From an uncultured Candidatus Berkelbacteria bacterium (GTDB lineage Bacteria > Patescibacteriota > UBA1384 > XYA2-FULL-43-10 > CAINNR01): a stretch of DNA of 64,000 nucleotides. The notes beneath the pieces are model-generated. The model was not told the origin of the DNA and did not search any database. It worked only from the letters and a program-made list of their open reading frames with translations. Location of the stretch: NCBI GenBank assembly GCA_903851235.1, contig CAINNR010000030.1, positions 13,210-77,209 on the forward strand. The letters are read 5' to 3'. The position numbers and the translations under genes are program-made. Below are positions 1-64,000 of the stretch, in pieces (the stretch's first letter is position 1; every line of letters begins with the position of its first letter).

Positions 1-167
1 CCCATTCGATACATCCAAGCCATTTCACGCCAGTAGTCTTGATCGAATGTTCGAGGTGCTGAACCAACTAGCTGTGAGAGTTGCCCACATCTTGTCATGC
101 TGACAATTGGAAGCTCGCCATGTTCTCGTCGATTTGACTGAATGTCGTCGAGAACGCCTCTGAGCAT
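1..167 (-). CDS. small hypothetical protein, paralog A of a tandem pair (N-terminus at 167; C-terminus runs off window start)
   Basis: Frame homologous to the 246-449 ORF (RKEVTEMLRGVLDDIQSNRREHGELPIV...FDQDYWREMAWM vs KEVVEVCEDIFDSIQSHYRENGVLPVV...FYRDYWFERAWM). AGGAAG RBS 8 nt before ATG at 167. Not the 25-249 frame in the ORF track. Confidence 0.4.
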   Translation of the reverse strand, partial: MLRGVLDDIQSNRREHGELPIVSMTRCGQLSQLVGSAPRTFDQDYWREMAWMYRM

Positions 168-199
168 TTCGGTCACTTCCTTTCGGTCGGGTTGTTTTG

Positions 200-208
200 A
201 TTATAGCA
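200..208 (-). promoter_or_regulatory. extended -10 promoter element TGcTATAAT (minus strand) upstream of paralog A
   Basis: Reverse complement of plus 200-208 is TGCTATAAT. The same 20-nt block GGTTGTTTTGATTATAGCAT is repeated before paralog B. Confidence 0.4.
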
Positions 209-245
209 TACTGCCAGTGGTGGCTGGGCGGTGGGCTAAATGTTA

Positions 246-449
246 TCAAGTATCAAGGTAGAAATGATCATTGCCAACCGAAATCATCCATGCCCTTTCA
301 AACCAATAGTCTCTGTAAAATTGAGCAGTTTCCGGACTGACTGTTGGTCGTTGCCGTTCTGCTTGCAGTCGACGAACAACCGGCAAAACTCCATTTTCTC
401 GATAATGTGATTGAATGCTATCGAAAATATCTTCGCACACCTCAACCAC
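246..449 (-). CDS. small hypothetical protein, paralog B of the tandem pair (start GTG at 449 or 440)
   Basis: ORF with AGGAAG RBS. Homologous to paralog A including the conserved DYWxExAWM motif. TGA stop at 246-248. Confidence 0.45.
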   Translation of the reverse strand: MVEVCEDIFDSIQSHYRENGVLPVVRRLQAERQRPTVSPETAQFYRDYWFERAWMISVGNDHFYLDT

Positions 450-474
450 TTCCTTTCTGTCCAGGGTTGTTTTG

Positions 475-483
475 ATTATAGCA
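475..483 (-). promoter_or_regulatory. extended -10 promoter element TGcTATAAT (minus strand) upstream of paralog B
   Basis: Second copy of the repeated block ttgttttgattatagcat. Reverse complement gives TGCTATAAT. Confidence 0.4.
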
Positions 484-492
484 TCTATTAAA

Positions 493-520
493 AAAACCGC
501 CAGTGGTGGCGGTTTGAGTA
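493..520. terminator. intrinsic terminator hairpin flanked by A-run and T-run (bidirectional), ends the 528-809 minus gene
   Basis: aaaaaaaCCGCCagtggtGGCGGttt: 5-bp GC stem with poly-A/T on both sides. Confidence 0.6.
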
Positions 521-527
521 AAGTAGT

Positions 528-809
528 TTAGCTTGGGATTTTTTTCCCGCCAATTACGGCCAGAAGCAAAAGAATAGCGTACAAAATGTACGTCCACGTA
601 GGCAAATAAAATCCAATCATGTACACGATCGTAAACAAGGTGGAAACAACAAGAGTAAACAGTACTATCTCTTTTGGTGGTTTAGGCAGTCTTTTTTTAG
701 GCGGGCAATCTGAATACCAATTACCGACGGCAGTCCATGAAATGATACTAACGGCGAAACAGAAAAGCAAGAAAAACCAATTTAGTGGTAGCCCCATTGT
801 GCTTGCCAC
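528..809 (-). CDS. small integral membrane protein (93 aa, 2-3 TM helices)
   Basis: Hydrophobic segments in translation. Terminator immediately downstream on the minus strand. Confidence 0.5.
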   Translation of the reverse strand: MASTMGLPLNWFFLLFCFAVSIISWTAVGNWYSDCPPKKRLPKPPKEIVLFTLVVSTLFTIVYMIGFYLPTWTYILYAILLLLAVIGGKKIPS

Positions 810-868
810 CCTTCGTTATTATTGTTACGACAACAGTAATTTTAACACAAGTATTTAATTTTGACAAT

Positions 869-897
869 AAAAAAAACCGCCAGCGTGCGGCGGTTTG
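869..897 (-). terminator. intrinsic terminator (minus orientation)
   Basis: aaaaaaaaCCGCCagcgtgcGGCGGttt: stem followed by T-run on the minus strand. Confidence 0.55.
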
Positions 898-904
898 GTT
901 GTGG

Positions 905-1024
905 TCATCTCGACGGCGCTGGACCGGTTGGTCGATTCTGGCGATAATGAACTGTTGATGCTATTACGCGGGTTTCTCGCAGGAGTACGATGTAAGCAAT
1001 CAGCTCGCGGATGACATCCAACAT
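905..1024 (-). CDS. possible 39-aa small ORF (MLDVIRELIAYIVLLRETRVIASTVHYRQNRPTGPAPSR)
   Basis: ATG at 1024 preceded by AAGGAG 8 nt upstream. Ends directly at the 869-897 terminator. Lies antisense to the lysS promoter region. The longer 905-1210 ORF in the track overlaps the lysS start and is not credible. Confidence 0.25.
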   Translation of the reverse strand: MLDVIRELIAYIVLLRETRVIASTVHYRQNRPTGPAPSR

Positions 1025-1153
1025 GCCATCATCTCCTTTGTCAAAAGGATAGCAAAATTGAGAAAATAAAACAAGCTTTAAATTTGGCGAGTTTTTTGCT
1101 AGAGTAAAAACATAAACGGAGATTCCAGCACTGATTTCTTGCGCAGATAAACG

Positions 1154-2575
1154 TTGATGGAAACAATCAGCGTGACAGATCAGTGTAATAATTATATTAT
1201 TATGAATCAACTTGGCAAAACTGAAGAGGAGCTAATTAAATCGAGAAAAGGCAAGCGAGCGAAACTTGAGGCTCTTAATGTTGAAACCTATCCGGCGAAG
1301 TCGGAGCGAAACTACATTGTCAAAAAAGTTTTGGCGTCAGAGAAGGAGTTTATTGCCGGTGCGGAAGTGCTGAAATTGGCCGGACGAATTACGGCGATGC
1401 GTGGACATGGCGCAATTATCTTCGCTGATTTGCAAGATGAGAGCGGAAAACTTCAATTACTTTTTAAATCCGACAAGCTGGCAGAAGATTTTAAACTTTT
1501 AGATTTGTTGGATGTTGGCGATTTTATTCAAGTCGCCGGCAAATTATTTATTACCAAGGCCGGCGAAACAACACTCGAGGTTCTGTCATTTAAACTACTG
1601 ACGAAATCACTTCGGCCGTTGCCGGAAAAATGGCACGGATTAACCGACACCGAAACCAGATATCGCCAGCGTTATGTCGACTTAATTGTTAACCCGCGCG
1701 TCAAGGAACTGTTTTACAAACGATCAAAAATTATTGCGACTATCAGGAATTTCTTAGTCGAAAATGGTTTTTTGGAAGTTGATACTCCGACGCTTCAACC
1801 GATCGCCGGCGGCGCTGTTGCCAAACCGTTCGCGACACACTATAATGCTTATGATCGCGAGGTTTTTCTCCGAATTGCACCGGAGCTATATCTCAAGCGC
1901 TTGATTGTTGGTGGCTTTGAAAAGGTGTTCGAATTTGCCCGCTGTTTCCGCAATGAAGGAGTAGACGCGACACACAATCCGGAGTTTACCAACTTGGAAT
2001 TTTATTGGGCTTATACCGACTACGAAAAGCTGATGGAGTTTACCGAAGAGTTAATGAAAAATCTGGTCAAGGAAGTTTTTGGCAAAACCGATGTTGAAAT
2101 TACTGGCGAAATGGTGGATTTTAGTCTTAAGTTTCCACGAATTACATTTTCCGATTTTACCGGCGGCAAAAATACTGACGAAGCGTTTAAAGCTGCGGTG
2201 AAAAAAATCACTCGTCCAACTTTTGTTATCGATCATCCAATAGAAATATCGCCGTTGGCGAAACGTAAAGGAGAAAAAACCGTTGAACGATTCCAGCTGA
2301 TTCTTGGCGGGCTGGAAGTCGTCAACGCATTCTCAGAATTGAATGATCCGGTTGATCAGAAATTGCGCTTTGAAGATCAAGGGAAAAAGCGGGATTCCGG
2401 TGACGAGGAAGCTCATGAATACGACGCCGATTTCGTCAAAGCCTTGGAATACGGTATGCCACCGACTGCCGGCTGGGGAATGGGAATCGACAGACTAGTC
2501 ATGCTACTTACCGGATCAAAAACTTTGCGTGAGATATTACTGTTTCCGTACATGAGGCCGGAAAAGAACGAATGA
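1154..2575 (+). CDS. lysS: lysyl-tRNA synthetase, class II (true start may be the internal Met at 1202)
   Basis: Class II motifs (FRNEGVDATHNPEFTNLEFYWAY, GMGIDRLVMLL) and N-terminal OB-fold region. Confidence 0.95.
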   Translation: MMETISVTDQCNNYIIMNQLGKTEEELIKSRKGKRAKLEALNVETYPAKSERNYIVKKVLASEKEFIAGAEVLKLAGRITAMRGHGAIIFADLQDESGKLQLLFKSDKLAEDFKLLDLLDVGDFIQVAGKLFITKAGETTLEVLSFKLLTKSLRPLPEKWHGLTDTETRYRQRYVDLIVNPRVKELFYKRSKIIATIRNFLVENGFLEVDTPTLQPIAGGAVAKPFATHYNAYDREVFLRIAPELYLKRLIVGGFEKVFEFARCFRNEGVDATHNPEFTNLEFYWAYTDYEKLMEFTEELMKNLVKEVFGKTDVEITGEMVDFSLKFPRITFSDFTGGKNTDEAFKAAVKKITRPTFVIDHPIEISPLAKRKGEKTVERFQLILGGLEVVNAFSELNDPVDQKLRFEDQGKKRDSGDEEAHEYDADFVKALEYGMPPTAGWGMGIDRLVMLLTGSKTLREILLFPYMRPEKNE

Positions 2576-2578
2576 TTT

Positions 2579-2619
2579 AAAAACGCATAGCTAATAACCA
2601 TAACTAAGTAGTTAATTAG
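2579..2619 (+). repeat. 41-nt intergenic repeat element, copy 1 (downstream of lysS)
   Basis: aaaaacgcatagctaataaccataactaagtagttaattag: about 36/41 identical to copy 2 at 3942-3982. Confidence 0.5.
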
Positions 2620-2672
2620 CTAGGAAATTAAAATTATTCGTTATTAGTTATAAAATATTAGTTAGGAGAAAT

Positions 2673-3932
2673 ATGTTAGATATTGAACTGATACGAAAAG
2701 AACCGGAGGGAATTAAAAAAGCCATTGCCAGAAAGGGCGCCGATCCGGCTTTAATCGACGAAGTGGTTTTGATTGATCGCAATCGTCGCCGAGTGTTATC
2801 CGAACTGGAACGGGCGCAGTCGGAGTTAAATCGCCACTCAAAGGACATCGCCAATTTGCACGGTCAGCAAAAAATTGATGCTATCAACAACGCCGGAATT
2901 TGGTCGGCCAAAGTCAAAGAGTTAAAACCGGAGGCTGATCGATCGCAAAGGGAGTTTGTGGATATAATGCTCCTAATTCCGAATCCGCCACTCGCCGATG
3001 TTATCGACGGCGCATCCGACAAAGAAAACACCGTAAACCGTACTGTCGGGGAGATATCGAAATTTTCCTTCAAACCACTCGATCATGTTGAGTTGGGAGA
3101 AAAACTCGACCTAATTGACATCGAACGCGCTGGAAAAATCTCCGGTTCACGCTTTTATTTTTTGAAAAATGAATTGGTCCAACTGGAGTTTGCCTTAGCG
3201 CAATATGCGATGGAGATCCTGACGGCAGAAAAATTTGTGCCGATGATCACACCGGTGCTTTTAAACCGCGAAGCAATGACTGGCGCCGGATATCTGCCGG
3301 CCGGCGAGGATGAAATTTATAAAACTCAGGATGACTTGTATTTGGTTGGAACGTCGGAGCAACCGCTGGCCGGATATCACAGTAATGAAATTATTGATGG
3401 AAAAAATTTGCCCTTACGTTACGCCGGGTTTTCTAGCTGTTTCAGGCGCGAAGCCGGCAGCCATGGTAAAGATGTCCGGGGGATTCTACGGGCGCACCAA
3501 TTTGACAAAGTTGAAATGTTTTCCTTTTGCTTGCCGGAAAATTCAGAAAAGGAACATGAATATTTGGTCTCGCTGGAGGAAAAAATCGTTTCCGGTCTCG
3601 GATTGCCATATCAAATTGTTAATATTTGTGCCGGCGATTTGGGCTCCCCGGCGGTGAAAAAATATGATGTTGAAACTTGGATGCCGGGGCAAGACCAATA
3701 TCGGGAAACCCACTCCTGTTCAAATTGCACTGATTTTCAAGCTCGTCGTCTTAATATCCGATATCGCGACAAAGACGGCAAGGTTGCGCCGCTCCACACT
3801 TTAAATGGCACGGCAATTGCCATTGGTCGAATGCTGATCGCGATTATGGAAAACGGCCAGCAAAAAGACGGCAGTATCAAAATCCCGGAAATACTTCACA
3901 AATCTCTTAATTTCAAGGAAATTAAGAGATAA
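2673..3932 (+). CDS. serS: seryl-tRNA synthetase
   Basis: N-terminal coiled-coil arm plus class II core (GYHSNEIIDGKNLPLRYAGFSSCFRREAGSHGKD). Confidence 0.95.
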   Translation: MLDIELIRKEPEGIKKAIARKGADPALIDEVVLIDRNRRRVLSELERAQSELNRHSKDIANLHGQQKIDAINNAGIWSAKVKELKPEADRSQREFVDIMLLIPNPPLADVIDGASDKENTVNRTVGEISKFSFKPLDHVELGEKLDLIDIERAGKISGSRFYFLKNELVQLEFALAQYAMEILTAEKFVPMITPVLLNREAMTGAGYLPAGEDEIYKTQDDLYLVGTSEQPLAGYHSNEIIDGKNLPLRYAGFSSCFRREAGSHGKDVRGILRAHQFDKVEMFSFCLPENSEKEHEYLVSLEEKIVSGLGLPYQIVNICAGDLGSPAVKKYDVETWMPGQDQYRETHSCSNCTDFQARRLNIRYRDKDGKVAPLHTLNGTAIAIGRMLIAIMENGQQKDGSIKIPEILHKSLNFKEIKR

Positions 3933-3941
3933 CGAATAACT

Positions 3942-3982
3942 AAAAACGTATAACTAATAACCATAGCCAAGTAGTTAATAAG
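3942..3982 (+). repeat. 41-nt intergenic repeat element, copy 2 (downstream of serS)
   Basis: aaaaacgtataactaataaccatagccaagtagttaataag. Followed by (aagttaaa)x3 at 3981-4007. Confidence 0.5.
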
Positions 3983-4036
3983 TTAAAAAGTTAAAAAGTT
4001 AAAGTTATTAATTATTAGTTTGAATAGGAGGCCCAA

Positions 4037-4414
4037 GTGCAAATTAATGTCGTGACGAAAGATGTTATCATCACGGCCCGTCAGAAATCCGATATTGAGA
4101 AAAAAATCAGTCGACTTAAAAAATATTTGAAACATGAAAGTCCGGTGAATATCGAAGTTCACTTAATTGACGACTCTGGGCCGAACAAAACCGGAGTGAC
4201 GCAGAGTGTGAAAATTGATGTTGTTTCCGAGCATTACAATATTCACATCGAGGAAAAAAAGAATAATATTATGAAGGCTTTCGCCAATGCGCTCCGATCA
4301 GTTGACCGCCAGGTCCGCGATCAGCATAAAAAAGAGATCCAAAAAGCCCAAACCGGTGGCGGAAGATTTGACAAAGTTTTTGGGATTTTGGGAAAATTCC
4401 GACGGAAGAAGTGA
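4037..4414 (+). CDS. hpf: ribosome hibernation promoting factor / RaiA-YfiA family (GTG start)
   Basis: GGAGG RBS 6 nt upstream of GTG. The beta-alpha-beta-beta-beta-alpha pattern of the translation (MQINVVTKDVIITARQKSDIEKKISRLKKY...VEVHLIDD...VKIDV) is typical of HPF. Confidence 0.8.
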   Translation: MQINVVTKDVIITARQKSDIEKKISRLKKYLKHESPVNIEVHLIDDSGPNKTGVTQSVKIDVVSEHYNIHIEEKKNNIMKAFANALRSVDRQVRDQHKKEIQKAQTGGGRFDKVFGILGKFRRKK

Positions 4415-4493
4415 TGTAACGTGTCATCCTCGTAAAGACGGGAATCCACAAATAGTTTTGTCACCCTAAACTCGATTCAGGATCTCATTAATA

Positions 4494-4527
4494 GAATAAA
4501 AAAACGAGCGGCCGTTTTGGCTGCTCG
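4494..4527 (-). terminator. intrinsic terminator for the minus-strand pentapeptide-repeat gene
   Basis: ACGAGCggccgttttggctGCTCGT stem followed by T-run on the minus strand. Confidence 0.6.
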
Positions 4528-4577
4528 TGGTGTTTGGTAAAAGGTGAGTATCAGTGAAAGTCGAAGATTCTGTGGAC

Positions 4578-5174
4578 TTATGCCCATGTTCTGATCAATT
4601 CGGCAGCAGCGAGATAATCTTCCCCGTCTTTGTCGTCGCTGTGATCCCTGTCGATATTCCGGAGAAAGTCGTCAAGAGTTCCCCAGAAGCAACCGGTTTT
4701 AATCATCGGCCCGTCTACATGTCTGACGGCGTAAAGAAGGTCACTGCGACTTCCAATTGGGCCAATGTTCAGAATTCCTTGCGCTTGAAAGAGATCAGTT
4801 CCTTCGAGTGTCGTGCCTTTAATAATGGTTTGACCAAAAATGGTTCTTTCAAGATTTGTTCGATACAGATAAGCGTTTGTTAGGTCAACCCCTGTCAGGT
4901 TGGCTCCATGCAGGTTGGCAGACTCTAGGTCACAACCGATCAATTTCGCGCCGGTAAGATCGGCATAACTTAAGTCTGCGTTTTTAAGGTTGACGTAATT
5001 ATGCCGAAAACCCTTATAATATTTAATTTGCAGGTCGAGGTTACGAAGATTTGCTCCCGACAATTCGACACCGCAAAGCGACTTGCGATTGTGTGCGGCC
5101 TCCTCAACTGCCGTCTTAACACTTCGACGTCTACAAGTGAAAATGACGTCACCATATGTGTTCTTGAGTTTCAT
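4578..5174 (-). CDS. pentapeptide-repeat protein (Qnr/MfpA-like fold), start moved to Met at 5174
   Basis: Tandem A(D/N)LxxA(N/D)LxGAxL pentapeptide repeats (ANLRNLDL, ADLSYADLTGAKLIGCDLESANLHGANLTGVDLTNAYL). GGAGG RBS 6 nt before ATG at 5174. The 5175-5387 extension in the track has no support. Confidence 0.75.
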   Translation of the reverse strand: MKLKNTYGDVIFTCRRRSVKTAVEEAAHNRKSLCGVELSGANLRNLDLQIKYYKGFRHNYVNLKNADLSYADLTGAKLIGCDLESANLHGANLTGVDLTNAYLYRTNLERTIFGQTIIKGTTLEGTDLFQAQGILNIGPIGSRSDLLYAVRHVDGPMIKTGCFWGTLDDFLRNIDRDHSDDKDGEDYLAAAELIRTWA

Positions 5175-5386
5175 CTCTTGCCTCCAAAAGCCGTGTTGTT
5201 TGCGCGATTTGATTCTAGCATTAAACTTTCCAATTATCAAGAGTGTTTTTGTGAGTTGAAAAAATAGGCACAAAGTGGTAAAGTAAAAGCATAAAAGGAG
5301 ATTCTGATGCAGATTTATCACGCAGATAACCGCAGACGAAATTAGTGACAATCGGCGTGAAAGTTTGGTGTAAGAATTACAACACA

Positions 5387-8143
5387 ATGTCCTTATTCTC
5401 GAAATTTTTTACCGATTCCAGTCAAAAGGTAGTCAACCGCTATCGGAAGTTTTTAGTTGATGCCAATTCATTAGAGTCGGAGTTAAAGAAAAAATCCGAC
5501 AAACAATTGAAAGAATACACAGGAAAATTTCAAAAGCAGTTGACAGTAGTTAGTGGTCAGTTGTCGGAGGAATCAAGAATTATGGAAGAAATTATGCCGG
5601 AGGCGTTTGCCGTTGTCCGCGAAGTTTCGCGCCGAGTTTGGGGAGAGCGACACTTTGATGTCCAGCTGATTGGCGGCGCGGTTTTGCACTCGGGTCAAAT
5701 TGCCGAAATGAAAACCGGTGAAGGAAAAACCTTGGTCGCAACGCTACCATTATATTTAAACGCTTTAGCCGGTCGTGGTGCCCATTTGGTAACCGTCAAT
5801 GACTACCTTTCGAAAAGTCAGGGCGAGGGGATGGGTGAAATTTACAACTTTTTGGGCCTTTCAGTCGGTGTAATCCAAAATCAGCAGATCTCTTACAAAT
5901 TTGAGAAGAAAAAAGATTACAAACATTATTCCGAGGCTGATGGTTCGAATCTTGTGCCCTGCTCGCGACAGGAGGCCTACGCCTGCGATATTACCTATGG
6001 CACCAACAATGAGTTTGGTTTTGATTATTTGCGCGACAACATGGCTCCGAGTTTGGCCCAGTGTGTTCAGCGCGAACTACATTTTGCCATTGTTGATGAG
6101 GTTGACTCAATATTAATTGATGAAGCCCGAACACCTCTGATTATCTCGGCGCCGGCGGAAGAATCGGCGTCGCTGTACCAAAAATTTTCTGGCCTTGTTC
6201 CACGACTAAAAATTGTTGAAGATTATACCGTTGATGAAAAGGATCGAGCGGTGATGATTACCGATGAGGGAATCAAAAAAATCGAGGGCATGTTGGGAAT
6301 TGCCAATGTTTACAGCGCCGAATCAATCGAATTGGTTCATCACCTGGAGGAAGCGCTGAAGGCGCACGCATTATTTAAAAAAGACAAAGATTATGTCGTT
6401 AAAGACGGCGAAATTATTATCGTCGATGAATTTACCGGCCGATTGATGCAGGGTCGTCGATATTCCGAAGGTTTGCATCAGGCGATTGAAGCCAAGGAAA
6501 ATGTTGAAGTCAAACGCGAGTCGCAAACAATGGCGACGATATCATTTCAGAATTTATTTCGCCTGTACCACAAACTTGCCGGCATGACCGGAACTGCAGC
6601 GACGGAAGCCGAGGAGTTTTATAAAATTTACAAATTGGATGTAACCGAAATTCCGACCAATCAACCGATGATCCGTCACGACGCCGGCGACAAGATTTAC
6701 AAAACTTTTGCCGGCAAAATCGACGCAGTGGTTGCCGACATTAAATCTCGCCAGGCAAAAGGCCAACCGGTTTTAGTTGGCACAGTTTCAGTCGAGAAGA
6801 ATGAATATCTATCGAAGTTCTTGAAACGAGCCGGAATCAAACATGAAGTTTTGAACGCCAAAAACCATGAGCGGGAAGCAAAAATTATTATCAAAGCCGG
6901 GCAGATCGGCGCCGTCACCGTCGCCACCAACATGGCTGGTCGCGGGACTGACATCAAACTTGGCGCCGGAGTAGCGCGCCTTGGCGGTTTACATGTAATC
7001 GGCACCGAACGACACGAATCGCGACGAATTGACAACCAGCTTCGCGGTCGTTCCGGTCGTCAAGGCGATCCGGGATCGTCTCAATTTTATGTTTCAATGG
7101 AAGATGATCTGATGCGAATTTTCGGTGGCGACAGATTGAAATCGATTATGGAACGTTTTGGTTTGCCTGAAGATATTCCGATTGAAAACTCGATGATTTC
7201 TCGCTCAATCGAAACGGCGCAAAAGAAAGTTGAGGGTCACAACTTTGATATTCGCAAACATTTGGTTGAATATGACGATGTGATGAATTCGCATCGCAAA
7301 TACGTTTATGGCAAAAGAAGGAAGATATTGGAAAGTTCAAATGAAGATCAAAATCCAAATGTTGAAACCCGAAATTCGAATGACGAAAAAATTTCGAATG
7401 ATAAAATAGAAAATATAAGAGAGGACATTCTGGAAATTGCCAACAAAGAGATTGATGGTATCTTCACAACACTGGCGGCTGAGCCGGAGAAAATTAAAAC
7501 GGAAATCGAGGCGATTTTTACTCTCAGTCCGAAAGATTTATCAGCCGACATCGTCAAAAATGATGTCAAAAAACTTTATGTTGAGCGCGAAAAAAAATTC
7601 GGTCAGGAAGTGATGCATCAAGTAGAGCAAGCGGTTTATTTACGAACAATTGATATGCTTTGGATTGAGCATTTAACAACAATGGAGGAGTTGCGAACCG
7701 GAATTGGATTGCAAGGATATGCTCAGACTGATCCGTTAGTTGCCTACAAACGCGAATCGTATCGCCTGTTTCAGGATCTTCTATCGGCTATCAATGCCGG
7801 AGTTTTGCGAACGATTTTTCATGTCGAGGTCAATATTCAACCGCCGGCGAGCGCCATCGAATCAAGACCATTGGAATATCTTGCACCGGATCCAGATCGG
7901 GTGGGAGATATAGAAGAAAATCCAAATGACAAAACCCAAATGTCAAATGAAGTTCAAAGTTCAAACGATCAGATGTCAAACGGAATTACAACAACCATCA
8001 GACAAAAAGGGAAATCGGTTTTTGAGCGGATGGATAATGCTAATGGTGCCGGTCAAACAGTTAAATCAGCGCATAAGCCCGGCCGCAACGATCCCTGCCC
8101 GTGCGGTTCTGGGAAAAAGTACAAGAAATGCTGTGGAAAGTAA
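5387..8143 (+). CDS. secA: preprotein translocase ATPase SecA
   Basis: DEAD-motor motifs (KTGEGKT, DEVDSILIDEARTPLIIS, TNMAGRGTDI) and C-terminal zinc finger CPCGSGKKYKKCCGK. Start placed at MSLFSKFF; the track start at 5345 (GTG) is a probable extension. Confidence 0.95.
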   Translation: MSLFSKFFTDSSQKVVNRYRKFLVDANSLESELKKKSDKQLKEYTGKFQKQLTVVSGQLSEESRIMEEIMPEAFAVVREVSRRVWGERHFDVQLIGGAVLHSGQIAEMKTGEGKTLVATLPLYLNALAGRGAHLVTVNDYLSKSQGEGMGEIYNFLGLSVGVIQNQQISYKFEKKKDYKHYSEADGSNLVPCSRQEAYACDITYGTNNEFGFDYLRDNMAPSLAQCVQRELHFAIVDEVDSILIDEARTPLIISAPAEESASLYQKFSGLVPRLKIVEDYTVDEKDRAVMITDEGIKKIEGMLGIANVYSAESIELVHHLEEALKAHALFKKDKDYVVKDGEIIIVDEFTGRLMQGRRYSEGLHQAIEAKENVEVKRESQTMATISFQNLFRLYHKLAGMTGTAATEAEEFYKIYKLDVTEIPTNQPMIRHDAGDKIYKTFAGKIDAVVADIKSRQAKGQPVLVGTVSVEKNEYLSKFLKRAGIKHEVLNAKNHEREAKIIIKAGQIGAVTVATNMAGRGTDIKLGAGVARLGGLHVIGTERHESRRIDNQLRGRSGRQGDPGSSQFYVSMEDDLMRIFGGDRLKSIMERFGLPEDIPIENSMISRSIETAQKKVEGHNFDIRKHLVEYDDVMNSHRKYVYGKRRKILESSNEDQNPNVETRNSNDEKISNDKIENIREDILEIANKEIDGIFTTLAAEPEKIKTEIEAIFTLSPKDLSADIVKNDVKKLYVEREKKFGQEVMHQVEQAVYLRTIDMLWIEHLTTMEELRTGIGLQGYAQTDPLVAYKRESYRLFQDLLSAINAGVLRTIFHVEVNIQPPASAIESRPLEYLAPDPDRVGDIEENPNDKTQMSNEVQSSNDQMSNGITTTIRQKGKSVFERMDNANGAGQTVKSAHKPGRNDPCPCGSGKKYKKCCGK

Positions 8144-8179
8144 TATCGCCTACCCAGTTTTAGTCTGTGATAGCTAATT

Positions 8180-8533
8180 TTGGGGATAATAATTTACGAA
8201 GAAAAAATGAAGGAATCAAAAAAAGTAGAACTTGTTGTCTTTGTCCCGGAAAGCCATGCCGAGGCGATTCGAAAAGCAATGGGTGATGCCGGCGCCGGCG
8301 TGATCGGAAATTATACTTATTGTTTTTCGTCATCAAAAAGTACTGGTGATTTTAAACCGCAAGAAGGATCAAATCCATCAATTGGCAAAATTGGAAAGCA
8401 GAAATCAGTTGAAGAAATTCGGATTGAAACTCTTTGTGGTCGTGAAAAAGTTGAAGCAGTTATTAATACAATTTCGGCGGTTCATCCGTATGAAGAAGCG
8501 CCGGTCGATATTTATCCAATGTTGGAAATATAA
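8180..8533 (+). CDS. small alpha/beta protein, CutA1 / PII-like fold candidate (start TTG 8180 or ATG 8207)
   Basis: C-terminal HPYEEAPVDIYPM resembles the CutA HPY(E/Q)xPE motif. Family assignment from memory is uncertain. Confidence 0.4.
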   Translation: MGIIIYEEKMKESKKVELVVFVPESHAEAIRKAMGDAGAGVIGNYTYCFSSSKSTGDFKPQEGSNPSIGKIGKQKSVEEIRIETLCGREKVEAVINTISAVHPYEEAPVDIYPMLEI

Positions 8534-8567
8534 TTTTGAGCTCAGTAATCGACAAATTTATTATAAA

Positions 8568-8591
8568 AACCTCGCCGGTCGAGGTTTTTAT
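8568..8591 (+). terminator. intrinsic terminator after the 8180-8533 gene
   Basis: AACCTCGccggtCGAGGTT followed by ttttat. Confidence 0.6.
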
Positions 8592-8690
8592 AATTATCCC
8601 TAACTTTATCGACATACAGTGATGTAGCGAAGGGATAATTATTTTACTTATAACAAATCTATTTTTTTTTGGACAGAATTTGACTCATTA

Positions 8691-8699
8691 TGGTATAAT
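8691..8699 (+). promoter_or_regulatory. extended -10 element TGgTATAAT (gpmI promoter)
   Basis: TGGTATAAT lies about 90 nt upstream of the gpmI start. TTGGAC sits 19 nt upstream. Confidence 0.4.
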
Positions 8700-8714
8700 C
8701 AATACAAGAATAAA

Positions 8715-8760
8715 GAATTATGAATTAAGGGTTATGATTAAAGTCCAAAATTCATAATTC
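8715..8760 (+). repeat. perfect 12-bp inverted repeat (GAATTATGAATT...AATTCATAATTC, 22-nt spacer) in the gpmI 5' leader
   Basis: The arms are exact reverse complements. Located between the -10 element and the RBS. Confidence 0.55.
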
Positions 8761-8791
8761 ATTATTTATAATTCAATTTTTTAGGAGGGGC

Positions 8792-10363
8792 TTGAAAAAA
8801 GTTCTACTTGTTATTTTGGATGGTTGGGGGCTCTCGCCTTTAAAAGAAGGTAATTCTACCTATTTGGCAAAAACACCGAATTTGGATTGGGTATTCGGAT
8901 CGTACCCAAAAACTTCACTTTCAGCTTCCGGTATTGATGTCGGAATTACGCCCGGCGAATCCGGAAACTCCGAAGTCGGACACCTGAATTTGGGTTCTGG
9001 CCGTGTGGTTTGGAAGAGTTTACCTCGAATAGACCAAGCAATAGAAAACGCTGGTTTTTTTCGTAATGAAAATTTGATGAAATTGACCGACCAAATAAAA
9101 AAAACCGATGGGACATTGCATCTAATTGGACTTTGCTCTGCCGGCAGTGTTCACTCGAGTCTAAATCACCTATTTGCGCTCTTAAAGTTTGCCAGCGACA
9201 AAAATTTGGAAAAAATTTATATTCACATGATTACAGACGGTCGTGACACGGCGCCACAAGTTGCCAAAGAGGACATTGATCGAATTCAAGCGGAGATTTC
9301 AAAGACAGGGGTCGGCAAAATCGCCACCATTATCGGTCGGTTTTATGCCATGGATCGCGACAAACATTTTGAGCGAGTTGAAAAGGCGTATAATCTTTGG
9401 GTTTTGGGTCAGGGTGATTTTTACTCCGGTGCAAAAGAAGCTATCGACGCCAACTATCGCGCCGGCGCCGACGATGAGAAAATCGGCCCATGTTTAATCG
9501 ACAAGGATGGCCTAATCCGTCCGGGCGATGGTATTATCTTCTTTAACTTCCGAGCCGATAGAGTGCGCCAGATCCTCAATGTTTTTGAAAGTGATAGCTT
9601 CTCCGAATTTCAAAAGCAAAAAATTGACAATTTGAGTATTTTGACGATGACAAAATACTTTGACGATCAGCTATCACCGGTAATATTTCCGCCACTTGAT
9701 ATGAATAATGTTGTCGCTGATATTATCGAATCCAACAATTTAAGTCAAAGTCATATCGCCGAAACGGAAAAGTATGCTCATGTGACCTATTTCTTTAACG
9801 GTGGTGAGGAGAAACCGCACGAGCATGAAGATCAAGTTCTTGTGCCATCACAACGAGTCGAAAGTTACACCACAGCACCAGAGATGTCGGCGGTGGCGAT
9901 TAAAGACAAAGTGGTGGAAGCAATTCAAAATCAAAAAGATTTTATTGTCGTTAATTTTGCCAATGGCGATATGGTCGGCCATACTGGAAATTTGCAGGCG
10001 ACGATTAAGGCGGTTGAGTCGGTTGACGAGAATATTGGTCTGCTACTGTCATCGGCGTCGGCAAAAGGTTATAATGTAATTATCACCGCCGACCATGGAA
10101 ATTGTGAAGTAATGATTAACCCGTCGAGCGGCGAAATTAATAAGGAACACACCGGAAGTCCGGTACCGTTTGTTGTTTGTGACTTGTCGGCAAAACCATT
10201 CACGCCGCAAAACGGTAGCGATTTTAATCATGAATCGTTGTTGGAATATTCCGCTAATGCCCCGACCGGGATATTGGCCGATGTGGCACCAACAGTTTTA
10301 GGCATAATCGGTATCGACAAACCGGCGGAAATGAATGGAATAGATATCAGCAAGTTAATTTAA
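8792..10363 (+). CDS. gpmI: 2,3-bisphosphoglycerate-independent phosphoglycerate mutase (TTG start)
   Basis: ILDGWG and NSEVGHLNLGSGR motifs plus the ADHGN metal site. AGGAGGGG RBS. Confidence 0.9.
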   Translation: MKKVLLVILDGWGLSPLKEGNSTYLAKTPNLDWVFGSYPKTSLSASGIDVGITPGESGNSEVGHLNLGSGRVVWKSLPRIDQAIENAGFFRNENLMKLTDQIKKTDGTLHLIGLCSAGSVHSSLNHLFALLKFASDKNLEKIYIHMITDGRDTAPQVAKEDIDRIQAEISKTGVGKIATIIGRFYAMDRDKHFERVEKAYNLWVLGQGDFYSGAKEAIDANYRAGADDEKIGPCLIDKDGLIRPGDGIIFFNFRADRVRQILNVFESDSFSEFQKQKIDNLSILTMTKYFDDQLSPVIFPPLDMNNVVADIIESNNLSQSHIAETEKYAHVTYFFNGGEEKPHEHEDQVLVPSQRVESYTTAPEMSAVAIKDKVVEAIQNQKDFIVVNFANGDMVGHTGNLQATIKAVESVDENIGLLLSSASAKGYNVIITADHGNCEVMINPSSGEINKEHTGSPVPFVVCDLSAKPFTPQNGSDFNHESLLEYSANAPTGILADVAPTVLGIIGIDKPAEMNGIDISKLI

Positions 10364-10441
10364 AATGTAAAATATAAAGTTCAAAATTATTGAGAGCATT
10401 TTATGCTCGAACCATAGTAGTGAATTCCGTTATTTTACATT
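10364..10441 (+). repeat. 11-bp inverted repeat (AATGTAAAATA...TATTTTACATT) enclosing an inner hairpin GAGCATtttATGCTC, in the gpmI-ftsE intergenic region
   Basis: Exact reverse-complement arms about 56 nt apart. Confidence 0.4.
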
Positions 10442-10467
10442 TTGATTTTTGAATTTTAAATTTTACC

Positions 10468-11148
10468 ATGATTGAATTTCAGCATGTGACAAAAAAATAT
10501 GGCAAATACATCATTGCAGTTGACGACGTGACTTTTAAGATTGGTGCGCATGAGTTTGTGGCTTTGGTCGGACCGTCCGGCGCCGGAAAATCAACATTGA
10601 TAAAAATGTTGACGCGAGAAGAGGAGCCGACAAGCGGTAGAATTTTAGTCGCCGACCGCGACATTTTCCAATTAAAAGAGCGTGAATTGCCGTATTACCG
10701 ACGGAAGGTCGGTGTGGTTTTTCAGGATTTCAAACTCTTGGCGCGAAAAACGGTATATGAAAATGTTGCCTTTGCGCTTGAGGTTGCCGGTGTGGTTCCA
10801 TCGGTAATCAAAAAGAGAGTGGCGGAAATGTTGACATTAGTTGGTCTGGATAATCGTCCGGATGCGCTGGCGGAGGAGTTGTCCGGCGGGGAAAAACAGC
10901 GAATCTCTATTGCCAGAGCTTTAGTTCACGAGCCGAAGCTTTTAATCGCCGACGAACCGACCGGCAACTTGGATCCGGTCAATTCTTGGGAAATCATCGA
11001 ACTACTATTCAAAATCAATAAGCAGGGGACAATAGTCTTGCTAGCGACACACAACAAAGAGGTTGTTGATGCCATTCACAAGCGGGTTATCACGATGAAA
11101 GATGGAAAAGTTATCAATGACAAAGAGGATGGAAAGTACATATTATAA
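10468..11148 (+). CDS. ftsE: cell-division ABC ATPase FtsE
   Basis: Walker A GPSGAGKST, LSGGEKQR signature and Walker B LLIADEPTGNLD. Confidence 0.9.
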   Translation: MIEFQHVTKKYGKYIIAVDDVTFKIGAHEFVALVGPSGAGKSTLIKMLTREEEPTSGRILVADRDIFQLKERELPYYRRKVGVVFQDFKLLARKTVYENVAFALEVAGVVPSVIKKRVAEMLTLVGLDNRPDALAEELSGGEKQRISIARALVHEPKLLIADEPTGNLDPVNSWEIIELLFKINKQGTIVLLATHNKEVVDAIHKRVITMKDGKVINDKEDGKYIL

Positions 11149-11229
11149 TCACAAGAATGAATGACTAATAACTTATAACAAATATTGTCCAAATAACCAT
11201 TAGCTATCAGTATAATTTGTTATCCATTC

Positions 11230-12183
11230 ATGGAGTATTTCATGCAAACTAGCGGATTTTCCAACTTAATAATGACAGTTAGCAGAGTTCTGAAGATGAG
11301 TTTTTTGTCATTTTGGCGCAACCGACTTTTATCATTGGCGACAACGGTAATTATTGTTTTGGCCCTGTTCATCATCTCGATATTTTCTCTGACTATAGTA
11401 GTGGCCAACAAAGCGGCCCAAACTCTAAACGGCAAAGTTGACTTGACGGTTTATTTGAAGGATGCCGACACTGATGATCAAGTTACGGCTTTGCAACAAA
11501 TCATCGAGTCGCGGCCTGAAGTGAAAAACGTCTCGTTGATTTCCAAGGATCAAGCGTTGTCAATTTGGCAAAAAAGTCACGCCGACAACTCTGATATTGC
11601 CAATGTGATCTCCCAGGCTGACAATCCGTTGCCGCGGAGTTTCGAGATCAAAACTGCCGATCCGACGCAAATTGAAACCGTTGCTAACTTTCTTGATAAT
11701 CAGGATTACGCGCCGTTAATTCAGCAGATCAGTTATAAGCAAACAAAAGACATTGTTGACAGGTTAATTCGAATTACCGGTTTTGTCAAAACTCTCGGGC
11801 TGGCGTTATCATTGATATTTATTTTAATTTCAGTTTTAATCGTTTACAACACACTCCGTTTGACAATTTACAGTCGGTCTGATGAAATAGAAATTATGAA
11901 GTTGGTTGGTGCTTCGGATTCGTATGTTCGAGCACCGTTTATGATTGAGGGTATGACTTACGGTTTTCTTGGCGCGATTATCTCATCGATAATTTTCTTT
12001 GTCGTTTATCGAGTTTCTTTGCCGCCGGCGGAAAGTTATCTTGGCATCAGCGATTTATCTTCATCGTTATCATCAACACTTTGGTTAATTGTCGCCTCGC
12101 AATTTATTGTCGGGTTGTTGATGGGAGCAATCTGCTCCTTAGTCGCAATGCGACAGTATTTATTCGGCAAAAAAAAGAAATGA
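11230..12183 (+). CDS. ftsX: cell-division permease-like protein FtsX
   Basis: Four TM segments with a large extracytoplasmic loop. Follows ftsE. Confidence 0.85.
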   Translation: MEYFMQTSGFSNLIMTVSRVLKMSFLSFWRNRLLSLATTVIIVLALFIISIFSLTIVVANKAAQTLNGKVDLTVYLKDADTDDQVTALQQIIESRPEVKNVSLISKDQALSIWQKSHADNSDIANVISQADNPLPRSFEIKTADPTQIETVANFLDNQDYAPLIQQISYKQTKDIVDRLIRITGFVKTLGLALSLIFILISVLIVYNTLRLTIYSRSDEIEIMKLVGASDSYVRAPFMIEGMTYGFLGAIISSIIFFVVYRVSLPPAESYLGISDLSSSLSSTLWLIVASQFIVGLLMGAICSLVAMRQYLFGKKKK

Positions 12184-13319
12184 AAAAACCATACCGTCTA
12201 AATTTTATTGTCTCGCTAATAATTTTGGCACTCTGTTTTTGTCACGGAGTTTCGATATTCGCCGCCACTCAGCAGGATTTGAATAATGCCAAAGCGGCCC
12301 AGCAGCAAGCAGCAGCAGCGGCCAAGGCCAAAGCGGATCAGGCAGCGCAAATACAGGGTCAAATTTCCGTCATCAGCGGTCAAATTAACGCAACACAAAG
12401 TGCGCTAGATCAAACAAACGGTAATATTGCCGGTACTCAGACGACAATTGATGATTTAACCGACCAGATTGCAGCCCAAGAAAGTAAACTTGTCGATGAA
12501 AAAAATAAACTGGACGAGGTTGTTTCTTCTTGGTATATGGAAGGCAGCTCAGGCTTTTTTCAAACACTGTTTTCTTCGAAAAGTCTGTCGGACATGGTTT
12601 CAAAACAGCAATATTATGATTCGATCAAACAACAAGTTACTAATACAATGGATCAAATTAATGATCTAAAAGCGCAATTAGCAGCGCAAAAAAGCGATCA
12701 GCAAACGAAGATGGCAAGTTTACAAAGTTTGCAACAACAACAGAGCTCTTATAAAAGTTCGGTTGAAAATCAGAAAAGTCTTCAAACGCAAATGCTCAAT
12801 ATGACTTTGGCGCAACAGCAACAATATTTAGCTTTAGTCGCCAAGCTTCAAAACGATATCTCTCATATCTCCGCCGACCTTTACGCCCAACGAATGAAAT
12901 CTTCACCCGGTGTTGCCGGTGCTTTGGGCTATCAGTATATGCAGCCACCGAATGTCTATGTTCTTGACCCGTGGAATTTTTATGAATCGGAGTGTACCGG
13001 ATATGCCGCTTGGTATTGGAATGATGTTTTAGGAAAACATTGGGTTAACACCAGACCGGGTTCCGGTAGCGCTTGGAACTGGCCGGCGCTGGCCAGTGAT
13101 CAGGGTTACTCGGTTTCCCAAACTCCGCGAGTTGGAGCGATAATTTCATGGCAGGCTAGCTATTTATCATCCGATTGGGGACACGTGGCAATCGTCCAAG
13201 CAGTTCACTCGGATGGCACAATTGATGTTTCCGAATATAACTGGTCATATAATCATGGCGGTGATATTAAAACCAACTTAAACCCGTCAAGTCGCGGACC
13301 ATACAGTTATATTTATTGA
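12180..13319 (+). CDS. secreted coiled-coil + C-terminal CHAP-domain peptidoglycan hydrolase (PcsB-like, FtsEX-associated)
   Basis: Signal peptide and a long Q/A-rich coiled coil. CHAP domain Cys and His (ECTGYAAWYW ... GHVAIV). ATGA start-stop overlap with ftsX, so start is placed at 12180. Confidence 0.75.
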   Translation: MKKPYRLNFIVSLIILALCFCHGVSIFAATQQDLNNAKAAQQQAAAAAKAKADQAAQIQGQISVISGQINATQSALDQTNGNIAGTQTTIDDLTDQIAAQESKLVDEKNKLDEVVSSWYMEGSSGFFQTLFSSKSLSDMVSKQQYYDSIKQQVTNTMDQINDLKAQLAAQKSDQQTKMASLQSLQQQQSSYKSSVENQKSLQTQMLNMTLAQQQQYLALVAKLQNDISHISADLYAQRMKSSPGVAGALGYQYMQPPNVYVLDPWNFYESECTGYAAWYWNDVLGKHWVNTRPGSGSAWNWPALASDQGYSVSQTPRVGAIISWQASYLSSDWGHVAIVQAVHSDGTIDVSEYNWSYNHGGDIKTNLNPSSRGPYSYIY

Positions 13320-13381
13320 TATGATTTGAAATTCAAATAACGCACAAAGACAATTCCGTTTGGTTTTGATATAATAAATTT

Positions 13382-14584
13382 GTGAAGAGAAATAAAAAAA
13401 TAATTCTAAAAATTGTCACGGCGCTTTTGGCGCTTGGTTTGATTTTTTATGCCGGTTACGGTTTCGGACTCCGTCGCGGTTCAGGTGATTTCATCCCGTC
13501 TGTTATTAGCAATTCAAACTCCGGTCAGCCGGCAAACGTCGATTTTTCATTATTCTGGCAAACTTGGAACAAGGTTCGGGATTCGTACAATAATTCCTCT
13601 GATCCGCAGTCGATGGTTTATGGCGCAATTTCCGGCATGGTTTCCTCGCTCGGTGATCCATATACAGAATTTTTAAAACCGTCGGACAACAAGGCGCTGA
13701 CGTCGGATTTATCGGGACAGCTGGAAGGGATCGGCGCCGAGCTGACAATGGACAATGATGCTGTAACGGTTATTGCACCACTGGCGTCATCACCGGCGGA
13801 AAAAGCCGGAATCAAAGCCCGTGATATAATTTTAATGGTTGACGAAACATCAACCAACAATTTAACTCTGACCGAAGTTGTTAATAAAATTCGTGGCGCG
13901 GCTGGAACGCAAGTAAAACTGGAGATTCAGCACGCCGGCGCTTCCACGCCGATCAATTTGACGATCATAAGGGCAAAGATTACTGTGCCAAGTGTGACTT
14001 ACGGTTTGAATCAGGATGGAAATAAAAAAATCGCCACTTTCACCATCAGCCAGTTTGGCGACGATACCAGTTCGCTGGTGGAAAAATTTGCCAATCAAGC
14101 GATTAGTGACAAGGCGGATGGTATTATTCTCGACTTGCGCGACAACCCCGGTGGTTATTTGGACAGTGCGGTCACTGTTGCCGGCGTGTTTTTACCGAAC
14201 AATAAGCTGGTTGTTAGCGAGGTTGACAAAAATGGTAAAAAGCAAGAGTATAAAACCAGCGGCGCGGCAACTTTGGCGAATTTGCCTCTAATAGTTTTGG
14301 TTAATGGTGGTAGCGCTTCGGCATCGGAGATATTAACCGGTGCGATAAAAGATAATAAACGCGGCGAAATAATCGGCGAGAAAACTTTTGGTAAGGGTTG
14401 TGTTCAGCAAATTATACCGCTTTCCGGCGGATCGGCGCTGAAAGTCACAATCGCCAATTGGTTAACGCCAAATGGGTCGCAAATAAATAAAATCGGCATT
14501 ACGCCGGATGTTGTCGTCACGTCACCGACGGATAATTCATCTGATCCGCAAATGGAAAAAGCAAAATTGGAAATTACGAAATAA
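13382..14584 (+). CDS. ctpA: C-terminal processing (tail-specific) S41 peptidase with PDZ domain (GTG start)
   Basis: PDZ domain (GIGAEL...GIKARDIIL). S41 catalytic region (ILDLRDNPGG, GGSASASEI, TFGKG). Confidence 0.85.
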   Translation: MKRNKKIILKIVTALLALGLIFYAGYGFGLRRGSGDFIPSVISNSNSGQPANVDFSLFWQTWNKVRDSYNNSSDPQSMVYGAISGMVSSLGDPYTEFLKPSDNKALTSDLSGQLEGIGAELTMDNDAVTVIAPLASSPAEKAGIKARDIILMVDETSTNNLTLTEVVNKIRGAAGTQVKLEIQHAGASTPINLTIIRAKITVPSVTYGLNQDGNKKIATFTISQFGDDTSSLVEKFANQAISDKADGIILDLRDNPGGYLDSAVTVAGVFLPNNKLVVSEVDKNGKKQEYKTSGAATLANLPLIVLVNGGSASASEILTGAIKDNKRGEIIGEKTFGKGCVQQIIPLSGGSALKVTIANWLTPNGSQINKIGITPDVVVTSPTDNSSDPQMEKAKLEITK

Positions 14585-14612
14585 TTTTAAATTTTAAATT
14601 TATAATTTAATA

Positions 14613-15077
14613 TTGATAGTCATGAAAATAATTCTCACGTCTGAGATCAAAAACATCGGCCAAAAAGGCGATATCAAAGAAGTTAAGCCGGGATACGCGC
14701 GGAATTTTTTGTTTCCAAAAGATTTGGCGGTTCCTGCCGATTCCGCTCGTGGGCAGGAAATAATCAAAATCAAAGAGACTGAATCCGAAAAGCAGGGGGA
14801 AGAGATTGGGAAAATCGCTGAACTTGTTCGTGCCAATCAAAATTTTATAATAAAGTTCGAGCGGAAAGCTTCAAGTGAGGGAAAGTTATTTGGCAGTGTC
14901 GCCGTCAAAGAAATCAAAGTCGCGGCTGAAAAAAAGCTGGGGACAAAAGTCGAATCATTGACACCGGATCATCCGGTGAAAGAGATCGGCGACCACAAAT
15001 ATAATTTAGGGTTTAAGGGTCAGCAGACATTAGACATTATCGTCTCGATTGTGCCGTTATCGATAAAGAAGAAGTAG
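14613..15077 (+). CDS. rplI: 50S ribosomal protein L9
   Basis: MKIILTSEIKNIGQKGDIKEVKPGYARNFLFP. Confidence 0.9.
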   Translation: MIVMKIILTSEIKNIGQKGDIKEVKPGYARNFLFPKDLAVPADSARGQEIIKIKETESEKQGEEIGKIAELVRANQNFIIKFERKASSEGKLFGSVAVKEIKVAAEKKLGTKVESLTPDHPVKEIGDHKYNLGFKGQQTLDIIVSIVPLSIKKK

Positions 15078-15124
15078 CGGAAAGCGCGAAAATAATATAG
15101 AATTGGTGTAGATAGGAGGGGTCT

Positions 15125-16972
15125 ATGGCTGATGTTGGAAAAACTACCGGTGGTTCGCCGTGGGATGAACCACTACCCGAAGGTGCTGAAACTAAGAAAC
15201 CAATGCCGACAATCGTTGGTGATCTTGATGTTAGCAAAAATATTCAACAGGCGCAAACAGCCGAAAATCAGAAACCGACTGAATTAAAACTCCCGACCAA
15301 TACCGAGGAGAAAGTTGGCGCCAAAGTTGATGTTGCGGCTGAAACTCCGGTGATTACTCCGGCTCAACCGATTGCAACTTCGGCACCAAACGCTAATCCT
15401 AGCCCTCAAGTTGCACCAAAAGCCCCGGAGGCTAACTCCGATTTTTGGCAATCAATTTATGGACAAACCGCGAGCGCTCCGGTACCAACTGAAACTCTGG
15501 TTCCGAAACCAACTCAACCGGCGCAACCGAAACCGCTGGCTCCGATTGTGCCAACAGCAGTAACAAACATCATCAATCAGCCGCAACCTGTGGCATCAGC
15601 TCCCGCAACGACGCCACAAGTTCCAATCCGTCCAACGACTCAACAACCGGTATCTCAACCATCGGCACCGCTGCCAAAGGCAGATAATCTCGTGGCGCCT
15701 AATCAGAAAACAGCAAATAATCGAATTAAAACCTTTATTATTGCCGGCGTTGTCGGGGTCGTCATACTTTTCACTGGCGGAGTGTTTTTGACTGAAAAAG
15801 GTATAATTTCGATCGGTTTAGAAAAAATTTACGGCGCGATTCATCTTGATGCCATTTGGGGCGGTTTACCGGCCAACGCTGAAAACGCCTTCGCCATGTC
15901 TGCGTTGAAGATGAAAACGGAAAAAGGTTATAAAATATCGGGAAACGCGACAATCACCGTCAATAAAGGGGTAAAATCCGACTTAATCTCACCCATTGTT
16001 TCGACGGCCGGTAACCAAACATCCATCGACAGTCAGTCAACGGCGACAGAGAGTTCCGGTTTATCAACGGTTGAAGAGTTGACCACTGAAATTAACGCCC
16101 AAATTACCGATTCCGTCAGTGGCGTCGACATCAACATCAAATCAAGTGAAAACTCAAATTCTAAAATTCAGCTGGTTTATTCGAGCGACAAAATGTACTT
16201 GAAAACCTCGGACGATATTGTTTACGGCAGCCAAACAAAGGGTAGCTGGGCATCGTTAGATTTTAATAAATTTGGCAACGATAATCCAGGGCAAAGCTTT
16301 TTGGGTAGCCAATTTTCCGGTTCGGATTTCTCGATTGTCGGGAGTCGCGGTACGGAGGAAACAATTAACGGCGTTCGCTGCTTTCATTACACCGGTGTCG
16401 CGACCATTGGGAACGCCCTGCAAAATTTTGGTCTTTCGAATGACAGCATCTCCAGTCTGAACATGGATTACTGGCTTGGTACGAATGACCACTTTATCCG
16501 TCGGCTGACTATGAGAATTATTCCCGGAAGCAAGTCGGCTGTTTCCAGAATTGATATGACACTCGATTTTTCTGATTTCGGCAATAACTCTTCTGATTTT
16601 ATAATACCGGCAACTTCGACACCTTTCTCTGCTTCGGCATCAACATCATCAACAGTCGGGGCCAGAGATAATCAAAGAAAAACCGACCTCGCCAACATCG
16701 CTAAAGCTCTGGAGAGTTATCACACGGCTAACGGAGAATATCCGCAAGCGACGGGCACGGAAAAAATTTCACCGACATCTGGAACACTTTTTTCCAGTTT
16801 GGTTCCAACCTACTTATCTACACTACCACTTGACCCGAACGACCCAACCAATTATTATGGATATGTATCCGATGGCGCGAGTTATACGTTATCGTCTGTT
16901 TTGGAGGATAAAACCGACACATCGGGCAAACAGGTTGGGGCTAACTACTTGTATTTTCTTTCAAGTTTGTAA
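15125..16972 (+). CDS. large membrane-anchored protein: Pro/Ala/Thr/Gln-rich cytoplasmic N-terminus, single TM, extracellular region, C-terminal pilin-like domain
   Basis: GGAGGGG RBS. TM segment IKTFIIAGVVGVVILFTGGVFL. C-terminal RDNQRKTDLANIAKALESYHTANGEYP resembles the conserved segment that follows the N-terminal helix of type IV pilins and pseudopilins. Confidence 0.6.
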   Translation: MADVGKTTGGSPWDEPLPEGAETKKPMPTIVGDLDVSKNIQQAQTAENQKPTELKLPTNTEEKVGAKVDVAAETPVITPAQPIATSAPNANPSPQVAPKAPEANSDFWQSIYGQTASAPVPTETLVPKPTQPAQPKPLAPIVPTAVTNIINQPQPVASAPATTPQVPIRPTTQQPVSQPSAPLPKADNLVAPNQKTANNRIKTFIIAGVVGVVILFTGGVFLTEKGIISIGLEKIYGAIHLDAIWGGLPANAENAFAMSALKMKTEKGYKISGNATITVNKGVKSDLISPIVSTAGNQTSIDSQSTATESSGLSTVEELTTEINAQITDSVSGVDINIKSSENSNSKIQLVYSSDKMYLKTSDDIVYGSQTKGSWASLDFNKFGNDNPGQSFLGSQFSGSDFSIVGSRGTEETINGVRCFHYTGVATIGNALQNFGLSNDSISSLNMDYWLGTNDHFIRRLTMRIIPGSKSAVSRIDMTLDFSDFGNNSSDFIIPATSTPFSASASTSSTVGARDNQRKTDLANIAKALESYHTANGEYPQATGTEKISPTSGTLFSSLVPTYLSTLPLDPNDPTNYYGYVSDGASYTLSSVLEDKTDTSGKQVGANYLYFLSSL

Positions 16973-16993
16973 TAATAAGGTCTAGGAGTTAAT

Positions 16994-17548
16994 ATGACAG
17001 GTTTATGGATTATTGTTGGCATCATCGTATTATTACTAATCATCATTGCCTCGGTTTTTAATCGATTGGTGAGTTTAAAAAACCGTACCGATGAAGCCTG
17101 GAGCGACATTGACGTTCAACTGAAGCGGCGACATGATTTGATTCCCAATTTGGTTGAAATGGTCAAGGGTTATGCTAAACATGAAAAGGAAGTTTTTGAA
17201 AAAGTTACCGAAGCCAGAACTGCGGCAATTTCCTCCAAAGGTTTGGCTGAAAAAACTAAAGCCGAAAATCAGATCACTTCAGCCCTAAAATCGGTTTTTG
17301 CCGTAGCGGAAAATTATCCCGATCTAAAAGCCAACGAAAATTTCTTGGAGTTGCAACGCGAAGTTACTGATACTGAAGATAAAATTCAAGCCGCACGACG
17401 TTTTTATAACGGTAATGTTCGCGATCTTAATATCGCTATTGAAAGTTTTCCCTCAAATATTGTTGCCGGACTTTTTCATTATCAGAAAAAAGATCAGTTT
17501 GAGCTTGATGATGTTGCTGAACGTCAAAATGTTGAAGTTAAATTTTAA
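16994..17548 (+). CDS. lemA: LemA family membrane protein
   Basis: N-terminal TM, then LemA-type conserved region (WSDIDVQLKRRHDLIPNLVE...ENYPDLKANENF...ARRFYN). Confidence 0.85.
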   Translation: MTGLWIIVGIIVLLLIIIASVFNRLVSLKNRTDEAWSDIDVQLKRRHDLIPNLVEMVKGYAKHEKEVFEKVTEARTAAISSKGLAEKTKAENQITSALKSVFAVAENYPDLKANENFLELQREVTDTEDKIQAARRFYNGNVRDLNIAIESFPSNIVAGLFHYQKKDQFELDDVAERQNVEVKF

Positions 17549-17551
17549 AAA

Positions 17552-17623
17552 AAGTCAAAATTAAAAAGTAAAAATTCAAAATTATAGGTCAAAATTAGTG
17601 ATTATTAATTAAAATTTTGACTT
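17552..17623 (+). repeat. 11-bp inverted repeat (AAGTCAAAATT...AATTTTGACTT) in the lemA to DUF4870 intergenic region
   Basis: Exact reverse-complement arms about 50 nt apart. Contains TTGACT -35-like hexamers. Confidence 0.35.
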
Positions 17624-17664
17624 TTGACTTATAACTTTTGAGCTAATCAAAGAAGGGAGAAGTT

Positions 17665-18000
17665 ATGCCGGAGGAAAAGAAGGTTTCGAGTGATGAAAAC
17701 AATTTGGCGATGATCGCCCACATTTTGGGTATTGTCATCGGCTTCATTGGGCCATTGGTTATCTATTTAACCGCCAAGGACAAACCTTTTGCATACTCGC
17801 AATCAAAGGAGGCCTTGAATTTCCAGATTACAGTTTTGATCGCTTGGGTAGCTTGCGCAATTCTTTCGTTTATTGGTATTGGCTTCTTGCCTTTCGGCGC
17901 GGTTTGGGTGGTTAATTTGATTTTCTGTGTTTTGGGAGCGACAGCCGCCAGTAAGGGTGAAGCATATAAATATCCATTTGCGCTTCGTTTAGTTAATTAA
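17665..18000 (+). CDS. DUF4870-like small membrane protein (copy 1)
   Basis: AHILGIVIGFIGPLVIYL...KDKPFAYSQSKEALNFQITVLI pattern. Confidence 0.6.
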   Translation: MPEEKKVSSDENNLAMIAHILGIVIGFIGPLVIYLTAKDKPFAYSQSKEALNFQITVLIAWVACAILSFIGIGFLPFGAVWVVNLIFCVLGATAASKGEAYKYPFALRLVN

Positions 18001-18302
18001 TGGAGGTCAATTTGACCATCAAGCAGAAACTTTTGGCACTTTTATCGTATCTCTCAATTTTGTTGTTCTTCCCGCTGAATTTTATCAAAGGTGATGAATT
18101 TGTTCATTATCACGCAAAACAGGGCGTTGTAATGTTTGTGCTGGCAATTCTAATCGCCTTTACTTTTTGGATCCCTGTTGCCGGCTGGGTTTTTCTTTTG
18201 GCGTATTTGGTTATTTGGTTTACCGGAGTTCTTAATGCTTTGACCGGAAAATCAGAGCCAGTCCCGGTTGTTGGTAAAATCGCCGAGAGGTTGTCGATTT
18301 AG
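18000..18302 (+). CDS. DUF4870-like small membrane protein (copy 2, tandem paralog)
   Basis: LALLSYLSILLFFPLNFIKGDEFVHYHAKQGVVMFVLAIL pattern. TAATG stop/start overlap with copy 1. Confidence 0.6.
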   Translation: MEVNLTIKQKLLALLSYLSILLFFPLNFIKGDEFVHYHAKQGVVMFVLAILIAFTFWIPVAGWVFLLAYLVIWFTGVLNALTGKSEPVPVVGKIAERLSI

Positions 18303-18360
18303 TTTAGGCTTTTGTTTAGACCCGATGCTATCCGATCGAAATATTTGAATAATCTGTTCT

Positions 18361-18392
18361 AAAAAGATCGTTTGAAACGGTCTTTTTAGTTT
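18361..18392 (+). terminator. intrinsic terminator after the DUF4870 pair
   Basis: AAAAAGATCGtttgaaaCGGTCTTTTT followed by tag; the stem includes a G-U pair. Confidence 0.5.
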
Positions 18393-18453
18393 TGGAATAG
18401 ATTATTTGATATACTACTTTTGGCGCTATCACGAGAAAGGGAGGTATAGCTTT

Positions 18454-19131
18454 ATGCAGTTGCCAGTCTTAGTTGATGAATCAATGAGGCAAAGGTTCAT
18501 TGAAATTGGTGCGCTGAAGGTTGGTGGCCACTTTGTGTATTCGGGTGGTGGACATTGCGACGAATTTTTCGATTTTGAAGCCATCGTACCACGCTGGCCA
18601 GACATTATGTTCTTTTATAACAATCTTTGTGAAGGCATTAACGATCAGCGAATCAATACAGATGTTGTTATCGGTCCTGAGCGTGGTGGGATTGCATTGG
18701 CTCATATGACGTCATACTTTTTGGAGAAAACTGCCAATCGCCCTTGCCGTGGCATTTATGCCGAAAAAATTCGAGATGTGGAAGAGCGACGGTTGATTGG
18801 CTGTCGCTATAGGATTCCAGCAGTTTTTCTAAACTATCTGATTGATAGTACCGTTCTAGTTTTAGATGATATTGCTAACACCGGTGGCAACATTGCTGAA
18901 GTTGTTTCGCTTGTAAGGCAAGCTGGTGCCAAACAAATTATTGTCGCAATCATGATTAACCGGTGTTGTTTGACTGCAGATCAGGTTAGTGCTGATCGCC
19001 TTATTACAGTTGTTGAAATGCCAAATAAGGTTTGGAGCGCGGCTGATTGCCCGATGTGCAAGTCTCATATCCCGATTGACACGGAATTTGGTCACGGTGC
19101 TGAATTTCTAGCTTCACAGGCGGGCAAGTAG
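18454..19131 (+). CDS. type I phosphoribosyltransferase-domain protein (orotate-PRTase-like), C-terminal CxxC
   Basis: PRPP-binding motif VLVLDDIANTGGNIAE. GGGAGG RBS before ATG at 18454; the longer track ORF from 18406 has none. C-terminal CPMCKSH. Confidence 0.7.
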   Translation: MQLPVLVDESMRQRFIEIGALKVGGHFVYSGGGHCDEFFDFEAIVPRWPDIMFFYNNLCEGINDQRINTDVVIGPERGGIALAHMTSYFLEKTANRPCRGIYAEKIRDVEERRLIGCRYRIPAVFLNYLIDSTVLVLDDIANTGGNIAEVVSLVRQAGAKQIIVAIMINRCCLTADQVSADRLITVVEMPNKVWSAADCPMCKSHIPIDTEFGHGAEFLASQAGK

Positions 19132-19146
19132 TTTTGCCCGTTTTTT
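19120..19146 (+). terminator. intrinsic terminator
   Basis: GCGGGCAAgtagttTTGCCCG followed by tttttt. Confidence 0.6.
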
Positions 19147-19220
19147 CTATTGAAAAACGGTCAAGAAAAAGCTAAGATTGATTTAGTGTTTTCATTTTTT
19201 AGTTTTGACATTTAAAATTT

Positions 19221-19262
19221 AACTTTTAACTTTTAACTTTTAACTTTTAACTTTTAATTTTT
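19221..19262 (+). repeat. heptamer tandem repeat (aactttt)x5 plus one degenerate unit, ending 11 nt before the htpX start
   Basis: Six consecutive 7-nt units, five of them exact. The same unit is at 17616-17629 and its reverse complement (aagttaaa)x3 is at 3981-4007. Confidence 0.7.
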
Positions 19263-19273
19263 GAGTTATTTTT

Positions 19274-20164
19274 ATGAACATTTACGATCAAATCGGCAAC
19301 AACAAATTTAAAACCGTTTTTTATATCGGGGTTTTTCTGATTTTTATTATCGCCCTTGGCTGGCTCTTTTCTTACATTTATCATTCGCCAGCAATTTTAA
19401 TCATCGCCATAATTATCGCCGTCGTTCAATCAATGACCAGTTATTTCTGGGGTGATGTTGTCGCGCTAGCGATGACTCATGCGCAGGCGGCGAAAAAATC
19501 TGACAGCCCGGATCTTTTTCGTATTGTCGAAAATTTGGCGATTACCGCTGGCATTCCGGTGCCGAAAATTTATATTATCAACGATGATTCGCCGAACGCT
19601 TTTGCCACCGGTCGCGATCCAGAGCATTCATCGATCGCCGTTACCTCAGGTCTACTATCGATTATGGATAAAAATGAAGTTGAAGGCGTTATCGCTCACG
19701 AGCTTTCCCACATTGGCAATCACGATTCATTATTGATGGTGGTTATTGTGGTTTTGGTTGGTGTTGTGGCAATCGCTTCAAACTTGTTCTTCCGAGTCGG
19801 TTTTTGGGGCGGCTTTGGCGATGATCGCGAGAGTGGAAATTCTGGCGGAATAATGTTGATTATCGGAATAATTATGGCAATTTTGGCACCAATCGCCGCA
19901 ACCTTAATTCAACTGGCAATCTCTCGTAAACGGGAATATTTAGCCGATGCTAATGGCGCGCTTCTGACTCGTTATCCCGAGGGTTTGGCAAATGCGCTTA
20001 GAAAAATCTCGGCTTATAAACAACCGGTTCGTTTTGCTAACGACGCAACATCACTGCTGTTTATTATGAACCCAACAAAAAAACGCTCGTGGTTTTCCGG
20101 TTTATTCGACACTCATCCGCCGGTCGAGGAACGAATCAAAGCCTTGGAGGCAATGGCCGAATGA
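19274..20164 (+). CDS. htpX: membrane zinc metalloprotease HtpX (M48)
   Basis: HELSHI zinc motif, four TM segments and C-terminal FDTHPP. Confidence 0.9.
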   Translation: MNIYDQIGNNKFKTVFYIGVFLIFIIALGWLFSYIYHSPAILIIAIIIAVVQSMTSYFWGDVVALAMTHAQAAKKSDSPDLFRIVENLAITAGIPVPKIYIINDDSPNAFATGRDPEHSSIAVTSGLLSIMDKNEVEGVIAHELSHIGNHDSLLMVVIVVLVGVVAIASNLFFRVGFWGGFGDDRESGNSGGIMLIIGIIMAILAPIAATLIQLAISRKREYLADANGALLTRYPEGLANALRKISAYKQPVRFANDATSLLFIMNPTKKRSWFSGLFDTHPPVEERIKALEAMAE

Positions 20165-20179
20165 TCAGCTGTTCTAATA

Positions 20180-20207
20180 TTTACATTGGCAGATTTTCTG
20201 CTATACT
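20180..20207 (+). promoter_or_regulatory. sigma70-like promoter TTTACA-16-TATACT
   Basis: Both hexamers lie about 40 nt upstream of the GTG start of the next gene. Confidence 0.45.
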
Positions 20208-20246
20208 TTTTTTGTGATACAAATGCTTCACAAGGAGGCGGTTTCA

Positions 20247-20735
20247 GTGTCTAATGCAGATCGGGCTTATCAGGCGGGGATCAATGATTTGATTTGGATA
20301 TTAAATGTTGTTTCAGGACGAAGATTTATTTTTTGGGGGAAACCTCGACCTCGGGGAAGAGTATTAATTCGTGACATTAATCCACCGGAGTTTTGGAGGT
20401 TACCGGAAGTTGAGGCAATTGTTCGTTGGTCACAGATTCCGGCAAAGAATATCATTTTCATTCCAAGTGACGTTGATGATCTGCTCGGCGATCATCCGAT
20501 TGTAAGGTTGGTGGATTCTGGGTTGGCTGTGATTCGACGACCAATTTGCACTTTCTCACCAATTGGGTTTAGAATAGCTGATGCTGGTAATCGTTCAGCG
20601 GTAACGCTAATGACGCCAAATGATTCTGACCCGTCCCATCCGTTAATTTCCTCGATCACTGATCGGATGATGATCGGAGCCGTTATGAGTCAGGTTGACA
20701 GCGCTTTGGCGATGGGTGAAATGATTTTCAAGTGA
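20247..20735 (+). CDS. hypothetical protein (163 aa, GTG start)
   Basis: AGGAGG RBS 7 nt before the in-frame GTG at 20247. Has its own promoter and terminator. No family recognised. Confidence 0.5.
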   Translation: MSNADRAYQAGINDLIWILNVVSGRRFIFWGKPRPRGRVLIRDINPPEFWRLPEVEAIVRWSQIPAKNIIFIPSDVDDLLGDHPIVRLVDSGLAVIRRPICTFSPIGFRIADAGNRSAVTLMTPNDSDPSHPLISSITDRMMIGAVMSQVDSALAMGEMIFK

Positions 20736-20742
20736 CGTTTTC

Positions 20743-20768
20743 GGATGGCTATAACTGGCCATCCTTTT
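20743..20768 (+). terminator. intrinsic terminator
   Basis: GGATGGCtataactgGCCATCC followed by tttt. Confidence 0.55.
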
Positions 20769-20813
20769 AATATCAAAAATATTTTATGGTATAATTAATT
20801 AGGAGGAGAATCA

Positions 20814-21161
20814 ATGGAACTAAAAGATTATCAAAAATTTTGTCAGACGACTGCCGGAAATATGAGTGATGATCCGGAAAAGCAAATAATGGTCTGGGGT
20901 TTGGGTGTCGCCGGAGAGGCGGGAGACTTGGCTGGTTGCATAAAAAAGACCGTTGGTCACAAAAATGATCAAATTACCGGAATTCGGGAAAATCTTGGTG
21001 ACACAATGTGGTACATTGCCGAGATTTGTAATTTTTATCATTGGGATTTGAATGAAATTTTGTCGGAAAATGTTTCCAAATTAAAAAAACGCTATCCGAA
21101 AGGATTTGATGCCAAGCTGGTCAAACGCGACGGCAAAAGAATCGATTGGAATGAGAAATAA
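20814..21161 (+). CDS. MazG-like nucleoside triphosphate pyrophosphohydrolase domain protein
   Basis: GLGVAGEAGDLAG...ENLGDTMWYIAEI: the EExxE/D-type metal motifs of the all-alpha NTP-PPase family. Extended -10 TGgTATAAT at 20788-20796 and AGGAGG RBS. Confidence 0.75.
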   Translation: MELKDYQKFCQTTAGNMSDDPEKQIMVWGLGVAGEAGDLAGCIKKTVGHKNDQITGIRENLGDTMWYIAEICNFYHWDLNEILSENVSKLKKRYPKGFDAKLVKRDGKRIDWNEK

Positions 21162-21208
21162 TTGCTGATATAATTAATGTGTTAATAATAATTATCAGGG
21201 AGGAAATT

Positions 21209-21781
21209 ATGCCAGATGAAAAAAAGTCAGCGCCTGTAGCAACAACACCAGCTGCGGCGCCGGCAAAGAAAAACAACAGTACGATGATTATAATCATTGT
21301 CGTTGTTGCAGTTTTGGTTTTGGGAGTTGGTGGAACGTTGATTAGCCGATGGGTGGCGAGGAAAGCGGCGGACAAAATTGCCGGTGGAATTCTTGGCGCG
21401 GCAACTGGAAGTAATGTTTCAGTTAACTCCGATAGCGGAACAACCTCGGTTTCCAACGGTTCTGGTTCGACCTCGGTTGGCAACAATGTGGCGTGGCCAT
21501 CTGACATGCCGTCGACCGTGCCACAATTGAAATCCGGTACATTGACAATGGCAACATCGGACAAAACCAACAAGGCGTGGTCGGTCGAAGCCGACAAAGT
21601 TAGCCAAGCACAATTTGATGTATATAAAGCCTCGGTTGAATCGGCTGGTTGGACAAATACTGCCACTACTTCATTCGGCGCCAGTATGATTACCTACGAA
21701 AAAGATACTTACGACTTGACACTAATTTACGATGCGTCATCGAGCGGAGTTTCAATTTCGGTAACGACAAAATCGGAATAA
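21209..21781 (+). CDS. membrane-anchored hypothetical protein (N-terminal TM, Ser/Thr-rich linker, extracytoplasmic domain)
   Basis: GGGAGG RBS before ATG at 21209. TM segment MIIIIVVVAVLVLGVGG. The antisense ORF 21121-21666 in the track is rejected. Confidence 0.55.
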   Translation: MPDEKKSAPVATTPAAAPAKKNNSTMIIIIVVVAVLVLGVGGTLISRWVARKAADKIAGGILGAATGSNVSVNSDSGTTSVSNGSGSTSVGNNVAWPSDMPSTVPQLKSGTLTMATSDKTNKAWSVEADKVSQAQFDVYKASVESAGWTNTATTSFGASMITYEKDTYDLTLIYDASSSGVSISVTTKSE

Positions 21782-21796
21782 AATATCAGCTAAAAA

Positions 21797-21829
21797 TACC
21801 ACCGATTTTGGTCTGGTGGTATTTTTTTT
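21797..21829 (+). terminator. intrinsic terminator
   Basis: TACCACCgattttggtcTGGTGGTA followed by tttttttt. Confidence 0.6.
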
Positions 21830-21881
21830 ATCTTGACTAATTAGGTGCTATAATTAAGTCAGAATAATTAATAAATTTGTC

Positions 21882-22286
21882 ATGGATTTTGGACCACAAG
21901 ACGTACCCAAGCCCAAAGATTTGCAATCGCTGAAACGTGAAATCAGTTCTTTGGTATCAGAGAAATTTTCCGAGAAAACAATTGATTCTCGCTCGGTTTA
22001 TTCTGGTATTAAAGACAAACTCGGAGTCGAAAACATTGACGATCAAATGCTAAATTTTGCTATCAACTCGGCGGTCGAGGAGATTACAAAAGCGAAAAAA
22101 ATTGATAAACCGTTGTCTGCTGGCGAATTACAAAGACAGGTGGATTTGGTTGTCAATTGGGCGCTGATAAAAATCAAGGGAAAAAACAGTGAGCAAATTG
22201 GCCAAATCAACAGCACTGGGACAAAAGACATTGACTTTGGCAGTGGTGGCGATACAATCGTTTTGAAAGATTTCAAAATTAAGTAA
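21882..22286 (+). CDS. hypothetical protein (134 aa)
   Basis: ORF preceded by extended -10 TGcTATAAT at 21846-21854. No family recognised. Confidence 0.5.
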   Translation: MDFGPQDVPKPKDLQSLKREISSLVSEKFSEKTIDSRSVYSGIKDKLGVENIDDQMLNFAINSAVEEITKAKKIDKPLSAGELQRQVDLVVNWALIKIKGKNSEQIGQINSTGTKDIDFGSGGDTIVLKDFKIK

Positions 22287-22311
22287 TTCAAATTAATAGG
22301 ATGGAGGAAAA

Positions 22312-22671
22312 ATGAAAAAGTTGAACCAGATTTACAAATGTAGCACTTGTGGTAACATTGTCGAAATTGTTACCGGTGGTGGTGGAGAATTGGTTTGTTG
22401 CGGAGCGCCGATGGAATTGCAAAGCGAAAAGTCCGGCGAAGAAGGGATGGAGAAGCATAAACCGGTGATTGAAGAATCAATGGTTTTGGTTGGCTCGGCC
22501 CCACATCCGATGGAAGCTGAACATCACATTGAGTGGATTGAAGTTTTGGAGGGTGATGATGTTTGCAGGAAAGTTTTATCGGTTGATGACAAACCGCAAG
22601 CGGAGTTTTGTAACAAAGATATCAAAGTCGCCCGCGCATATTGTAATATTCACGGACTGTGGAAAAACTGA
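22312..22671 (+). CDS. dfx: desulfoferrodoxin (2Fe superoxide reductase)
   Basis: N-terminal desulforedoxin CxxC...CC (KCSTCGNIVEIV...LVCCGAPM). C-terminal neelaredoxin-like H-rich domain (EKHKPVIE, HPMEAEHHIEWIEV, C, H). GGAGG RBS. Confidence 0.85.
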   Translation: MKKLNQIYKCSTCGNIVEIVTGGGGELVCCGAPMELQSEKSGEEGMEKHKPVIEESMVLVGSAPHPMEAEHHIEWIEVLEGDDVCRKVLSVDDKPQAEFCNKDIKVARAYCNIHGLWKN

Positions 22672-22734
22672 CCGTTGGTCAGAAAAATGAAATTCCAATT
22701 CTTATTTATCACGCAGATTTTCGCTGATAAAAAA

Positions 22735-22754
22735 CTACGCCAATTGTGGCGTAG
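22735..22754. terminator. hairpin CTACGCCAattgTGGCGTAG, T-run on the minus side (terminator for the 22774-23229 gene; weak for dfx)
   Basis: Perfect 8-bp stem. Followed on the minus strand by tttttt. Confidence 0.5.
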
Positions 22755-22773
22755 GTGGAATTTGGTCTTTGCT

Positions 22774-23229
22774 TTAGAAGGCAAGTTGTTGTATCAATAA
22801 TTCTTTATGATCGCCGAAACTCTGAGAAAGCGCAACACAGAATTTTAACAATTCCTCAATGTCATTGCCGGCAAAGATGCCAGAAGGATCAAGGCAGATT
22901 GCTTGCAAAATACACAGTTTTGACGTAAGTTCGGCACGCAATTTTGGAAAGACGGTTCCAACGGTACCATCGTCACCGGCACGGTATTGGTATTCAAGCG
23001 CCTGTGAAACGATCGAAAATTCGCCATTGTACCATGACACTTGAATAAGATGATAATCTTTAGCACCTTCACCCAATACTTGGCTGACATTGCAGAGCCA
23101 GCTTAACAATGGTTCCAGATGTTTAGAGATATCTACCATGTTGATTTTCCCGAGTCTGATATTGTCAACGTCGATCATTGCGGCTGTTACAATCCGAGAC
23201 ATTTCGTCAACTTCACTCAGATCGAGCAT
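22774..23229 (-). CDS. hypothetical protein (151 aa), divergent from the heliorhodopsin operon
   Basis: GGGAGG RBS 6 nt before ATG at 23229. Confidence 0.55.
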   Translation of the reverse strand: MLDLSEVDEMSRIVTAAMIDVDNIRLGKINMVDISKHLEPLLSWLCNVSQVLGEGAKDYHLIQVSWYNGEFSIVSQALEYQYRAGDDGTVGTVFPKLRAELTSKLCILQAICLDPSGIFAGNDIEELLKFCVALSQSFGDHKELLIQQLAF

Positions 23230-23268
23230 CTCGCTTACCTCCCGCTTGGGAATGTTGTTGCAATCAGC

Positions 23269-23295
23269 TTAACAAAAAGTATATATCTTTGTCAA
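23269..23295. promoter_or_regulatory. palindromic operator-like motif copy 1 (TTAACAAAAAGTATATATCTTTGTCAA)
   Basis: Imperfect dyad around TATATA. Near-identical copy at 25105-25131, on the other side of the heliorhodopsin locus, also in a divergent promoter region. Confidence 0.35.
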
Positions 23296-23319
23296 AATAT
23301 TAGCTTTTTGGAGATAAAA

Positions 23320-24018
23320 ATGTCAGAAATTATTGACCCAAACGAACGTGAACACTTGGTATTAAAATATGGTGAGCAAATAAAAAACATTGTTGGTTAT
23401 AACGATCTCTCGCCTGAGGAACAGCGAGATTTGCGATACGACCCACGCAAAGATGTTTCAGTTGGACTGGATAAAATTTTCTGTCATAACGTTTATAATC
23501 GGGAAGACGGTAATTTTGCGATCGAACAATCCGGAGATGATACTTTGTTTATCGCCTATGTCCTTTCGGTTTTGGGTTTGCGTGATGGCAGGGCGCTTTT
23601 GAAATCCTATGAACGAATGGCGCCGGCGAATCAGGGTGTGGATCTGAAACAGTTGAAAGTAGAATCGGAGACAATCGATCATTCCGTTGTTGAACACTTT
23701 CTGGAAGAATTTGAGAAATCAAGGATGGATTTAACCGCAGAATTTGATGATGGTATGGATTTGGAGAACTCAACTCGATCGGAGGATATTAAACAATACT
23801 TGCGCGGTTTGATAATCTCCGGATCGTGTTTGAAACATTGTGAGATCTTGTTGCCGTTTTTTAGCCCAGAGCAGACAGCCCAAGTTGAGGAAATTATTGG
23901 AACTGTTATCGAAATGAGAAAAAAAAGAAATGACGACTTTGCAAAAAAGATAAATAATGAGGCAAAAGAGAGAAGAATTGCCGGCTTGGTAAATAAAATC
24001 GACGTTATTGATAATTAA
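23320..24018 (+). CDS. hypothetical protein (232 aa), immediately upstream of heliorhodopsin and probably co-transcribed
   Basis: GGAG RBS before ATG at 23320. The 23119 start in the track overlaps the divergent gene. Stop lies 15 nt before the heliorhodopsin RBS. Confidence 0.55.
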   Translation: MSEIIDPNEREHLVLKYGEQIKNIVGYNDLSPEEQRDLRYDPRKDVSVGLDKIFCHNVYNREDGNFAIEQSGDDTLFIAYVLSVLGLRDGRALLKSYERMAPANQGVDLKQLKVESETIDHSVVEHFLEEFEKSRMDLTAEFDDGMDLENSTRSEDIKQYLRGLIISGSCLKHCEILLPFFSPEQTAQVEEIIGTVIEMRKKRNDDFAKKINNEAKERRIAGLVNKIDVIDN

Positions 24019-24033
24019 TTTAGGGAGGAAAAA

Positions 24034-24795
24034 ATGGAGAAAAAATTGCAAGGGTTGCGGAAATTTAATTTGTTTATGGCGCTTTTGCATTTTGGCCAAG
24101 GAGTGGCGATGCTTTGGCTGTCCAGCAGTTTCAAATTACCGGTGATGAGTTCGTATTTGAAGTTTGATGTTGCGACTAGAACATTACAACCAAATCCATC
24201 AACATTATTCAGTTTGAAAATTGGCCCAATGATTGCGATTTTTCTCTTTCTGTCGGCTTTGGCTCATCTTTTAATCAGCACGGTTTTTAATGATTGGTAT
24301 AATAAAAATTTAGCTCGCGGTATCAATTTTGCTCGCTGGATCGAGTACTCCTTTTCGTCATCAATTATGATTATTGTCATAGCCATGCTGGTTGGAGTTT
24401 ATGACATCGGTGCGCTCATCCTCTTATTTGTTTTGAATGCGACAATGATTTTGTTCGGATGGATGATGGAACTTCATAATCAGTCGACTTCAAAGACTAA
24501 TTGGACATCATTCATTTTCGGTTGTATCGCCGGTTTGGCGACTTGGGTTGTAATTGCTCTTTATCTTTTTGGCTCCGGCGACAGCGCTCATCATGCGCCA
24601 AATTTCGTTTACTGGATTTACTTTTCAATCTTTATCTTTTTCAACTGCTTTGCCATCAATCAAGTTTTGCAGTACAAAAAAGTCGGATCGTGGAAGGATT
24701 ATCTATACGGCGAACGCGCCTACATTATTCTGTCATTGATTGCCAAATCACTTTTAGCCTGGCAAGTTTTCGCCGGCACTTTGCGACCAATGTAA
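24034..24795 (+). CDS. heliorhodopsin (7-TM retinal-binding photoreceptor, inverted topology family)
   Basis: Seven TM helices. Strong similarity, recalled from memory, to heliorhodopsin 48C12: FNLFMALLHFGQG; RWIEYSFSSSIMIIVIA with the counter-ion Glu; NATMILFGWMME; FIFGCIAGLATW; FNCFAINQVLQYKKVGSWKDYLYGERAYIILSLIAKSLLAWQVF with the Schiff-base Lys. GGGAGG RBS. Confidence 0.85.
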   Translation: MEKKLQGLRKFNLFMALLHFGQGVAMLWLSSSFKLPVMSSYLKFDVATRTLQPNPSTLFSLKIGPMIAIFLFLSALAHLLISTVFNDWYNKNLARGINFARWIEYSFSSSIMIIVIAMLVGVYDIGALILLFVLNATMILFGWMMELHNQSTSKTNWTSFIFGCIAGLATWVVIALYLFGSGDSAHHAPNFVYWIYFSIFIFFNCFAINQVLQYKKVGSWKDYLYGERAYIILSLIAKSLLAWQVFAGTLRPM

Positions 24796-24804
24796 CAAAT
24801 AAAT

Positions 24805-24825
24805 AAGGTGAGCCTTGCTCACCTT
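24805..24825. terminator. bidirectional hairpin AAGGTGAGCcttGCTCACCTT between the convergent heliorhodopsin and 24832-25062 genes
   Basis: Perfect 9-bp stem with a 3-nt loop. AT-rich flanks on both sides. Confidence 0.55.
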
Positions 24826-24831
24826 ATGTGT

Positions 24832-25062
24832 TCAGTACCCAAACCAAGTATGAAACCTTTCGGACTTTCCATTATCGAATTTAAGGTAATCAATGTCTGC
24901 ACCGTCTTCTTTGATAACCGCTATAATACCTTCCCTAGTGTTCGTCATTTCCAACTGACCGTAACCCCCATTAGATGGCTCACAATCGATGATTGCGATC
25001 AATGGTAATTTAAGCTGTTCTGCCCTTCGCAGAATTCTGGCGAGAATTTCTCCGGTTATCAT
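24832..25062 (-). CDS. small hypothetical protein (76 aa)
   Basis: AAGGAG RBS 8 nt before ATG at 25062. The longer track ORF to 25320 has no RBS. Confidence 0.45.
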   Translation of the reverse strand: MITGEILARILRRAEQLKLPLIAIIDCEPSNGGYGQLEMTNTREGIIAVIKEDGADIDYLKFDNGKSERFHTWFGY

Positions 25063-25104
25063 GCCAGTGTCTCCTTGGTTCAGGTGGTTCGTCACTGTGA
25101 TGAG

Positions 25105-25131
25105 TTTAACAAAAAATGTATATTTTATCAA
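25105..25131. promoter_or_regulatory. palindromic operator-like motif copy 2 (TTTAACAAAAAATGTATATTTTATCAA)
   Basis: Matches the 23269-23295 motif at about 22 of 27 positions with one indel. Confidence 0.35.
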
Positions 25132-25156
25132 TGGTTTTAAATAAAAGAGAGGCAAC

Positions 25157-25357
25157 ATGACATCTGACCAATTGCCAGTTTGGTTTTCGGTTGTGATTTT
25201 AGTTTTAACCCTTTGGAGTTTGCCGTGGAAGGGAATCGCACTTTGGAAAGCGGCAAAAAACAACGACATCGCCTGGTTTGTTATAATGATGATTGTTAAT
25301 ACCATCGGAATATTAGACATCCTCTACATTTATATTTGGGGCAAGAAAAAAGCCTAA
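25157..25357 (+). CDS. small two-TM membrane protein (DUF5652-like)
   Basis: LWSLPWKGIALWKAAKNNDIAWFVIMMIVNTIGILDILYI pattern. Confidence 0.55.
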   Translation: MTSDQLPVWFSVVILVLTLWSLPWKGIALWKAAKNNDIAWFVIMMIVNTIGILDILYIYIWGKKKA

Positions 25358-25502
25358 TTTCGTCGCCCCGGTTGACATTATCATTTAAAAAGTGTACTAT
25401 AATAGTATACAAATATTGTTTGGTAGCATTTCTCCGGCTAAATTTGAGGGAGATCTAACGAAACAATTGTTAATCTGATTGTTGTTTTTTTAATTTAAAA
25501 AC

Positions 25503-27314
25503 ATGGAACTGCGAAATATTGCAATTATCGCCCACGTCGATCATGGGAAAACCACACTAGTTGATGGTTTTTTAAAGCAATCTAAAACCTTTCGCGACAA
25601 CGAAGCTTATATGGAACAGGATCTTATTCTCGATTCTAACGATCAGGAACGTGAGCGGGGAATCACGATTTTGGCGAAAAACACGGCGATCAATTATCGT
25701 GGTGTCAAAATCAATATTATCGACACTCCAGGCCATGCCGATTTTGCAGGTGAAGTTGAACGAACGCTAAATATGGCGGAAGGCGCAATTTTGGTCATCG
25801 ATGCCCAAGAAGGACCAATGCCGCAAACGAAATTTGTTTTGAAAAAAGCTTTTGAACTCGGGCTGAAGATCATTGTTGTGATAAATAAAATTGATAAAAA
25901 GAGCGCCGATATTGAGAAGACTATTAACAACACTTATGATTTGTTTTTGGATATGGCGCAAACCGACGATCAACTAGAATTCCCAATTTTTTACGCTCTC
26001 GGTCGGGAGGGAAAATCTTGGAGTGAAATGCCGGAAAATACCGATTCTGATGCTGATTTAACCCCGATCTTGGACGCCATCATCGACTATATTCCAGCAC
26101 CGGAGAAGAATGATGACAAGCCTTTTCAAATGCTGGTTTCGGCGCTCGATTATGACAACTTTATGGGAAAATATGCCGTTGGAAAAATTAAAAATGGTGT
26201 TGTTAAATCGGGTCAACCGGTGATTTTATTGGATGCCGACGGTGTAATCGGCAACGGAAAAATCGAAAAAATCTATCTTAACTCAGGAATGAAAAAAGTT
26301 GAAGTCAATGAAGCTTCATCCGGCGATATTGTCTCAATCGCCGGTATCAAAAATGCTACCATCGGTTACACTGTTGCTGACCCATCGAATCCGCTGGCTT
26401 TGCCGGCGCCGGCGATTGAAGAGCCGACACTGCGGATCTCAATTTATGCCAATACTTCACCATTTGCCGGTCGTGAGGGAAAATTTGTTACCGCCCGACA
26501 ACTCCTAGATCGAATCAAAAAGGAGTTGGAAACCAATGTCTCAATGAGACTTGATGCGTCACAAGATGGAAATTATATTTTATCCGGTCGCGGCGAACTG
26601 CATCTTTCCGTATTTATTGAAAATTTGCGTCGCGAAGGCTTTGAACTTCAAGTCGGCAAACCGGAGGTAATTACAAAAGTCATTAATGGCGTTCTTTCGG
26701 AGCCGACGGAGGAATTAACAGTTGATGTAAAGAGTGATTTTGCCCAAACAGTCATTGGGGAAATTAGTCGAAGACGGGGAATGCTAATTCATCAAAATGA
26801 AAATCCTGATGGCACAACCAGATTGGTTTTCGAAATTTCGACTCGCGGAACGCTTGGACTCAGAAATGCCTTAATGACGGCAACAAAAGGAACGGCGGTT
26901 ATCAACTCGCTATTTTTGCGATACTCTCCGGTTGGTCCGGCGTTACCGAAAACCAGAAGCGGAGTTTTGATTGCTTTCAGCCCGGGAAAAACAGTTGCCT
27001 ATGGACTAAATATCGCCCAACAACGCGGCGTTACATTTATCCCGCCACAAACCGAGGTCTACACAGGCATGATTGTCGGGATTACTCCAACCGAGCGAGA
27101 TATGGAAATTAATGTTACCAAAGAAAAACAGCTGACAAATGTTCGGGCGGCAAGTTCAGATATGATCACAATTTTGACGCCACCGACAATATTATCACTT
27201 GAACAGTGTATCGATTTTTTGGAAGATGATGAACTTTTGGAGGTTACGCCAAGTTCTTTGCGACTGAGAAAAAAGATTTTGGATGCAACTCAGCGAAATC
27301 GAGCCAGAAAATAA
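25503..27314 (+). CDS. typA: translational GTPase TypA/BipA
   Basis: G-domain [10 protein letters not shown] and [11 protein letters not shown]-like domains. Confidence 0.95.
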
Positions 27315-27454
27315 ATTGAAGTAATTACACAGATTCGTGACACAGATATTGTGTAAATAAATCCGAAACAATTTGTCATTGCGAGTCAGCAGACGTGGCA
27401 ATCTATTTTAGACGAACTGGTTTCCTTTTTGGTATAGATTGATATAATAAGCCT

Positions 27455-27988
27455 ATGGACAAACCCGATGCCAAAAAATTGCAATTAAATAACTATGCCT
27501 TTATCGACGGGCAGAATCTTAATCTTGGAATTAAAGAACTTGGCTGGAAATTAGATCTAAAGAAATTCAGAAAATATCTGGAGGATAAGTATCAAGCCAG
27601 AAAAGTGTATTACTTTATCGGCTATATCGACGGAAATCAGGTTTTATATCAAACACTTCAAGAATACGGATATATTTTGATTTTTAAGCCAACTTTAGAA
27701 GGTCCGGGTGGGAAAATCAAAGGCAATTGTGATGCCGAGTTGGTACTTCACACAATGATTGAATATCCAAATTATCGTCAGGCGGTTATTGTTACCAGTG
27801 ATGGTGATTTTGCCTGTCTAGTCGATTATCTGATTGAGAAAGAAAAATTAAAAACAGTTCTCGCTCCTAGCAACAAAAAATATTCTTCACTTTTGCGAAA
27901 AAGTACCAGAGGAAGGTTTGTAGCTTTCATGGATGTTTTAAAGAACAAACTTATTTATAAAGCTCAAAAAAAGAAAAGGACCCCTTAG
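27455..27988 (+). CDS. NYN-domain (LabA-like, PIN-fold) protein
   Basis: YAFIDGQNL...VTSDGDF acidic motifs typical of NYN. TATAAT 6 nt upstream of ATG, a leaderless-type arrangement. Confidence 0.75.
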   Translation: MDKPDAKKLQLNNYAFIDGQNLNLGIKELGWKLDLKKFRKYLEDKYQARKVYYFIGYIDGNQVLYQTLQEYGYILIFKPTLEGPGGKIKGNCDAELVLHTMIEYPNYRQAVIVTSDGDFACLVDYLIEKEKLKTVLAPSNKKYSSLLRKSTRGRFVAFMDVLKNKLIYKAQKKKRTP

Positions 27989-28083
27989 GGACAAAACCCG
28001 TCTGGAGCCTTTTCGTAGTGATTCTGTTACAATTATATCAAATGAAATAAATATGTCAATAGACTTAAAAATTGGGAGAAATA

Positions 28084-31100
<3,017 letters not shown>

Positions 31101-31105
31101 AAAAA

Positions 31106-31125
31106 GTCCCGCGGATGAGCGGGAC
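31106..31125. terminator. hairpin GTCCCGCggatgaGCGGGAC, T-run on the minus side (terminator for the 31141-31722 gene)
   Basis: 7-bp GC stem flanked by A-runs on plus, which read as T-runs on minus. Confidence 0.55.
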
Positions 31126-31140
31126 AAAAAATAACCAGAA

Positions 31141-31722
31141 CTAGTCTTCTCGGAATGCTTTTATGCCGAAAAGTCCTTGACAGTATTTACATTGGGCGGC
31201 TTCAAGTGGTGTGGTGCCTTGGGTCGGAAACAAAACTCTGCGATCAACAACGTGTAATCCTGTCGGAGACAGTTGGCATCGTTGGCATTGCTCAATCGGC
31301 AAAATGATCGATGGTATTTGTTCAGGCTGCCTGCCTTCAACCACCTCAAGGACGATCACGACCTCTCTATTTTCTTCGCTTTTGTTTCTCCACAGACTGT
31401 AGGTTTTTTGGTCGCTACTCAATTCTCTCAAAGCTTCTAAAAGAGTCACAATCTGAATTCCGTCTACCAATGAAAAGTCTTCCATTCTCCAGAATCTAGG
31501 ATCTTCCAGTTCTTGATTGGTAAGGCGAAGCAATTCTCCTCCGGGAGCGGTTCTGACGATTTCAGTTGTCGGAAGCAATTGATTGTCACTCAGAAAAAAG
31601 ACGGGGAAAATGACAACGTTTTGATCCTGCTCTTGAGAGATAAGAATCTGTCCATTTAGATGGCAACAATCGATTGCCGTCGGAACAGAGTAAGGTGCAT
31701 AATTTCTCGTTCTGCGAATCAT
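31141..31722 (-). CDS. hypothetical protein with C-terminal CxxC...CxxC zinc-ribbon-like motif (193 aa)
   Basis: ORF with its own terminator. CQRCQ ... CKYCQ near the C-terminus. Confidence 0.5.
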   Translation of the reverse strand: MIRRTRNYAPYSVPTAIDCCHLNGQILISQEQDQNVVIFPVFFLSDNQLLPTTEIVRTAPGGELLRLTNQELEDPRFWRMEDFSLVDGIQIVTLLEALRELSSDQKTYSLWRNKSEENREVVIVLEVVEGRQPEQIPSIILPIEQCQRCQLSPTGLHVVDRRVLFPTQGTTPLEAAQCKYCQGLFGIKAFRED

Positions 31723-31801
31723 CTCGTCACCTCTGTCCTCGTATTAGGTTCGCGAGCAAAGTGTAGCAAAATTTTAAATATTTATCAAGTGCCATCGGTT
31801 G

Positions 31802-31830
31802 TTGAAAAAAAATCATGCTAGTGCTAGAAT
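31802..31830 (+). promoter_or_regulatory. sigma70-like promoter TTGAAA-17-TAGAAT for gatC
   Basis: Hexamers at 31802-31807 and 31825-31830. Lies inside the N-terminal extension of the track ORF 31799. Confidence 0.45.
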
Positions 31831-31840
31831 ACGATTAAAT

Positions 31841-32155
31841 ATGGTTGATAAAAATATAAAATCAACGAATAATTCTTGGGTTGCGAATGTTGCCCAACTA
31901 GCTCGGATTGAACTCACCAATGCCGAGGAAACCAAATTTGCCGGCCAGCTCGGCGCGGTTTTGGAGAATTTTGAACTCTTAAATCAAGTTTATACCGACA
32001 ATGTCGAAATTACCGCTCAGGTCACCGGGCTGACCAATGTTTTTCGCTCCGACGAAGTAAAAAATCCCGCTGGTAAAAAATCCCGCGACGAACTTTTATC
32101 AAATGCACCGGAAGTAGAAGACGGTTCGATAAAAGTCCCAGGAGTTTTTCAATAA
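31841..32155 (+). CDS. gatC: Asp/Glu-tRNA(Asn/Gln) amidotransferase subunit C
   Basis: VAQLARIELTNAEETKFAGQLGAVLENFELLNQV is typical GatC. Start placed at the ATG downstream of the promoter. Stop overlaps the gatA start. Confidence 0.8.
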   Translation: MVDKNIKSTNNSWVANVAQLARIELTNAEETKFAGQLGAVLENFELLNQVYTDNVEITAQVTGLTNVFRSDEVKNPAGKKSRDELLSNAPEVEDGSIKVPGVFQ

Positions 32156-33633
32156 TGACTGATTTATATAAACTAACAATTTCGGAAGCGGCGAAAAAGC
32201 TGAAAACCGGCGAGATTACCTCGCTGGATTTAACGCAATCCTGTTTGGATCGAATCGCCGAAGTTGAGCCGAAAATTCAGGCGTTTATTACCATTTGCAA
32301 CCAATCGGCAATTTCGCAAGCGAAGGAAAGTGATAGGCGTAGAACTGAAAACAAACCGCTTTCCGACCTCGACGGAGTTCCTTTTGCCGCCAAGGATTTG
32401 TTTTGTACCAAAGGAGTTTTGACAACGGCGGCTTCAAAAATTCTTAATGATTTTGTCCCCGATTTTGAGTCAACGGTGACAAAAAAATTGCTTGACGCCG
32501 GTTGTGTGCTTTTAGGCAAAACCAATCTTGATCAATTTGCAATGGGTTCATCAACTGAAACTTCGGCCTACAAAACGACAAAAAATCCTTGGGACTTGGC
32601 TCGCGTTCCCGGTGGATCGTCGGGTGGCTCGGCTGCTGCTGTTGCGGCCGATGAATGTATTTTTTCTTTGGGCACCGATACTGGCGGTTCAATCCGTCAG
32701 CCGGCATCGCTTTGCAGCGTCGTCGGACTAAAACCAACCTACGGTCGAGTCAGCCGATACGGCGTAATCGCAATGGCGTCGTCGCTTGATACCATCGGTC
32801 CGATCACCAAAACTGTTGAAGACGCGGCGATTGTGATGAATGTCATCGCCGGAATTGATGATAAAGACTCAACAACACTGCCGAATAAAACTCCGAATTA
32901 TAAAAAATCATTGGCCGGTGACATCTCCGGTTTGAAAATCGGAGTTCCAAAAGAGTTTTTTGGTCAAGGCATGAACAGCGAAGTTGAAAAGATCGTTCAA
33001 AGTGCGATTGATTTTTACCGGAGAAACGGCGCAGAAATTGTCGAAGTTTCTTTACCTCATGTAAAATACGCCCTTTCTGTCTACTATATTATTATGCCGG
33101 CGGAGGTCGCTTCGAATTTAGCCAGATTTGATGGTATCAGGTACGGTTATTCAAAAATCAAGAACCAAAAATCGGCGATAAAAAATCTGGAGGATGTTTA
33201 CATTTCCAGTCGAACCGAGGGTTTCGGCGATGAAGCCAAGCGGCGAATAATTTTGGGTAATTATGTTCTGTCCTCCGGTTATTACGACGCCTATTACAAG
33301 AAAGCTCAGCAGGTCCGAACTTTGGTCAAGAAAGATTTTGAAAAAGCTTTTGAAAAAGTTGATATTTTAATTACGCCTGTTTCACCAACCGCGGCTTTTA
33401 AAATCGGCGAAAAAACCGATGACCCGATGCAAATGTATTTATCGGATATCCACACGGTGCCAATAAATCCTGCCGGAGTGCCGGCAATTTCAATTCCCGC
33501 CGGTTTCACACTTGACAACTTGCCGGTTGGAATCCAAATCATCGGTCCGCATTTGGCTGAAGAGTCAATTTTCAAAGTCGCCAACGCTTTTCAACAAGCA
33601 ACTGATTTTCATCAAAGAAAGCCAAAAATTTGA
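32155..33633 (+). CDS. gatA: Glu-tRNA(Gln) amidotransferase subunit A
   Basis: Amidase signature GGSSGGSAAAVAA and catalytic Ser/Lys context. Confidence 0.95.
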   Translation: MTDLYKLTISEAAKKLKTGEITSLDLTQSCLDRIAEVEPKIQAFITICNQSAISQAKESDRRRTENKPLSDLDGVPFAAKDLFCTKGVLTTAASKILNDFVPDFESTVTKKLLDAGCVLLGKTNLDQFAMGSSTETSAYKTTKNPWDLARVPGGSSGGSAAAVAADECIFSLGTDTGGSIRQPASLCSVVGLKPTYGRVSRYGVIAMASSLDTIGPITKTVEDAAIVMNVIAGIDDKDSTTLPNKTPNYKKSLAGDISGLKIGVPKEFFGQGMNSEVEKIVQSAIDFYRRNGAEIVEVSLPHVKYALSVYYIIMPAEVASNLARFDGIRYGYSKIKNQKSAIKNLEDVYISSRTEGFGDEAKRRIILGNYVLSSGYYDAYYKKAQQVRTLVKKDFEKAFEKVDILITPVSPTAAFKIGEKTDDPMQMYLSDIHTVPINPAGVPAISIPAGFTLDNLPVGIQIIGPHLAEESIFKVANAFQQATDFHQRKPKI

Positions 33634-33635
33634 TC

Positions 33636-34682
33636 ATGAGCAAAAAAATCACAGTGAAAAAATACGATGTGATAATCATCGGGGCAGGTCCGGCTGGACT
33701 TTCAGCTGCTAAAATTTTAGCTGAAAATGGCAAAACGGTTTTGGTTTTAGAAAAAAACAAGGTGATCGGTCCAAAAGTTTGTGCTGGTGGTTTGACGACC
33801 AAGGATTTTAAACTCGGAATTAATAAAAAAATCGCTGATAAATTTTTTTCAAAAGTCGTTTTGCATACGCCGTTGTTTGATGATGAAATAAAAGATGACA
33901 AGCCTTTTGTTGCAACTGTTGACCGAGGCAGGTTGGGTAAGCGTATGGTTAAGGAAGCCGAAAAAGTTGGAGCAGAAATAAAAATAGATGTTGAAGTGAA
34001 AGATATAAAAAATGCTTTTGTTGAAATAGCTGATGGCAAAAAAATCTACTACAAATACCTAATTGGTGCCGATGGCTCAAATTCCTTGGTAAGAAAAATA
34101 CTGAATATAAAAAAAGAAACCCAAATGATTGCTTTCCATTATAAAGTTGCGGAGAGACTTCCTGACATTGAATTATTTTTTAATGCTGAATTGTTCGGTG
34201 CCGGTTATGCCTGGATTTTTCCGCACAAAGATTTTACTTCAATTGGCTGTGGCGCCGATATTAGATTTTTAGTGGACGCTCAACAGCTTGAGGAAAATTT
34301 CAAAAAATGGGCAAGAGAAAATTATCCCAAAGTCCAGTTTAAAGTTGATGATCGCGAAGCCTGGTATATTAATTATGATTACAGGGGCCACGAATTCGGC
34401 AATAAATTTCTGGTTGGCGACGCGGCAGGTTTCGCTTCCGGTTTGACTGGTGAGGGAATGTATTTTGCGATGATTTCCGGCATAGAAATTGCGAAAAAAA
34501 TAATTGATCCAGAATATAATCAATCAAAATTGAAAGAAATCATAGCATTGAAGAAAAAACACGAGGACATTCTAAATTTAATGGAGAAAAATAAAGTTTT
34601 GTCTCAAATTGAATATAATCTACTTGGATTGGCACAAAAAAGTCGATTACTGGACAGTCTATTAATTGAGGAATTTTGTTAA
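33636..34682 (+). CDS. FAD-dependent oxidoreductase, geranylgeranyl reductase family
   Basis: GAGPAG Rossmann motif, GADG, and GDAAG near the C-terminus. TTG at 33630 is an alternative start. Confidence 0.75.
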   Translation: MSKKITVKKYDVIIIGAGPAGLSAAKILAENGKTVLVLEKNKVIGPKVCAGGLTTKDFKLGINKKIADKFFSKVVLHTPLFDDEIKDDKPFVATVDRGRLGKRMVKEAEKVGAEIKIDVEVKDIKNAFVEIADGKKIYYKYLIGADGSNSLVRKILNIKKETQMIAFHYKVAERLPDIELFFNAELFGAGYAWIFPHKDFTSIGCGADIRFLVDAQQLEENFKKWARENYPKVQFKVDDREAWYINYDYRGHEFGNKFLVGDAAGFASGLTGEGMYFAMISGIEIAKKIIDPEYNQSKLKEIIALKKKHEDILNLMEKNKVLSQIEYNLLGLAQKSRLLDSLLIEEFC

Positions 34683-34688
34683 CAAACC

Positions 34689-35336
34689 ATGGGTAGAAAA
34701 CAACGCGAAAAAAAGGCAAGAAAAATAGAAGAGATGACGACTTTGGAGGAAGAGATGAAAGCCAAGGCTAATTTTTTCGACCCAAAAAAGTTTTTTTTGT
34801 CGCCAATCTTCATCATCTTTGTTATTTGTATTGTGGCTCTGATCGCCTACCCTTTTGTAAGCCAAAAGTATTTTCCGCAGGGGAAATACGCAATTTTAGA
34901 AACCTCCGAGGGCAATATTAAAATAGAGTTGCGAGCCGACAAAGCGCCAAAAACCGTTGCCAATTTTGTTTCATTGGCAAAATCCGGTTTTTACAAAAAT
35001 ATGATTTGGCACCGAGTGGTTAAAGGTTTTGTTATTCAAACCGGTGACCCGACCGGAACCGGAACCGGTGGCGCCGGGAGACAGGTCAATGATGAAATTT
35101 CCGATTTGAATTTTACCGCCGGTATTGTCGGTATGGCGAATGCCGGAGCCAACACCAATGACTCGCAATTTTTTATCACCACAGTCGATGGCCAAACATC
35201 ACTCAACGGAAAATATACTTCGTTCGGTCAAGTTGTCGAAGGCATGGACGTGGTAAAAAAAATTGAAGCGACACCAACCGATTCCAACGAAAAACCGCTT
35301 TCACCGGTTTATCTAAAAAGTGTGATATTAAAATAA
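34689..35336 (+). CDS. membrane-anchored cyclophilin-type peptidyl-prolyl cis-trans isomerase
   Basis: N-terminal TM plus cyclophilin core (FHRVVKGFVIQTGDP, GMANAG, QFFIT). Confidence 0.85.
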   Translation: MGRKQREKKARKIEEMTTLEEEMKAKANFFDPKKFFLSPIFIIFVICIVALIAYPFVSQKYFPQGKYAILETSEGNIKIELRADKAPKTVANFVSLAKSGFYKNMIWHRVVKGFVIQTGDPTGTGTGGAGRQVNDEISDLNFTAGIVGMANAGANTNDSQFFITTVDGQTSLNGKYTSFGQVVEGMDVVKKIEATPTDSNEKPLSPVYLKSVILK

Positions 35337-36077
35337 TGGAATCATTAGCAGAAAAAAATTTTATTTTTTTAGATGAGTCTGGAAAACCTGAAGTGTTTTC
35401 AAGTCGCGGAGTAAATTTAGTTGTAAAAAATCAGGCATCAAAATTCTTAGTTATTTCAGCGATCGGAACAACGGACCAACTTGATATACAAAGAAAAGTT
35501 ACAGCTTTTCGATCAGCTTTTGAATGATAACCAATTGACCAAAATTTTTTTGTCAGCGTACACACCAGATGCATTTCATGCGCAAGTTGATTACCCTGAA
35601 GTAATGGAAAAATTTTATGTTTTTATTAATTCTTTGAAAGAAAATAAAATAGATGTTATCGTGGTTGACAAATTGAGATGTTACGTGCCACTCCAACAAA
35701 ATTCTGGGAAAATGTATGGGGTTATGGCTGGACAATTATTGAAGAATATCTGTCATCAATCAAACAATACTGAGGTTATTTTTTCAAGAAAAGATAGCAA
35801 ATTAAAACTTCAAAAAGAACTTGAAGCCGAAGTAGAGAAAGTCCGGTTAGACTATTTACAGCAACATCCGAATTTAGATGCTAAATATTCATTGGCATAT
35901 CATCACAATCCACATTACACTCACGGTGCTTTACAAATAGCTGATTATATTTCTTTCGCGGTTTTTCAGGTTTTCGAAAATCAAAATAGAAAATGGTATG
36001 ATTTGGTTAAGCCGAGCATTGGCAAAATTCAAGATATATGTAATAAAAAATACTTCACTCGTAGCAACCCGCTGTAA
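35336..36077 (+). pseudogene. DUF3800-family gene split by a frameshift (ORFs 35336-35527 and 35481-36077)
   Basis: The first ORF begins with the DUF3800 N-terminal FLDESG motif. The second ORF carries the C-terminal HGALQIADYIS segment. Frames differ by 1 across an A-rich stretch around 35470-35500. Confidence 0.5.
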
Positions 36078-36290
36078 CTATCCAATTAAGGAAGTGCGAA
36101 CTTCGCACGTTTCATTCAGCGATTTGCTACCAATGAAGTATCTGTAGTAAGTATAACAAAGTGTGATAAAGTATGTCAATAGTCTAACAATAAAAAAATG
36201 GGAGGCGTTGCGACGTGACACGTAGTCAAGCGTTCGTTTGATCCTAGCATATCAAACTGTAAAGTAGTTTTTTCAAACTAAGGGAGAAAA

Positions 36291-36332
36291 ATGAGCGAAA
36301 CATTGAAACCGGAAAAGAATAAACAAAATTAA
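36291..36332 (+). CDS. possible 13-aa sORF MSETLKPEKNKQN with strong RBS, 4 nt upstream of the next gene
   Basis: AAGGGAG lies 4 nt before the ATG. May be a leader peptide or may simply reflect the RBS context. Confidence 0.2.
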   Translation: MSETLKPEKNKQN

Positions 36333-36336
36333 AATA

Positions 36337-36771
36337 ATGTCAAGGCGTAATCAACAAACCGTTTTAGAGAAAATTGTTCTGGGCATTTTTGCCGGGATTT
36401 GGTGGCTCGTGAAATTGCCGTTTCGTCGGAAAAAAAGTGGCGGAAAAATTTCTCTTGCCGACCAAAAGTATATTATGTCCAAACGTCATGAAATTGAAAA
36501 AATGGCCCAAAGTGATAATATATATGAGTTAAAGCATGCGGTAATTGAGGCTGATATATTGGTTGATTTTATTTTGAAAAAGCGTGGATTTGCCGGTGAA
36601 ACTTTTGCTGACCGGTTGCGTAGTGCCGAGAAAAAAATCGATCAGGCGAATTATCAAAATCTTTGGAACGCCCACAAAGTTCGAAACCAAATCGCCCACG
36701 ACGATGTGGAAATTAGTAAAGGACAATTAATAAAAGCAATAAGAACATTAATGGAGGATTATTATGCCTGA
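36337..36771 (+). CDS. membrane-anchored protein with C-terminal HEPN-like Rx4H motif
   Basis: TM segment LGIFAGIWWLV. C-terminal KVRNQIAHDD fits the HEPN Rx4-6H signature. Domain call is tentative. Confidence 0.45.
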   Translation: MSRRNQQTVLEKIVLGIFAGIWWLVKLPFRRKKSGGKISLADQKYIMSKRHEIEKMAQSDNIYELKHAVIEADILVDFILKKRGFAGETFADRLRSAEKKIDQANYQNLWNAHKVRNQIAHDDVEISKGQLIKAIRTLMEDYYA

Positions 36772-37213
36772 AGGATTACCCGGTTTTAATTCGGAATCAG
36801 TGACAAACCAACGACTTAGCCAGATTGAAAAAACTAGAGATAAATTAAATAATCTAATTTCTTCTCTGGCGTCCGGTTATCATTATTTTTTACCAACGGC
36901 AGCTCAAACGACAAAATTTTTTGCTGAAAGCAGCCCTGATTCAGCAGGCTTCCATAAAATGAATGATAGGCGGCAAAAGCTTGCGGAAATTGGTGTTGAT
37001 ATTAGTCGGCAGATGGAAGTTTATGACTTAACCCAAGAGGAAGTAAATAGTTACGAAGGGATTATTTCCGCCGCCAAAAGTTCGGGTGAGGTAAATGATG
37101 AGGAACTGGATGCAGTTGAAGCAACAGAAAAAAAGATGATTGAAATTTATCAGGCACTGAAAAAAATGGGTTACGAAGATAGTGATTTGGGAGTGGCCGA
37201 AACATCGGAGTGA
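36764..37213 (+). CDS. acidic hypothetical protein (149 aa), translationally coupled to the 36337-36771 gene
   Basis: ATGCCTGA start-stop overlap. No family recognised. Confidence 0.5.
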   Translation: MPEGLPGFNSESVTNQRLSQIEKTRDKLNNLISSLASGYHYFLPTAAQTTKFFAESSPDSAGFHKMNDRRQKLAEIGVDISRQMEVYDLTQEEVNSYEGIISAAKSSGEVNDEELDAVEATEKKMIEIYQALKKMGYEDSDLGVAETSE

Positions 37214-37216
37214 GAA

Positions 37217-38632
37217 ATGCCAGAGTTTAAAACCATAATCGGGCTGGAAATTCATTGCCAGCTGAAAACCAAGAGTAAAATGTTTTGCTCCTGTAATAAT
37301 AATGCTGAGAATGCCGAACCGAACACTTTGGTTTGTCCGGTCTGTTTGGCGATGCCGGGAACTTTACCGGTGACAAACCAAACGGCGGTTGAAATGACGG
37401 TGATGACTGGCTTGGCGTTTGGCTGTCAGATTCCGGTTGAGTCCAAGTTTGACCGCAAGCACTATTTTTATCCTGATTTGCCGAAAGGTTATCAAATATC
37501 TCAATATGATCAGCCACTTTGCAAAGGTGGAAGTGTTGAAATTAATGACCATATTATCCGTCTAAACAGAATTCATTTGGAGGAAGATGCTGGTAAGTTG
37601 ACTCATCCTGTTGGCAAAGATCACTCATTGGTTGATTTAAATCGGGCCGGAACACCGTTGATGGAGATCGTTTCCGAGCCGGATATTACTACGCCGGCGG
37701 AGGCGCGACAATTTATGGAGGAGTTGCAACTTGCGCTTCGTTATCTTGGAGTCTCAGACGCCGATATGGAAAAGGGACATTTGCGCTGTGACGCCAATAT
37801 TTCGATCCAAAAGAACGGGAAATCATCACCAATTGTTGAGATAAAAAACCTGAATTCCTTTAAATTCGTTGAACAGGCTTTAGCGTTTGAGGAGAAGAGA
37901 TTGACGGCGGATTTTGCCAATTGGCCGGAAAATCGACTTAAAATCACTCGCGGTTTTGATTCAAATAAAGGAATTACTTTTGAACAGCGACGAAAAGAGG
38001 AAGCGGCTGATTATCGCTATTTTCCCGAACCGGATCTACCGCCGATTCAGATTTCAGAGAGTCGGATATCAGAGATCAAGAAAGAAATCAAGGAATTGCC
38101 GAAACAGAAGCATCAGAGATATGTTGATGCCGGAATTCGGCCGGATATAGCGGAGAAATTGATTCGCCAGCCACAGCTGGTTGAATATTTGGAGAGCGCA
38201 GCCGAGTTGAAGCATGATATAGCATTGTTTGTTTCCGAAGAAGTTAGCCGGGCGTTGGTTGAAAATAAAATATCATTTGCCGATTATCAAAAACGCGTGC
38301 CGATTTCCAAAATCGCCGATTTATTGAATTTGGTCGGCGAAGGAATTATTTCAAAAACTTCCGCCAAAGAGATCTTCGCAGAAATGATAATGACAGGCGA
38401 GGCGCCGGCTGGTATAATTAAAAAGCAGGGGCTAGAGCAGGTTTCAGATTGCTCTGAGCTCGAATCGACAATCAATCGAGTCGTTGATGAAAATCCGGAT
38501 CTGGTTGAAAAATATCGAGCCGGGAAGACACAGGTTATCGGTTTTTTTGTCGGGAAAATTATGCAAACAACTAAAGGTAAAGCAAATCCGCAAGTCTTGA
38601 ATAGGTTGTTGACCCAAAGGCTTTCAAAATAA
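37217..38632 (+). CDS. gatB: Asp/Glu-tRNA amidotransferase subunit B
   Basis: IGLEIHCQL, Zn-binding Cys cluster and C-terminal YqeY-like domain. Confidence 0.95.
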   Translation: MPEFKTIIGLEIHCQLKTKSKMFCSCNNNAENAEPNTLVCPVCLAMPGTLPVTNQTAVEMTVMTGLAFGCQIPVESKFDRKHYFYPDLPKGYQISQYDQPLCKGGSVEINDHIIRLNRIHLEEDAGKLTHPVGKDHSLVDLNRAGTPLMEIVSEPDITTPAEARQFMEELQLALRYLGVSDADMEKGHLRCDANISIQKNGKSSPIVEIKNLNSFKFVEQALAFEEKRLTADFANWPENRLKITRGFDSNKGITFEQRRKEEAADYRYFPEPDLPPIQISESRISEIKKEIKELPKQKHQRYVDAGIRPDIAEKLIRQPQLVEYLESAAELKHDIALFVSEEVSRALVENKISFADYQKRVPISKIADLLNLVGEGIISKTSAKEIFAEMIMTGEAPAGIIKKQGLEQVSDCSELESTINRVVDENPDLVEKYRAGKTQVIGFFVGKIMQTTKGKANPQVLNRLLTQRLSK

Positions 38633-38687
38633 ATAATTTCAGCAGAATTTCAACTGACAAGTTCAGTATATTAAAAAGGAGAAATAA

Positions 38688-39260
38688 ATGGACACCATTC
38701 TCAGCATCCCCGAAAGGTTTTGGCAACCGATCGCCAATTTTGGTCCGAAAATTCCAACAATCATTATTAGTTTGGTTGTCGGTTATTTTATTATCCAGAT
38801 AATTACCGCTGTCTTGAATCGAGCTTTAAAATTTTCAAAAATGCCACGAGCGTTGATTTCCGTCATCGTATCATTGGCGTTGATTGTAATGTGGGTGGCG
38901 CTCTTTGCTGAAATTGCTAGAGAACTTGGTTTGGGATCGCTGGCAGTTACCATTTCTGGATCGCTGGCAGTTCTGGCCTTGGCATTGGCTTCCGGAGCTT
39001 CCGGGTTGGCGGCTGATATCATCTCCGGCGTATTTTTGGCTCGGGATCCCGACTTTGAAATCGGCTACAAAATAAAAGTTGGCGATGTGATAGGGATTGT
39101 TCACAGCGTTGATATTCGAAAAATCAGGGTTGTTGACGATGCCGGTATTATCTATATTTTTCCAAATGCCAAGTTGGACAAAGAGGGCTGGCAGGTCGTT
39201 TCCCGTGATGTTGCAGACAATAAAATTGATATTAAAAAGTTGTTAAATAAACAGAAATAA
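38688..39260 (+). CDS. small MscS-family mechanosensitive channel (190 aa)
   Basis: TM helices plus beta-domain motif VGDVIGIVHSVDIRKIRVVDDAGIIYIFPN. Confidence 0.7.
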   Translation: MDTILSIPERFWQPIANFGPKIPTIIISLVVGYFIIQIITAVLNRALKFSKMPRALISVIVSLALIVMWVALFAEIARELGLGSLAVTISGSLAVLALALASGASGLAADIISGVFLARDPDFEIGYKIKVGDVIGIVHSVDIRKIRVVDDAGIIYIFPNAKLDKEGWQVVSRDVADNKIDIKKLLNKQK

Positions 39261-39273
39261 AAGGAGAACTAAA

Positions 39274-40482
39274 ATGCCGAAGATTGAGTATGAAAATCCA
39301 AGTGATTTAGAAGCAATAAAGCCGAAAAAGAAACGGGGAAAGTTTGGGTTGATAATATTGATAGTTGTGATTTCATTAATTTTTGGCTCGGTTTCCGGTG
39401 TCGGCAGCATTATTTTGTTGTCAAAAAATAATGGCAGTTTGGCAAAAAAAATCGGTTTTATCAATTGGGACAATTTAACTATCCCGCTGACAGAAACAAA
39501 AAAAATTAATGTTCAAGAATCGAGCGCGATTATCGATAGCGCAAATAAGGTTTCTCCGGCAGTGGTTTCAATCGTCGCTAAATCTCAGGTGCAAACGATT
39601 TTTGGTGATACCTCTCAATCAGAGAGTGCCGGCACTGGTTTTATTATCACTTCTGATGGTTTGATTTTAACCAATAAGCATGTCGTGTCTGATGCCAATG
39701 CAACATATACGGTTATCGCCGCCGACGGCAAAAATTATGACGGCAAAATTCAATCAATCGATCCATTAAATGATTTGGCTGTGGTAAAAATTACTGCCAC
39801 CGGACTTCCGGTGGTTGAGCTTGGCGATTCTGATCAACTTTCAGTCGGCCAGTGGGTGGTGGCAATCGGTAATGCTTTGGGACAATATCAAAACACGGTG
39901 ACTGCCGGAGTGATTTCGGCCAAACAGCGGGATATTCAAGCCAGTGATTCAACTGGTGCAGCAACTGAAAATCTTTCAGGAATGTTGCAAACCGACGCGG
40001 CAATCAACTCCGGAAATTCCGGTGGGCCATTGGTTAATTTGCAAGGCCAGGTTATTGGAATTAACACTGCGGTTGCGTCCGGTGCGCAGGGAATCGGTTT
40101 TGCGATTCCGATCAATGCCGCCAAAAGCGCTATCGATTCAATCAAAAAAACCGGCAAAATTACTCGACCATATCTGGGGATCCGATATCTACCGATTACT
40201 CCGGATATCGCCAAAACCAATAATTTAAAATATGATTACGGCGCACTTGTAGTTCGTGGAAACGGCATCGGACAAGTCGCTGTTGTTCCCGGTAGCCCAG
40301 CCGACAAAGCTGGAATAGTTGAAAATGATATTGTTTTGGAGATTAACGGTGAACGAATTGACAGTACAAACAGTCTAACCTCATTGCTTTCAAAATATAA
40401 CGTAGGCGATACTGTGTCGCTGAAAATCTCTCACGCCGGCAGCGAAAAAACAGTCAAAGTCATGTTGCAATCGATGTCGTAG
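39274..40482 (+). CDS. htrA: HtrA/DegP-family serine protease with PDZ domain
   Basis: Catalytic triad context (TNKHVV, D, GNSGGPLVN) and C-terminal PDZ domain. Confidence 0.9.
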   Translation: MPKIEYENPSDLEAIKPKKKRGKFGLIILIVVISLIFGSVSGVGSIILLSKNNGSLAKKIGFINWDNLTIPLTETKKINVQESSAIIDSANKVSPAVVSIVAKSQVQTIFGDTSQSESAGTGFIITSDGLILTNKHVVSDANATYTVIAADGKNYDGKIQSIDPLNDLAVVKITATGLPVVELGDSDQLSVGQWVVAIGNALGQYQNTVTAGVISAKQRDIQASDSTGAATENLSGMLQTDAAINSGNSGGPLVNLQGQVIGINTAVASGAQGIGFAIPINAAKSAIDSIKKTGKITRPYLGIRYLPITPDIAKTNNLKYDYGALVVRGNGIGQVAVVPGSPADKAGIVENDIVLEINGERIDSTNSLTSLLSKYNVGDTVSLKISHAGSEKTVKVMLQSMS

Positions 40483-40486
40483 TATT

Positions 40487-41320
40487 TTAATTTGATATCC
40501 GAATAAATCTGTTTTTGCCCGAGTAATCTTTCAAAATTTCGATATTTTCAAAATCCTTGGTGGCAGATCGCGCCAGGGATTTTGCGTTTCTCGGATCGAC
40601 TTCGATTAAAATTTGACCGCCATCGGCAAGAAAATTTTTCGCCTCAGATAAAAAATTCTTTATTATCATCTCACCATTATTATCGGCAAAAATCGCCGTT
40701 TGTGGTTCGTGTTTTATTTCCCTGTCACTTGATCCGTCAATCGGAACATAGGGTAAATTGGCAACTATCAAATCAAATTTTCCGCTGATTTTTTCAAAAA
40801 GATTGGATTGGATAAATTCAATTTTAACTTGGTGATTATTGGCATTTTTTCTGGCTACTATCAATGCTTTTTTAGAAACATCGGATGCGAAAAAAATGGC
40901 GGTTGGCAGATTACAATTGGTGGCAATCGAGATAATTATATTTCCACTACCGCTGCCAATATCGAGAACAGTTTGTGGTTTGTGATTGGAAGTTTGTAGA
41001 AAATCCAAACATTTCTCGACCAGCAGTTCCGTTTCCGGCCTTGGAATCAAAACATCTGGTGTCAACAAAAAATCCAAACCAAAAAATTCCTTATGGCCGG
41101 TAATATAGGCGATCGGCTCGTGCAGCTTCCGCCTGGCGACCAATTTGCTTAGATCATCAACTTCAATATCCGATAATTCATATTCGGGATGCGCCAATAA
41201 AAATTCTCGCGATTTTCCGCTTGCGAATTCCAACAAAATTCTTGCATCAATCTCCGCCGACAAAATTCCGGCGGATTTTAATATATCGGTAGAGTTTTTT
41301 AATAGTTTCGATATTGACAT
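40487..41320 (-). CDS. prmC: release-factor glutamine N5-methyltransferase PrmC/HemK
   Basis: SAM motif LDIGSGSG. DLIVANLPYV is the NPPY-type motif. Lies downstream of prfA. Confidence 0.85.
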   Translation of the reverse strand: MSISKLLKNSTDILKSAGILSAEIDARILLEFASGKSREFLLAHPEYELSDIEVDDLSKLVARRKLHEPIAYITGHKEFFGLDFLLTPDVLIPRPETELLVEKCLDFLQTSNHKPQTVLDIGSGSGNIIISIATNCNLPTAIFFASDVSKKALIVARKNANNHQVKIEFIQSNLFEKISGKFDLIVANLPYVPIDGSSDREIKHEPQTAIFADNNGEMIIKNFLSEAKNFLADGGQILIEVDPRNAKSLARSATKDFENIEILKDYSGKNRFIRISN

Positions 41321-41382
41321 TTTTTACTACAATTGATATAAACAAAGTAGTCGAAACATCCTGCTGTGTCCGGAGGGGACAG

Positions 41383-41658
41383 ATGAATCGAGTAGTTGGT
41401 GTTTTGCAAAGAAACGATGAAAATGGTCTCTATGGAATTTTATTGGATCAGGATACCAGCCTCTGGTTATGTATTAGCCATTTCTTTGCACCAATGTACT
41501 TGGCATTCCTTGATAGAACGCTTCTGGGGAGGAAAGTTGAGCTGATTTATCCGATCAATCCTTTGAAGAATAGCAGACCGGAAAAAACTGCTATCCGACT
41601 GACTGTTGTGCCTGATGATACGCCAAATTGCTCTGGAGAAGAGTATATTGAGGATTGA
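41383..41658 (+). CDS. hypothetical protein (91 aa) on the opposite strand between prfA and prmC
   Basis: GGAGGGG RBS 4 nt before the ATG. Strong terminator immediately downstream. No family recognised. Confidence 0.5.
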   Translation: MNRVVGVLQRNDENGLYGILLDQDTSLWLCISHFFAPMYLAFLDRTLLGRKVELIYPINPLKNSRPEKTAIRLTVVPDDTPNCSGEEYIED

Positions 41659-41666
41659 ACTTACAT

Positions 41667-41690
41667 GACCGCCAAATAGGCGGTCTTTTT
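41667..41690 (+). terminator. intrinsic terminator GACCGCCaaataGGCGGTC followed by TTTTT (plus orientation)
   Basis: 7-bp GC stem followed by a T-run. The T-run overlaps the prfA stop codon on the opposite strand. Confidence 0.65.
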
Positions 41691-42753
41691 AGTTCTTTTC
41701 AGCCAGCAATCTTTTTCGATCTTCGGAAATTAGAGCGGAAATTATCGGTTCTATGTCACCAGCCAAAATTTTTGGAATTCCGTGCCAACTTAGGTTAACA
41801 CGATGGTCGGTAATTCTATCTTGGGGAAAATTATAAGTTCTAATTTTTTCCGATCGATCGCCGGTGCCGATTTGTGATCGACGAGTATCGCCAAGTTCCT
41901 TTTGCTTCTTCTCATCTTCAGCCGCTAAAAGTCGTGAACGCAAAATCGACATCGCCTTGGTTTTATTTTTCAATTGTGATTTTTCGTCTTGACAGGTTAC
42001 GACCATCCCGGTTGGCAAATAGGTAATTCGAACCGCCGAATCGGTGGTATTAACTGACTGTCCGCCTGGCCCGGAGGAGCGAAAAACATCAATTCTAATA
42101 TCCCCAGCTTTAATTTCAATATCCTGTTCTTCGGCTTCCGGCAAAACGGCGACGGTAATCGTTGAGGTGTGAATTCTGCCGGCTTTCTCTGTTTCCGGAA
42201 CACGTTGGACTCGATGAACACCGGATTCGTACTTCATTTTGGAATAGACTTTGTCACCGGAAATTGAAAAGGTCAGCGATTTGATTCCACCAATGCTGGA
42301 ATTTTGAGCGTCTAAAATTTCAATCTTCCAACCCTGTTTTTCGGCGTAACGCGAGTACATACGGAAAATTTCGCTGCCAAAAAGTTCCGATTCGTCACCG
42401 CCAGCCGCCGGCCGAATCTCAATGAGTACATTTTTTTCGTCATTCGGATCTTTCGGGATTAATAGCAGTTCCATCTCTTTTTCCAATTCGGTTTTTTGCG
42501 CTCTTAAATTCGGTAGTTCTTCGGCGGCGATTTCTCGAAATTCTTCATCTTCGCCATTTTGGAATTCCTCATTTTCACGAATATTTTTCACAAGCGCCAA
42601 ATAGCGCTCAATCTTTCTGGCATCGTTTTCTAAATCGGCTTTTTGTTTTGATAATTGCGAAAGTTTTTCGCTATCGGAAAGATTAGCCGGATCGGAAAGT
42701 TCCTTTTCCAGCTGTTTAAAATCTGCCAATAATTTTTCGAGTTTTTCTTTCAT
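41689..42753 (-). CDS. prfA: peptide chain release factor 1
   Basis: GGQ motif ([23 protein letters not shown]) and PxT-type recognition region. Confidence 0.95.
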
Positions 42754-42810
42754 AATTTATAAAAATCCAGATTGATTTCTCTTTCTGGATTTATTATATC
42801 GTAAAAACAG

Positions 42811-43050
42811 TTATTTATCTGCGGTTTTGGTTTTTGCTTCCCTGAATTTGGTTGCGGCTTCTTGCCTTGCGCGGAATTTATCAATTCGGCCGGCGGTGTC
42901 CATCAGCTTTTCTTTGCCGGTGAAAAACGGATGACATTGTGAACAAATTTCAACTTGAATTTCCGGCACCGTGGCGCCAACTTCAAAAGTATTCCCGCAT
43001 GAGCAGGTAACTTTGGCTTTATGATATTGTGGGTGAATGTCTTTTTTCAT
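42811..43050 (-). CDS. rpmE: 50S ribosomal protein L31
   Basis: [10 protein letters not shown]...CSCGNTFEV...[11 protein letters not shown]. Confidence 0.9.
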
Positions 43051-43085
43051 AACAAAATAATGATATCATTAGTTGAAAAAAAAAT

Positions 43086-43111
43086 CAAGCCACCGGTCGG
43101 TTGATGGCTTG
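43086..43111 (-). terminator. intrinsic terminator (minus orientation) after the 43137-43361 gene
   Basis: CAAGCCAccggtcggttgaTGGCTTG followed by a T-run on the minus strand. Confidence 0.5.
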
Positions 43112-43136
43112 TGGACAGAAGCTGCCGGTGTCAGGA

Positions 43137-43361
43137 TTATTCCAGTCGCGATGCAATGACCAAGCCGACGGCGATAGCGAAGTTGTCAGCGGTGAATTCC
43201 GAGATATCGATTCCGAAGAGTTGCGCTGTCGCGGTGTAGTAAGTCTTTGACCAATCGAGGATTTCTCTGTGTTTCTCCGAAGTGATCTTTGAATCCAAAT
43301 TTGATCGTAACATTATTTTAGCCTGATCCAGAATCATGGCAAAAAAATCAGCTGGGTGCAT
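43137..43361 (-). CDS. small hypothetical protein (74 aa)
   Basis: GGAGG RBS 7 nt before the ATG. Has its own terminator. Confidence 0.45.
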   Translation of the reverse strand: MHPADFFAMILDQAKIMLRSNLDSKITSEKHREILDWSKTYYTATAQLFGIDISEFTADNFAIAVGLVIASRLE

Positions 43362-43479
43362 TTCGATACCTCCACCGGCGGAATAAGATAGCGATTAAAC
43401 CTTATCAAACTATTGAACTTTTTTCAAGACTGTGATAGAGTTTTATTGATAAGCAAAGTATTTATTAAATCACACACTT

Positions 43480-43573
43480 CTCTCAATATCCTTGTCCCAA
43501 TTGGGGATTAATGTGAAGTGGAGGATCCCACTATGCCCGAAGAGCTATGTGGGACTAAAGAAGGAGAATTTTA
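43480..43573 (+). promoter_or_regulatory. structured 5' leader of rpsB (candidate S2 autoregulatory leader)
   Basis: CCCAATTGGG palindrome. Long-range GTCCCA...TGGGAC pairing immediately upstream of the AAGGAG RBS. Confidence 0.25.
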
Positions 43574-44281
43574 ATGGAATCACCGACCCTTCGCGAGATG
43601 CTCGCAGCCGGAGTCCATTTTGGTCACAAGCGGGCCAGATGGAATCCAAAAATGGAGGAGTTTATTTTTGCGACCAAAAATGGCGTTTCGATCATCAACT
43701 TGGAAAAAACCAAAATGATGTTGGATAAAGCTTTACAAGCTGTAACCGACGAAATCAAAGCCGGCAAAAATCTGGTTTTTGTCACCAGCAAGCGTCAAGC
43801 GCGAGAAATTGTTAAAGCGGCGGCCGAGAGTTGTGGTATGCCATACGTTGTTGAGAAATGGCGTGGAGGAACTTTGACCAACTATGCCGTGGTTTCAAGA
43901 AACTTCAAAACTCTAAAATCGCTAAATGATCAGATCGCTAGCTCCGATTTTGCAAAAATTTCAAATATCGAACAAAACAAAGTTAAGGAAAAAGCGGCGA
44001 AACTGGAACGGATTTTTGGCGGACTTGCCGAATTAAAAAAACAGCCGGACATTCTTTTCCTTATCGGTGCTCACGATGAACAGATCGCGCTTAAAGAGGC
44101 AAAAAATCAGGGAATCAAGGTTGTCGCTTTGGTAGATACGAATGCCGATCCCAGGGAAATTGATTGGCCGATTCCGGCCAATGATGATGCGACAAAATCA
44201 ATTAAAATAATCGTTGATACTTTTGCAAAAGCAATCGCCGAAGTTAAACCGAAAGCAAATTCGGTTAATGAGTCGAATTAA
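43574..44281 (+). CDS. rpsB: 30S ribosomal protein S2
   Basis: MLAAGVHFGHKRARWNPKM ... conserved S2 core. Confidence 0.95.
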   Translation: MESPTLREMLAAGVHFGHKRARWNPKMEEFIFATKNGVSIINLEKTKMMLDKALQAVTDEIKAGKNLVFVTSKRQAREIVKAAAESCGMPYVVEKWRGGTLTNYAVVSRNFKTLKSLNDQIASSDFAKISNIEQNKVKEKAAKLERIFGGLAELKKQPDILFLIGAHDEQIALKEAKNQGIKVVALVDTNADPREIDWPIPANDDATKSIKIIVDTFAKAIAEVKPKANSVNESN

Positions 44282-44306
44282 CCAATAAGACTAATTTGGA
44301 GGTTAT

Positions 44307-44897
44307 ATGGAAATTACAGCTAAAGAAATTGCCGCCTTTCGAACTAAAACCGGTTTGCCAATGATGGAAGTTAAAGCGGCCCTAATTGAAGCTGATGGCA
44401 ATGAAGAAAAAGCTATCGAAATACTGCGCAAAAAAGGTCTGGCAAAATCGGAGAAAAGAGCTGATCGGGCGACGGCAAACGGTCTAATCGATTCCTATGT
44501 CCATGCCGGCCGAATTGGTGTTCTGACCGAAGTTCTTTGTGAAACTGATTTTGTAGCGAAAAACGATGATTTCAAAAACTTTGCTCACGAAATTTCTTTG
44601 CAAATTGTCGCAACCGCTCCGAAATATTTGAAATCGGATGAAATTCCGCTTGAGGAAATTGAAGCTGAAAAGAAAATTTATCAAGAGCTTGTAAAAGAAT
44701 CCGGCAAGCCGGAAAATATCATCAGCAAAATAGTTGACGGGAAAGTTGAAACATATTTTGCCCAGGTCTGTTTGTTAAACCAGGCGTATTTTCGCGATCC
44801 CAAAATGACAGTCTCGGACTTGTTAAATGAGTTTACTGCTAAAACCGGTGAGAAAATTGTGATTTCTCGCTTTGTAAGATTTGATCTTGCTTGCTAA
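44307..44897 (+). CDS. tsf: elongation factor Ts (short form)
   Basis: ITAKEIAAFRTKTGLPMMEVKAAL and LCETDFVAKNDDF. Confidence 0.9.
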   Translation: MEITAKEIAAFRTKTGLPMMEVKAALIEADGNEEKAIEILRKKGLAKSEKRADRATANGLIDSYVHAGRIGVLTEVLCETDFVAKNDDFKNFAHEISLQIVATAPKYLKSDEIPLEEIEAEKKIYQELVKESGKPENIISKIVDGKVETYFAQVCLLNQAYFRDPKMTVSDLLNEFTAKTGEKIVISRFVRFDLAC

Positions 44898-44956
44898 GAT
44901 GAAACTGAAAGCGAATTAGATGAATAGAGCTTATCGGACTAATTGGAGGTAGACAT

Positions 44957-45514
44957 ATGATAAAAGAAATCATCAAATCAATCGAGCCGAAAATGAACGG
45001 CGCAATTATTAATTTTGAGTCGGATTTGAAAAATATTCGCACCGGTAGGGCTAGCGCCGGATTAGTGGAAGATATTATCGTCTCCTACTATGGCGCAAAT
45101 ACTCCACTCAAGCAGATGGCTTCAATTTCTGTTCCGGAGCCGACAATGCTCGCGGTTACACCATGGGACAAGCAATCTTTGGGTGATATCGAGGTGGCGA
45201 TTAAAAATGCCGATCTTGGACTTTCAATTGTTAATGACGGCAACGCTGTTCGAATTTCTCTGCCGCCGTTAACCGGCGAACGCCGAGAAGAGTTGTCACG
45301 TCAAGCGCAAAAATTAGCCGAAGCTGTTCGAGTATCAGTTCGAAATATTCGTGGCGAGGCTTGGGAGCAAATTCAAAATTCCCTTAAGAACAAGGCGATT
45401 TCAGAAGATGAAAAATATCGCGGAGAAAAGGAATTAAACGAATTGATTGATCGAAAAAATAAAGAAATTGAAGGGATCGTTGCGACAAAAATTTCTGAAT
45501 TAAAAACTATATAG
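44957..45514 (+). CDS. frr: ribosome recycling factor
   Basis: Typical RRF sequence. Follows tsf directly with no pyrH between them. Confidence 0.95.
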   Translation: MIKEIIKSIEPKMNGAIINFESDLKNIRTGRASAGLVEDIIVSYYGANTPLKQMASISVPEPTMLAVTPWDKQSLGDIEVAIKNADLGLSIVNDGNAVRISLPPLTGERREELSRQAQKLAEAVRVSVRNIRGEAWEQIQNSLKNKAISEDEKYRGEKELNELIDRKNKEIEGIVATKISELKTI

Positions 45515-45597
45515 TCTATAAACTGAGAGATTAGCATGACGGATGTAGAACAAATCACAAATTTTCAAATTAACTGTAAATCGTCATTTAGATTATC

Positions 45598-46692
45598 ATG
45601 ACATTTCTTACTATAATAATCTTCATTTTTATTCTCGGGCTCTTGGTTTTTGTCCACGAGCTAGGTCATTTTGTCGCCGCCAAATTAGCGAAAATTAAAG
45701 TCGAGGAATTTGCTTTCGGTTTTCCGCCAAGAATTTGGTCAAAGAAAAAAGGTGAGACAGTATATTCAATCAACGCAATTCCAATCGGCGGCTATGTCAA
45801 AATGCTTGGTGAGGCCGAGGAAAGTCAGAGTAAAAGATCTTATTCTCAAAAGAAACCCGGCGTTCGGGCGGCGGTTTCAATCGCCGGTGTTTTAATGAAT
45901 GTTGTTTTGGCTTGGTTAATTTTAACCGTTGGATTTGCTGTTGGCATGTCACCGTTGGTTTCCTCGCCGGATTCAATTCCCGGCAAAAAACTTTCTTCAT
46001 CAATTATTGTTGCCGGAGTAGATGATAAATCGCCAGCTTCAGTTGCTGGGCTAGAATCCGGCGACATTTTGATTTCCGCTTCCGCTCAAGGAGAGCAATC
46101 AACGATTTTTGACAGTGCGACAGCGGTGACAAATTTTACTCAATCACATGACGGGAAAAAAATTGAATTGGTTTACAAGCGCGACGGTGTTGAAAAGTTG
46201 GCGGATATAACTCTTGCCGAAAGCGGTTTGAGCCCGCTGGGGATTTCAATGGTTGAAAATTCGGTTGTCAGAACTTCTTGGTATTGGTCGCCAGTTGTCG
46301 CGTTCCGCGAAATTATTCGAATTATCAATATCAATCTTGTTTTCTTAAAATCATTTTTTGCTCAGCTTTTTTCTCACGGACAAATTTCCAGTCAGGTTGG
46401 CGGCCCGGTGGCAATTTACATCTTCACTGGCATGGCGGTCAAAGCCGGAGCGATGGTGGTTTTGCAATTTATCGCTATTTTATCAATCAGCTTGGCGCTA
46501 ATAAACATTTTGCCATTTCCAGCCCTTGATGGCGGGCGTTTACTATTCATCATCTTGGAGAAAATTTTCCGCCGAAAAGTTGTTAACGACAATGTTGAAA
46601 ATATAATTCACACTATCGGTTTTGCTCTCATCATTCTGTTTGCCGTGATTGTCACCTATAAGGACATAATCAACCTGATTATCAAAAAATGA
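45598..46692 (+). CDS. rseP: RIP site-2 zinc metalloprotease RseP (M50) with PDZ
   Basis: HELGHFVAAK, PDZ insertion and C-terminal LNxLPxxxLDGG. Confidence 0.85.
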   Translation: MTFLTIIIFIFILGLLVFVHELGHFVAAKLAKIKVEEFAFGFPPRIWSKKKGETVYSINAIPIGGYVKMLGEAEESQSKRSYSQKKPGVRAAVSIAGVLMNVVLAWLILTVGFAVGMSPLVSSPDSIPGKKLSSSIIVAGVDDKSPASVAGLESGDILISASAQGEQSTIFDSATAVTNFTQSHDGKKIELVYKRDGVEKLADITLAESGLSPLGISMVENSVVRTSWYWSPVVAFREIIRIININLVFLKSFFAQLFSHGQISSQVGGPVAIYIFTGMAVKAGAMVVLQFIAILSISLALINILPFPALDGGRLLFIILEKIFRRKVVNDNVENIIHTIGFALIILFAVIVTYKDIINLIIKK

Positions 46693-46790
46693 CGCTGATT
46701 TGCCGTTGTCCTCGGACCAGTTTAAGACCCGACTGATGCTGAAATAAATTCAGCATGACAATTTGTCCATCGTTAATATATAATAAATTT

Positions 46791-48002
46791 ATGAAAGCCT
46801 CAAAATTTTTATTGAAAACTCAAAAAGAGTTGCCGCGTGACGCCGATTCGGTTAACGCCAGTTTTTTAGTCCGTGCCGGCTATGTCCAGAAACAGATGGC
46901 CGGAGTTTATGCGCTTTTGCCCCTAGGATTTCGGGTTTATCAAAAGATTGAAAATATTGTTCGTGAAGAGATGAACAGAATTGATGGACAAGAACTTTTA
47001 ATGAATGTACTGCAAACTAAGGAACTTTGGCAGGAAACCGGTCGCTGGGACAAGGTTGAAGAGGTGATGTACCGTGTTGGTAATGACATCGGCTTGGCGC
47101 CAACTCATGAAGAGCAAATCACCGACATTGTCAGAAAAAAAATTTCATCATATAAAGATTTACCACTATCGCTCTATCAAATTCAAGTAAAGTTTCGCAA
47201 CGAACCGCGTGCCAAATCTGGACTTTTACGCGGTCGTGAATTTTTGATGAAAGATATGTACAGCTTTCATGCTAATGAAAAGGATTTCAAAAAGTACTAT
47301 AAAAGTGTTGCCGAGGCTTACGATAAAATCTTTGACAGAATTGGACTGGAGACAAAATTTGTTGCCGCCAGTGGTGGAATGTTTTCAGACTATTCGGATG
47401 AATTTCAGGTTATTTGTCAAACCGGAGAAGACACGATATATTTTTGCCAAAATTGCGATTTTGCTGAAAATGCTGAAATTTCCAAAATTAAAGCCGGCGA
47501 TAAATGTCCGAAATGCAACGGCACTATCAAAGAGGAAAAAGCGATTGAGGTTGGGAATATTTTTCCCCTTGGAACAAAATATTCGAAATCAATGGGAGCC
47601 AAATTCTTGGACGCCGATGGCAAAGAACAAAATATGATAATGGGTTGCTACGGGCTTGGTTTGACTCGAACGTTGGCAACTTTAGTCGAGGTTTATTACG
47701 ACCAGCAAAATTCGAAAATGATATGGCCAAAATCGGTCGCGCCGTTTGTGGTTGAAATTATTTCTCTGAACAAAAATATTGAAGCGGAAAAACTTTATGA
47801 AGAGCTGTTAGATAAAAATATCGAAGTATTGTATGATGATCGGGAAATTTCTGCCGGAGAGAAATTTGCCGATGCTGATCTGGTCGGTGCGCCGATCCGA
47901 ATTATTATCTCAGAGAAGTCTATTGCCGCCGGTGGTATTGAAATTATTCACAATTCAAAAACTGAAATTGTTTCTATTTCCGAAATATATACGAAACTCT
48001 AA
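46791..48002 (+). CDS. proS: prolyl-tRNA synthetase (compact form)
   Basis: Class II motifs (FRNEPRAKSGLLRGREFLMKDMYSFH) and anticodon-binding domain. TATAAT 6 nt upstream of ATG at 46791. The 46755 start is an extension. Confidence 0.9.
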   Translation: MKASKFLLKTQKELPRDADSVNASFLVRAGYVQKQMAGVYALLPLGFRVYQKIENIVREEMNRIDGQELLMNVLQTKELWQETGRWDKVEEVMYRVGNDIGLAPTHEEQITDIVRKKISSYKDLPLSLYQIQVKFRNEPRAKSGLLRGREFLMKDMYSFHANEKDFKKYYKSVAEAYDKIFDRIGLETKFVAASGGMFSDYSDEFQVICQTGEDTIYFCQNCDFAENAEISKIKAGDKCPKCNGTIKEEKAIEVGNIFPLGTKYSKSMGAKFLDADGKEQNMIMGCYGLGLTRTLATLVEVYYDQQNSKMIWPKSVAPFVVEIISLNKNIEAEKLYEELLDKNIEVLYDDREISAGEKFADADLVGAPIRIIISEKSIAAGGIEIIHNSKTEIVSISEIYTKL

Positions 48003-48125
48003 TTTTTCTCTTTAGCTCAATCATTGACCTAATAAATTTGAAAATATTTGATTAATCTTTTTCACTTCCGTACTTTTCAGTCTGGAAGTAAAAACTGAAC
48101 CTTTGAGTTTGGTATTTATAAAAAA

Positions 48126-48147
48126 CGCGACTCAGTTATGGGTCGCG
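48126..48147 (-). terminator. intrinsic terminator (minus orientation) after the lipoprotein gene
   Basis: CGCGACtcagttatggGTCGCG followed by a T-run on the minus strand. Confidence 0.5.
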
Positions 48148-48159
48148 CAATAGTTGTGA

Positions 48160-48582
48160 TTACTTTTTACTGTCAGATTTCACTGTAGGTGCTTCTGCGG
48201 TCGGTGTTTCAAATTTTGGAAAATCAGATGCTTTAATTGCTATCCTAACACGGAAATCTGGGTCATTCGGTTGACAAACTTGCAGCCTTACCACGAACAC
48301 TGTGTCGTTAACCTTAATACTTTTGTCCCCAGTTACCTCCCAATGGCAAAATCCGTCTTTGTCGGCAACAATTATCTTGTACAGTCCAGTTGAATTGATT
48401 GGCACTGATCCTCGGGCAACGACTCCAGCAAGAATTGTCGATGATTTAGCAATGTCCGGCAGGAAATTGGTCTGACCCTCAAGCCTCTCTGGACCTCTGG
48501 ACAAACGCATGGTAAAATGGCAACCAGCAGAACACGTCATGATAGTAGCAATAACTGCCAAAACCAAGTAGCAACGCTTCAT
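48160..48582 (-). CDS. putative secreted lipoprotein (140 aa)
   Basis: Signal peptide ending in the lipobox-like SAGC. GGAGGG upstream. No family recognised. Confidence 0.5.
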   Translation of the reverse strand: MKRCYLVLAVIATIMTCSAGCHFTMRLSRGPERLEGQTNFLPDIAKSSTILAGVVARGSVPINSTGLYKIIVADKDGFCHWEVTGDKSIKVNDTVFVVRLQVCQPNDPDFRVRIAIKASDFPKFETPTAEAPTVKSDSKK

Positions 48583-48643
48583 GGTAGGTCGCTCCCTCCA
48601 ATGTAGTTGAAGACTAAGAATAATATATACTTATTTATTTAAA

Positions 48644-49903
48644 ATGTCAATATCAAAGGAACAATTGCAGAATTTACCTACCGGGCCGGGTATTTATCAA
48701 TTCTATGATAACTCTGGCGGGATTTTGTATATCGGTAAAGCGAAAAATTTGCGCAATCGTGTCAAGTCATATTTTCAAAAGTCAGAGGATTTGCAGGAAA
48801 CCCGATCGGAAGCGATTTTTCAAATGGTTGGGTTAGCCAATCAAATTAAAATTGTCGAAACTGATTCGGAAATTGAAGCGGTTTTTTTGGAAGCCGAGTT
48901 GATCAACAAAATTAAACCGAAATATAATTCAAGACAAAAAGATGATAAAAGTTTTCAGGTTATTGAAATCTCAAAAGATGAAATTCCCAGAGTTGAACTT
49001 CGTCGGACGAGAAATGTAGACTTGAAAAATAAAAACTTCTACTATTTTGGACCGTATCCATCCGGCGATATTGTAAAACGAGCGCTGCGAATTTTACGAA
49101 AAATTTTCCCGTTTGCAAATTGTTCGCAAACAAAATATCGCCGAGCTGAAAAAATATCCAAAGCTTGCCTCTACGGTGACATAAATTTATGTTTGGCGCC
49201 GTGTGAAAAATCATCAATCCCAGAATGTAAAAAACAGGTCAGCTATTTAAAAGATTTTTTATCCGGCAAAAAACAAAAGATTATTCAATCGCTGTCCAAA
49301 GAAATGACTGATTTAAGCCGAAGGAAAAAGTATGAAGAGGCGTCTGTTATTCGCGATAAATTATTTGCTTTGGAACATCTAAACCGATTTTCTGTCGGGC
49401 TAAAAGATAGTTTTGATGATTTTAGAACTGGTTCGATTTTCGCCAGAATTGAGGCCTATGATATTTCAAATATTGGCGGAGAATTTTCTGTTGGCGCAAT
49501 GACGGTGGTTTCTTTAGGAAAAATTGACAAAAGCGACTACAAAAAATTCAGAATAAAAACTGTTAGTGGCGCCAACGATATTGCTATGATGGTCGAGGTA
49601 ATCAGACGGCGATTTTCTAATAATTGGCCTCGACCGAACCTGATTGTCATTGATGGTGGCGTGACACATTTGAAATCAGTTAATTTTGAACTCCAAAAAT
49701 TAAAAATTAGTATTCCGACAATTGCAATCGCCAAGGGTCCAAATCGAGATAAGGATGAATTTCATTTCACTTCGCCGGAAATTGGAAAATACTTCCAAAA
49801 AAACCCCGAGTTAAAAAATTTTGCCATTATCGCTCGCGATGAAGCCCATCGATTTTCGCAGAACTATTATCGCAAATTGCACCGGAAAAATTTGTTGAAA
49901 TAA
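48644..49903 (+). CDS. uvrC: excinuclease ABC subunit C, short form lacking the C-terminal (HhH)2 domain
   Basis: GIY-YIG domain (GIYQFYD...ILYIGKAKNLRNRVKSY), UVR motif (KKYEEASVIRDKLFALEHL) and endonuclease domain ending at 419 aa. Confidence 0.8.
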   Translation: MSISKEQLQNLPTGPGIYQFYDNSGGILYIGKAKNLRNRVKSYFQKSEDLQETRSEAIFQMVGLANQIKIVETDSEIEAVFLEAELINKIKPKYNSRQKDDKSFQVIEISKDEIPRVELRRTRNVDLKNKNFYYFGPYPSGDIVKRALRILRKIFPFANCSQTKYRRAEKISKACLYGDINLCLAPCEKSSIPECKKQVSYLKDFLSGKKQKIIQSLSKEMTDLSRRKKYEEASVIRDKLFALEHLNRFSVGLKDSFDDFRTGSIFARIEAYDISNIGGEFSVGAMTVVSLGKIDKSDYKKFRIKTVSGANDIAMMVEVIRRRFSNNWPRPNLIVIDGGVTHLKSVNFELQKLKISIPTIAIAKGPNRDKDEFHFTSPEIGKYFQKNPELKNFAIIARDEAHRFSQNYYRKLHRKNLLK

Positions 49904-49907
49904 AAAA

Positions 49908-49931
49908 CCCGCCTAAGTTGGTGGGTTGAAG
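49908..49931 (-). terminator. hairpin AACCCGCCtaagttGGTGGGTT with T-run on the minus side; overlaps the last codons of the 49913-50539 gene
   Basis: Stem contains one G-U pair. A-run on plus at 49904-49909 reads as a T-run on minus. Confidence 0.4.
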
Positions 49932-50539
49932 TTTGAAGCCGTGTCCGGCACCGGTTTTGGTGACGGAGATAGGATTTTTTTGATCATCGATTTGACTAAA
50001 CTCCGCAAAGTCAGCGGATCTTTTGGTGACTGGTTCAGACAGAACCATGGCCAGAGATATACCGGCATCGCGATTCTTAGGATGTTGACCACAAACAGTT
50101 GATGCGGAAGAAGGAGTAACAGGAGACTCATGGTCCAAAAAACTAAAAACTGAAACAATCTGTACCCTCGGTTGACAATCAGCGGATTATTACTAAGTAT
50201 GTTACCTTCTCTGTAACAATGACTGGCCGGGAATAGAGCCATAAAACCGATAAAGATCCCAAAAATGGCAGACTTTGTGAAGTCTTTAAGTTCTGGGGCA
50301 AAATTAAGGGCTTGAAATGAGACGAAAATCCATATGACAATCAAATTCCAGCGATCGATTCCAAAAAATGCGGCGATTCGGATCAACCAACCGGCGATTT
50401 TCAGCAACAAGTTATCTATCCGCCCTGCCAACGGAACCACTCCTCTCGAGCGAGTTCGGATTCGCAATGTCATGTTATCATCAATTGCAAAAAACATCAA
50501 TGAATGCGGGCAGATCTTTCGCTTCGCTTCTTCGGACAA
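49913..50539 (-). CDS. hypothetical polytopic membrane protein (start uncertain)
   Basis: About four hydrophobic helices. No convincing RBS at any candidate start. No family recognised. Confidence 0.4.
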   Translation of the reverse strand: MSEEAKRKICPHSLMFFAIDDNMTLRIRTRSRGVVPLAGRIDNLLLKIAGWLIRIAAFFGIDRWNLIVIWIFVSFQALNFAPELKDFTKSAIFGIFIGFMALFPASHCYREGNILSNNPLIVNRGYRLFQFLVFWTMSLLLLLLPHQLFVVNILRIAMPVYLWPWFCLNQSPKDPLTLRSLVKSMIKKILSPSPKPVPDTASNFNPPT

Positions 50540-50721
50540 AGTTATATGGATGTTGTCAGGATGACGTTACAATCAGTAAATCCCACGACTAGATCGGGGA
50601 TGACGCAATCATATATCAGCCAATAATCATAAACCATCTAGCGCTACTTGCCAACATGATCTATAATAGTAGTATAGAGAAACGACGAATTATATTAAAC
50701 AAGAATTAGGAAGGAGAAAAT

Positions 50722-50988
50722 ATGAAAGAGGAAAAGGAAAAGGGAAAATTGGTTGGTGTTATCAGTCACTTTTTTCCCCACGTTTCGGCGGCGGTTTTGA
50801 AGGTAAAAACTCCAATCAAAATTGGCGACAGAATCAAAGTTGTCGCACCGATTGGCGAGGAATTTGAACAGGAAATTTCCTCGATGCAAATTGATCGCAC
50901 CGAGATTCAGTCGGCAAAAGCCGGTGACGAAATCGGCTTGAAAGTTGATCAAAAAGTTCATGAAGGCTGCAAGGTTTATTTGCAATAA
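50722..50988 (+). CDS. small beta-barrel protein, translation-factor domain-2-like (88 aa)
   Basis: AAGGAG RBS. KLVGVISHFFPHVSAAVLKV...GDRIKVV pattern. Tentative call. Confidence 0.45.
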   Translation: MKEEKEKGKLVGVISHFFPHVSAAVLKVKTPIKIGDRIKVVAPIGEEFEQEISSMQIDRTEIQSAKAGDEIGLKVDQKVHEGCKVYLQ

Positions 50989-51121
50989 ATTTACCAAGTG
51001 ATCTTGTAGGCAATAGCCAAACAATATCCAAATTTCAATAATCAAATATTTGGAATTTGGCTGTTAAAATTTGTTTGTATCTTGTTTCTTGATTATACTA
51101 GCGAAGCGGGAGGGCAGAATT

Positions 51122-51865
51122 ATGCGTCGACCATTGATAATTGGAAATTGGAAAATGAACACCAACATCTCAGATGCTGTTGTTTTGGCGACAGTCATTC
51201 GCGATGGAGTTGAAGATATTTCAAATGTCGAAATTGTTATCTGCCCGCCGGCAATTTGGTTAACAGAGGTTTCAGAGATTATTCACAAAAATATCGGCCA
51301 TCTTGGACTCGGAGCGCAAAATATCCACTACCTGACTGATGGCAGTTATACCGGCGAAGTTTCTGCAACAATGGTTCGCGATGTTGCAAAATATGTCATT
51401 ATCGGACATTCGGAGCGAAGAAATAGTTTTGCCGAAACAAATGGAATTGTTGCGCGAAAAGTGGCGGCGGCGCTTGATGCCGGGCTAGTTCCGATTGTTT
51501 GTGTCGGGGAGAAGAAAAAGAGCGAGAAATCGGCGGTTGAAATTGTCAAGCAACTCAAGGAGTCATTGGTTGGTATAAACAAAAATGAACTTGAACAAAT
51601 TGTTGTTGCCTATGAGCCGGTCTGGGCTGTCGGCGCCGACGAGCCGGCAACGCCGGAATATTCTGCGCAGATTATCAACCAACTGCGAGCAATTGTTTCG
51701 CCTCAGACGCCGATTATCTATGGCGGCGACGTGAGCTCCGGCAATATCTACAGTTTTATGCAACGGCCGGAAATTGACGGCGTGCTTGTTGGACGTGAGA
51801 GTTTGAATGGGCAAAATTTTATCAAACTTTGCCGGATTGTGGCGGAGTATAAGAAAATAATTTAA
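51122..51865 (+). CDS. tpiA: triosephosphate isomerase
   Basis: GNWKMN, IGHSERR and AYEPVWAVG. GGAGGG RBS before ATG at 51122. Confidence 0.9.
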   Translation: MRRPLIIGNWKMNTNISDAVVLATVIRDGVEDISNVEIVICPPAIWLTEVSEIIHKNIGHLGLGAQNIHYLTDGSYTGEVSATMVRDVAKYVIIGHSERRNSFAETNGIVARKVAAALDAGLVPIVCVGEKKKSEKSAVEIVKQLKESLVGINKNELEQIVVAYEPVWAVGADEPATPEYSAQIINQLRAIVSPQTPIIYGGDVSSGNIYSFMQRPEIDGVLVGRESLNGQNFIKLCRIVAEYKKII

Positions 51866-51895
51866 AATTCCGGCAGAGCCGGTTGGAGGGTTTTT

Positions 51896-52891
51896 ATGAC
51901 AAAAGTTGCAATCAATGGCTTTGGTCGGATTGGTCGAGCGGCGGCAAAAATAATATTGGACTCAGAGGATCTGGAGCTTGTTGCCATTAACGATCTTACC
52001 GATCCAGAAACTTTGTTATTTTTGTTGACCCACGACACATCTTACGGATTATTTGACAAAAAAATCACTTTTTCAGACAAGGAAGTTACCATCGATGATA
52101 AAAAAGTTTACTTTTTTGCCGAAAAAGAGCCGGCAAAACTGCCGTGGGAAGCGCTTGGTATTGATGTTGTAATAGAGTCAACTGGAGTTTTTTTAACCAC
52201 CGCCGATTGCCGCGACCACATTCGGGCAGGAGCAAAAAAAGTTGTAATTTCGGCGCCGGCCAAAGATGAGGAGACGCCAACATATCTTATCGGTGTCAAT
52301 ATGGACACATATCACGGCGAAGACATTGTCTCTAACGCTTCTTGCACCACCAATTGTATTGCGCCGGTGATCAAAGTTTTGAACGATAATTTTGGTGTTA
52401 AACAATCATTATTTACCACCGTTCACTCATACACTGCCGACCAGAACTTGGTTGACGGTCCGCACAAGGATTTGCGCCGGGCGCGGGCGGCGGCTTGTAA
52501 CATCGTGCCGACAACAACCGGCGCGGCGAAAACCGTGACCAAAATTATCAAAGAGTTAGATAAAAAATTTGACGGTTTAGCAATTCGAGTTCCGACACCG
52601 GTGGTTTCTTTATCGGACATTGTGGCGGTCACCGACCGACCGACTTCAATAGAAGAAATTAACAAAGCTTTTGAATCAGCGGCAGAATCAGAAATGCGGG
52701 AAATATTAACCGTGACAAATGAGCCGATCGTTTCCTCCGACTTAATTGGTAATTCGGCGTCATCAATCGTTGACATGAGTTTAACCAATGTCGTTGGCGG
52801 CAATTTAATCAAAGTTATTGCTTGGTATGACAATGAATGGGGATATTCCTGCCGCTTGGTTGAAATGGCAAAATTGATTGCAGAAAAATAA
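51896..52891 (+). CDS. gap: glyceraldehyde-3-phosphate dehydrogenase
   Basis: INGFGRIGR and ASCTTNCIAP. Confidence 0.95.
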   Translation: MTKVAINGFGRIGRAAAKIILDSEDLELVAINDLTDPETLLFLLTHDTSYGLFDKKITFSDKEVTIDDKKVYFFAEKEPAKLPWEALGIDVVIESTGVFLTTADCRDHIRAGAKKVVISAPAKDEETPTYLIGVNMDTYHGEDIVSNASCTTNCIAPVIKVLNDNFGVKQSLFTTVHSYTADQNLVDGPHKDLRRARAAACNIVPTTTGAAKTVTKIIKELDKKFDGLAIRVPTPVVSLSDIVAVTDRPTSIEEINKAFESAAESEMREILTVTNEPIVSSDLIGNSASSIVDMSLTNVVGGNLIKVIAWYDNEWGYSCRLVEMAKLIAEK

Positions 52892-53715
52892 ATGGATAAA
52901 AAACAGATTGCAATTTTTGAAGGCAAAAAAATCCGTCGTCACTGGGACGAAAAATCTGAGCAGTGGTTTTTTTCAGTAGTAGATATTATTGCTGTTCTTA
53001 TTGATCAAATGGATTTTCAGTTAGCTAGAAAATATTGGAACAAGCTGGCAGAAAGACTTCGCAAAGAAGGAAGTCAGTCGGTGACAAATTGTCACCGACT
53101 GAAATTGCAAGCATCAGACCGCAAATTTTATCAAACTGATGTTGCTAGTACGGAAACTATCTTCCGCATTATTCAATCGGTTCCGTCAAAAAAAGCTGAA
53201 CCAATAAAATTATGGCTAGCACGTGTTGGCAATGAACGAATAGAAGAAATTCAGAATCCAGAAAAAGCGTTAGATCGGTCAAGAGAATATTGGCAAAGAA
53301 TGGGTCGAAGCCAAAAATGGATTCAGCGGCGAATGATGGGGCAGGAAGTTAGAAATAAATTAACCGATTATTGGGCTGATCACGAAGTAAAAAAACAAGA
53401 TGAATATGCGATTCTGACAAATATAATCCATGCAGAGTGGACTGACTTGTTAGTAAAGCAACACAAAGAATTAAAAAATTTAAAGGCTGAAAATTTGCGC
53501 GATTATATGACGATGCAGAGTTAATTTTTACCGCTTTGGCCGAACTTTCTACTCGCCAAATCGCAGAAGGAATGGATAGTACAGGTCTTGAGGAAAATAA
53601 AATTCTAGCGGAAAAAAGTGGGCGAATCGCTAAAAGTGCCAGAATGGAATTGGAGCAAAAATCAGGTAAAAAGATTGTAAGTAGCGAGAGTTTCAATTTA
53701 CTCAGTAAGAAATAA
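52892..53715 (+). pseudogene. Bro-N / DinD-like anti-repressor family gene with a 1-nt frameshift near 53510-53515
   Basis: N-terminal Bro-N-like region (IAIFEGKKIRRHWDEKSEQWFFSVVDIIAVL). The reading frame ends at 53524 but continues in the +2 frame to 53715 with no start or RBS (ELIFTALAELSTRQ...GKKIVSSESF). Restoring one base in ATGACGATGCAGAG would join the two parts. Confidence 0.5.
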
Positions 53716-53727
53716 CTGCGAGTAATT

Positions 53728-54063
53728 ATGGAAATAGGACGTTTTAATCCAGAAGCGAAAATTAGTGATCCCAAGGCCAGATATCTTGGAATGCTGACTG
53801 AGATGATTGGTTGGAGCGACGAAATTCCGGCTGAAGATATCCACAATGGAAATTATAAAGTTAGAAAAAATTGGTGGGTGACAATTCGAAATATTACATA
53901 TTTGATATTACGTAATTGTATAATTTCAGATGAATCTAAACGACAAATTAGTAATTTCAATGACAAGTTTAGTTCAGAAGAATTTAATGGTAGGTACACA
54001 ACCAAAGAAGATATCGCTGAAGGAAATGAATTCGTTGATTTTTTGATCAGAGAATTGCAATAA
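53728..54063 (+). CDS. hypothetical protein (111 aa)
   Basis: ORF between the Bro-N pseudogene and hydB. No family recognised. Confidence 0.4.
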   Translation: MEIGRFNPEAKISDPKARYLGMLTEMIGWSDEIPAEDIHNGNYKVRKNWWVTIRNITYLILRNCIISDESKRQISNFNDKFSSEEFNGRYTTKEDIAEGNEFVDFLIRELQ

Positions 54064-54074
54064 AACAAAAAATT

Positions 54075-55073
54075 ATGGAAATAATTTCAGCACTAAAAGA
54101 ATCAAACTTAATCGGTCTTGGTGGAGCCGGATTTCCGACTTGGCAAAAATGGCGAGCAGTCAAGGAGTCACTAGGGGCCAAGCGGTTCGTTATTTGTAAT
54201 TTGTCAGAAGGTGAGCCGGGCGTTTTTAAGGATGAATATATTTTGCAAAATCATTTACTTGAACTCGTTGGTGGCATTGTTTTGGCCAAAGAAACTGTTA
54301 GCGCCGGGCGAGCATATATCTTTCTCAATGATAAATATCGGAAGTATCTGCCAAAGATCAACCGAGCGGTAAAAGGGAAAAAAATTGAGATTTTTATCGA
54401 TACCGGCCGTTATCTTTGCGGCGAAGAAACAACGCTGTTGCAAACTATTGAGGGGAAGTTGCGCCAACCACGTTCAAAACCGCCATACCCGACAACCTCC
54501 GGATTATATGGATATCCAACTTTGATAAATAACGCCGAAACGCTCTACCGAGCCTACTTGATTTCTCAAGGTGGTAGTGATTTAAAACGATTTTATTCAA
54601 TTTCCGGCGATGTTGTTAGCAAGCGAATTGTCGAAGAAAAAATTGGTGCAAAAATTCGCGAAGTGATTCCGGCGCGGTTTCTGGATCAGATAAATTTTGT
54701 CAGAGTTAGCGGTCCATCGGGTTTTTTCGCCAAGCCGGAGGATTTTGAACAGATAGTCTCCGGAACCGGTGCAGTGGAAATTTACGGCAAAAAGCGGAAG
54801 ATCCTTGAAGGTCTCATCGATTCAATCACATTTCTTAAAAATGAATCTTGCGGAAAGTGCACGCCTTGTCGCGAGGGAACGTACCGAATTGCCGAACTGC
54901 TGAACAAATTGATCGCGACTTCAAGTTTATGGGACCGGAAGGAGATAATTGAACTGATTTCCGAAATCGCCCAAACTGCTGCTGTCACGAGTTTCTGTCC
55001 GCTAGGGGCATCAATTGCTCGGCCGGTGACAACGGCCATTGATAATTTTAAACAGGAGATTTTGGGTGAATAA
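54075..55073 (+). CDS. NuoF-like NADH-binding flavoprotein subunit of [FeFe]-hydrogenase (HydB-like)
   Basis: GLGGAGFPTWQKW; FMN/NADH motifs SEGEPGVFKD; 4Fe-4S CGKCTPCREG. Confidence 0.8.
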   Translation: MEIISALKESNLIGLGGAGFPTWQKWRAVKESLGAKRFVICNLSEGEPGVFKDEYILQNHLLELVGGIVLAKETVSAGRAYIFLNDKYRKYLPKINRAVKGKKIEIFIDTGRYLCGEETTLLQTIEGKLRQPRSKPPYPTTSGLYGYPTLINNAETLYRAYLISQGGSDLKRFYSISGDVVSKRIVEEKIGAKIREVIPARFLDQINFVRVSGPSGFFAKPEDFEQIVSGTGAVEIYGKKRKILEGLIDSITFLKNESCGKCTPCREGTYRIAELLNKLIATSSLWDRKEIIELISEIAQTAAVTSFCPLGASIARPVTTAIDNFKQEILGE

Positions 55074-56817
55074 AACTTTTGAGATAAAAATCAATGGTAA
55101 AAAATATAAAGCATCGTCAGATGACACGATCTTATCTGTAGCAAAGAAAAATTCACTGGAAATTCCGACGCTTTGCCACCACCCGGATTTGGCACCAAAT
55201 GCCAGCTGCCGATTGTGTTTGGTGGAAATCAAGAAAGCCCAAAAGTCTGATGTTGTCACATCATGTAACACTTTTGTTTCCGAAGAGATGGAAATTAAAC
55301 TTGATACGCCGAAAGTTAAGTCAGCTAGAAAAATAAATCTGGAGATGCTTTTATCCGATCACATCAAAAAATGTGGCGAGTGTAACTGGCAGGACAATTG
55401 TGAATTAAAAAAATTAGCTCATGAATTCGGCATCAAAGAATCACGATTTCCCGAACGTCGCCGGCGATATAAAATTGACAGTAAAACCCCATCGATTCTC
55501 TGGGATTCGGCTAAGTGTATTGAATGCGGAAATTGCGCCTCCTCATGCAGCGAGATTGCCGGGCTTTCAAATATCGGAAGCAAATATCGCGGTCACTCAA
55601 TAATTTTTGGGCCCAAAGGTGGCAAAAGTTTTTCCCAGACCGATTGTGTTTTTTGCGGTCAATGCATTTTGCGTTGTCCTTCCGGATCTTTGCAGGAGAA
55701 ATCGGAAATTGATGGTGTCGAAAAACTATTATCAAACAAAAAAAATCAAATTTTAGTTGCCGAGTTTGCGCCGTCAACTCGCTATTCAATCGGCGAACTG
55801 TTCGGAATCCCACCAGGGAAAAATTTGGAATTAAAACTGGTTTCGGCCCTTAAAGAATTGGGTTTCGATTATGTTTTTGACATCAATTTTGGTGCCGATA
55901 TCACAACTGTCGAAGAAGCGGCTGAATTGATCGAACGGTTGCAAGTGAAAAATGATCAGCCGATGTTTACTGCTTGTTGCCCGGCCTGGGTTCGCTATGT
56001 CGAAACCTTCCACCACGATTTGATTCCGAACTTGACGACAACCAAATCTCCGGCCCACTGTTTGGCGCCGGTGGTAAAATCATATTTTGCAAAAAAAATT
56101 AACACCCGGCCATCAAAAATAAAAATCGTTGAGATTATGCCTTGTGTGGCAAAAAAATACGAGGCAAAACTGCCGGAAATGCGTCTGGGACACCGTCTTG
56201 AAGTTGATTTCGCCTTAACCGTTCGAGAAGCAGCGAAAATTTTAAAAAATAAAAAAATTGATTTACCGAATTTAGCGGATGGTCAATTCGATTCACCTCT
56301 GGCCGAATACTCCGGAGCGGCGGCGATTTACGGTTCCTCTGGTGGAGTAATGGAATCGGCACTCCGAACAGTCGTCGCCAAACTTTGTAATTGTGATCTG
56401 CCAAAATTGGAATTTAGGGACGTTCGCGGAATGGAAGGAATTAAAGAAGCTTCGGTAGATATTGATGGCGAAATTTTGGAAGTTGCAGTCGTTTCCGGCT
56501 TGAAAAATGCCGGAAAATTACTGGCTGATATGAAATCCGGCATTAAACGATATGATTATGTTGAAGTTATGGCTTGCCCCGGCGGCTGTCTCGGCGGTGG
56601 CGGCCAACCGATTCCGACAACGCCGGAAATCAGAGCAAAAAGAAGCGCGGCATATTATAGCGATGATGCCGAGAAAAAAATCAGGCGGGCGCATGAAAAC
56701 CAAGATATTATCAAAATGTACTCAGGCTTGGATACCAAACCGCTTGGACCGAAAGCTTTGAAACTATTTCATCGAAAATTCAAAATCAGGCAGCCAAAAT
56801 TAAAGGGCAAAAAATGA
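55066..56817 (+). CDS. hydA: [FeFe]-hydrogenase catalytic subunit HydA (N-terminal 2Fe-2S plus 4Fe-4S ferredoxin domains, then H-cluster domain); GTG start overlapping the hydB stop
   Basis: H-cluster signatures L1 TACCPAW, L2 MPCVAKKYE and L3 EVMACPGGCLGGGGQP. Ferredoxin-type Cys clusters. AGGAG RBS 7 nt before GTG. Confidence 0.9.
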   Translation: MNKTFEIKINGKKYKASSDDTILSVAKKNSLEIPTLCHHPDLAPNASCRLCLVEIKKAQKSDVVTSCNTFVSEEMEIKLDTPKVKSARKINLEMLLSDHIKKCGECNWQDNCELKKLAHEFGIKESRFPERRRRYKIDSKTPSILWDSAKCIECGNCASSCSEIAGLSNIGSKYRGHSIIFGPKGGKSFSQTDCVFCGQCILRCPSGSLQEKSEIDGVEKLLSNKKNQILVAEFAPSTRYSIGELFGIPPGKNLELKLVSALKELGFDYVFDINFGADITTVEEAAELIERLQVKNDQPMFTACCPAWVRYVETFHHDLIPNLTTTKSPAHCLAPVVKSYFAKKINTRPSKIKIVEIMPCVAKKYEAKLPEMRLGHRLEVDFALTVREAAKILKNKKIDLPNLADGQFDSPLAEYSGAAAIYGSSGGVMESALRTVVAKLCNCDLPKLEFRDVRGMEGIKEASVDIDGEILEVAVVSGLKNAGKLLADMKSGIKRYDYVEVMACPGGCLGGGGQPIPTTPEIRAKRSAAYYSDDAEKKIRRAHENQDIIKMYSGLDTKPLGPKALKLFHRKFKIRQPKLKGKK

Positions 56818-56886
56818 TGCACAATATTAAAGATGCGGAAATTGAAAACAAAACGTTTTTTCTTCAGATTGGCCGGAGTTATGCTT

Positions 56887-57945
56887 ATGAAAAACAATGA
56901 ACAGATTGCAAAACAAAATACATTTACAGAATTTTTACTTTATACGACGCCGAATGGCAGGGTGAAAGTTGAGATATTTTTGCGTGATGAAAATGTTTGG
57001 TTAACACAAGATAAAATTGCTCTTTTGTTCGGTGTTCAAAGGCCGGCAATTACCAAGCATTTGAAAACCATCTTTGAAAGCGGAGAATTAGATGAAAAAA
57101 TGGTTAGTTCCATTTTGGAACATACCACGCAACATGGTGCTTTGGAGGGGAAAACACAAACTCAATCGGTAAAATTTTATAACCTTGATGCGATTCTTTC
57201 CATTGGATATCGAGTAAATAGCGTCCAAGCTACACAATTCCGTATTTGGGCGACGGAAAGATTGAAAGAATATATTATCAAGGGTTTTTCAATGGATGAT
57301 GAACGGCTGAAGGATCCTCGCTATATTTTTGGTAAGGATTATTTTGAGGAGCAATTGGCTAGAATCAGAGATATCCGTTCCAGTGAACGAAGATTTTATC
57401 AGAAAATAACCGATATTTATTCACAATGTAGCGCCGATTATGATCCAAATGAAGAAATTACAAAACAATTTTTTGCCACTGTCCAAAATAAACTTCATTT
57501 TGCTATCAGCGGTCAAACCGCGGCGGAAATTATTTATCAAAGAGCCGGCAGTAAAAAACCGAACATGGGTTTGACTACATGGAAAAATGCGCCCAGAGGG
57601 GCAATTCGAAAAACTGACATCGTCATTGCCAAGAACTATCTTGACGAAAAAGAGCTGGATGGATTAAACAGAATTGTCACAATGTATCTTGATTATGCTG
57701 AAATGCAAGCGCGAAACGGCAAATTGATGCAGATGAAAGATTGGGTGAAAAAATTGGATGCATTTTTGCAGTTTAATGAAAAAGATCTTTTGCAGAGAAA
57801 TGGTAAAATTAGTCATGAAGTCTCGTTGGCTTTGGCTAAATCTGAATATGAAAAATATCGGATTGTTCAAGATAAAAATTATATTTCTGATTTTGACCGT
57901 GAAGTCAAAAAGTTTTTAGATTTTGATAAAAAAAAGAAAGAATAA
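56887..57945 (+). CDS. RhuM-family protein (start 56833, 56881 or 56887)
   Basis: FLLYTTPNGRVKVEIFLRDENVWLTQDKIALLFGVQRPAITKHLKTIF is the RhuM-type N-terminal region. Confidence 0.7.
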   Translation: MKNNEQIAKQNTFTEFLLYTTPNGRVKVEIFLRDENVWLTQDKIALLFGVQRPAITKHLKTIFESGELDEKMVSSILEHTTQHGALEGKTQTQSVKFYNLDAILSIGYRVNSVQATQFRIWATERLKEYIIKGFSMDDERLKDPRYIFGKDYFEEQLARIRDIRSSERRFYQKITDIYSQCSADYDPNEEITKQFFATVQNKLHFAISGQTAAEIIYQRAGSKKPNMGLTTWKNAPRGAIRKTDIVIAKNYLDEKELDGLNRIVTMYLDYAEMQARNGKLMQMKDWVKKLDAFLQFNEKDLLQRNGKISHEVSLALAKSEYEKYRIVQDKNYISDFDREVKKFLDFDKKKKE

Positions 57946-57947
57946 AT

Positions 57948-64000: not shown

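Follow-up and report, generated by a model that had tools for sequence, protein, structure and literature searches.

What a gene for a HEPN protein is doing within the operon of the tRNA amidotransferase, beside the remains of a DUF3800 gene, is the question raised by a segment of the 64,000-nucleotide stretch of uncultured Candidatus Berkelbacteria DNA analyzed here (hereafter, the window). The initial annotation read this segment as one degenerate defense or toxin-antitoxin (TA) mini-island. That unitary reading has to be abandoned: the HEPN gene is syntenic in the gat operon, no partner gene exists in most lineages, a probable orthologue is growth-defective to essential, and only the DUF3800 gene with its 3′ flank is inserted. 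The best explanation, to which we assign a probability of roughly 0.6, is that the segment consists of two unrelated parts, i.e., a HEPN gene and its partner belonging to the gat operon, and a DUF3800 cassette that was inserted and later inactivated. The annotation had itself named a match of the pair to a conserved housekeeping family as the outcome that would speak against it, and for the HEPN gene this is largely what was found.

Gene order of the gat operon

The gene order in the window is gatC-gatA-GGR-PPIase-[DUF3800]-HEPN-partner-gatB (Table 1; related loci are designated by L numbers), gatC having been placed before gatA by tblastn. The start of the geranylgeranyl-reductase-family gene (GGR) overlaps the gatA stop codon; it has no tblastn match in any related locus and is an operon insert specific to this lineage. 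In close relatives, the stop codon of the peptidyl-prolyl isomerase (PPIase) gene abuts the HEPN gene. The attributes of a GatCAB-operon member (adjoining gatA/gatB, same strand, coupled junctions) are found in the HEPN gene, and no nucleotidyltransferase gene lies near it in the window or in any related locus.

Table 1. Coordinates of the features in the window, with the support for each.
Feature	Position	Strand	Support or remark
gatC, first operon gene	31880-32152	+	tblastn with GatC of L001, L003, L005; identity up to 71%
gatA	32155-33633	+	ORF; 62-72% identity to Amidase/GatA genes of related loci
Geranylgeranyl-reductase-family FAD oxidoreductase (GGR)	33630-34682	+	Pfam FAD_binding_3 1.6e-20; NCBIfam TIGR02032 164 bits, above cut-off
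Cyclophilin PPIase with N-terminal hydrophobic segment	34689-35336	+	Pfam Pro_isomerase 5.2e-50; synteny L001-L021
DUF3800 pseudogene, N-terminal fragment (FLDESG = DE motif)	35336-35527	+	Pfam profile positions 1-43; aligns to residues 6-61 of L089 homologue
DUF3800 pseudogene, C-terminal fragment (LQIADY = QxxD motif)	35481-36077	+	PADLOC DUF3800_VII 2.7e-11; Pfam profile positions 63-148; 71% identity to L089
Frameshift lesion, 2-nt deletion versus intact homologue	35513-35516	+	Nucleotide alignment 'cgatca--gctttt'; tblastn break between 35512 and 35517
Conserved 36-nt element, directly 3′ of DUF3800 stop	36078-36113	+	100% identity to L090 3860-3895
Hairpin GTGCGA-ACT-TCGCAC in 36-nt element	36094-36108	+	Identical in L089; scored terminator-like
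Two short palindromes, ACGTGACACGT and TTGAT...ATCAA	36213-36255 (36213-36223; 36238-36255)	.	Hairpin excess p ~0.01
Shine-Dalgarno AAGGGAG (36280-36286) and 13-aa sORF (36291-36332)	36280-36332	+	
Putatively membrane-anchored HEPN family member, 144 aa	36337-36771	+	HEPN domain ~aa 40-140 (36454-36756); Patescibacteria-wide family
N-terminal hydrophobic helix of the 144-aa protein	aa 9-26 (36361-36414)	+	
RNQIAH, the Rx4H catalytic signature of HEPN RNases (R116, N117, H121)	36682-36699	+	Alignment invariance
Acidic all-alpha partner, 149 aa	36764-37213	+	pI 4.60; ends 3 nt before gatB
gatB, last gat gene	37217-38632	+	Pfam GatB_N 6.6e-113, GatB_Yqey 3e-38

The HEPN protein, its family and its acidic partner

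The 144-residue protein (AF2 pLDDT 87.9) has the four-helix up-and-down bundle core of the HEPN superfamily, together with its Rx4-6H motif, in which the arginine is followed by a polar residue (R116-N-Q-I-A-H121); the KVRNQIAHDD string reported for this ORF is present. R116, N117 and H121 are invariant among 37 aligned family members, and 294 of 295 family sequences retain RNxxxH. After H121 the window protein reads D-D, whereas the family mostly has E/D/Q and then a variable residue. All matches to curated HEPN Pfam models fell below the cut-offs; five different HEPN Pfam families were matched in this way, scattered among the family members (pEK499_p136, E 0.041; RiboL-PSP, Swt1, Apea and DUF4145 in some members). 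A profile search of PDB sequences with the family returned nothing meaningful, and neither NCBIfam nor PADLOC holds a model for this protein or for its 149-residue partner. Taken together, the fold, the motif and the scattered sub-threshold matches bear out the HEPN assignment already proposed. The protein is basic (pI 9.7), and it may act as a dimeric, metal-independent endoribonuclease.

The closest known relatives in structure are the HepT/minimal HEPN toxins (Shewanella SO_3166, PDB 5yep; Aphanizomenon HEPN, PDB 7ae2), KNTase and GlnE also being among the structural neighbors. Nonetheless, several differences separate the window protein from these toxins. In HEPN-MNT systems the MNT antitoxin adjoins the toxin, whereas the neighbor in the window is an all-alpha acidic protein; those systems also carry RX4HXY with an AMPylated tyrosine, and no tyrosine follows the histidine here. 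HepT toxins lack the putative N-terminal membrane anchor of the window protein, and they are sporadic and mobile, unlike this single-copy core-genome gene in a gat operon.

The N-terminal transmembrane (TM) segment first proposed survives in part: a hydrophobic helix exists, but it is borderline (KD19 1.68), with an uncharged run of 13 residues. Other short forms of the family have 6-11 uncharged residues, and a conserved E and K/R within the helix; because of these conserved charges and the short uncharged runs (6-13 residues), membrane insertion of the window protein is uncertain. On the other hand, the long forms possess unambiguous TM segments (20-26 uncharged residues, KD 2.3-2.8), in the layout TM1, SH3b-like ectodomain(s), TM2 and HEPN, which supports a probably cytoplasmic HEPN domain. 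Membrane-associated HEPN groups have been described before, comprising DUF4145 with a WP-signature TM helix, Abi2/Swt1 with a TM helix, and HEPN-2TM-Zn-ribbon proteins, for which RNA cleavage at the inner membrane face was proposed (Anantharaman 2013, PMC3710099). They resemble the window protein in combining an N-terminal TM or hydrophobic helix with a HEPN domain that is cytoplasmic, in the window protein presumably so. Nevertheless, only one of 37 members of the present family has even a weak Pfam DUF4145 match (E 0.08), and the groups of 2013 have not been described from the gatA/gatB context to which this Patescibacteria-enriched family is locked.

The family is large and its distribution is not that of a mobile element. 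Its profile matches 2,980 representatives of 50%-identity clusters, and the GTDB species representatives contain at least 553 relatives, from which 80 loci were fetched, all of them of Patescibacteria. In 78 of these 80 gatA lies upstream of the HEPN gene on the same strand, and in 37 gatB lies downstream; start and stop codons usually abut or overlap there, most gatB junctions having a gene spacing of -7 to +3 nt. About half of the loci have no adjacent gatB. The HEPN gene diverges in parallel with gatA (rho 0.52) and gatB (rho 0.61) and occurs once in the window. The sporadic, mobile distribution expected of a TA module or defense island is not seen for this gene. It belongs to a large uncharacterized family within the gatC-gatA-gatB (tRNA amidotransferase) operon of Patescibacteria/CPR and, judged by gene order and co-divergence, is a vertically inherited, single-copy core gene of that operon. 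Conserved gene order does not in itself prove a functional link to GatCAB.

A probable orthologue has been surveyed experimentally. SEML1_0535 of Southlakia epibionticum ML1 encodes 139 residues, overlaps both gatA and gatB, is flagged as core family (1) and Patescibacteria-enriched (1), and is assigned to the ECOD group of 1wty (Wang et al., 2023, Cell, Tables S1, S2; PMC10633639). Its Tn-seq scores are GD/GD/ES, i.e., growth-defective to essential, and it appears as “DUF4145 domain-containing” in the table, with no discussion in the text of that paper (PMC10633639). The orthology is probable from position, size and fold class: both genes share the ECOD 1wty group and the gatA-gatB position, and its length is that of the Saccharibacteria loci L049 and L065 (139 aa). 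The Southlakia locus differs from the window in having no PPIase, DUF3800 or acidic partner gene. The essential-gene reading is weakened in that the Tn-seq depletion could be a polar effect on gatB.

The partner is acidic, as was first stated, and the translational coupling proposed through ATGCCTGA holds, its start overlapping the HEPN stop codon by 8 nt (36764-36771). No Pfam, PADLOC or fold match was obtained for it (AF2 pLDDT 73), and a single-sequence search returned only the protein itself; relatives emerged through a profile built from positional equivalents, whose HMM scores the partner at 33.4 bits, the best shuffled sequence reaching 10.3 (1,800 shuffles, 300 per tested protein). The family has only eight clusters in a 5.8-billion-sequence database. 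It is present in the window, the near-identical strain L007, L003, L014, L015, L017 and L019, with a fragment in L012; the same slot is held by unrelated ORFs in L001, L011 and L016 (hhalign) and is empty in most other loci. The constant presence of a cognate partner beside the toxin, expected of TA and defense systems in general, is not seen for the HEPN gene. The partner is a fast-evolving, clade-restricted accessory with a probable role in binding or modulating the HEPN protein. That it might be a degenerate second HEPN domain was also considered, and rejected because hhalign finds the partner family unrelated both to the slot ORFs and to the HEPN family.

The DUF3800 pseudogene and its 3′ flank

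The DUF3800 motifs are split over two overlapping ORFs, as previously described: FLDESG lies in the first and HGALQIADYIS in the second, which is in the +1 frame. The ATG of the first overlaps the PPIase stop codon (TAATG). Membership in DUF3800 (PF12686) follows from the profile match and the DE and QxxD motifs, as defined in PMC7736814; the two fragments cover complementary stretches of the Pfam profile at 17.3 and 18.2 bits, each staying under the 21-bit cut-off solely on account of the split. An intact 248-residue homologue in L089 can be aligned over its full length (68% identity), interrupted by one break. The lesion falls within the ORF overlap but slightly 3′ of the 35470-35500 interval first proposed. 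The frame is not intact, and the disruption is real: a 2-nt deletion relative to L089 whose split is shared by L007 (6 SNPs in 2,296 nt, independent assembly), and a contig of the independent assembly ERZ1426628 has the same 198-aa DUF3800 ORF. Programmed +1 frameshifting was rejected, as the deletion in CGATCA/GCTTTT has neither a slippery codon nor an adjacent stop.

Among 90 loci, only the window and L007 carry DUF3800, the corresponding slots in related genomes containing other accessory genes (PDDEXK_3, NYN, Bro-N or Fic/RhuM). The GC content of the gene (32.7%) is below that of its neighbors. From this context, the pseudogene and its 3′ flank form an inserted accessory cassette, apparently the only such part of the stretch. 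The 36-nt element in the flank occurs once in the window (chance expectation, 0 matches) and looks like a terminator. Its hairpin is invariant in the three aligning copies; judged by eye, one change in the outer stem of L089 may be compensatory (CGCTG/CAGCG versus CGCTT/AAGCG). L089 has two DUF3800 genes in tandem, and a non-coding block that they have in common (87% over 78 nt, plus 23/23 nt) follows each of them. No further DUF3800 relatives or hairpin copies beyond L089 and L090 were found in viral contigs, metagenome contigs or INPHARED phages. A tRNA or att site was rejected for the element, since neither the window nor L089 nor L090 contains a tRNA gene.

Window DUF3800 and PF12686 RNase H-like proteins are alike in their DE and QxxD motifs and in an adjacent conserved non-coding hairpin. 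Known relatives include retron type VII-A2 effectors, Cas12a2-linked TPR-DUF3800 proteins and the genes of the DUF3800-I to -XI RNA motifs. The window gene differs in being frameshifted, with no reverse transcriptase, Cas12 or TPR gene nearby, and its flank matches none of the Rfam DUF3800 motifs by covariance model.

The intergenic region (IGR) had been described as structured and GC-richer than its surroundings. The latter is incorrect, since its 35.1% compares with 41.1% in the window and 38-44% in neighboring core genes, only the DUF3800 gene being lower. Structure stands in part: short perfect hairpins are in excess (9 observed versus 2.6 +/- 2.0 in shuffles, p ~0.01), but the folding energy of the region as a whole is unremarkable (z of -0.77 for the + strand and of -1.6 for the - strand). 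Both checks suggested for it were negative, with no covariation in the consensus fold of the 3′ flank and no Rfam match at E ≤ 1 over 35000-37500, or at E ≤ 10 in 36040-36360 and in the complete L089, the L090 scan giving only noise. The reported palindromes were located, with no conservation elsewhere, as was the 13-residue sORF behind AAGGGAG; no homologues of the sORF or the right half of the IGR were found. The sORF ends 4 nt before the HEPN start codon, and in relatives that start codon abuts the upstream stop without a Shine-Dalgarno sequence of its own. By its position, the sORF may deliver ribosomes to the HEPN start for translational coupling.

Proposed function and competing explanations

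In the preferred reading, the HEPN and partner genes belong to the gatC-gatA-...-gatB operon, and the HEPN protein, made in step with GatCAB, would be a housekeeping membrane-anchored ribonuclease with a membrane-anchoring N-terminal helix and a cytoplasmic minimal HEPN domain bearing the RNxxxH site. Its dimer is predicted to cleave tRNA or membrane-proximal mRNA at the inner membrane face, probably under the influence of the partner where one exists. The segment 35336-36113 is a DUF3800 (RNase H-like) cassette with a conserved 3′ hairpin that entered at the PPIase/HEPN junction and was then inactivated by the 2-nt deletion; in the remaining IGR, the Shine-Dalgarno sequence and 13-codon sORF would re-establish coupling of the HEPN start by termination-reinitiation. 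An analogy for membrane-localized housekeeping RNA cleavage is offered by RNase Y and RNase E, which have no homology to the HEPN protein.

To our knowledge, bacterial HEPN RNases are known almost only from conflict systems, i.e., TA modules, abortive infection (Abi), and CRISPR Cas13 and Csm6, and almost none of the lineage-specific essential genes of Patescibacteria has a known function. An intact-signature HEPN domain as a fixed, apparently indispensable part of a core translation operon across Patescibacteria, from a family with no Pfam or NCBIfam model and no discussion found in the searchable literature, would, if an active RNase, provide a concrete testable handle on CPR RNA metabolism. 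It would also be a bacterial case of a toxin-type RNase domesticated for housekeeping, as happened in eukaryotes with Las1 and Ire1. Furthermore, “HEPN plus small acidic neighbor” should not be annotated as a TA pair without a synteny check. A bolder version, in which the protein is an essential membrane HEPN RNase throughout the superphylum and functionally coupled to tRNA-dependent amidation, is tentative and on balance unlikely. Its action on tRNA(Gln)/tRNA(Asn) or gat mRNA might then gate translation by amidation capacity, and the SH3b long forms might respond to cell-envelope or host-contact signals. Were this so, it would be a bacterial counterpart of Ire1-type sensor RNases, moved from conflict systems into core translation of Patescibacteria; the Ire1/RNase L KEN domains and C6orf70 are eukaryotic TM-linked HEPN RNases functionally analogous to the SH3b long forms, whereas the window protein has no kinase or other regulatory domain.

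A classical type II TA/Abi pair, with a HEPN toxin and an acidic antitoxin sharing a mini-island with DUF3800, is very improbable. The overlap of a basic HEPN gene with an acidic neighbor, the resemblance to HepT toxins, and an adjoining gene from a family known in retron and Cas12-linked systems all fit it. Nevertheless, the HEPN gene keeps its place in the gatCAB operon in 78/80 loci and its divergence follows theirs for gatA and gatB, the partner is missing from most lineages or substituted by unrelated ORFs, neither an MNT antitoxin nor the tyrosine of RX4HXY is present, PADLOC matches neither protein, and DUF3800 is a separate insertion absent from all loci other than the window and L007. 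A dispensable toxin is also expected to tolerate insertions, so the Tn-seq depletion of SEML1_0535 counts against this reading. That depletion, unless gatB polarity explains it, also bears on an Ire1-like suicide or dormancy RNase fixed in the core, in which an inactive membrane-tethered monomer would dimerize upon envelope, host-contact or phage stress, cleave tRNA or mRNA and arrest translation, with the acidic partner as an additional inhibitor in a single clade. Conflict and stress are the typical setting of HEPN RNases, and stimulus-dependent RNA degradation was predicted for membrane-anchored HEPNs of bacteria (Anantharaman 2013, PMC3710099); the sensor-like SH3b ectodomains between two TM helices, the HepT-like structure and the acidic, fast-evolving, coupled partner point the same way. 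The lack of partner or ectodomain in most lineages, and a gatA linkage across the superphylum that it leaves unexplained, make it unlikely.

Tight embedding between gatA and gatB, with overlapping stops and starts, would also suit a GatCAB accessory without RNA cleavage, in which HEPN is an RNA/nucleotide-binding or scaffold module that holds the transamidation machinery at the membrane or aids tRNA handover. HEPN folds do serve as nucleotidyltransferase substrate-binding domains (KNTase, GlnE), and the ECOD group is that of a “nucleotidyltransferase substrate binding subunit.” We consider it improbable, given the near-universal RNxxxH in a superfamily whose non-catalytic domains usually lose Rx4H (Anantharaman 2013, PMC3710099), the half of loci lacking an adjacent gatB, and the absence of any nucleotidyltransferase gene nearby. 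Quite improbable is a DUF3800 gene that still functions, by frameshifting or as a split protein, with a structured IGR RNA as a new DUF3800-associated motif. Neither a slippery sequence nor a stop codon lies close to the deletion, the catalytic DE motif is missing from the C-terminal ORF, and only three copies emerged from all collections searched, with no Rfam match at E ≤ 10, compensatory changes in the consensus fold or significant whole-IGR folding. On its side are eleven unrelated RNA motifs that flank DUF3800 genes, several with terminators (Weinberg 2017, PMC5737381), the post-stop hairpin element conserved in L089 and L090, the non-coding block shared by the tandem L089 genes, the enrichment of hairpins in the IGR, and the two SNPs between the window and L007 in the second ORF, both of which are synonymous.

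The HEPN gene as part of the gatCAB operon

The initial annotation described a degenerate defence or toxin-antitoxin mini-island, and the gene order from gatC to gatB around it, drawn from the ORF map and family scans on the + strand of the window, places this segment within a gatCAB operon (see the table). The region consists of a DUF3800 cassette in decay, together with a short conserved element on its 3' side, that has inserted into that operon, and by sequence the gatCAB operon of Patescibacteria carries an apparently membrane-anchored HEPN protein whose catalytic signature is intact. The genome is a patescibacterial one of low GC (41%), the nearest loci carry the labels Berkelbacteria, Patescibacteria group or Saccharibacteria, and no tRNA or tmRNA genes were found by ARAGORN across the 64-kb window.

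Features of the operon and of related loci (window coordinates unless a locus is named; inserts lie at the junctions on one or the other side of the HEPN gene)
Feature	Position	Strand	Remark
gatC	about 31880-32152	+	
gatA	32155-33633	+	
Geranylgeranyl-reductase-family FAD flavoprotein	33630-34682	+	TIGR02032, 164 bits
Cyclophilin PPIase	34689-35336	+	N-terminal hydrophobic segment
DUF3800, two overlapping fragments	35336-35527; 35481-36077	+	
IGR	between DUF3800 C-terminal fragment and 144-aa ORF		259 nt
36-nt conserved element	36078-36113		first 36 nt after DUF3800 stop; hairpin GTGCGA-ACT-TCGCAC
Promoter-like site	36150-36179	-	TTGACA, 18-nt spacer, TG-TATACT; 11/12 positions
Two palindromes	36213-36223; 36238-36255		
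Shine-Dalgarno (SD)	36280-36286		
sORF	36291-36332		13 codons
144-aa ORF (HEPN)	36337-36771	+	
149-aa ORF (partner)	36764-37213	+	
gatB	37217-38632	+	
MscS-like channel, then HtrA-like protease	after gatB	+	
PD-(D/E)XK_3 (PDDEXK_3) nuclease	L012 4556-4945		insert
NYN RNase	L016 4086-4958		insert
LPD3-like protein	L005 5401-5886		insert
Bro-N protein	L022 5428-6327		insert
RhuM/Fic protein	L023 5558-6565		insert
D-Ala-D-Ala ligase	L024 5074-6150		insert
CoaE	L063 5225-5797		insert
Tandem DUF3800 genes/shared blocks	L089 143-322, 382-458/517-539, 1410-1486/1483-1505		
Copy of hairpin	L089 about 1346-1385		
Copy of 36-nt element	L090 3860-3895	-	

Three homologue contexts share the same order: ligA, gatC, gatA, a variable position, PPIase, HEPN, a small ORF or nothing, gatB, MscS, HtrA, prmC, prfA and L31. 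Scanning GTDB with a single genome for each species yielded at least 553 relatives, and the best 80 loci all come from Patescibacteria (Berkelbacteria, Saccharibacteria, Kaiserbacteria, Paceibacterota, Uhrbacteria, Peregrinibacteria and Nomurabacteria). In 78 of these 80 the HEPN gene is preceded by gatA on the same strand, gatC lying before gatA; in 37 it is also followed directly by gatB, and most of these 37 HEPN-gatB junctions fall between -7 and +3 nt. HEPN divergence correlates with the divergence of both gatA (Spearman 0.52, p 6e-7) and gatB (0.61, p 3e-5). In an exhaustive profile search, 2,980 clusters at 50% identity have a matching representative, and for 2,213 of these clusters the match reaches E <= 1e-10. 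Given this conserved synteny and correlated divergence, the HEPN gene is a core gene and not a mobile toxin; the toxin-antitoxin or defence-island reading is wrong for it, and we are highly confident that it does not form a mobile toxin-antitoxin module.

A comparable arrangement is found in Southlakia epibionticum, where gatC (SEML1_0537), gatA (SEML1_0536), the hypothetical SEML1_0535 and gatB (SEML1_0534) follow one another (Wang et al. 2023, Table S1, PMC10633639). SEML1_0535 comprises 420 nt, overlaps both neighbours, is flagged as "core family" and "Patescibacteria enriched", and received the Tn-seq calls GD/GD/ES, its normalised reads falling from 126.6 to 5.9 and 2.8 over three time points; in Table S2 it is DUF4145-like, residues 26-135 being assigned to the ECOD group of 1wty, a HEPN fold, and it is absent from the main text (PMC10633639). 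From position, size and fold class we infer that it is orthologous to the HEPN gene of the window; in our locus set, the HEPN genes of Saccharibacteria lie at the corresponding place and encode 139-141 aa. The depletion in Tn-seq may reflect a polar effect on gatB. No paper linking HEPN proteins with CPR bacteria was found in the searched literature.

Fold, anchoring and probable function of the HEPN protein

A database search with the 144-aa protein retrieved 59 homologues (26-65% identity), none with a name beyond "hypothetical"; those with a stated source are all from Patescibacteria. Twelve alignment residues are invariant (A72, D73, L75, G87, L94, W110, H113, K114, R116, N117, A120 and H121), and they include the R-N-x3-H motif (R116, N117 and H121). 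Pfam and NCBIfam scans gave no curated model above threshold for this protein; sub-threshold matches of family members are scattered over five HEPN Pfam families (RiboL-PSP, n=8; Swt1, n=5; pEK499_p136, n=3; Apea and DUF4145, n=1 each), structural matches include TTHA0636, YutE, the kanamycin nucleotidyltransferase C-terminal domain, Csm6 and sacsin, and Foldseek agrees on the HEPN fold with weak E-values. On this evidence both the HEPN fold and the catalytic motif are well supported, and the HEPN call of the initial annotation was right.

Short forms, including the window protein, begin with a hydrophobic helix in which a Glu is conserved and a Lys or Arg is usually present; since the uncharged run spans only 6-13 residues, the helix would anchor the protein in the membrane only marginally. 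In forms of about 200 aa the TM helix is unambiguous, and those of 300-484 aa (P0147, P0193, P0114, P0127, P0136, P0142, P0175 and P0210 are the long members) consist of TM1, one to three SH3b-like repeats ("GP...WW.V.F...DGWV"; SH3_3 Pfam matches are sub-threshold), TM2, a charged linker and HEPN, a layout that would place the HEPN domain in the cytoplasm. The architecture of the long forms is sensor-like.

The most likely function is that of a housekeeping endoribonuclease co-expressed with GatCAB, to which we assign a probability of roughly 0.6; that the protein is an active RNase is likewise probable. Of the 295 family sequences inspected, 294 contain RNxxxH, and a non-catalytic accessory of GatCAB, one of the two main rival readings, is rather improbable. 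Other membrane-linked bacterial HEPN groups have been predicted to be stimulus-dependent RNases (Anantharaman et al. 2013, PMC3710099); neither the gat-operon family nor its context is among the groups of that study. The other main rival, a stress-activated, Ire1-like RNase, is unlikely. That the protein is tied specifically to tRNA amidation is possible but less likely than not.

The 149-aa partner matched only itself when searched alone. A partner HMM built from the same-position ORFs of five relatives (L003, L014, L015, L017 and L019), with the window sequence left out, scored 33.4 bits (E 4.5e-9) against the window protein, compared with at most 10.3 bits for any of 1,800 shuffles (six proteins, 300 shuffles per protein). 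The motifs [YL]NN[LF] and, at the C-terminal end, "(F)L..Y.EK...Y..L" are common to the family, all members are acidic (pI 4.4-5.4), and the profile search reached only 8 clusters; the AF2 model is all-helical (pLDDT 73) and gave no informative fold match. Since the slot holds unrelated ORFs in L001, L011 and L016 and is empty in L005, L009, L013, L018, L020, L021 and most lineages outside the clade, the partner is not an obligatory antitoxin; it is a real addition, clade-restricted and fast-evolving.

The DUF3800 insertion and its 3' flank

Among the 90 loci, DUF3800 is confined to the window and the near-identical strain L007. Unrelated genes occupy the junctions flanking HEPN elsewhere (see the table), which shows that several lineages tolerate accessory genes at these positions; nuclease- or toxin-like proteins make up many of the inserts. 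The geranylgeranyl-reductase-family gene between gatA and the PPIase, which overlaps the gatA stop codon and whose slot holds MazG (L001) or nothing in relatives, is another lineage-specific operon insert.

DUF3800 domains are RNase H-like, marked by a DE motif in the N-terminal part and a QxxD motif in the C-terminal part, and occur in type VII retrons and some Cas12a2 systems (PMC7736814, PMC10910872). The split of the window gene over two ORFs, already recognised in the initial annotation, is borne out by complementary Pfam profile halves (positions 1-43 in the N-terminal and 63-148 in the C-terminal fragment, the latter also with a PADLOC DUF3800_VII match, 2.7e-11). An intact 248-aa homologue on the metagenome contig L089 aligns end to end with the reconstructed window protein (68% identity, single break); tblastn places the break between 35512 and 35517, and the nucleotide alignment identifies a 2-nt deletion ("cgatca--gctttt"). 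Programmed frameshifting was rejected because neither a slippery run nor an adjacent stop codon is found at the lesion, which is thus treated as an ordinary inactivating mutation. An assembly artefact was also rejected, as the split recurs in independent assemblies: L007 (ENA) has the same 63-aa and 198-aa ORFs with 6 SNPs in 2,296 nt, and a third assembly likewise has the 198-aa ORF. These SNPs (36005, 36023, 36557 and 37270-37295) comprise two in the DUF3800 C-terminal ORF, both synonymous and too few to argue selection, one in the HEPN gene (I74K), and one synonymous and two nonsynonymous in gatB.

The sequence observations of the initial annotation were mostly right, including the two IGR palindromes, the SD and the sORF; the exception is an IGR said to be GC-richer than its surroundings, as its 35.1% GC falls short of both the average for the window (41.1%) and the values of adjoining core genes (38-44%), the DUF3800 gene alone being lower (32.7%). 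Of the proposed structured character, an excess of short perfect hairpins holds (9 vs 2.6 +/- 2.0 in shuffles, p about 0.01); taken as a whole, the IGR has an ordinary folding energy (z -0.77 and -1.6), covariation did not emerge, and the Rfam scan of the IGR matched no family, DUF3800 motifs included.

The sole conserved piece of the IGR is the 36-nt element, which is not a tRNA, has no Rfam match, and whose hairpin scored terminator-like. This hairpin is identical in L089 despite a coding sequence only 72% identical, and all 36 nt are identical in L090, a 44-kb, 52%-GC IMG/VR viral contig without a DUF3800 gene; no further copies were found in viral and metagenome contigs, INPHARED phages or the window. 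The hairpin is invariant and the consensus fold of the copies contains no compensatory changes; by eye, a candidate one may be present in the outer stem of L089 (CGCTG/CAGCG vs CGCTT/AAGCG). A terminator, an RNA motif and a recombination site are all conceivable roles for the element.

L089 carries a pair of divergent DUF3800 genes in tandem, the first cut by the contig end; a common non-coding block (87% over 78 nt, plus 23/23 nt) comes after both genes, which makes a DUF3800-linked non-coding module plausible and a candidate for the window. Eleven unrelated candidate RNA motifs flank DUF3800 genes (PMC5737381); the L089 blocks resemble this association without matching an Rfam family. The region's best promoter-like site lies on the minus strand of the IGR and faces the conserved hairpin and the 3' end of DUF3800, an orientation that makes a short antisense or 3'-flank RNA conceivable.

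In five relatives (L001, L011, L013, L017 and L020) the HEPN start abuts or overlaps the upstream PPIase stop (TAATG or TAA-ATG) without an SD, so HEPN translation seems generally dependent on coupling. In the window, the sORF, which has a strong SD, stops 4 nt short of the HEPN start codon and may restore termination-reinitiation coupling to that start after the insertion.

Follow-up and report, generated by a model that had tools for sequence, protein, structure and literature searches.

The window, a 64,000-nt stretch of DNA from an uncultured Candidatus Berkelbacteria bacterium, carries a minus-strand block that runs from rpmE through prfA to prmC, and in the gap between the last two genes lies a small gene on the opposite strand (Table 1). 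The source genome is low in GC (window mean 0.41), and the nearest prmC and prfA loci belong to MAGs labelled Patescibacteria or Candidatus Berkelbacteria. An earlier note on this DNA, made from the sequence alone, had assigned prmC and prfA to these positions on the minus strand, with 368 bp between them and a plus-strand ORF of 91 aa in the gap. The family matches agree with both gene assignments, the gap (41321-41688) measures exactly 368 bp, and the ORF is present as 91 codons plus a stop. prfA ends in a TAA stop codon at 41689-41691, and the start codon of prmC, ahead of which no Shine-Dalgarno-like sequence was found, occupies 41318-41320, both on the minus strand. The small gene is head-to-head with prmC and tail-to-tail with prfA.

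Table 1. Genes and predicted expression signals at the prfA-prmC locus (positions in the window; - and + denote the minus and plus strands)
Feature	Position	Strand	Basis
prmC (release-factor N5-glutamine methyltransferase), 277 aa	40487..41320	-	TIGR03534 RF_mod_PrmC 1.1e-72; PrmC_N + MTS
Sigma-70-like promoter of the small gene	41314..41342	+	11/12 consensus match
Shine-Dalgarno GGAGGGG, 4 nt before ATG	41372..41378	+	sequence
Small gene, 91 aa + stop, ATG at 41383	41383..41658	+	ORF between prmC and prfA
Intrinsic terminator of the small gene	41667..41690	+	hairpin 41667-41685, T-run TTTTT 41686-41690
prfA (peptide chain release factor 1), 354 aa	41689..42753	-	NF001859 1.4e-150, TIGR00019; PCRF + RF-1
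rpmE (ribosomal protein L31), heads the minus-strand block	42811..43050	-	PF01197 7e-32
Promoter-like site ahead of rpmE	43088-43060	-	
Canonical terminator of the gene upstream of rpmE	43111-43086	-	

The locus resembles a canonical prfA-prmC (hemK) operon in that orthodox RF1 and PrmC are encoded together, with rpmE ahead of them as in many CPR relatives; it differs in the spacing between prfA and prmC, which is unusual. Where prfA lies immediately ahead of prmC, the two are separated by a median of 14 bp in genomes (76 loci) and 28 bp in metagenomes (67 loci), and gaps above 250 bp occur in 7 of the former and 11 of the latter. In the sister lineages L003 and L092, the two genes are 2-3 bp apart, as against 368 bp with an opposite-strand unit here. 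The earlier note had also described the local GC content as higher than that of the flanks, which does not hold: the insert has a GC content of 0.413, compared with 0.380 for prmC, 0.423 for prfA and 0.411 for the window as a whole, and it falls at the 49th percentile among 368-bp windows. The GC3 of the small gene equals that of the flanking genes, and no direct or inverted repeats were found flanking the insert.

The small gene is equipped with a predicted set of expression signals of its own. Its putative promoter consists of a -35 box TTGACA (41314-41319), a 17-nt spacer containing TG at 41334-41335, and a -10 box TATAAA (41337-41342); the hexamers, their spacing within 16-18 nt and the position upstream of a gene are those of a sigma-70-type promoter, an assignment that reflects a consensus match only. 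Sites of this 11/12 type number 11 in the window (both strands), compared with 2.7 +/- 1.3 in shuffled sequences. The -35 box overlaps the first prmC codons, including the start codon, and transcription is predicted to begin near 41349 from a promoter lying 41 nt upstream of the ATG. The GGAGGGG ribosome-binding site and the strong terminator to which the earlier note had drawn attention are both present. The terminator hairpin, GACCGCC-aaata-GGCGGTC, has a 7-bp stem (6 G-C pairs) and a 5-nt loop, folds at -19.6 kcal/mol (z = -7.5), and is followed by a T-run that extends into the prfA stop codon. On the plus strand, it thus combines the G+C-rich hairpin and the U-tract on the transcribed strand that characterize intrinsic terminators, and it ranks among the three best terminator-like sites in the 30-50 kb region, all three of which directly follow isolated genes. 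The minus strand uses canonical terminators elsewhere, at 43111 and 31125.

An exhaustive phmmer search of 1.84 billion cluster representatives returned two full-length homologues of the encoded protein, each of 88 aa, P0002 (E = 1.8e-8) and P0003 (E = 3.4e-8), and a profile search of 5.8 billion proteins contributed only one more, P0008. The weaker phmmer matches P0004-P0007, long proteins of the tandem-repeat or RCC1 type, were rejected because many short stretches make up their scores. A word-indexed search of the 5.8 billion proteins yielded as its sole match a near-identical protein (99%) belonging to the same population, encoded on a 2.2-kb contig with a single difference from the window over 2165 nt. 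The family therefore comprises four lineages, with lengths of 88-91 aa and 36-42% identity between the window protein and the three homologues. The aligned sequences share the invariant positions G6, L16, G18, W28, C30, the motif LLG(K/R)KVE, Y56, I71, L73, V76 and P81. Pfam, NCBIfam, PHROG and PADLOC gave no match to the window protein (the last two at E <= 1), and a search of JGI metagenome contigs with the family profile gave none either. Furthermore, the family HMM found no additional copy in the window, in the loci that carry the gene, or in six-frame translations of 160 prmC-linked loci. The earlier note had counted a conserved annotated family in relatives as evidence against its reading, which is borne out by half: relatives do carry the ORF, but the family is unannotated, and the only source name among the homologues is 'hypothetical protein Athens101428_462' from Candidatus Berkelbacteria bacterium Athens1014_28. 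All known members of this tiny family come from a subclade of Candidatus Berkelbacteria (Patescibacteria/CPR).

The pattern of substitution is that of a coding sequence. Values of pN range from 0.26 to 0.44 and those of pS from 0.65 to 0.78, with synonymous sites saturated; for the closest pair (L082 versus L086), dN/dS is approximately 0.21. At the DNA level, the copies can barely be aligned, blastn matches between the window and either L082 or L086 extending over only 28-38 nt. Judged from these comparisons, the small gene is a genuine protein-coding gene under purifying selection, and not merely an antisense RNA.

The genomic position of the gene is also conserved, as a comparison of prfA-prmC synteny in relatives, suggested by the earlier note, makes clear. 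P0002 is encoded on two NCBI MAG contigs (L082 and L083) in the order prmC(-), ORF(+), prfA(-), and P0008 is encoded in the same arrangement, followed by rpmE, in L086; in both cases, the gene occupies the slot equivalent to that in the window. L082/L083 carry an extra PDDEXK_3 gene between rpmE and prfA. The gene for P0003, on a 1-kb contig (L085), likewise diverges from prmC and has other DNA, not prfA, downstream. The small gene is therefore head-to-head with prmC in all four lineages and abuts the prfA stop codon in three of them.

The predicted signals recur together with the gene. A -35 box TTGAC(A/T) lies within the first prmC codons, with a spacer of 17-18 nt, in each of the four lineages, and the -10 box is preceded by TG in three, L086 having TA instead. 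GGAGG stands 5-8 nt before the start codon in every copy, the Shine-Dalgarno sequence in L082, L085 and L086 reading GGAGGA or GGAGGT at the equivalent position. Hairpin terminators in these three lineages have non-homologous stem sequences followed by 7-8 T, and in the window, as in L082 and L086, the run of T reaches into the prfA TAA. Read on the prfA strand, the hairpins of all four lineages lack a U-tract, and the L086 hairpin, owing to G·U pairs, folds at -12.2 kcal/mol on the ORF strand versus -4.4 kcal/mol on the prfA strand. Because the prfA-strand U-tract is missing and the L086 hairpin is stable on the ORF strand only, the terminator appears to have been selected for the small gene and not for prfA, and it is predicted to function on the ORF strand only. 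The earlier proposal of an opposite-strand gene inside the operon block is thus upheld, with its own predicted promoter, Shine-Dalgarno sequence and terminator found in four lineages.

Structural features of the protein were predicted with AF2. The model of the window protein reached a pLDDT of 66.6 and a pTM of 0.60, and that of the homologue P0008, which has an identical topology, reached 80.9 and 0.73. Both models follow the order beta1-beta2-beta3-helix-beta4-beta5 of the OB fold, with the five-stranded closed beta-barrel and the helix between strands 3 and 4 that define this class. The window protein has a pI of 4.8, and the family is acidic throughout (pI 4.2-5.1); no signal peptide or membrane segment was detected in the small proteins. 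The protein is accordingly predicted to be an acidic, cytoplasmic, OB-fold-like barrel. Sequence-based searches assigned it to no known family: with Pfam at E <= 10, no member matched an OB-fold family and the window protein had no match at all, the only sub-threshold hits being DUF7131 (E = 0.021) and LBR_tudor (E = 0.12), each to a single homologue. A sequence-profile search of the PDB returned nothing at E <= 10, Foldseek matches to the PDB were not significant (E >= 0.4), and neither were hhalign comparisons with E. coli IF1 (P = 0.08) and CspA (P = 0.64). The hhalign alignment with IF1 displays, despite its non-significance, a suggestive beta2-beta3-helix-beta4 register. Compared with the small stand-alone OB-fold proteins (S1/IF1-like, cold-shock domain, SSB/PriB-type and CsaA/tRNA-binding), the window protein belongs to none by sequence and is acidic overall, and such acidity is atypical for a nucleic-acid-binding OB fold. 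The predicted fold hints at a binding module; that this module binds a nucleic acid or a protein partner in connection with translation termination is speculative.

To place the gene in an evolutionary context, its distribution was compared with an NJ tree of prfA. The tree has the topology ((window,(L003,L004))93,L002)95, sister to (L082,L086)100, with 95% for the whole clade; in the outgroup L005, prfA and prmC lie about 10 bp apart with no gap unit. Carriers of the ORF are found on both sides of the deepest split in this clade, which indicates that the gene was ancestral to the Berkelbacteria subclade. The small proteins share 59% identity between lineages with 88% identity in prfA and 39-42% between those with 70-71%, and this scaling with prfA divergence fits vertical descent. 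We infer, as the simplest history compatible with these sequences, that the gene was gained once at the base of the subclade and then lost or replaced at least twice. An insertion, as the earlier note had proposed, that is compositionally distinct or recent is not supported: the GC content equals the background, no flanking repeats were found, and the gene sits in the equivalent slot of relatives with prfA only 70% identical.

The junction itself varies widely among close relatives. In L003/L089 and L092, it measures 2-3 bp. In L002/L088, L087 and L093, it holds a GC-rich unit of 273-508 bp on the same strand as prfA, comprising an extended -10 box, a Shine-Dalgarno sequence, a short ORF (about 60-66 aa) and a terminator whose end lies immediately ahead of prmC. 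In L004/L090/L091, the junction is AT-rich, spans 448 bp and contains three tiny ORFs on the opposite strand, and L039 and L080 carry unrelated opposite-strand ORFs at this position. No recognisable pseudogene remnants of the small gene were detected with the family HMM in six frames in L002, L004, L087 or L093. A structured RNA was considered for the GC-rich gap of L002 and rejected (Rfam negative, z-scores of -2.2 and -1.4); this unit resembles a small same-strand coding unit. Since close relatives with gaps of 2-3 bp do without it, the small gene is dispensable, and any connection with termination may be one of position only.

Three other accounts of the locus were weighed against these data. 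The unit does have a promoter and a terminator, any read-through transcript would be antisense to it, and the minus-strand spacer folds slightly better than shuffled sequences (z = -2.6), as might be expected if the ORF were fortuitous and the conserved element were an antisense RNA, a structured spacer or a prmC leader. This is hardly credible given full-length protein homology at 36-42% identity between barely alignable DNAs, the conservation of start, length and Shine-Dalgarno sequence, and pN below pS. Rfam matched nothing at its gathering threshold across the whole window and only sub-threshold noise at 41200-41800, and the fold z-scores of the insert (-1.7 and -2.6) are largely driven by the terminator and unremarkable once it is discounted, for which reason a structured-RNA reading of the insert was rejected. 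A toxin- or antitoxin-like, defence or phage-derived gene, inserted repeatedly by horizontal transfer as mobile or selfish cargo, would suit a small gene that is an orphan, evolves fast and sits in a variable slot; the patchy distribution on the prfA tree could reflect transfer from one Berkelbacteria lineage to another by recombination in the conserved flanks, and the PDDEXK_3 gene of L082/L083 is another extra gene nearby. Such an origin is nevertheless very unlikely, although slightly less so than a non-coding unit. The mobile-element reading was rejected in the absence of terminal repeats, direct or inverted, and of any anomaly in GC or GC3 relative to the flanking genes. The gene matches nothing in PHROG or PADLOC, stands alone with no second gene to pair with, has no further copies by family HMM, and diverges in step with prfA.

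A more serious contender, though still unlikely to be correct, holds that the operon is simply split: a real small gene would occupy a permissive slot as an unrelated passenger, prmC would be expressed from its own unrecognised promoter, the two would not be coupled, and the protein would have nothing to do with termination. The variability of the junction, which in close relatives may be empty or filled with a same-strand unit, mini-ORFs or unrelated ORFs, favours such a passenger. In L002, L087 and L093, moreover, a prfA-strand hairpin and T-run lie just before prmC, which would there need its own start signal, and minus-strand promoter-like matches of 9-10/12 lie inside the small gene in L082, L085 and L086. 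Against this, the positions of those matches are not conserved, and no minus-strand sigma-70-like promoter for prmC scoring at least 9/12 is found in the window insert. The overlap of the -35 box with the first prmC codons in 4/4 lineages and the terminator that stops exactly at the prfA stop codon wherever prfA adjoins likewise look like co-adaptation and not casual occupancy.

The reading that we prefer, to which we assign a probability of about 0.6, is that of a genuine, independently transcribed, ancestral small gene in a layout resembling a noncontiguous operon. In the window, there is no terminator-like site after prfA or before prmC on the minus strand. Given this and the lack of a recognisable prmC promoter, prmC is most likely read through from rpmE-prfA, which is also the most economical solution because a promoter-like site precedes rpmE-prfA and prmC has no Shine-Dalgarno sequence. 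Read-through from prfA to prmC, antisense to and head-on with the small gene, is therefore plausible on the predicted signals. The rpmE-prfA transcript would run on through the gap into prmC, and the operon mRNA would carry a spacer of about 370 nt fully complementary to the small-gene mRNA. RNA polymerase at the small-gene promoter would occupy the start of prmC, reciprocal interference would be expected between prmC and the small gene, and the small-gene terminator would prevent antisense transcripts from entering the coding sequence of prfA. A hairpin without a U-tract might still pause or stop a polymerase arriving from prfA, and a weak or non-canonical prmC promoter may lie inside the small gene, in which case there would be neither read-through nor antisense pairing. 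The earlier description of the unit as an antisense or regulatory insertion can accordingly be retained in part: the layout is compatible with control by antisense transcription or collision, but the gene is an old, vertically inherited one and not a foreign insertion.

Noncontiguous operons were described in Staphylococcus aureus, exemplified by menE-menC-MW1733-ytkD-MW1731 (Saenz-Lahoya et al. 2019, reviewed in PMC7154746), and an atlas of them is available (PMC11034616). In that species, the mRNA of the embedded gene serves as both messenger and antisense RNA, and mutual repression proceeds through polymerase collision and RNase III cleavage (PMC7154746, PMC11034616). As in those operons, a protein gene of opposite orientation lies here between functionally linked, co-oriented genes that are normally neighbours and transcribed together, and an internal untranslated spacer of the operon transcript would pair along the whole of the small-gene mRNA, with polymerase collision and the processing of double-stranded RNA as the mechanisms to be expected; the characteristic orientation is found in the window, L082/L083 and L086. 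The systems differ in that co-transcription and mutual repression belong to the S. aureus operons and are here a prediction from gene layout, and noncontiguous operons cannot be predicted without a transcriptome (PMC11034616). They differ also in the host, here an uncultured CPR bacterium, and in the genes concerned, here the core translation-termination pair; prfA-prmC is absent from the S. aureus cases. The locus further recalls the excludon of Listeria, in which a long antisense UTR extends over the coding region of a neighbour (PMC7154746), in having opposite-strand neighbours whose transcripts would overlap such that expression of one would disfavour the other. In contrast to the excludon, the small-gene terminator stops precisely at the prfA stop codon, and the overlap would come from operon read-through. 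Literature searches for prfA/prmC antisense transcription found only papers on Listeria PrfA, and those for Berkelbacteria and release factors found nothing relevant.

A bolder extension can be formulated, which we regard as improbable, clearly more so than the split operon. The small OB-fold protein would be a lineage-specific modulator of termination that might, for instance, bind RF1 or PrmC or mimic a nucleic-acid ligand. A noncontiguous rpmE-prfA-[gene]-prmC operon would couple its synthesis reciprocally to that of PrmC, with antisense transcription switching RF1 methylation. If true, CPR bacteria and core translation operons would both thereby gain their first described noncontiguous operon.

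On present evidence, the locus provides a new, unannotated small protein family in a plausible regulatory layout. The prfA-prmC junction emerges as a slot in which tiny lineage-specific genes turn over rapidly within one CPR clade, making it useful for watching the birth, replacement and loss of small genes. If read-through is right, a universally conserved pair, RF1 and the methylase that tunes its activity, would be controlled by an embedded antisense gene, and the noncontiguous-operon idea would extend to the ultra-small CPR bacteria, whose regulation is almost unknown.

In the sister-lineage loci L002/L088, L087 and L093, the slot between prfA and prmC is filled by a unit that differs from the small gene of the window, its GC content being 0.48-0.54 compared with about 0.39 across the locus. 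An extended -10 box (TGCTATATT or TGCTAGATT) is conserved in L002, L087 and L093 directly 3' of the prfA stop. The unit also contains an ORF, about 60-66 aa long, and a Shine-Dalgarno site, and is closed just short of the prmC ATG by a conserved hairpin, CCTAGGCC..GGCCTAGG, followed by TTTTTCT. The ORFs of L087 and L093 share 55% identity across 27 aa, and the L093 copy appears to be frameshifted. The unit had no match in Rfam.

The slot of a further sister-lineage locus, L004, is an AT-rich gap in which a strong Shine-Dalgarno site (GGAGGTGGTGGT) and an extended -10 box (TGTTATAAT) are accompanied by three very short ORFs of 20, 41 and 57 aa that run opposite to prfA; none of these ORFs resembles the 91-aa family, and the gap lacks a terminator hairpin. 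A zinc-ribbon-like ORF adjoins the slot in two lineages, L093 and L085, a carrier of the small-gene family. In L085, it lies just past the small-gene terminator, at the expected place of prfA.

Features at and around the prfA-prmC slot
Feature	Locus and position	Strand	Remarks
GC-rich slot unit	L002 3689-3961 (= L088); L087 2179-2461; L093 557-1064	as prfA	
AT-rich gap	L004 1534-1981 (= L090, L091)		448 bp; GC 0.31
Zinc-ribbon-like short ORF	L085 886-1044	-	CP(F/N)C(G/K)(K/L)PFRPGCC
Zinc-ribbon-like short ORF	L093, frame 2 of 557-1064		same motif
25-nt tandem direct repeat	window 41295-41344		TTTTTTAATAGTTTCGATATTGACA / TTTTTTACTACAATTGATATAAACA; 72% identity
htrA-like protease gene	window 39274-40482	+	
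Strong canonical terminator	window 43086-43111	-	directly 3' of isolated gene 43137-43361 (-)
Strong canonical terminator	window 31106-31125	-	directly 3' of isolated gene 31141-31722 (-)
ORF between prfA and prmC	L080 3280-4001	opposite	206 aa; Saccharimonadales MAG
ORF between prfA and prmC	L039 834-1513	opposite	179 aa; MAG labelled Gammaproteobacteria
PDDEXK_3 (nuclease-like) gene	L082 9402-9773; L083 6983-7354	as block	123 aa; between rpmE and prfA

Across 2165 bp, the near-identical ENA contig L001 differs from the window only by a T to G change (L001 position 1167, window 41431), which falls inside the small gene and converts Tyr17 to Asp; this residue is Y or F throughout the family (motif GL[YF]G). 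The 25-nt repeat covers the prmC start and the small-gene promoter, with the -35 box in copy 1 and the -10 box in copy 2, and may be due to chance.

Downstream, the htrA-like gene and prmC (40487-41320, -) are convergent, with stop codons 4 nt apart (40483-40486) and no terminator-like hairpin between them in the window, and their transcripts should overlap at the 3' ends. This convergence is retained in L002, L004, the prfA-tree outgroup L005, L082 and L083. Elsewhere in the window, the two minus-strand terminators show that this genome uses hairpin and T-run terminators on that strand.

Because L080 and L039, whose hosts are unrelated bacteria, also carry opposite-strand ORFs between prfA and prmC, a reversed gene has occupied this junction more than once. 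The PDDEXK_3 gene is an extra insertion in the Athens1014_28-type genomes (L082, L083), and is another sign that the rpmE-prfA-prmC block tolerates small insertions.
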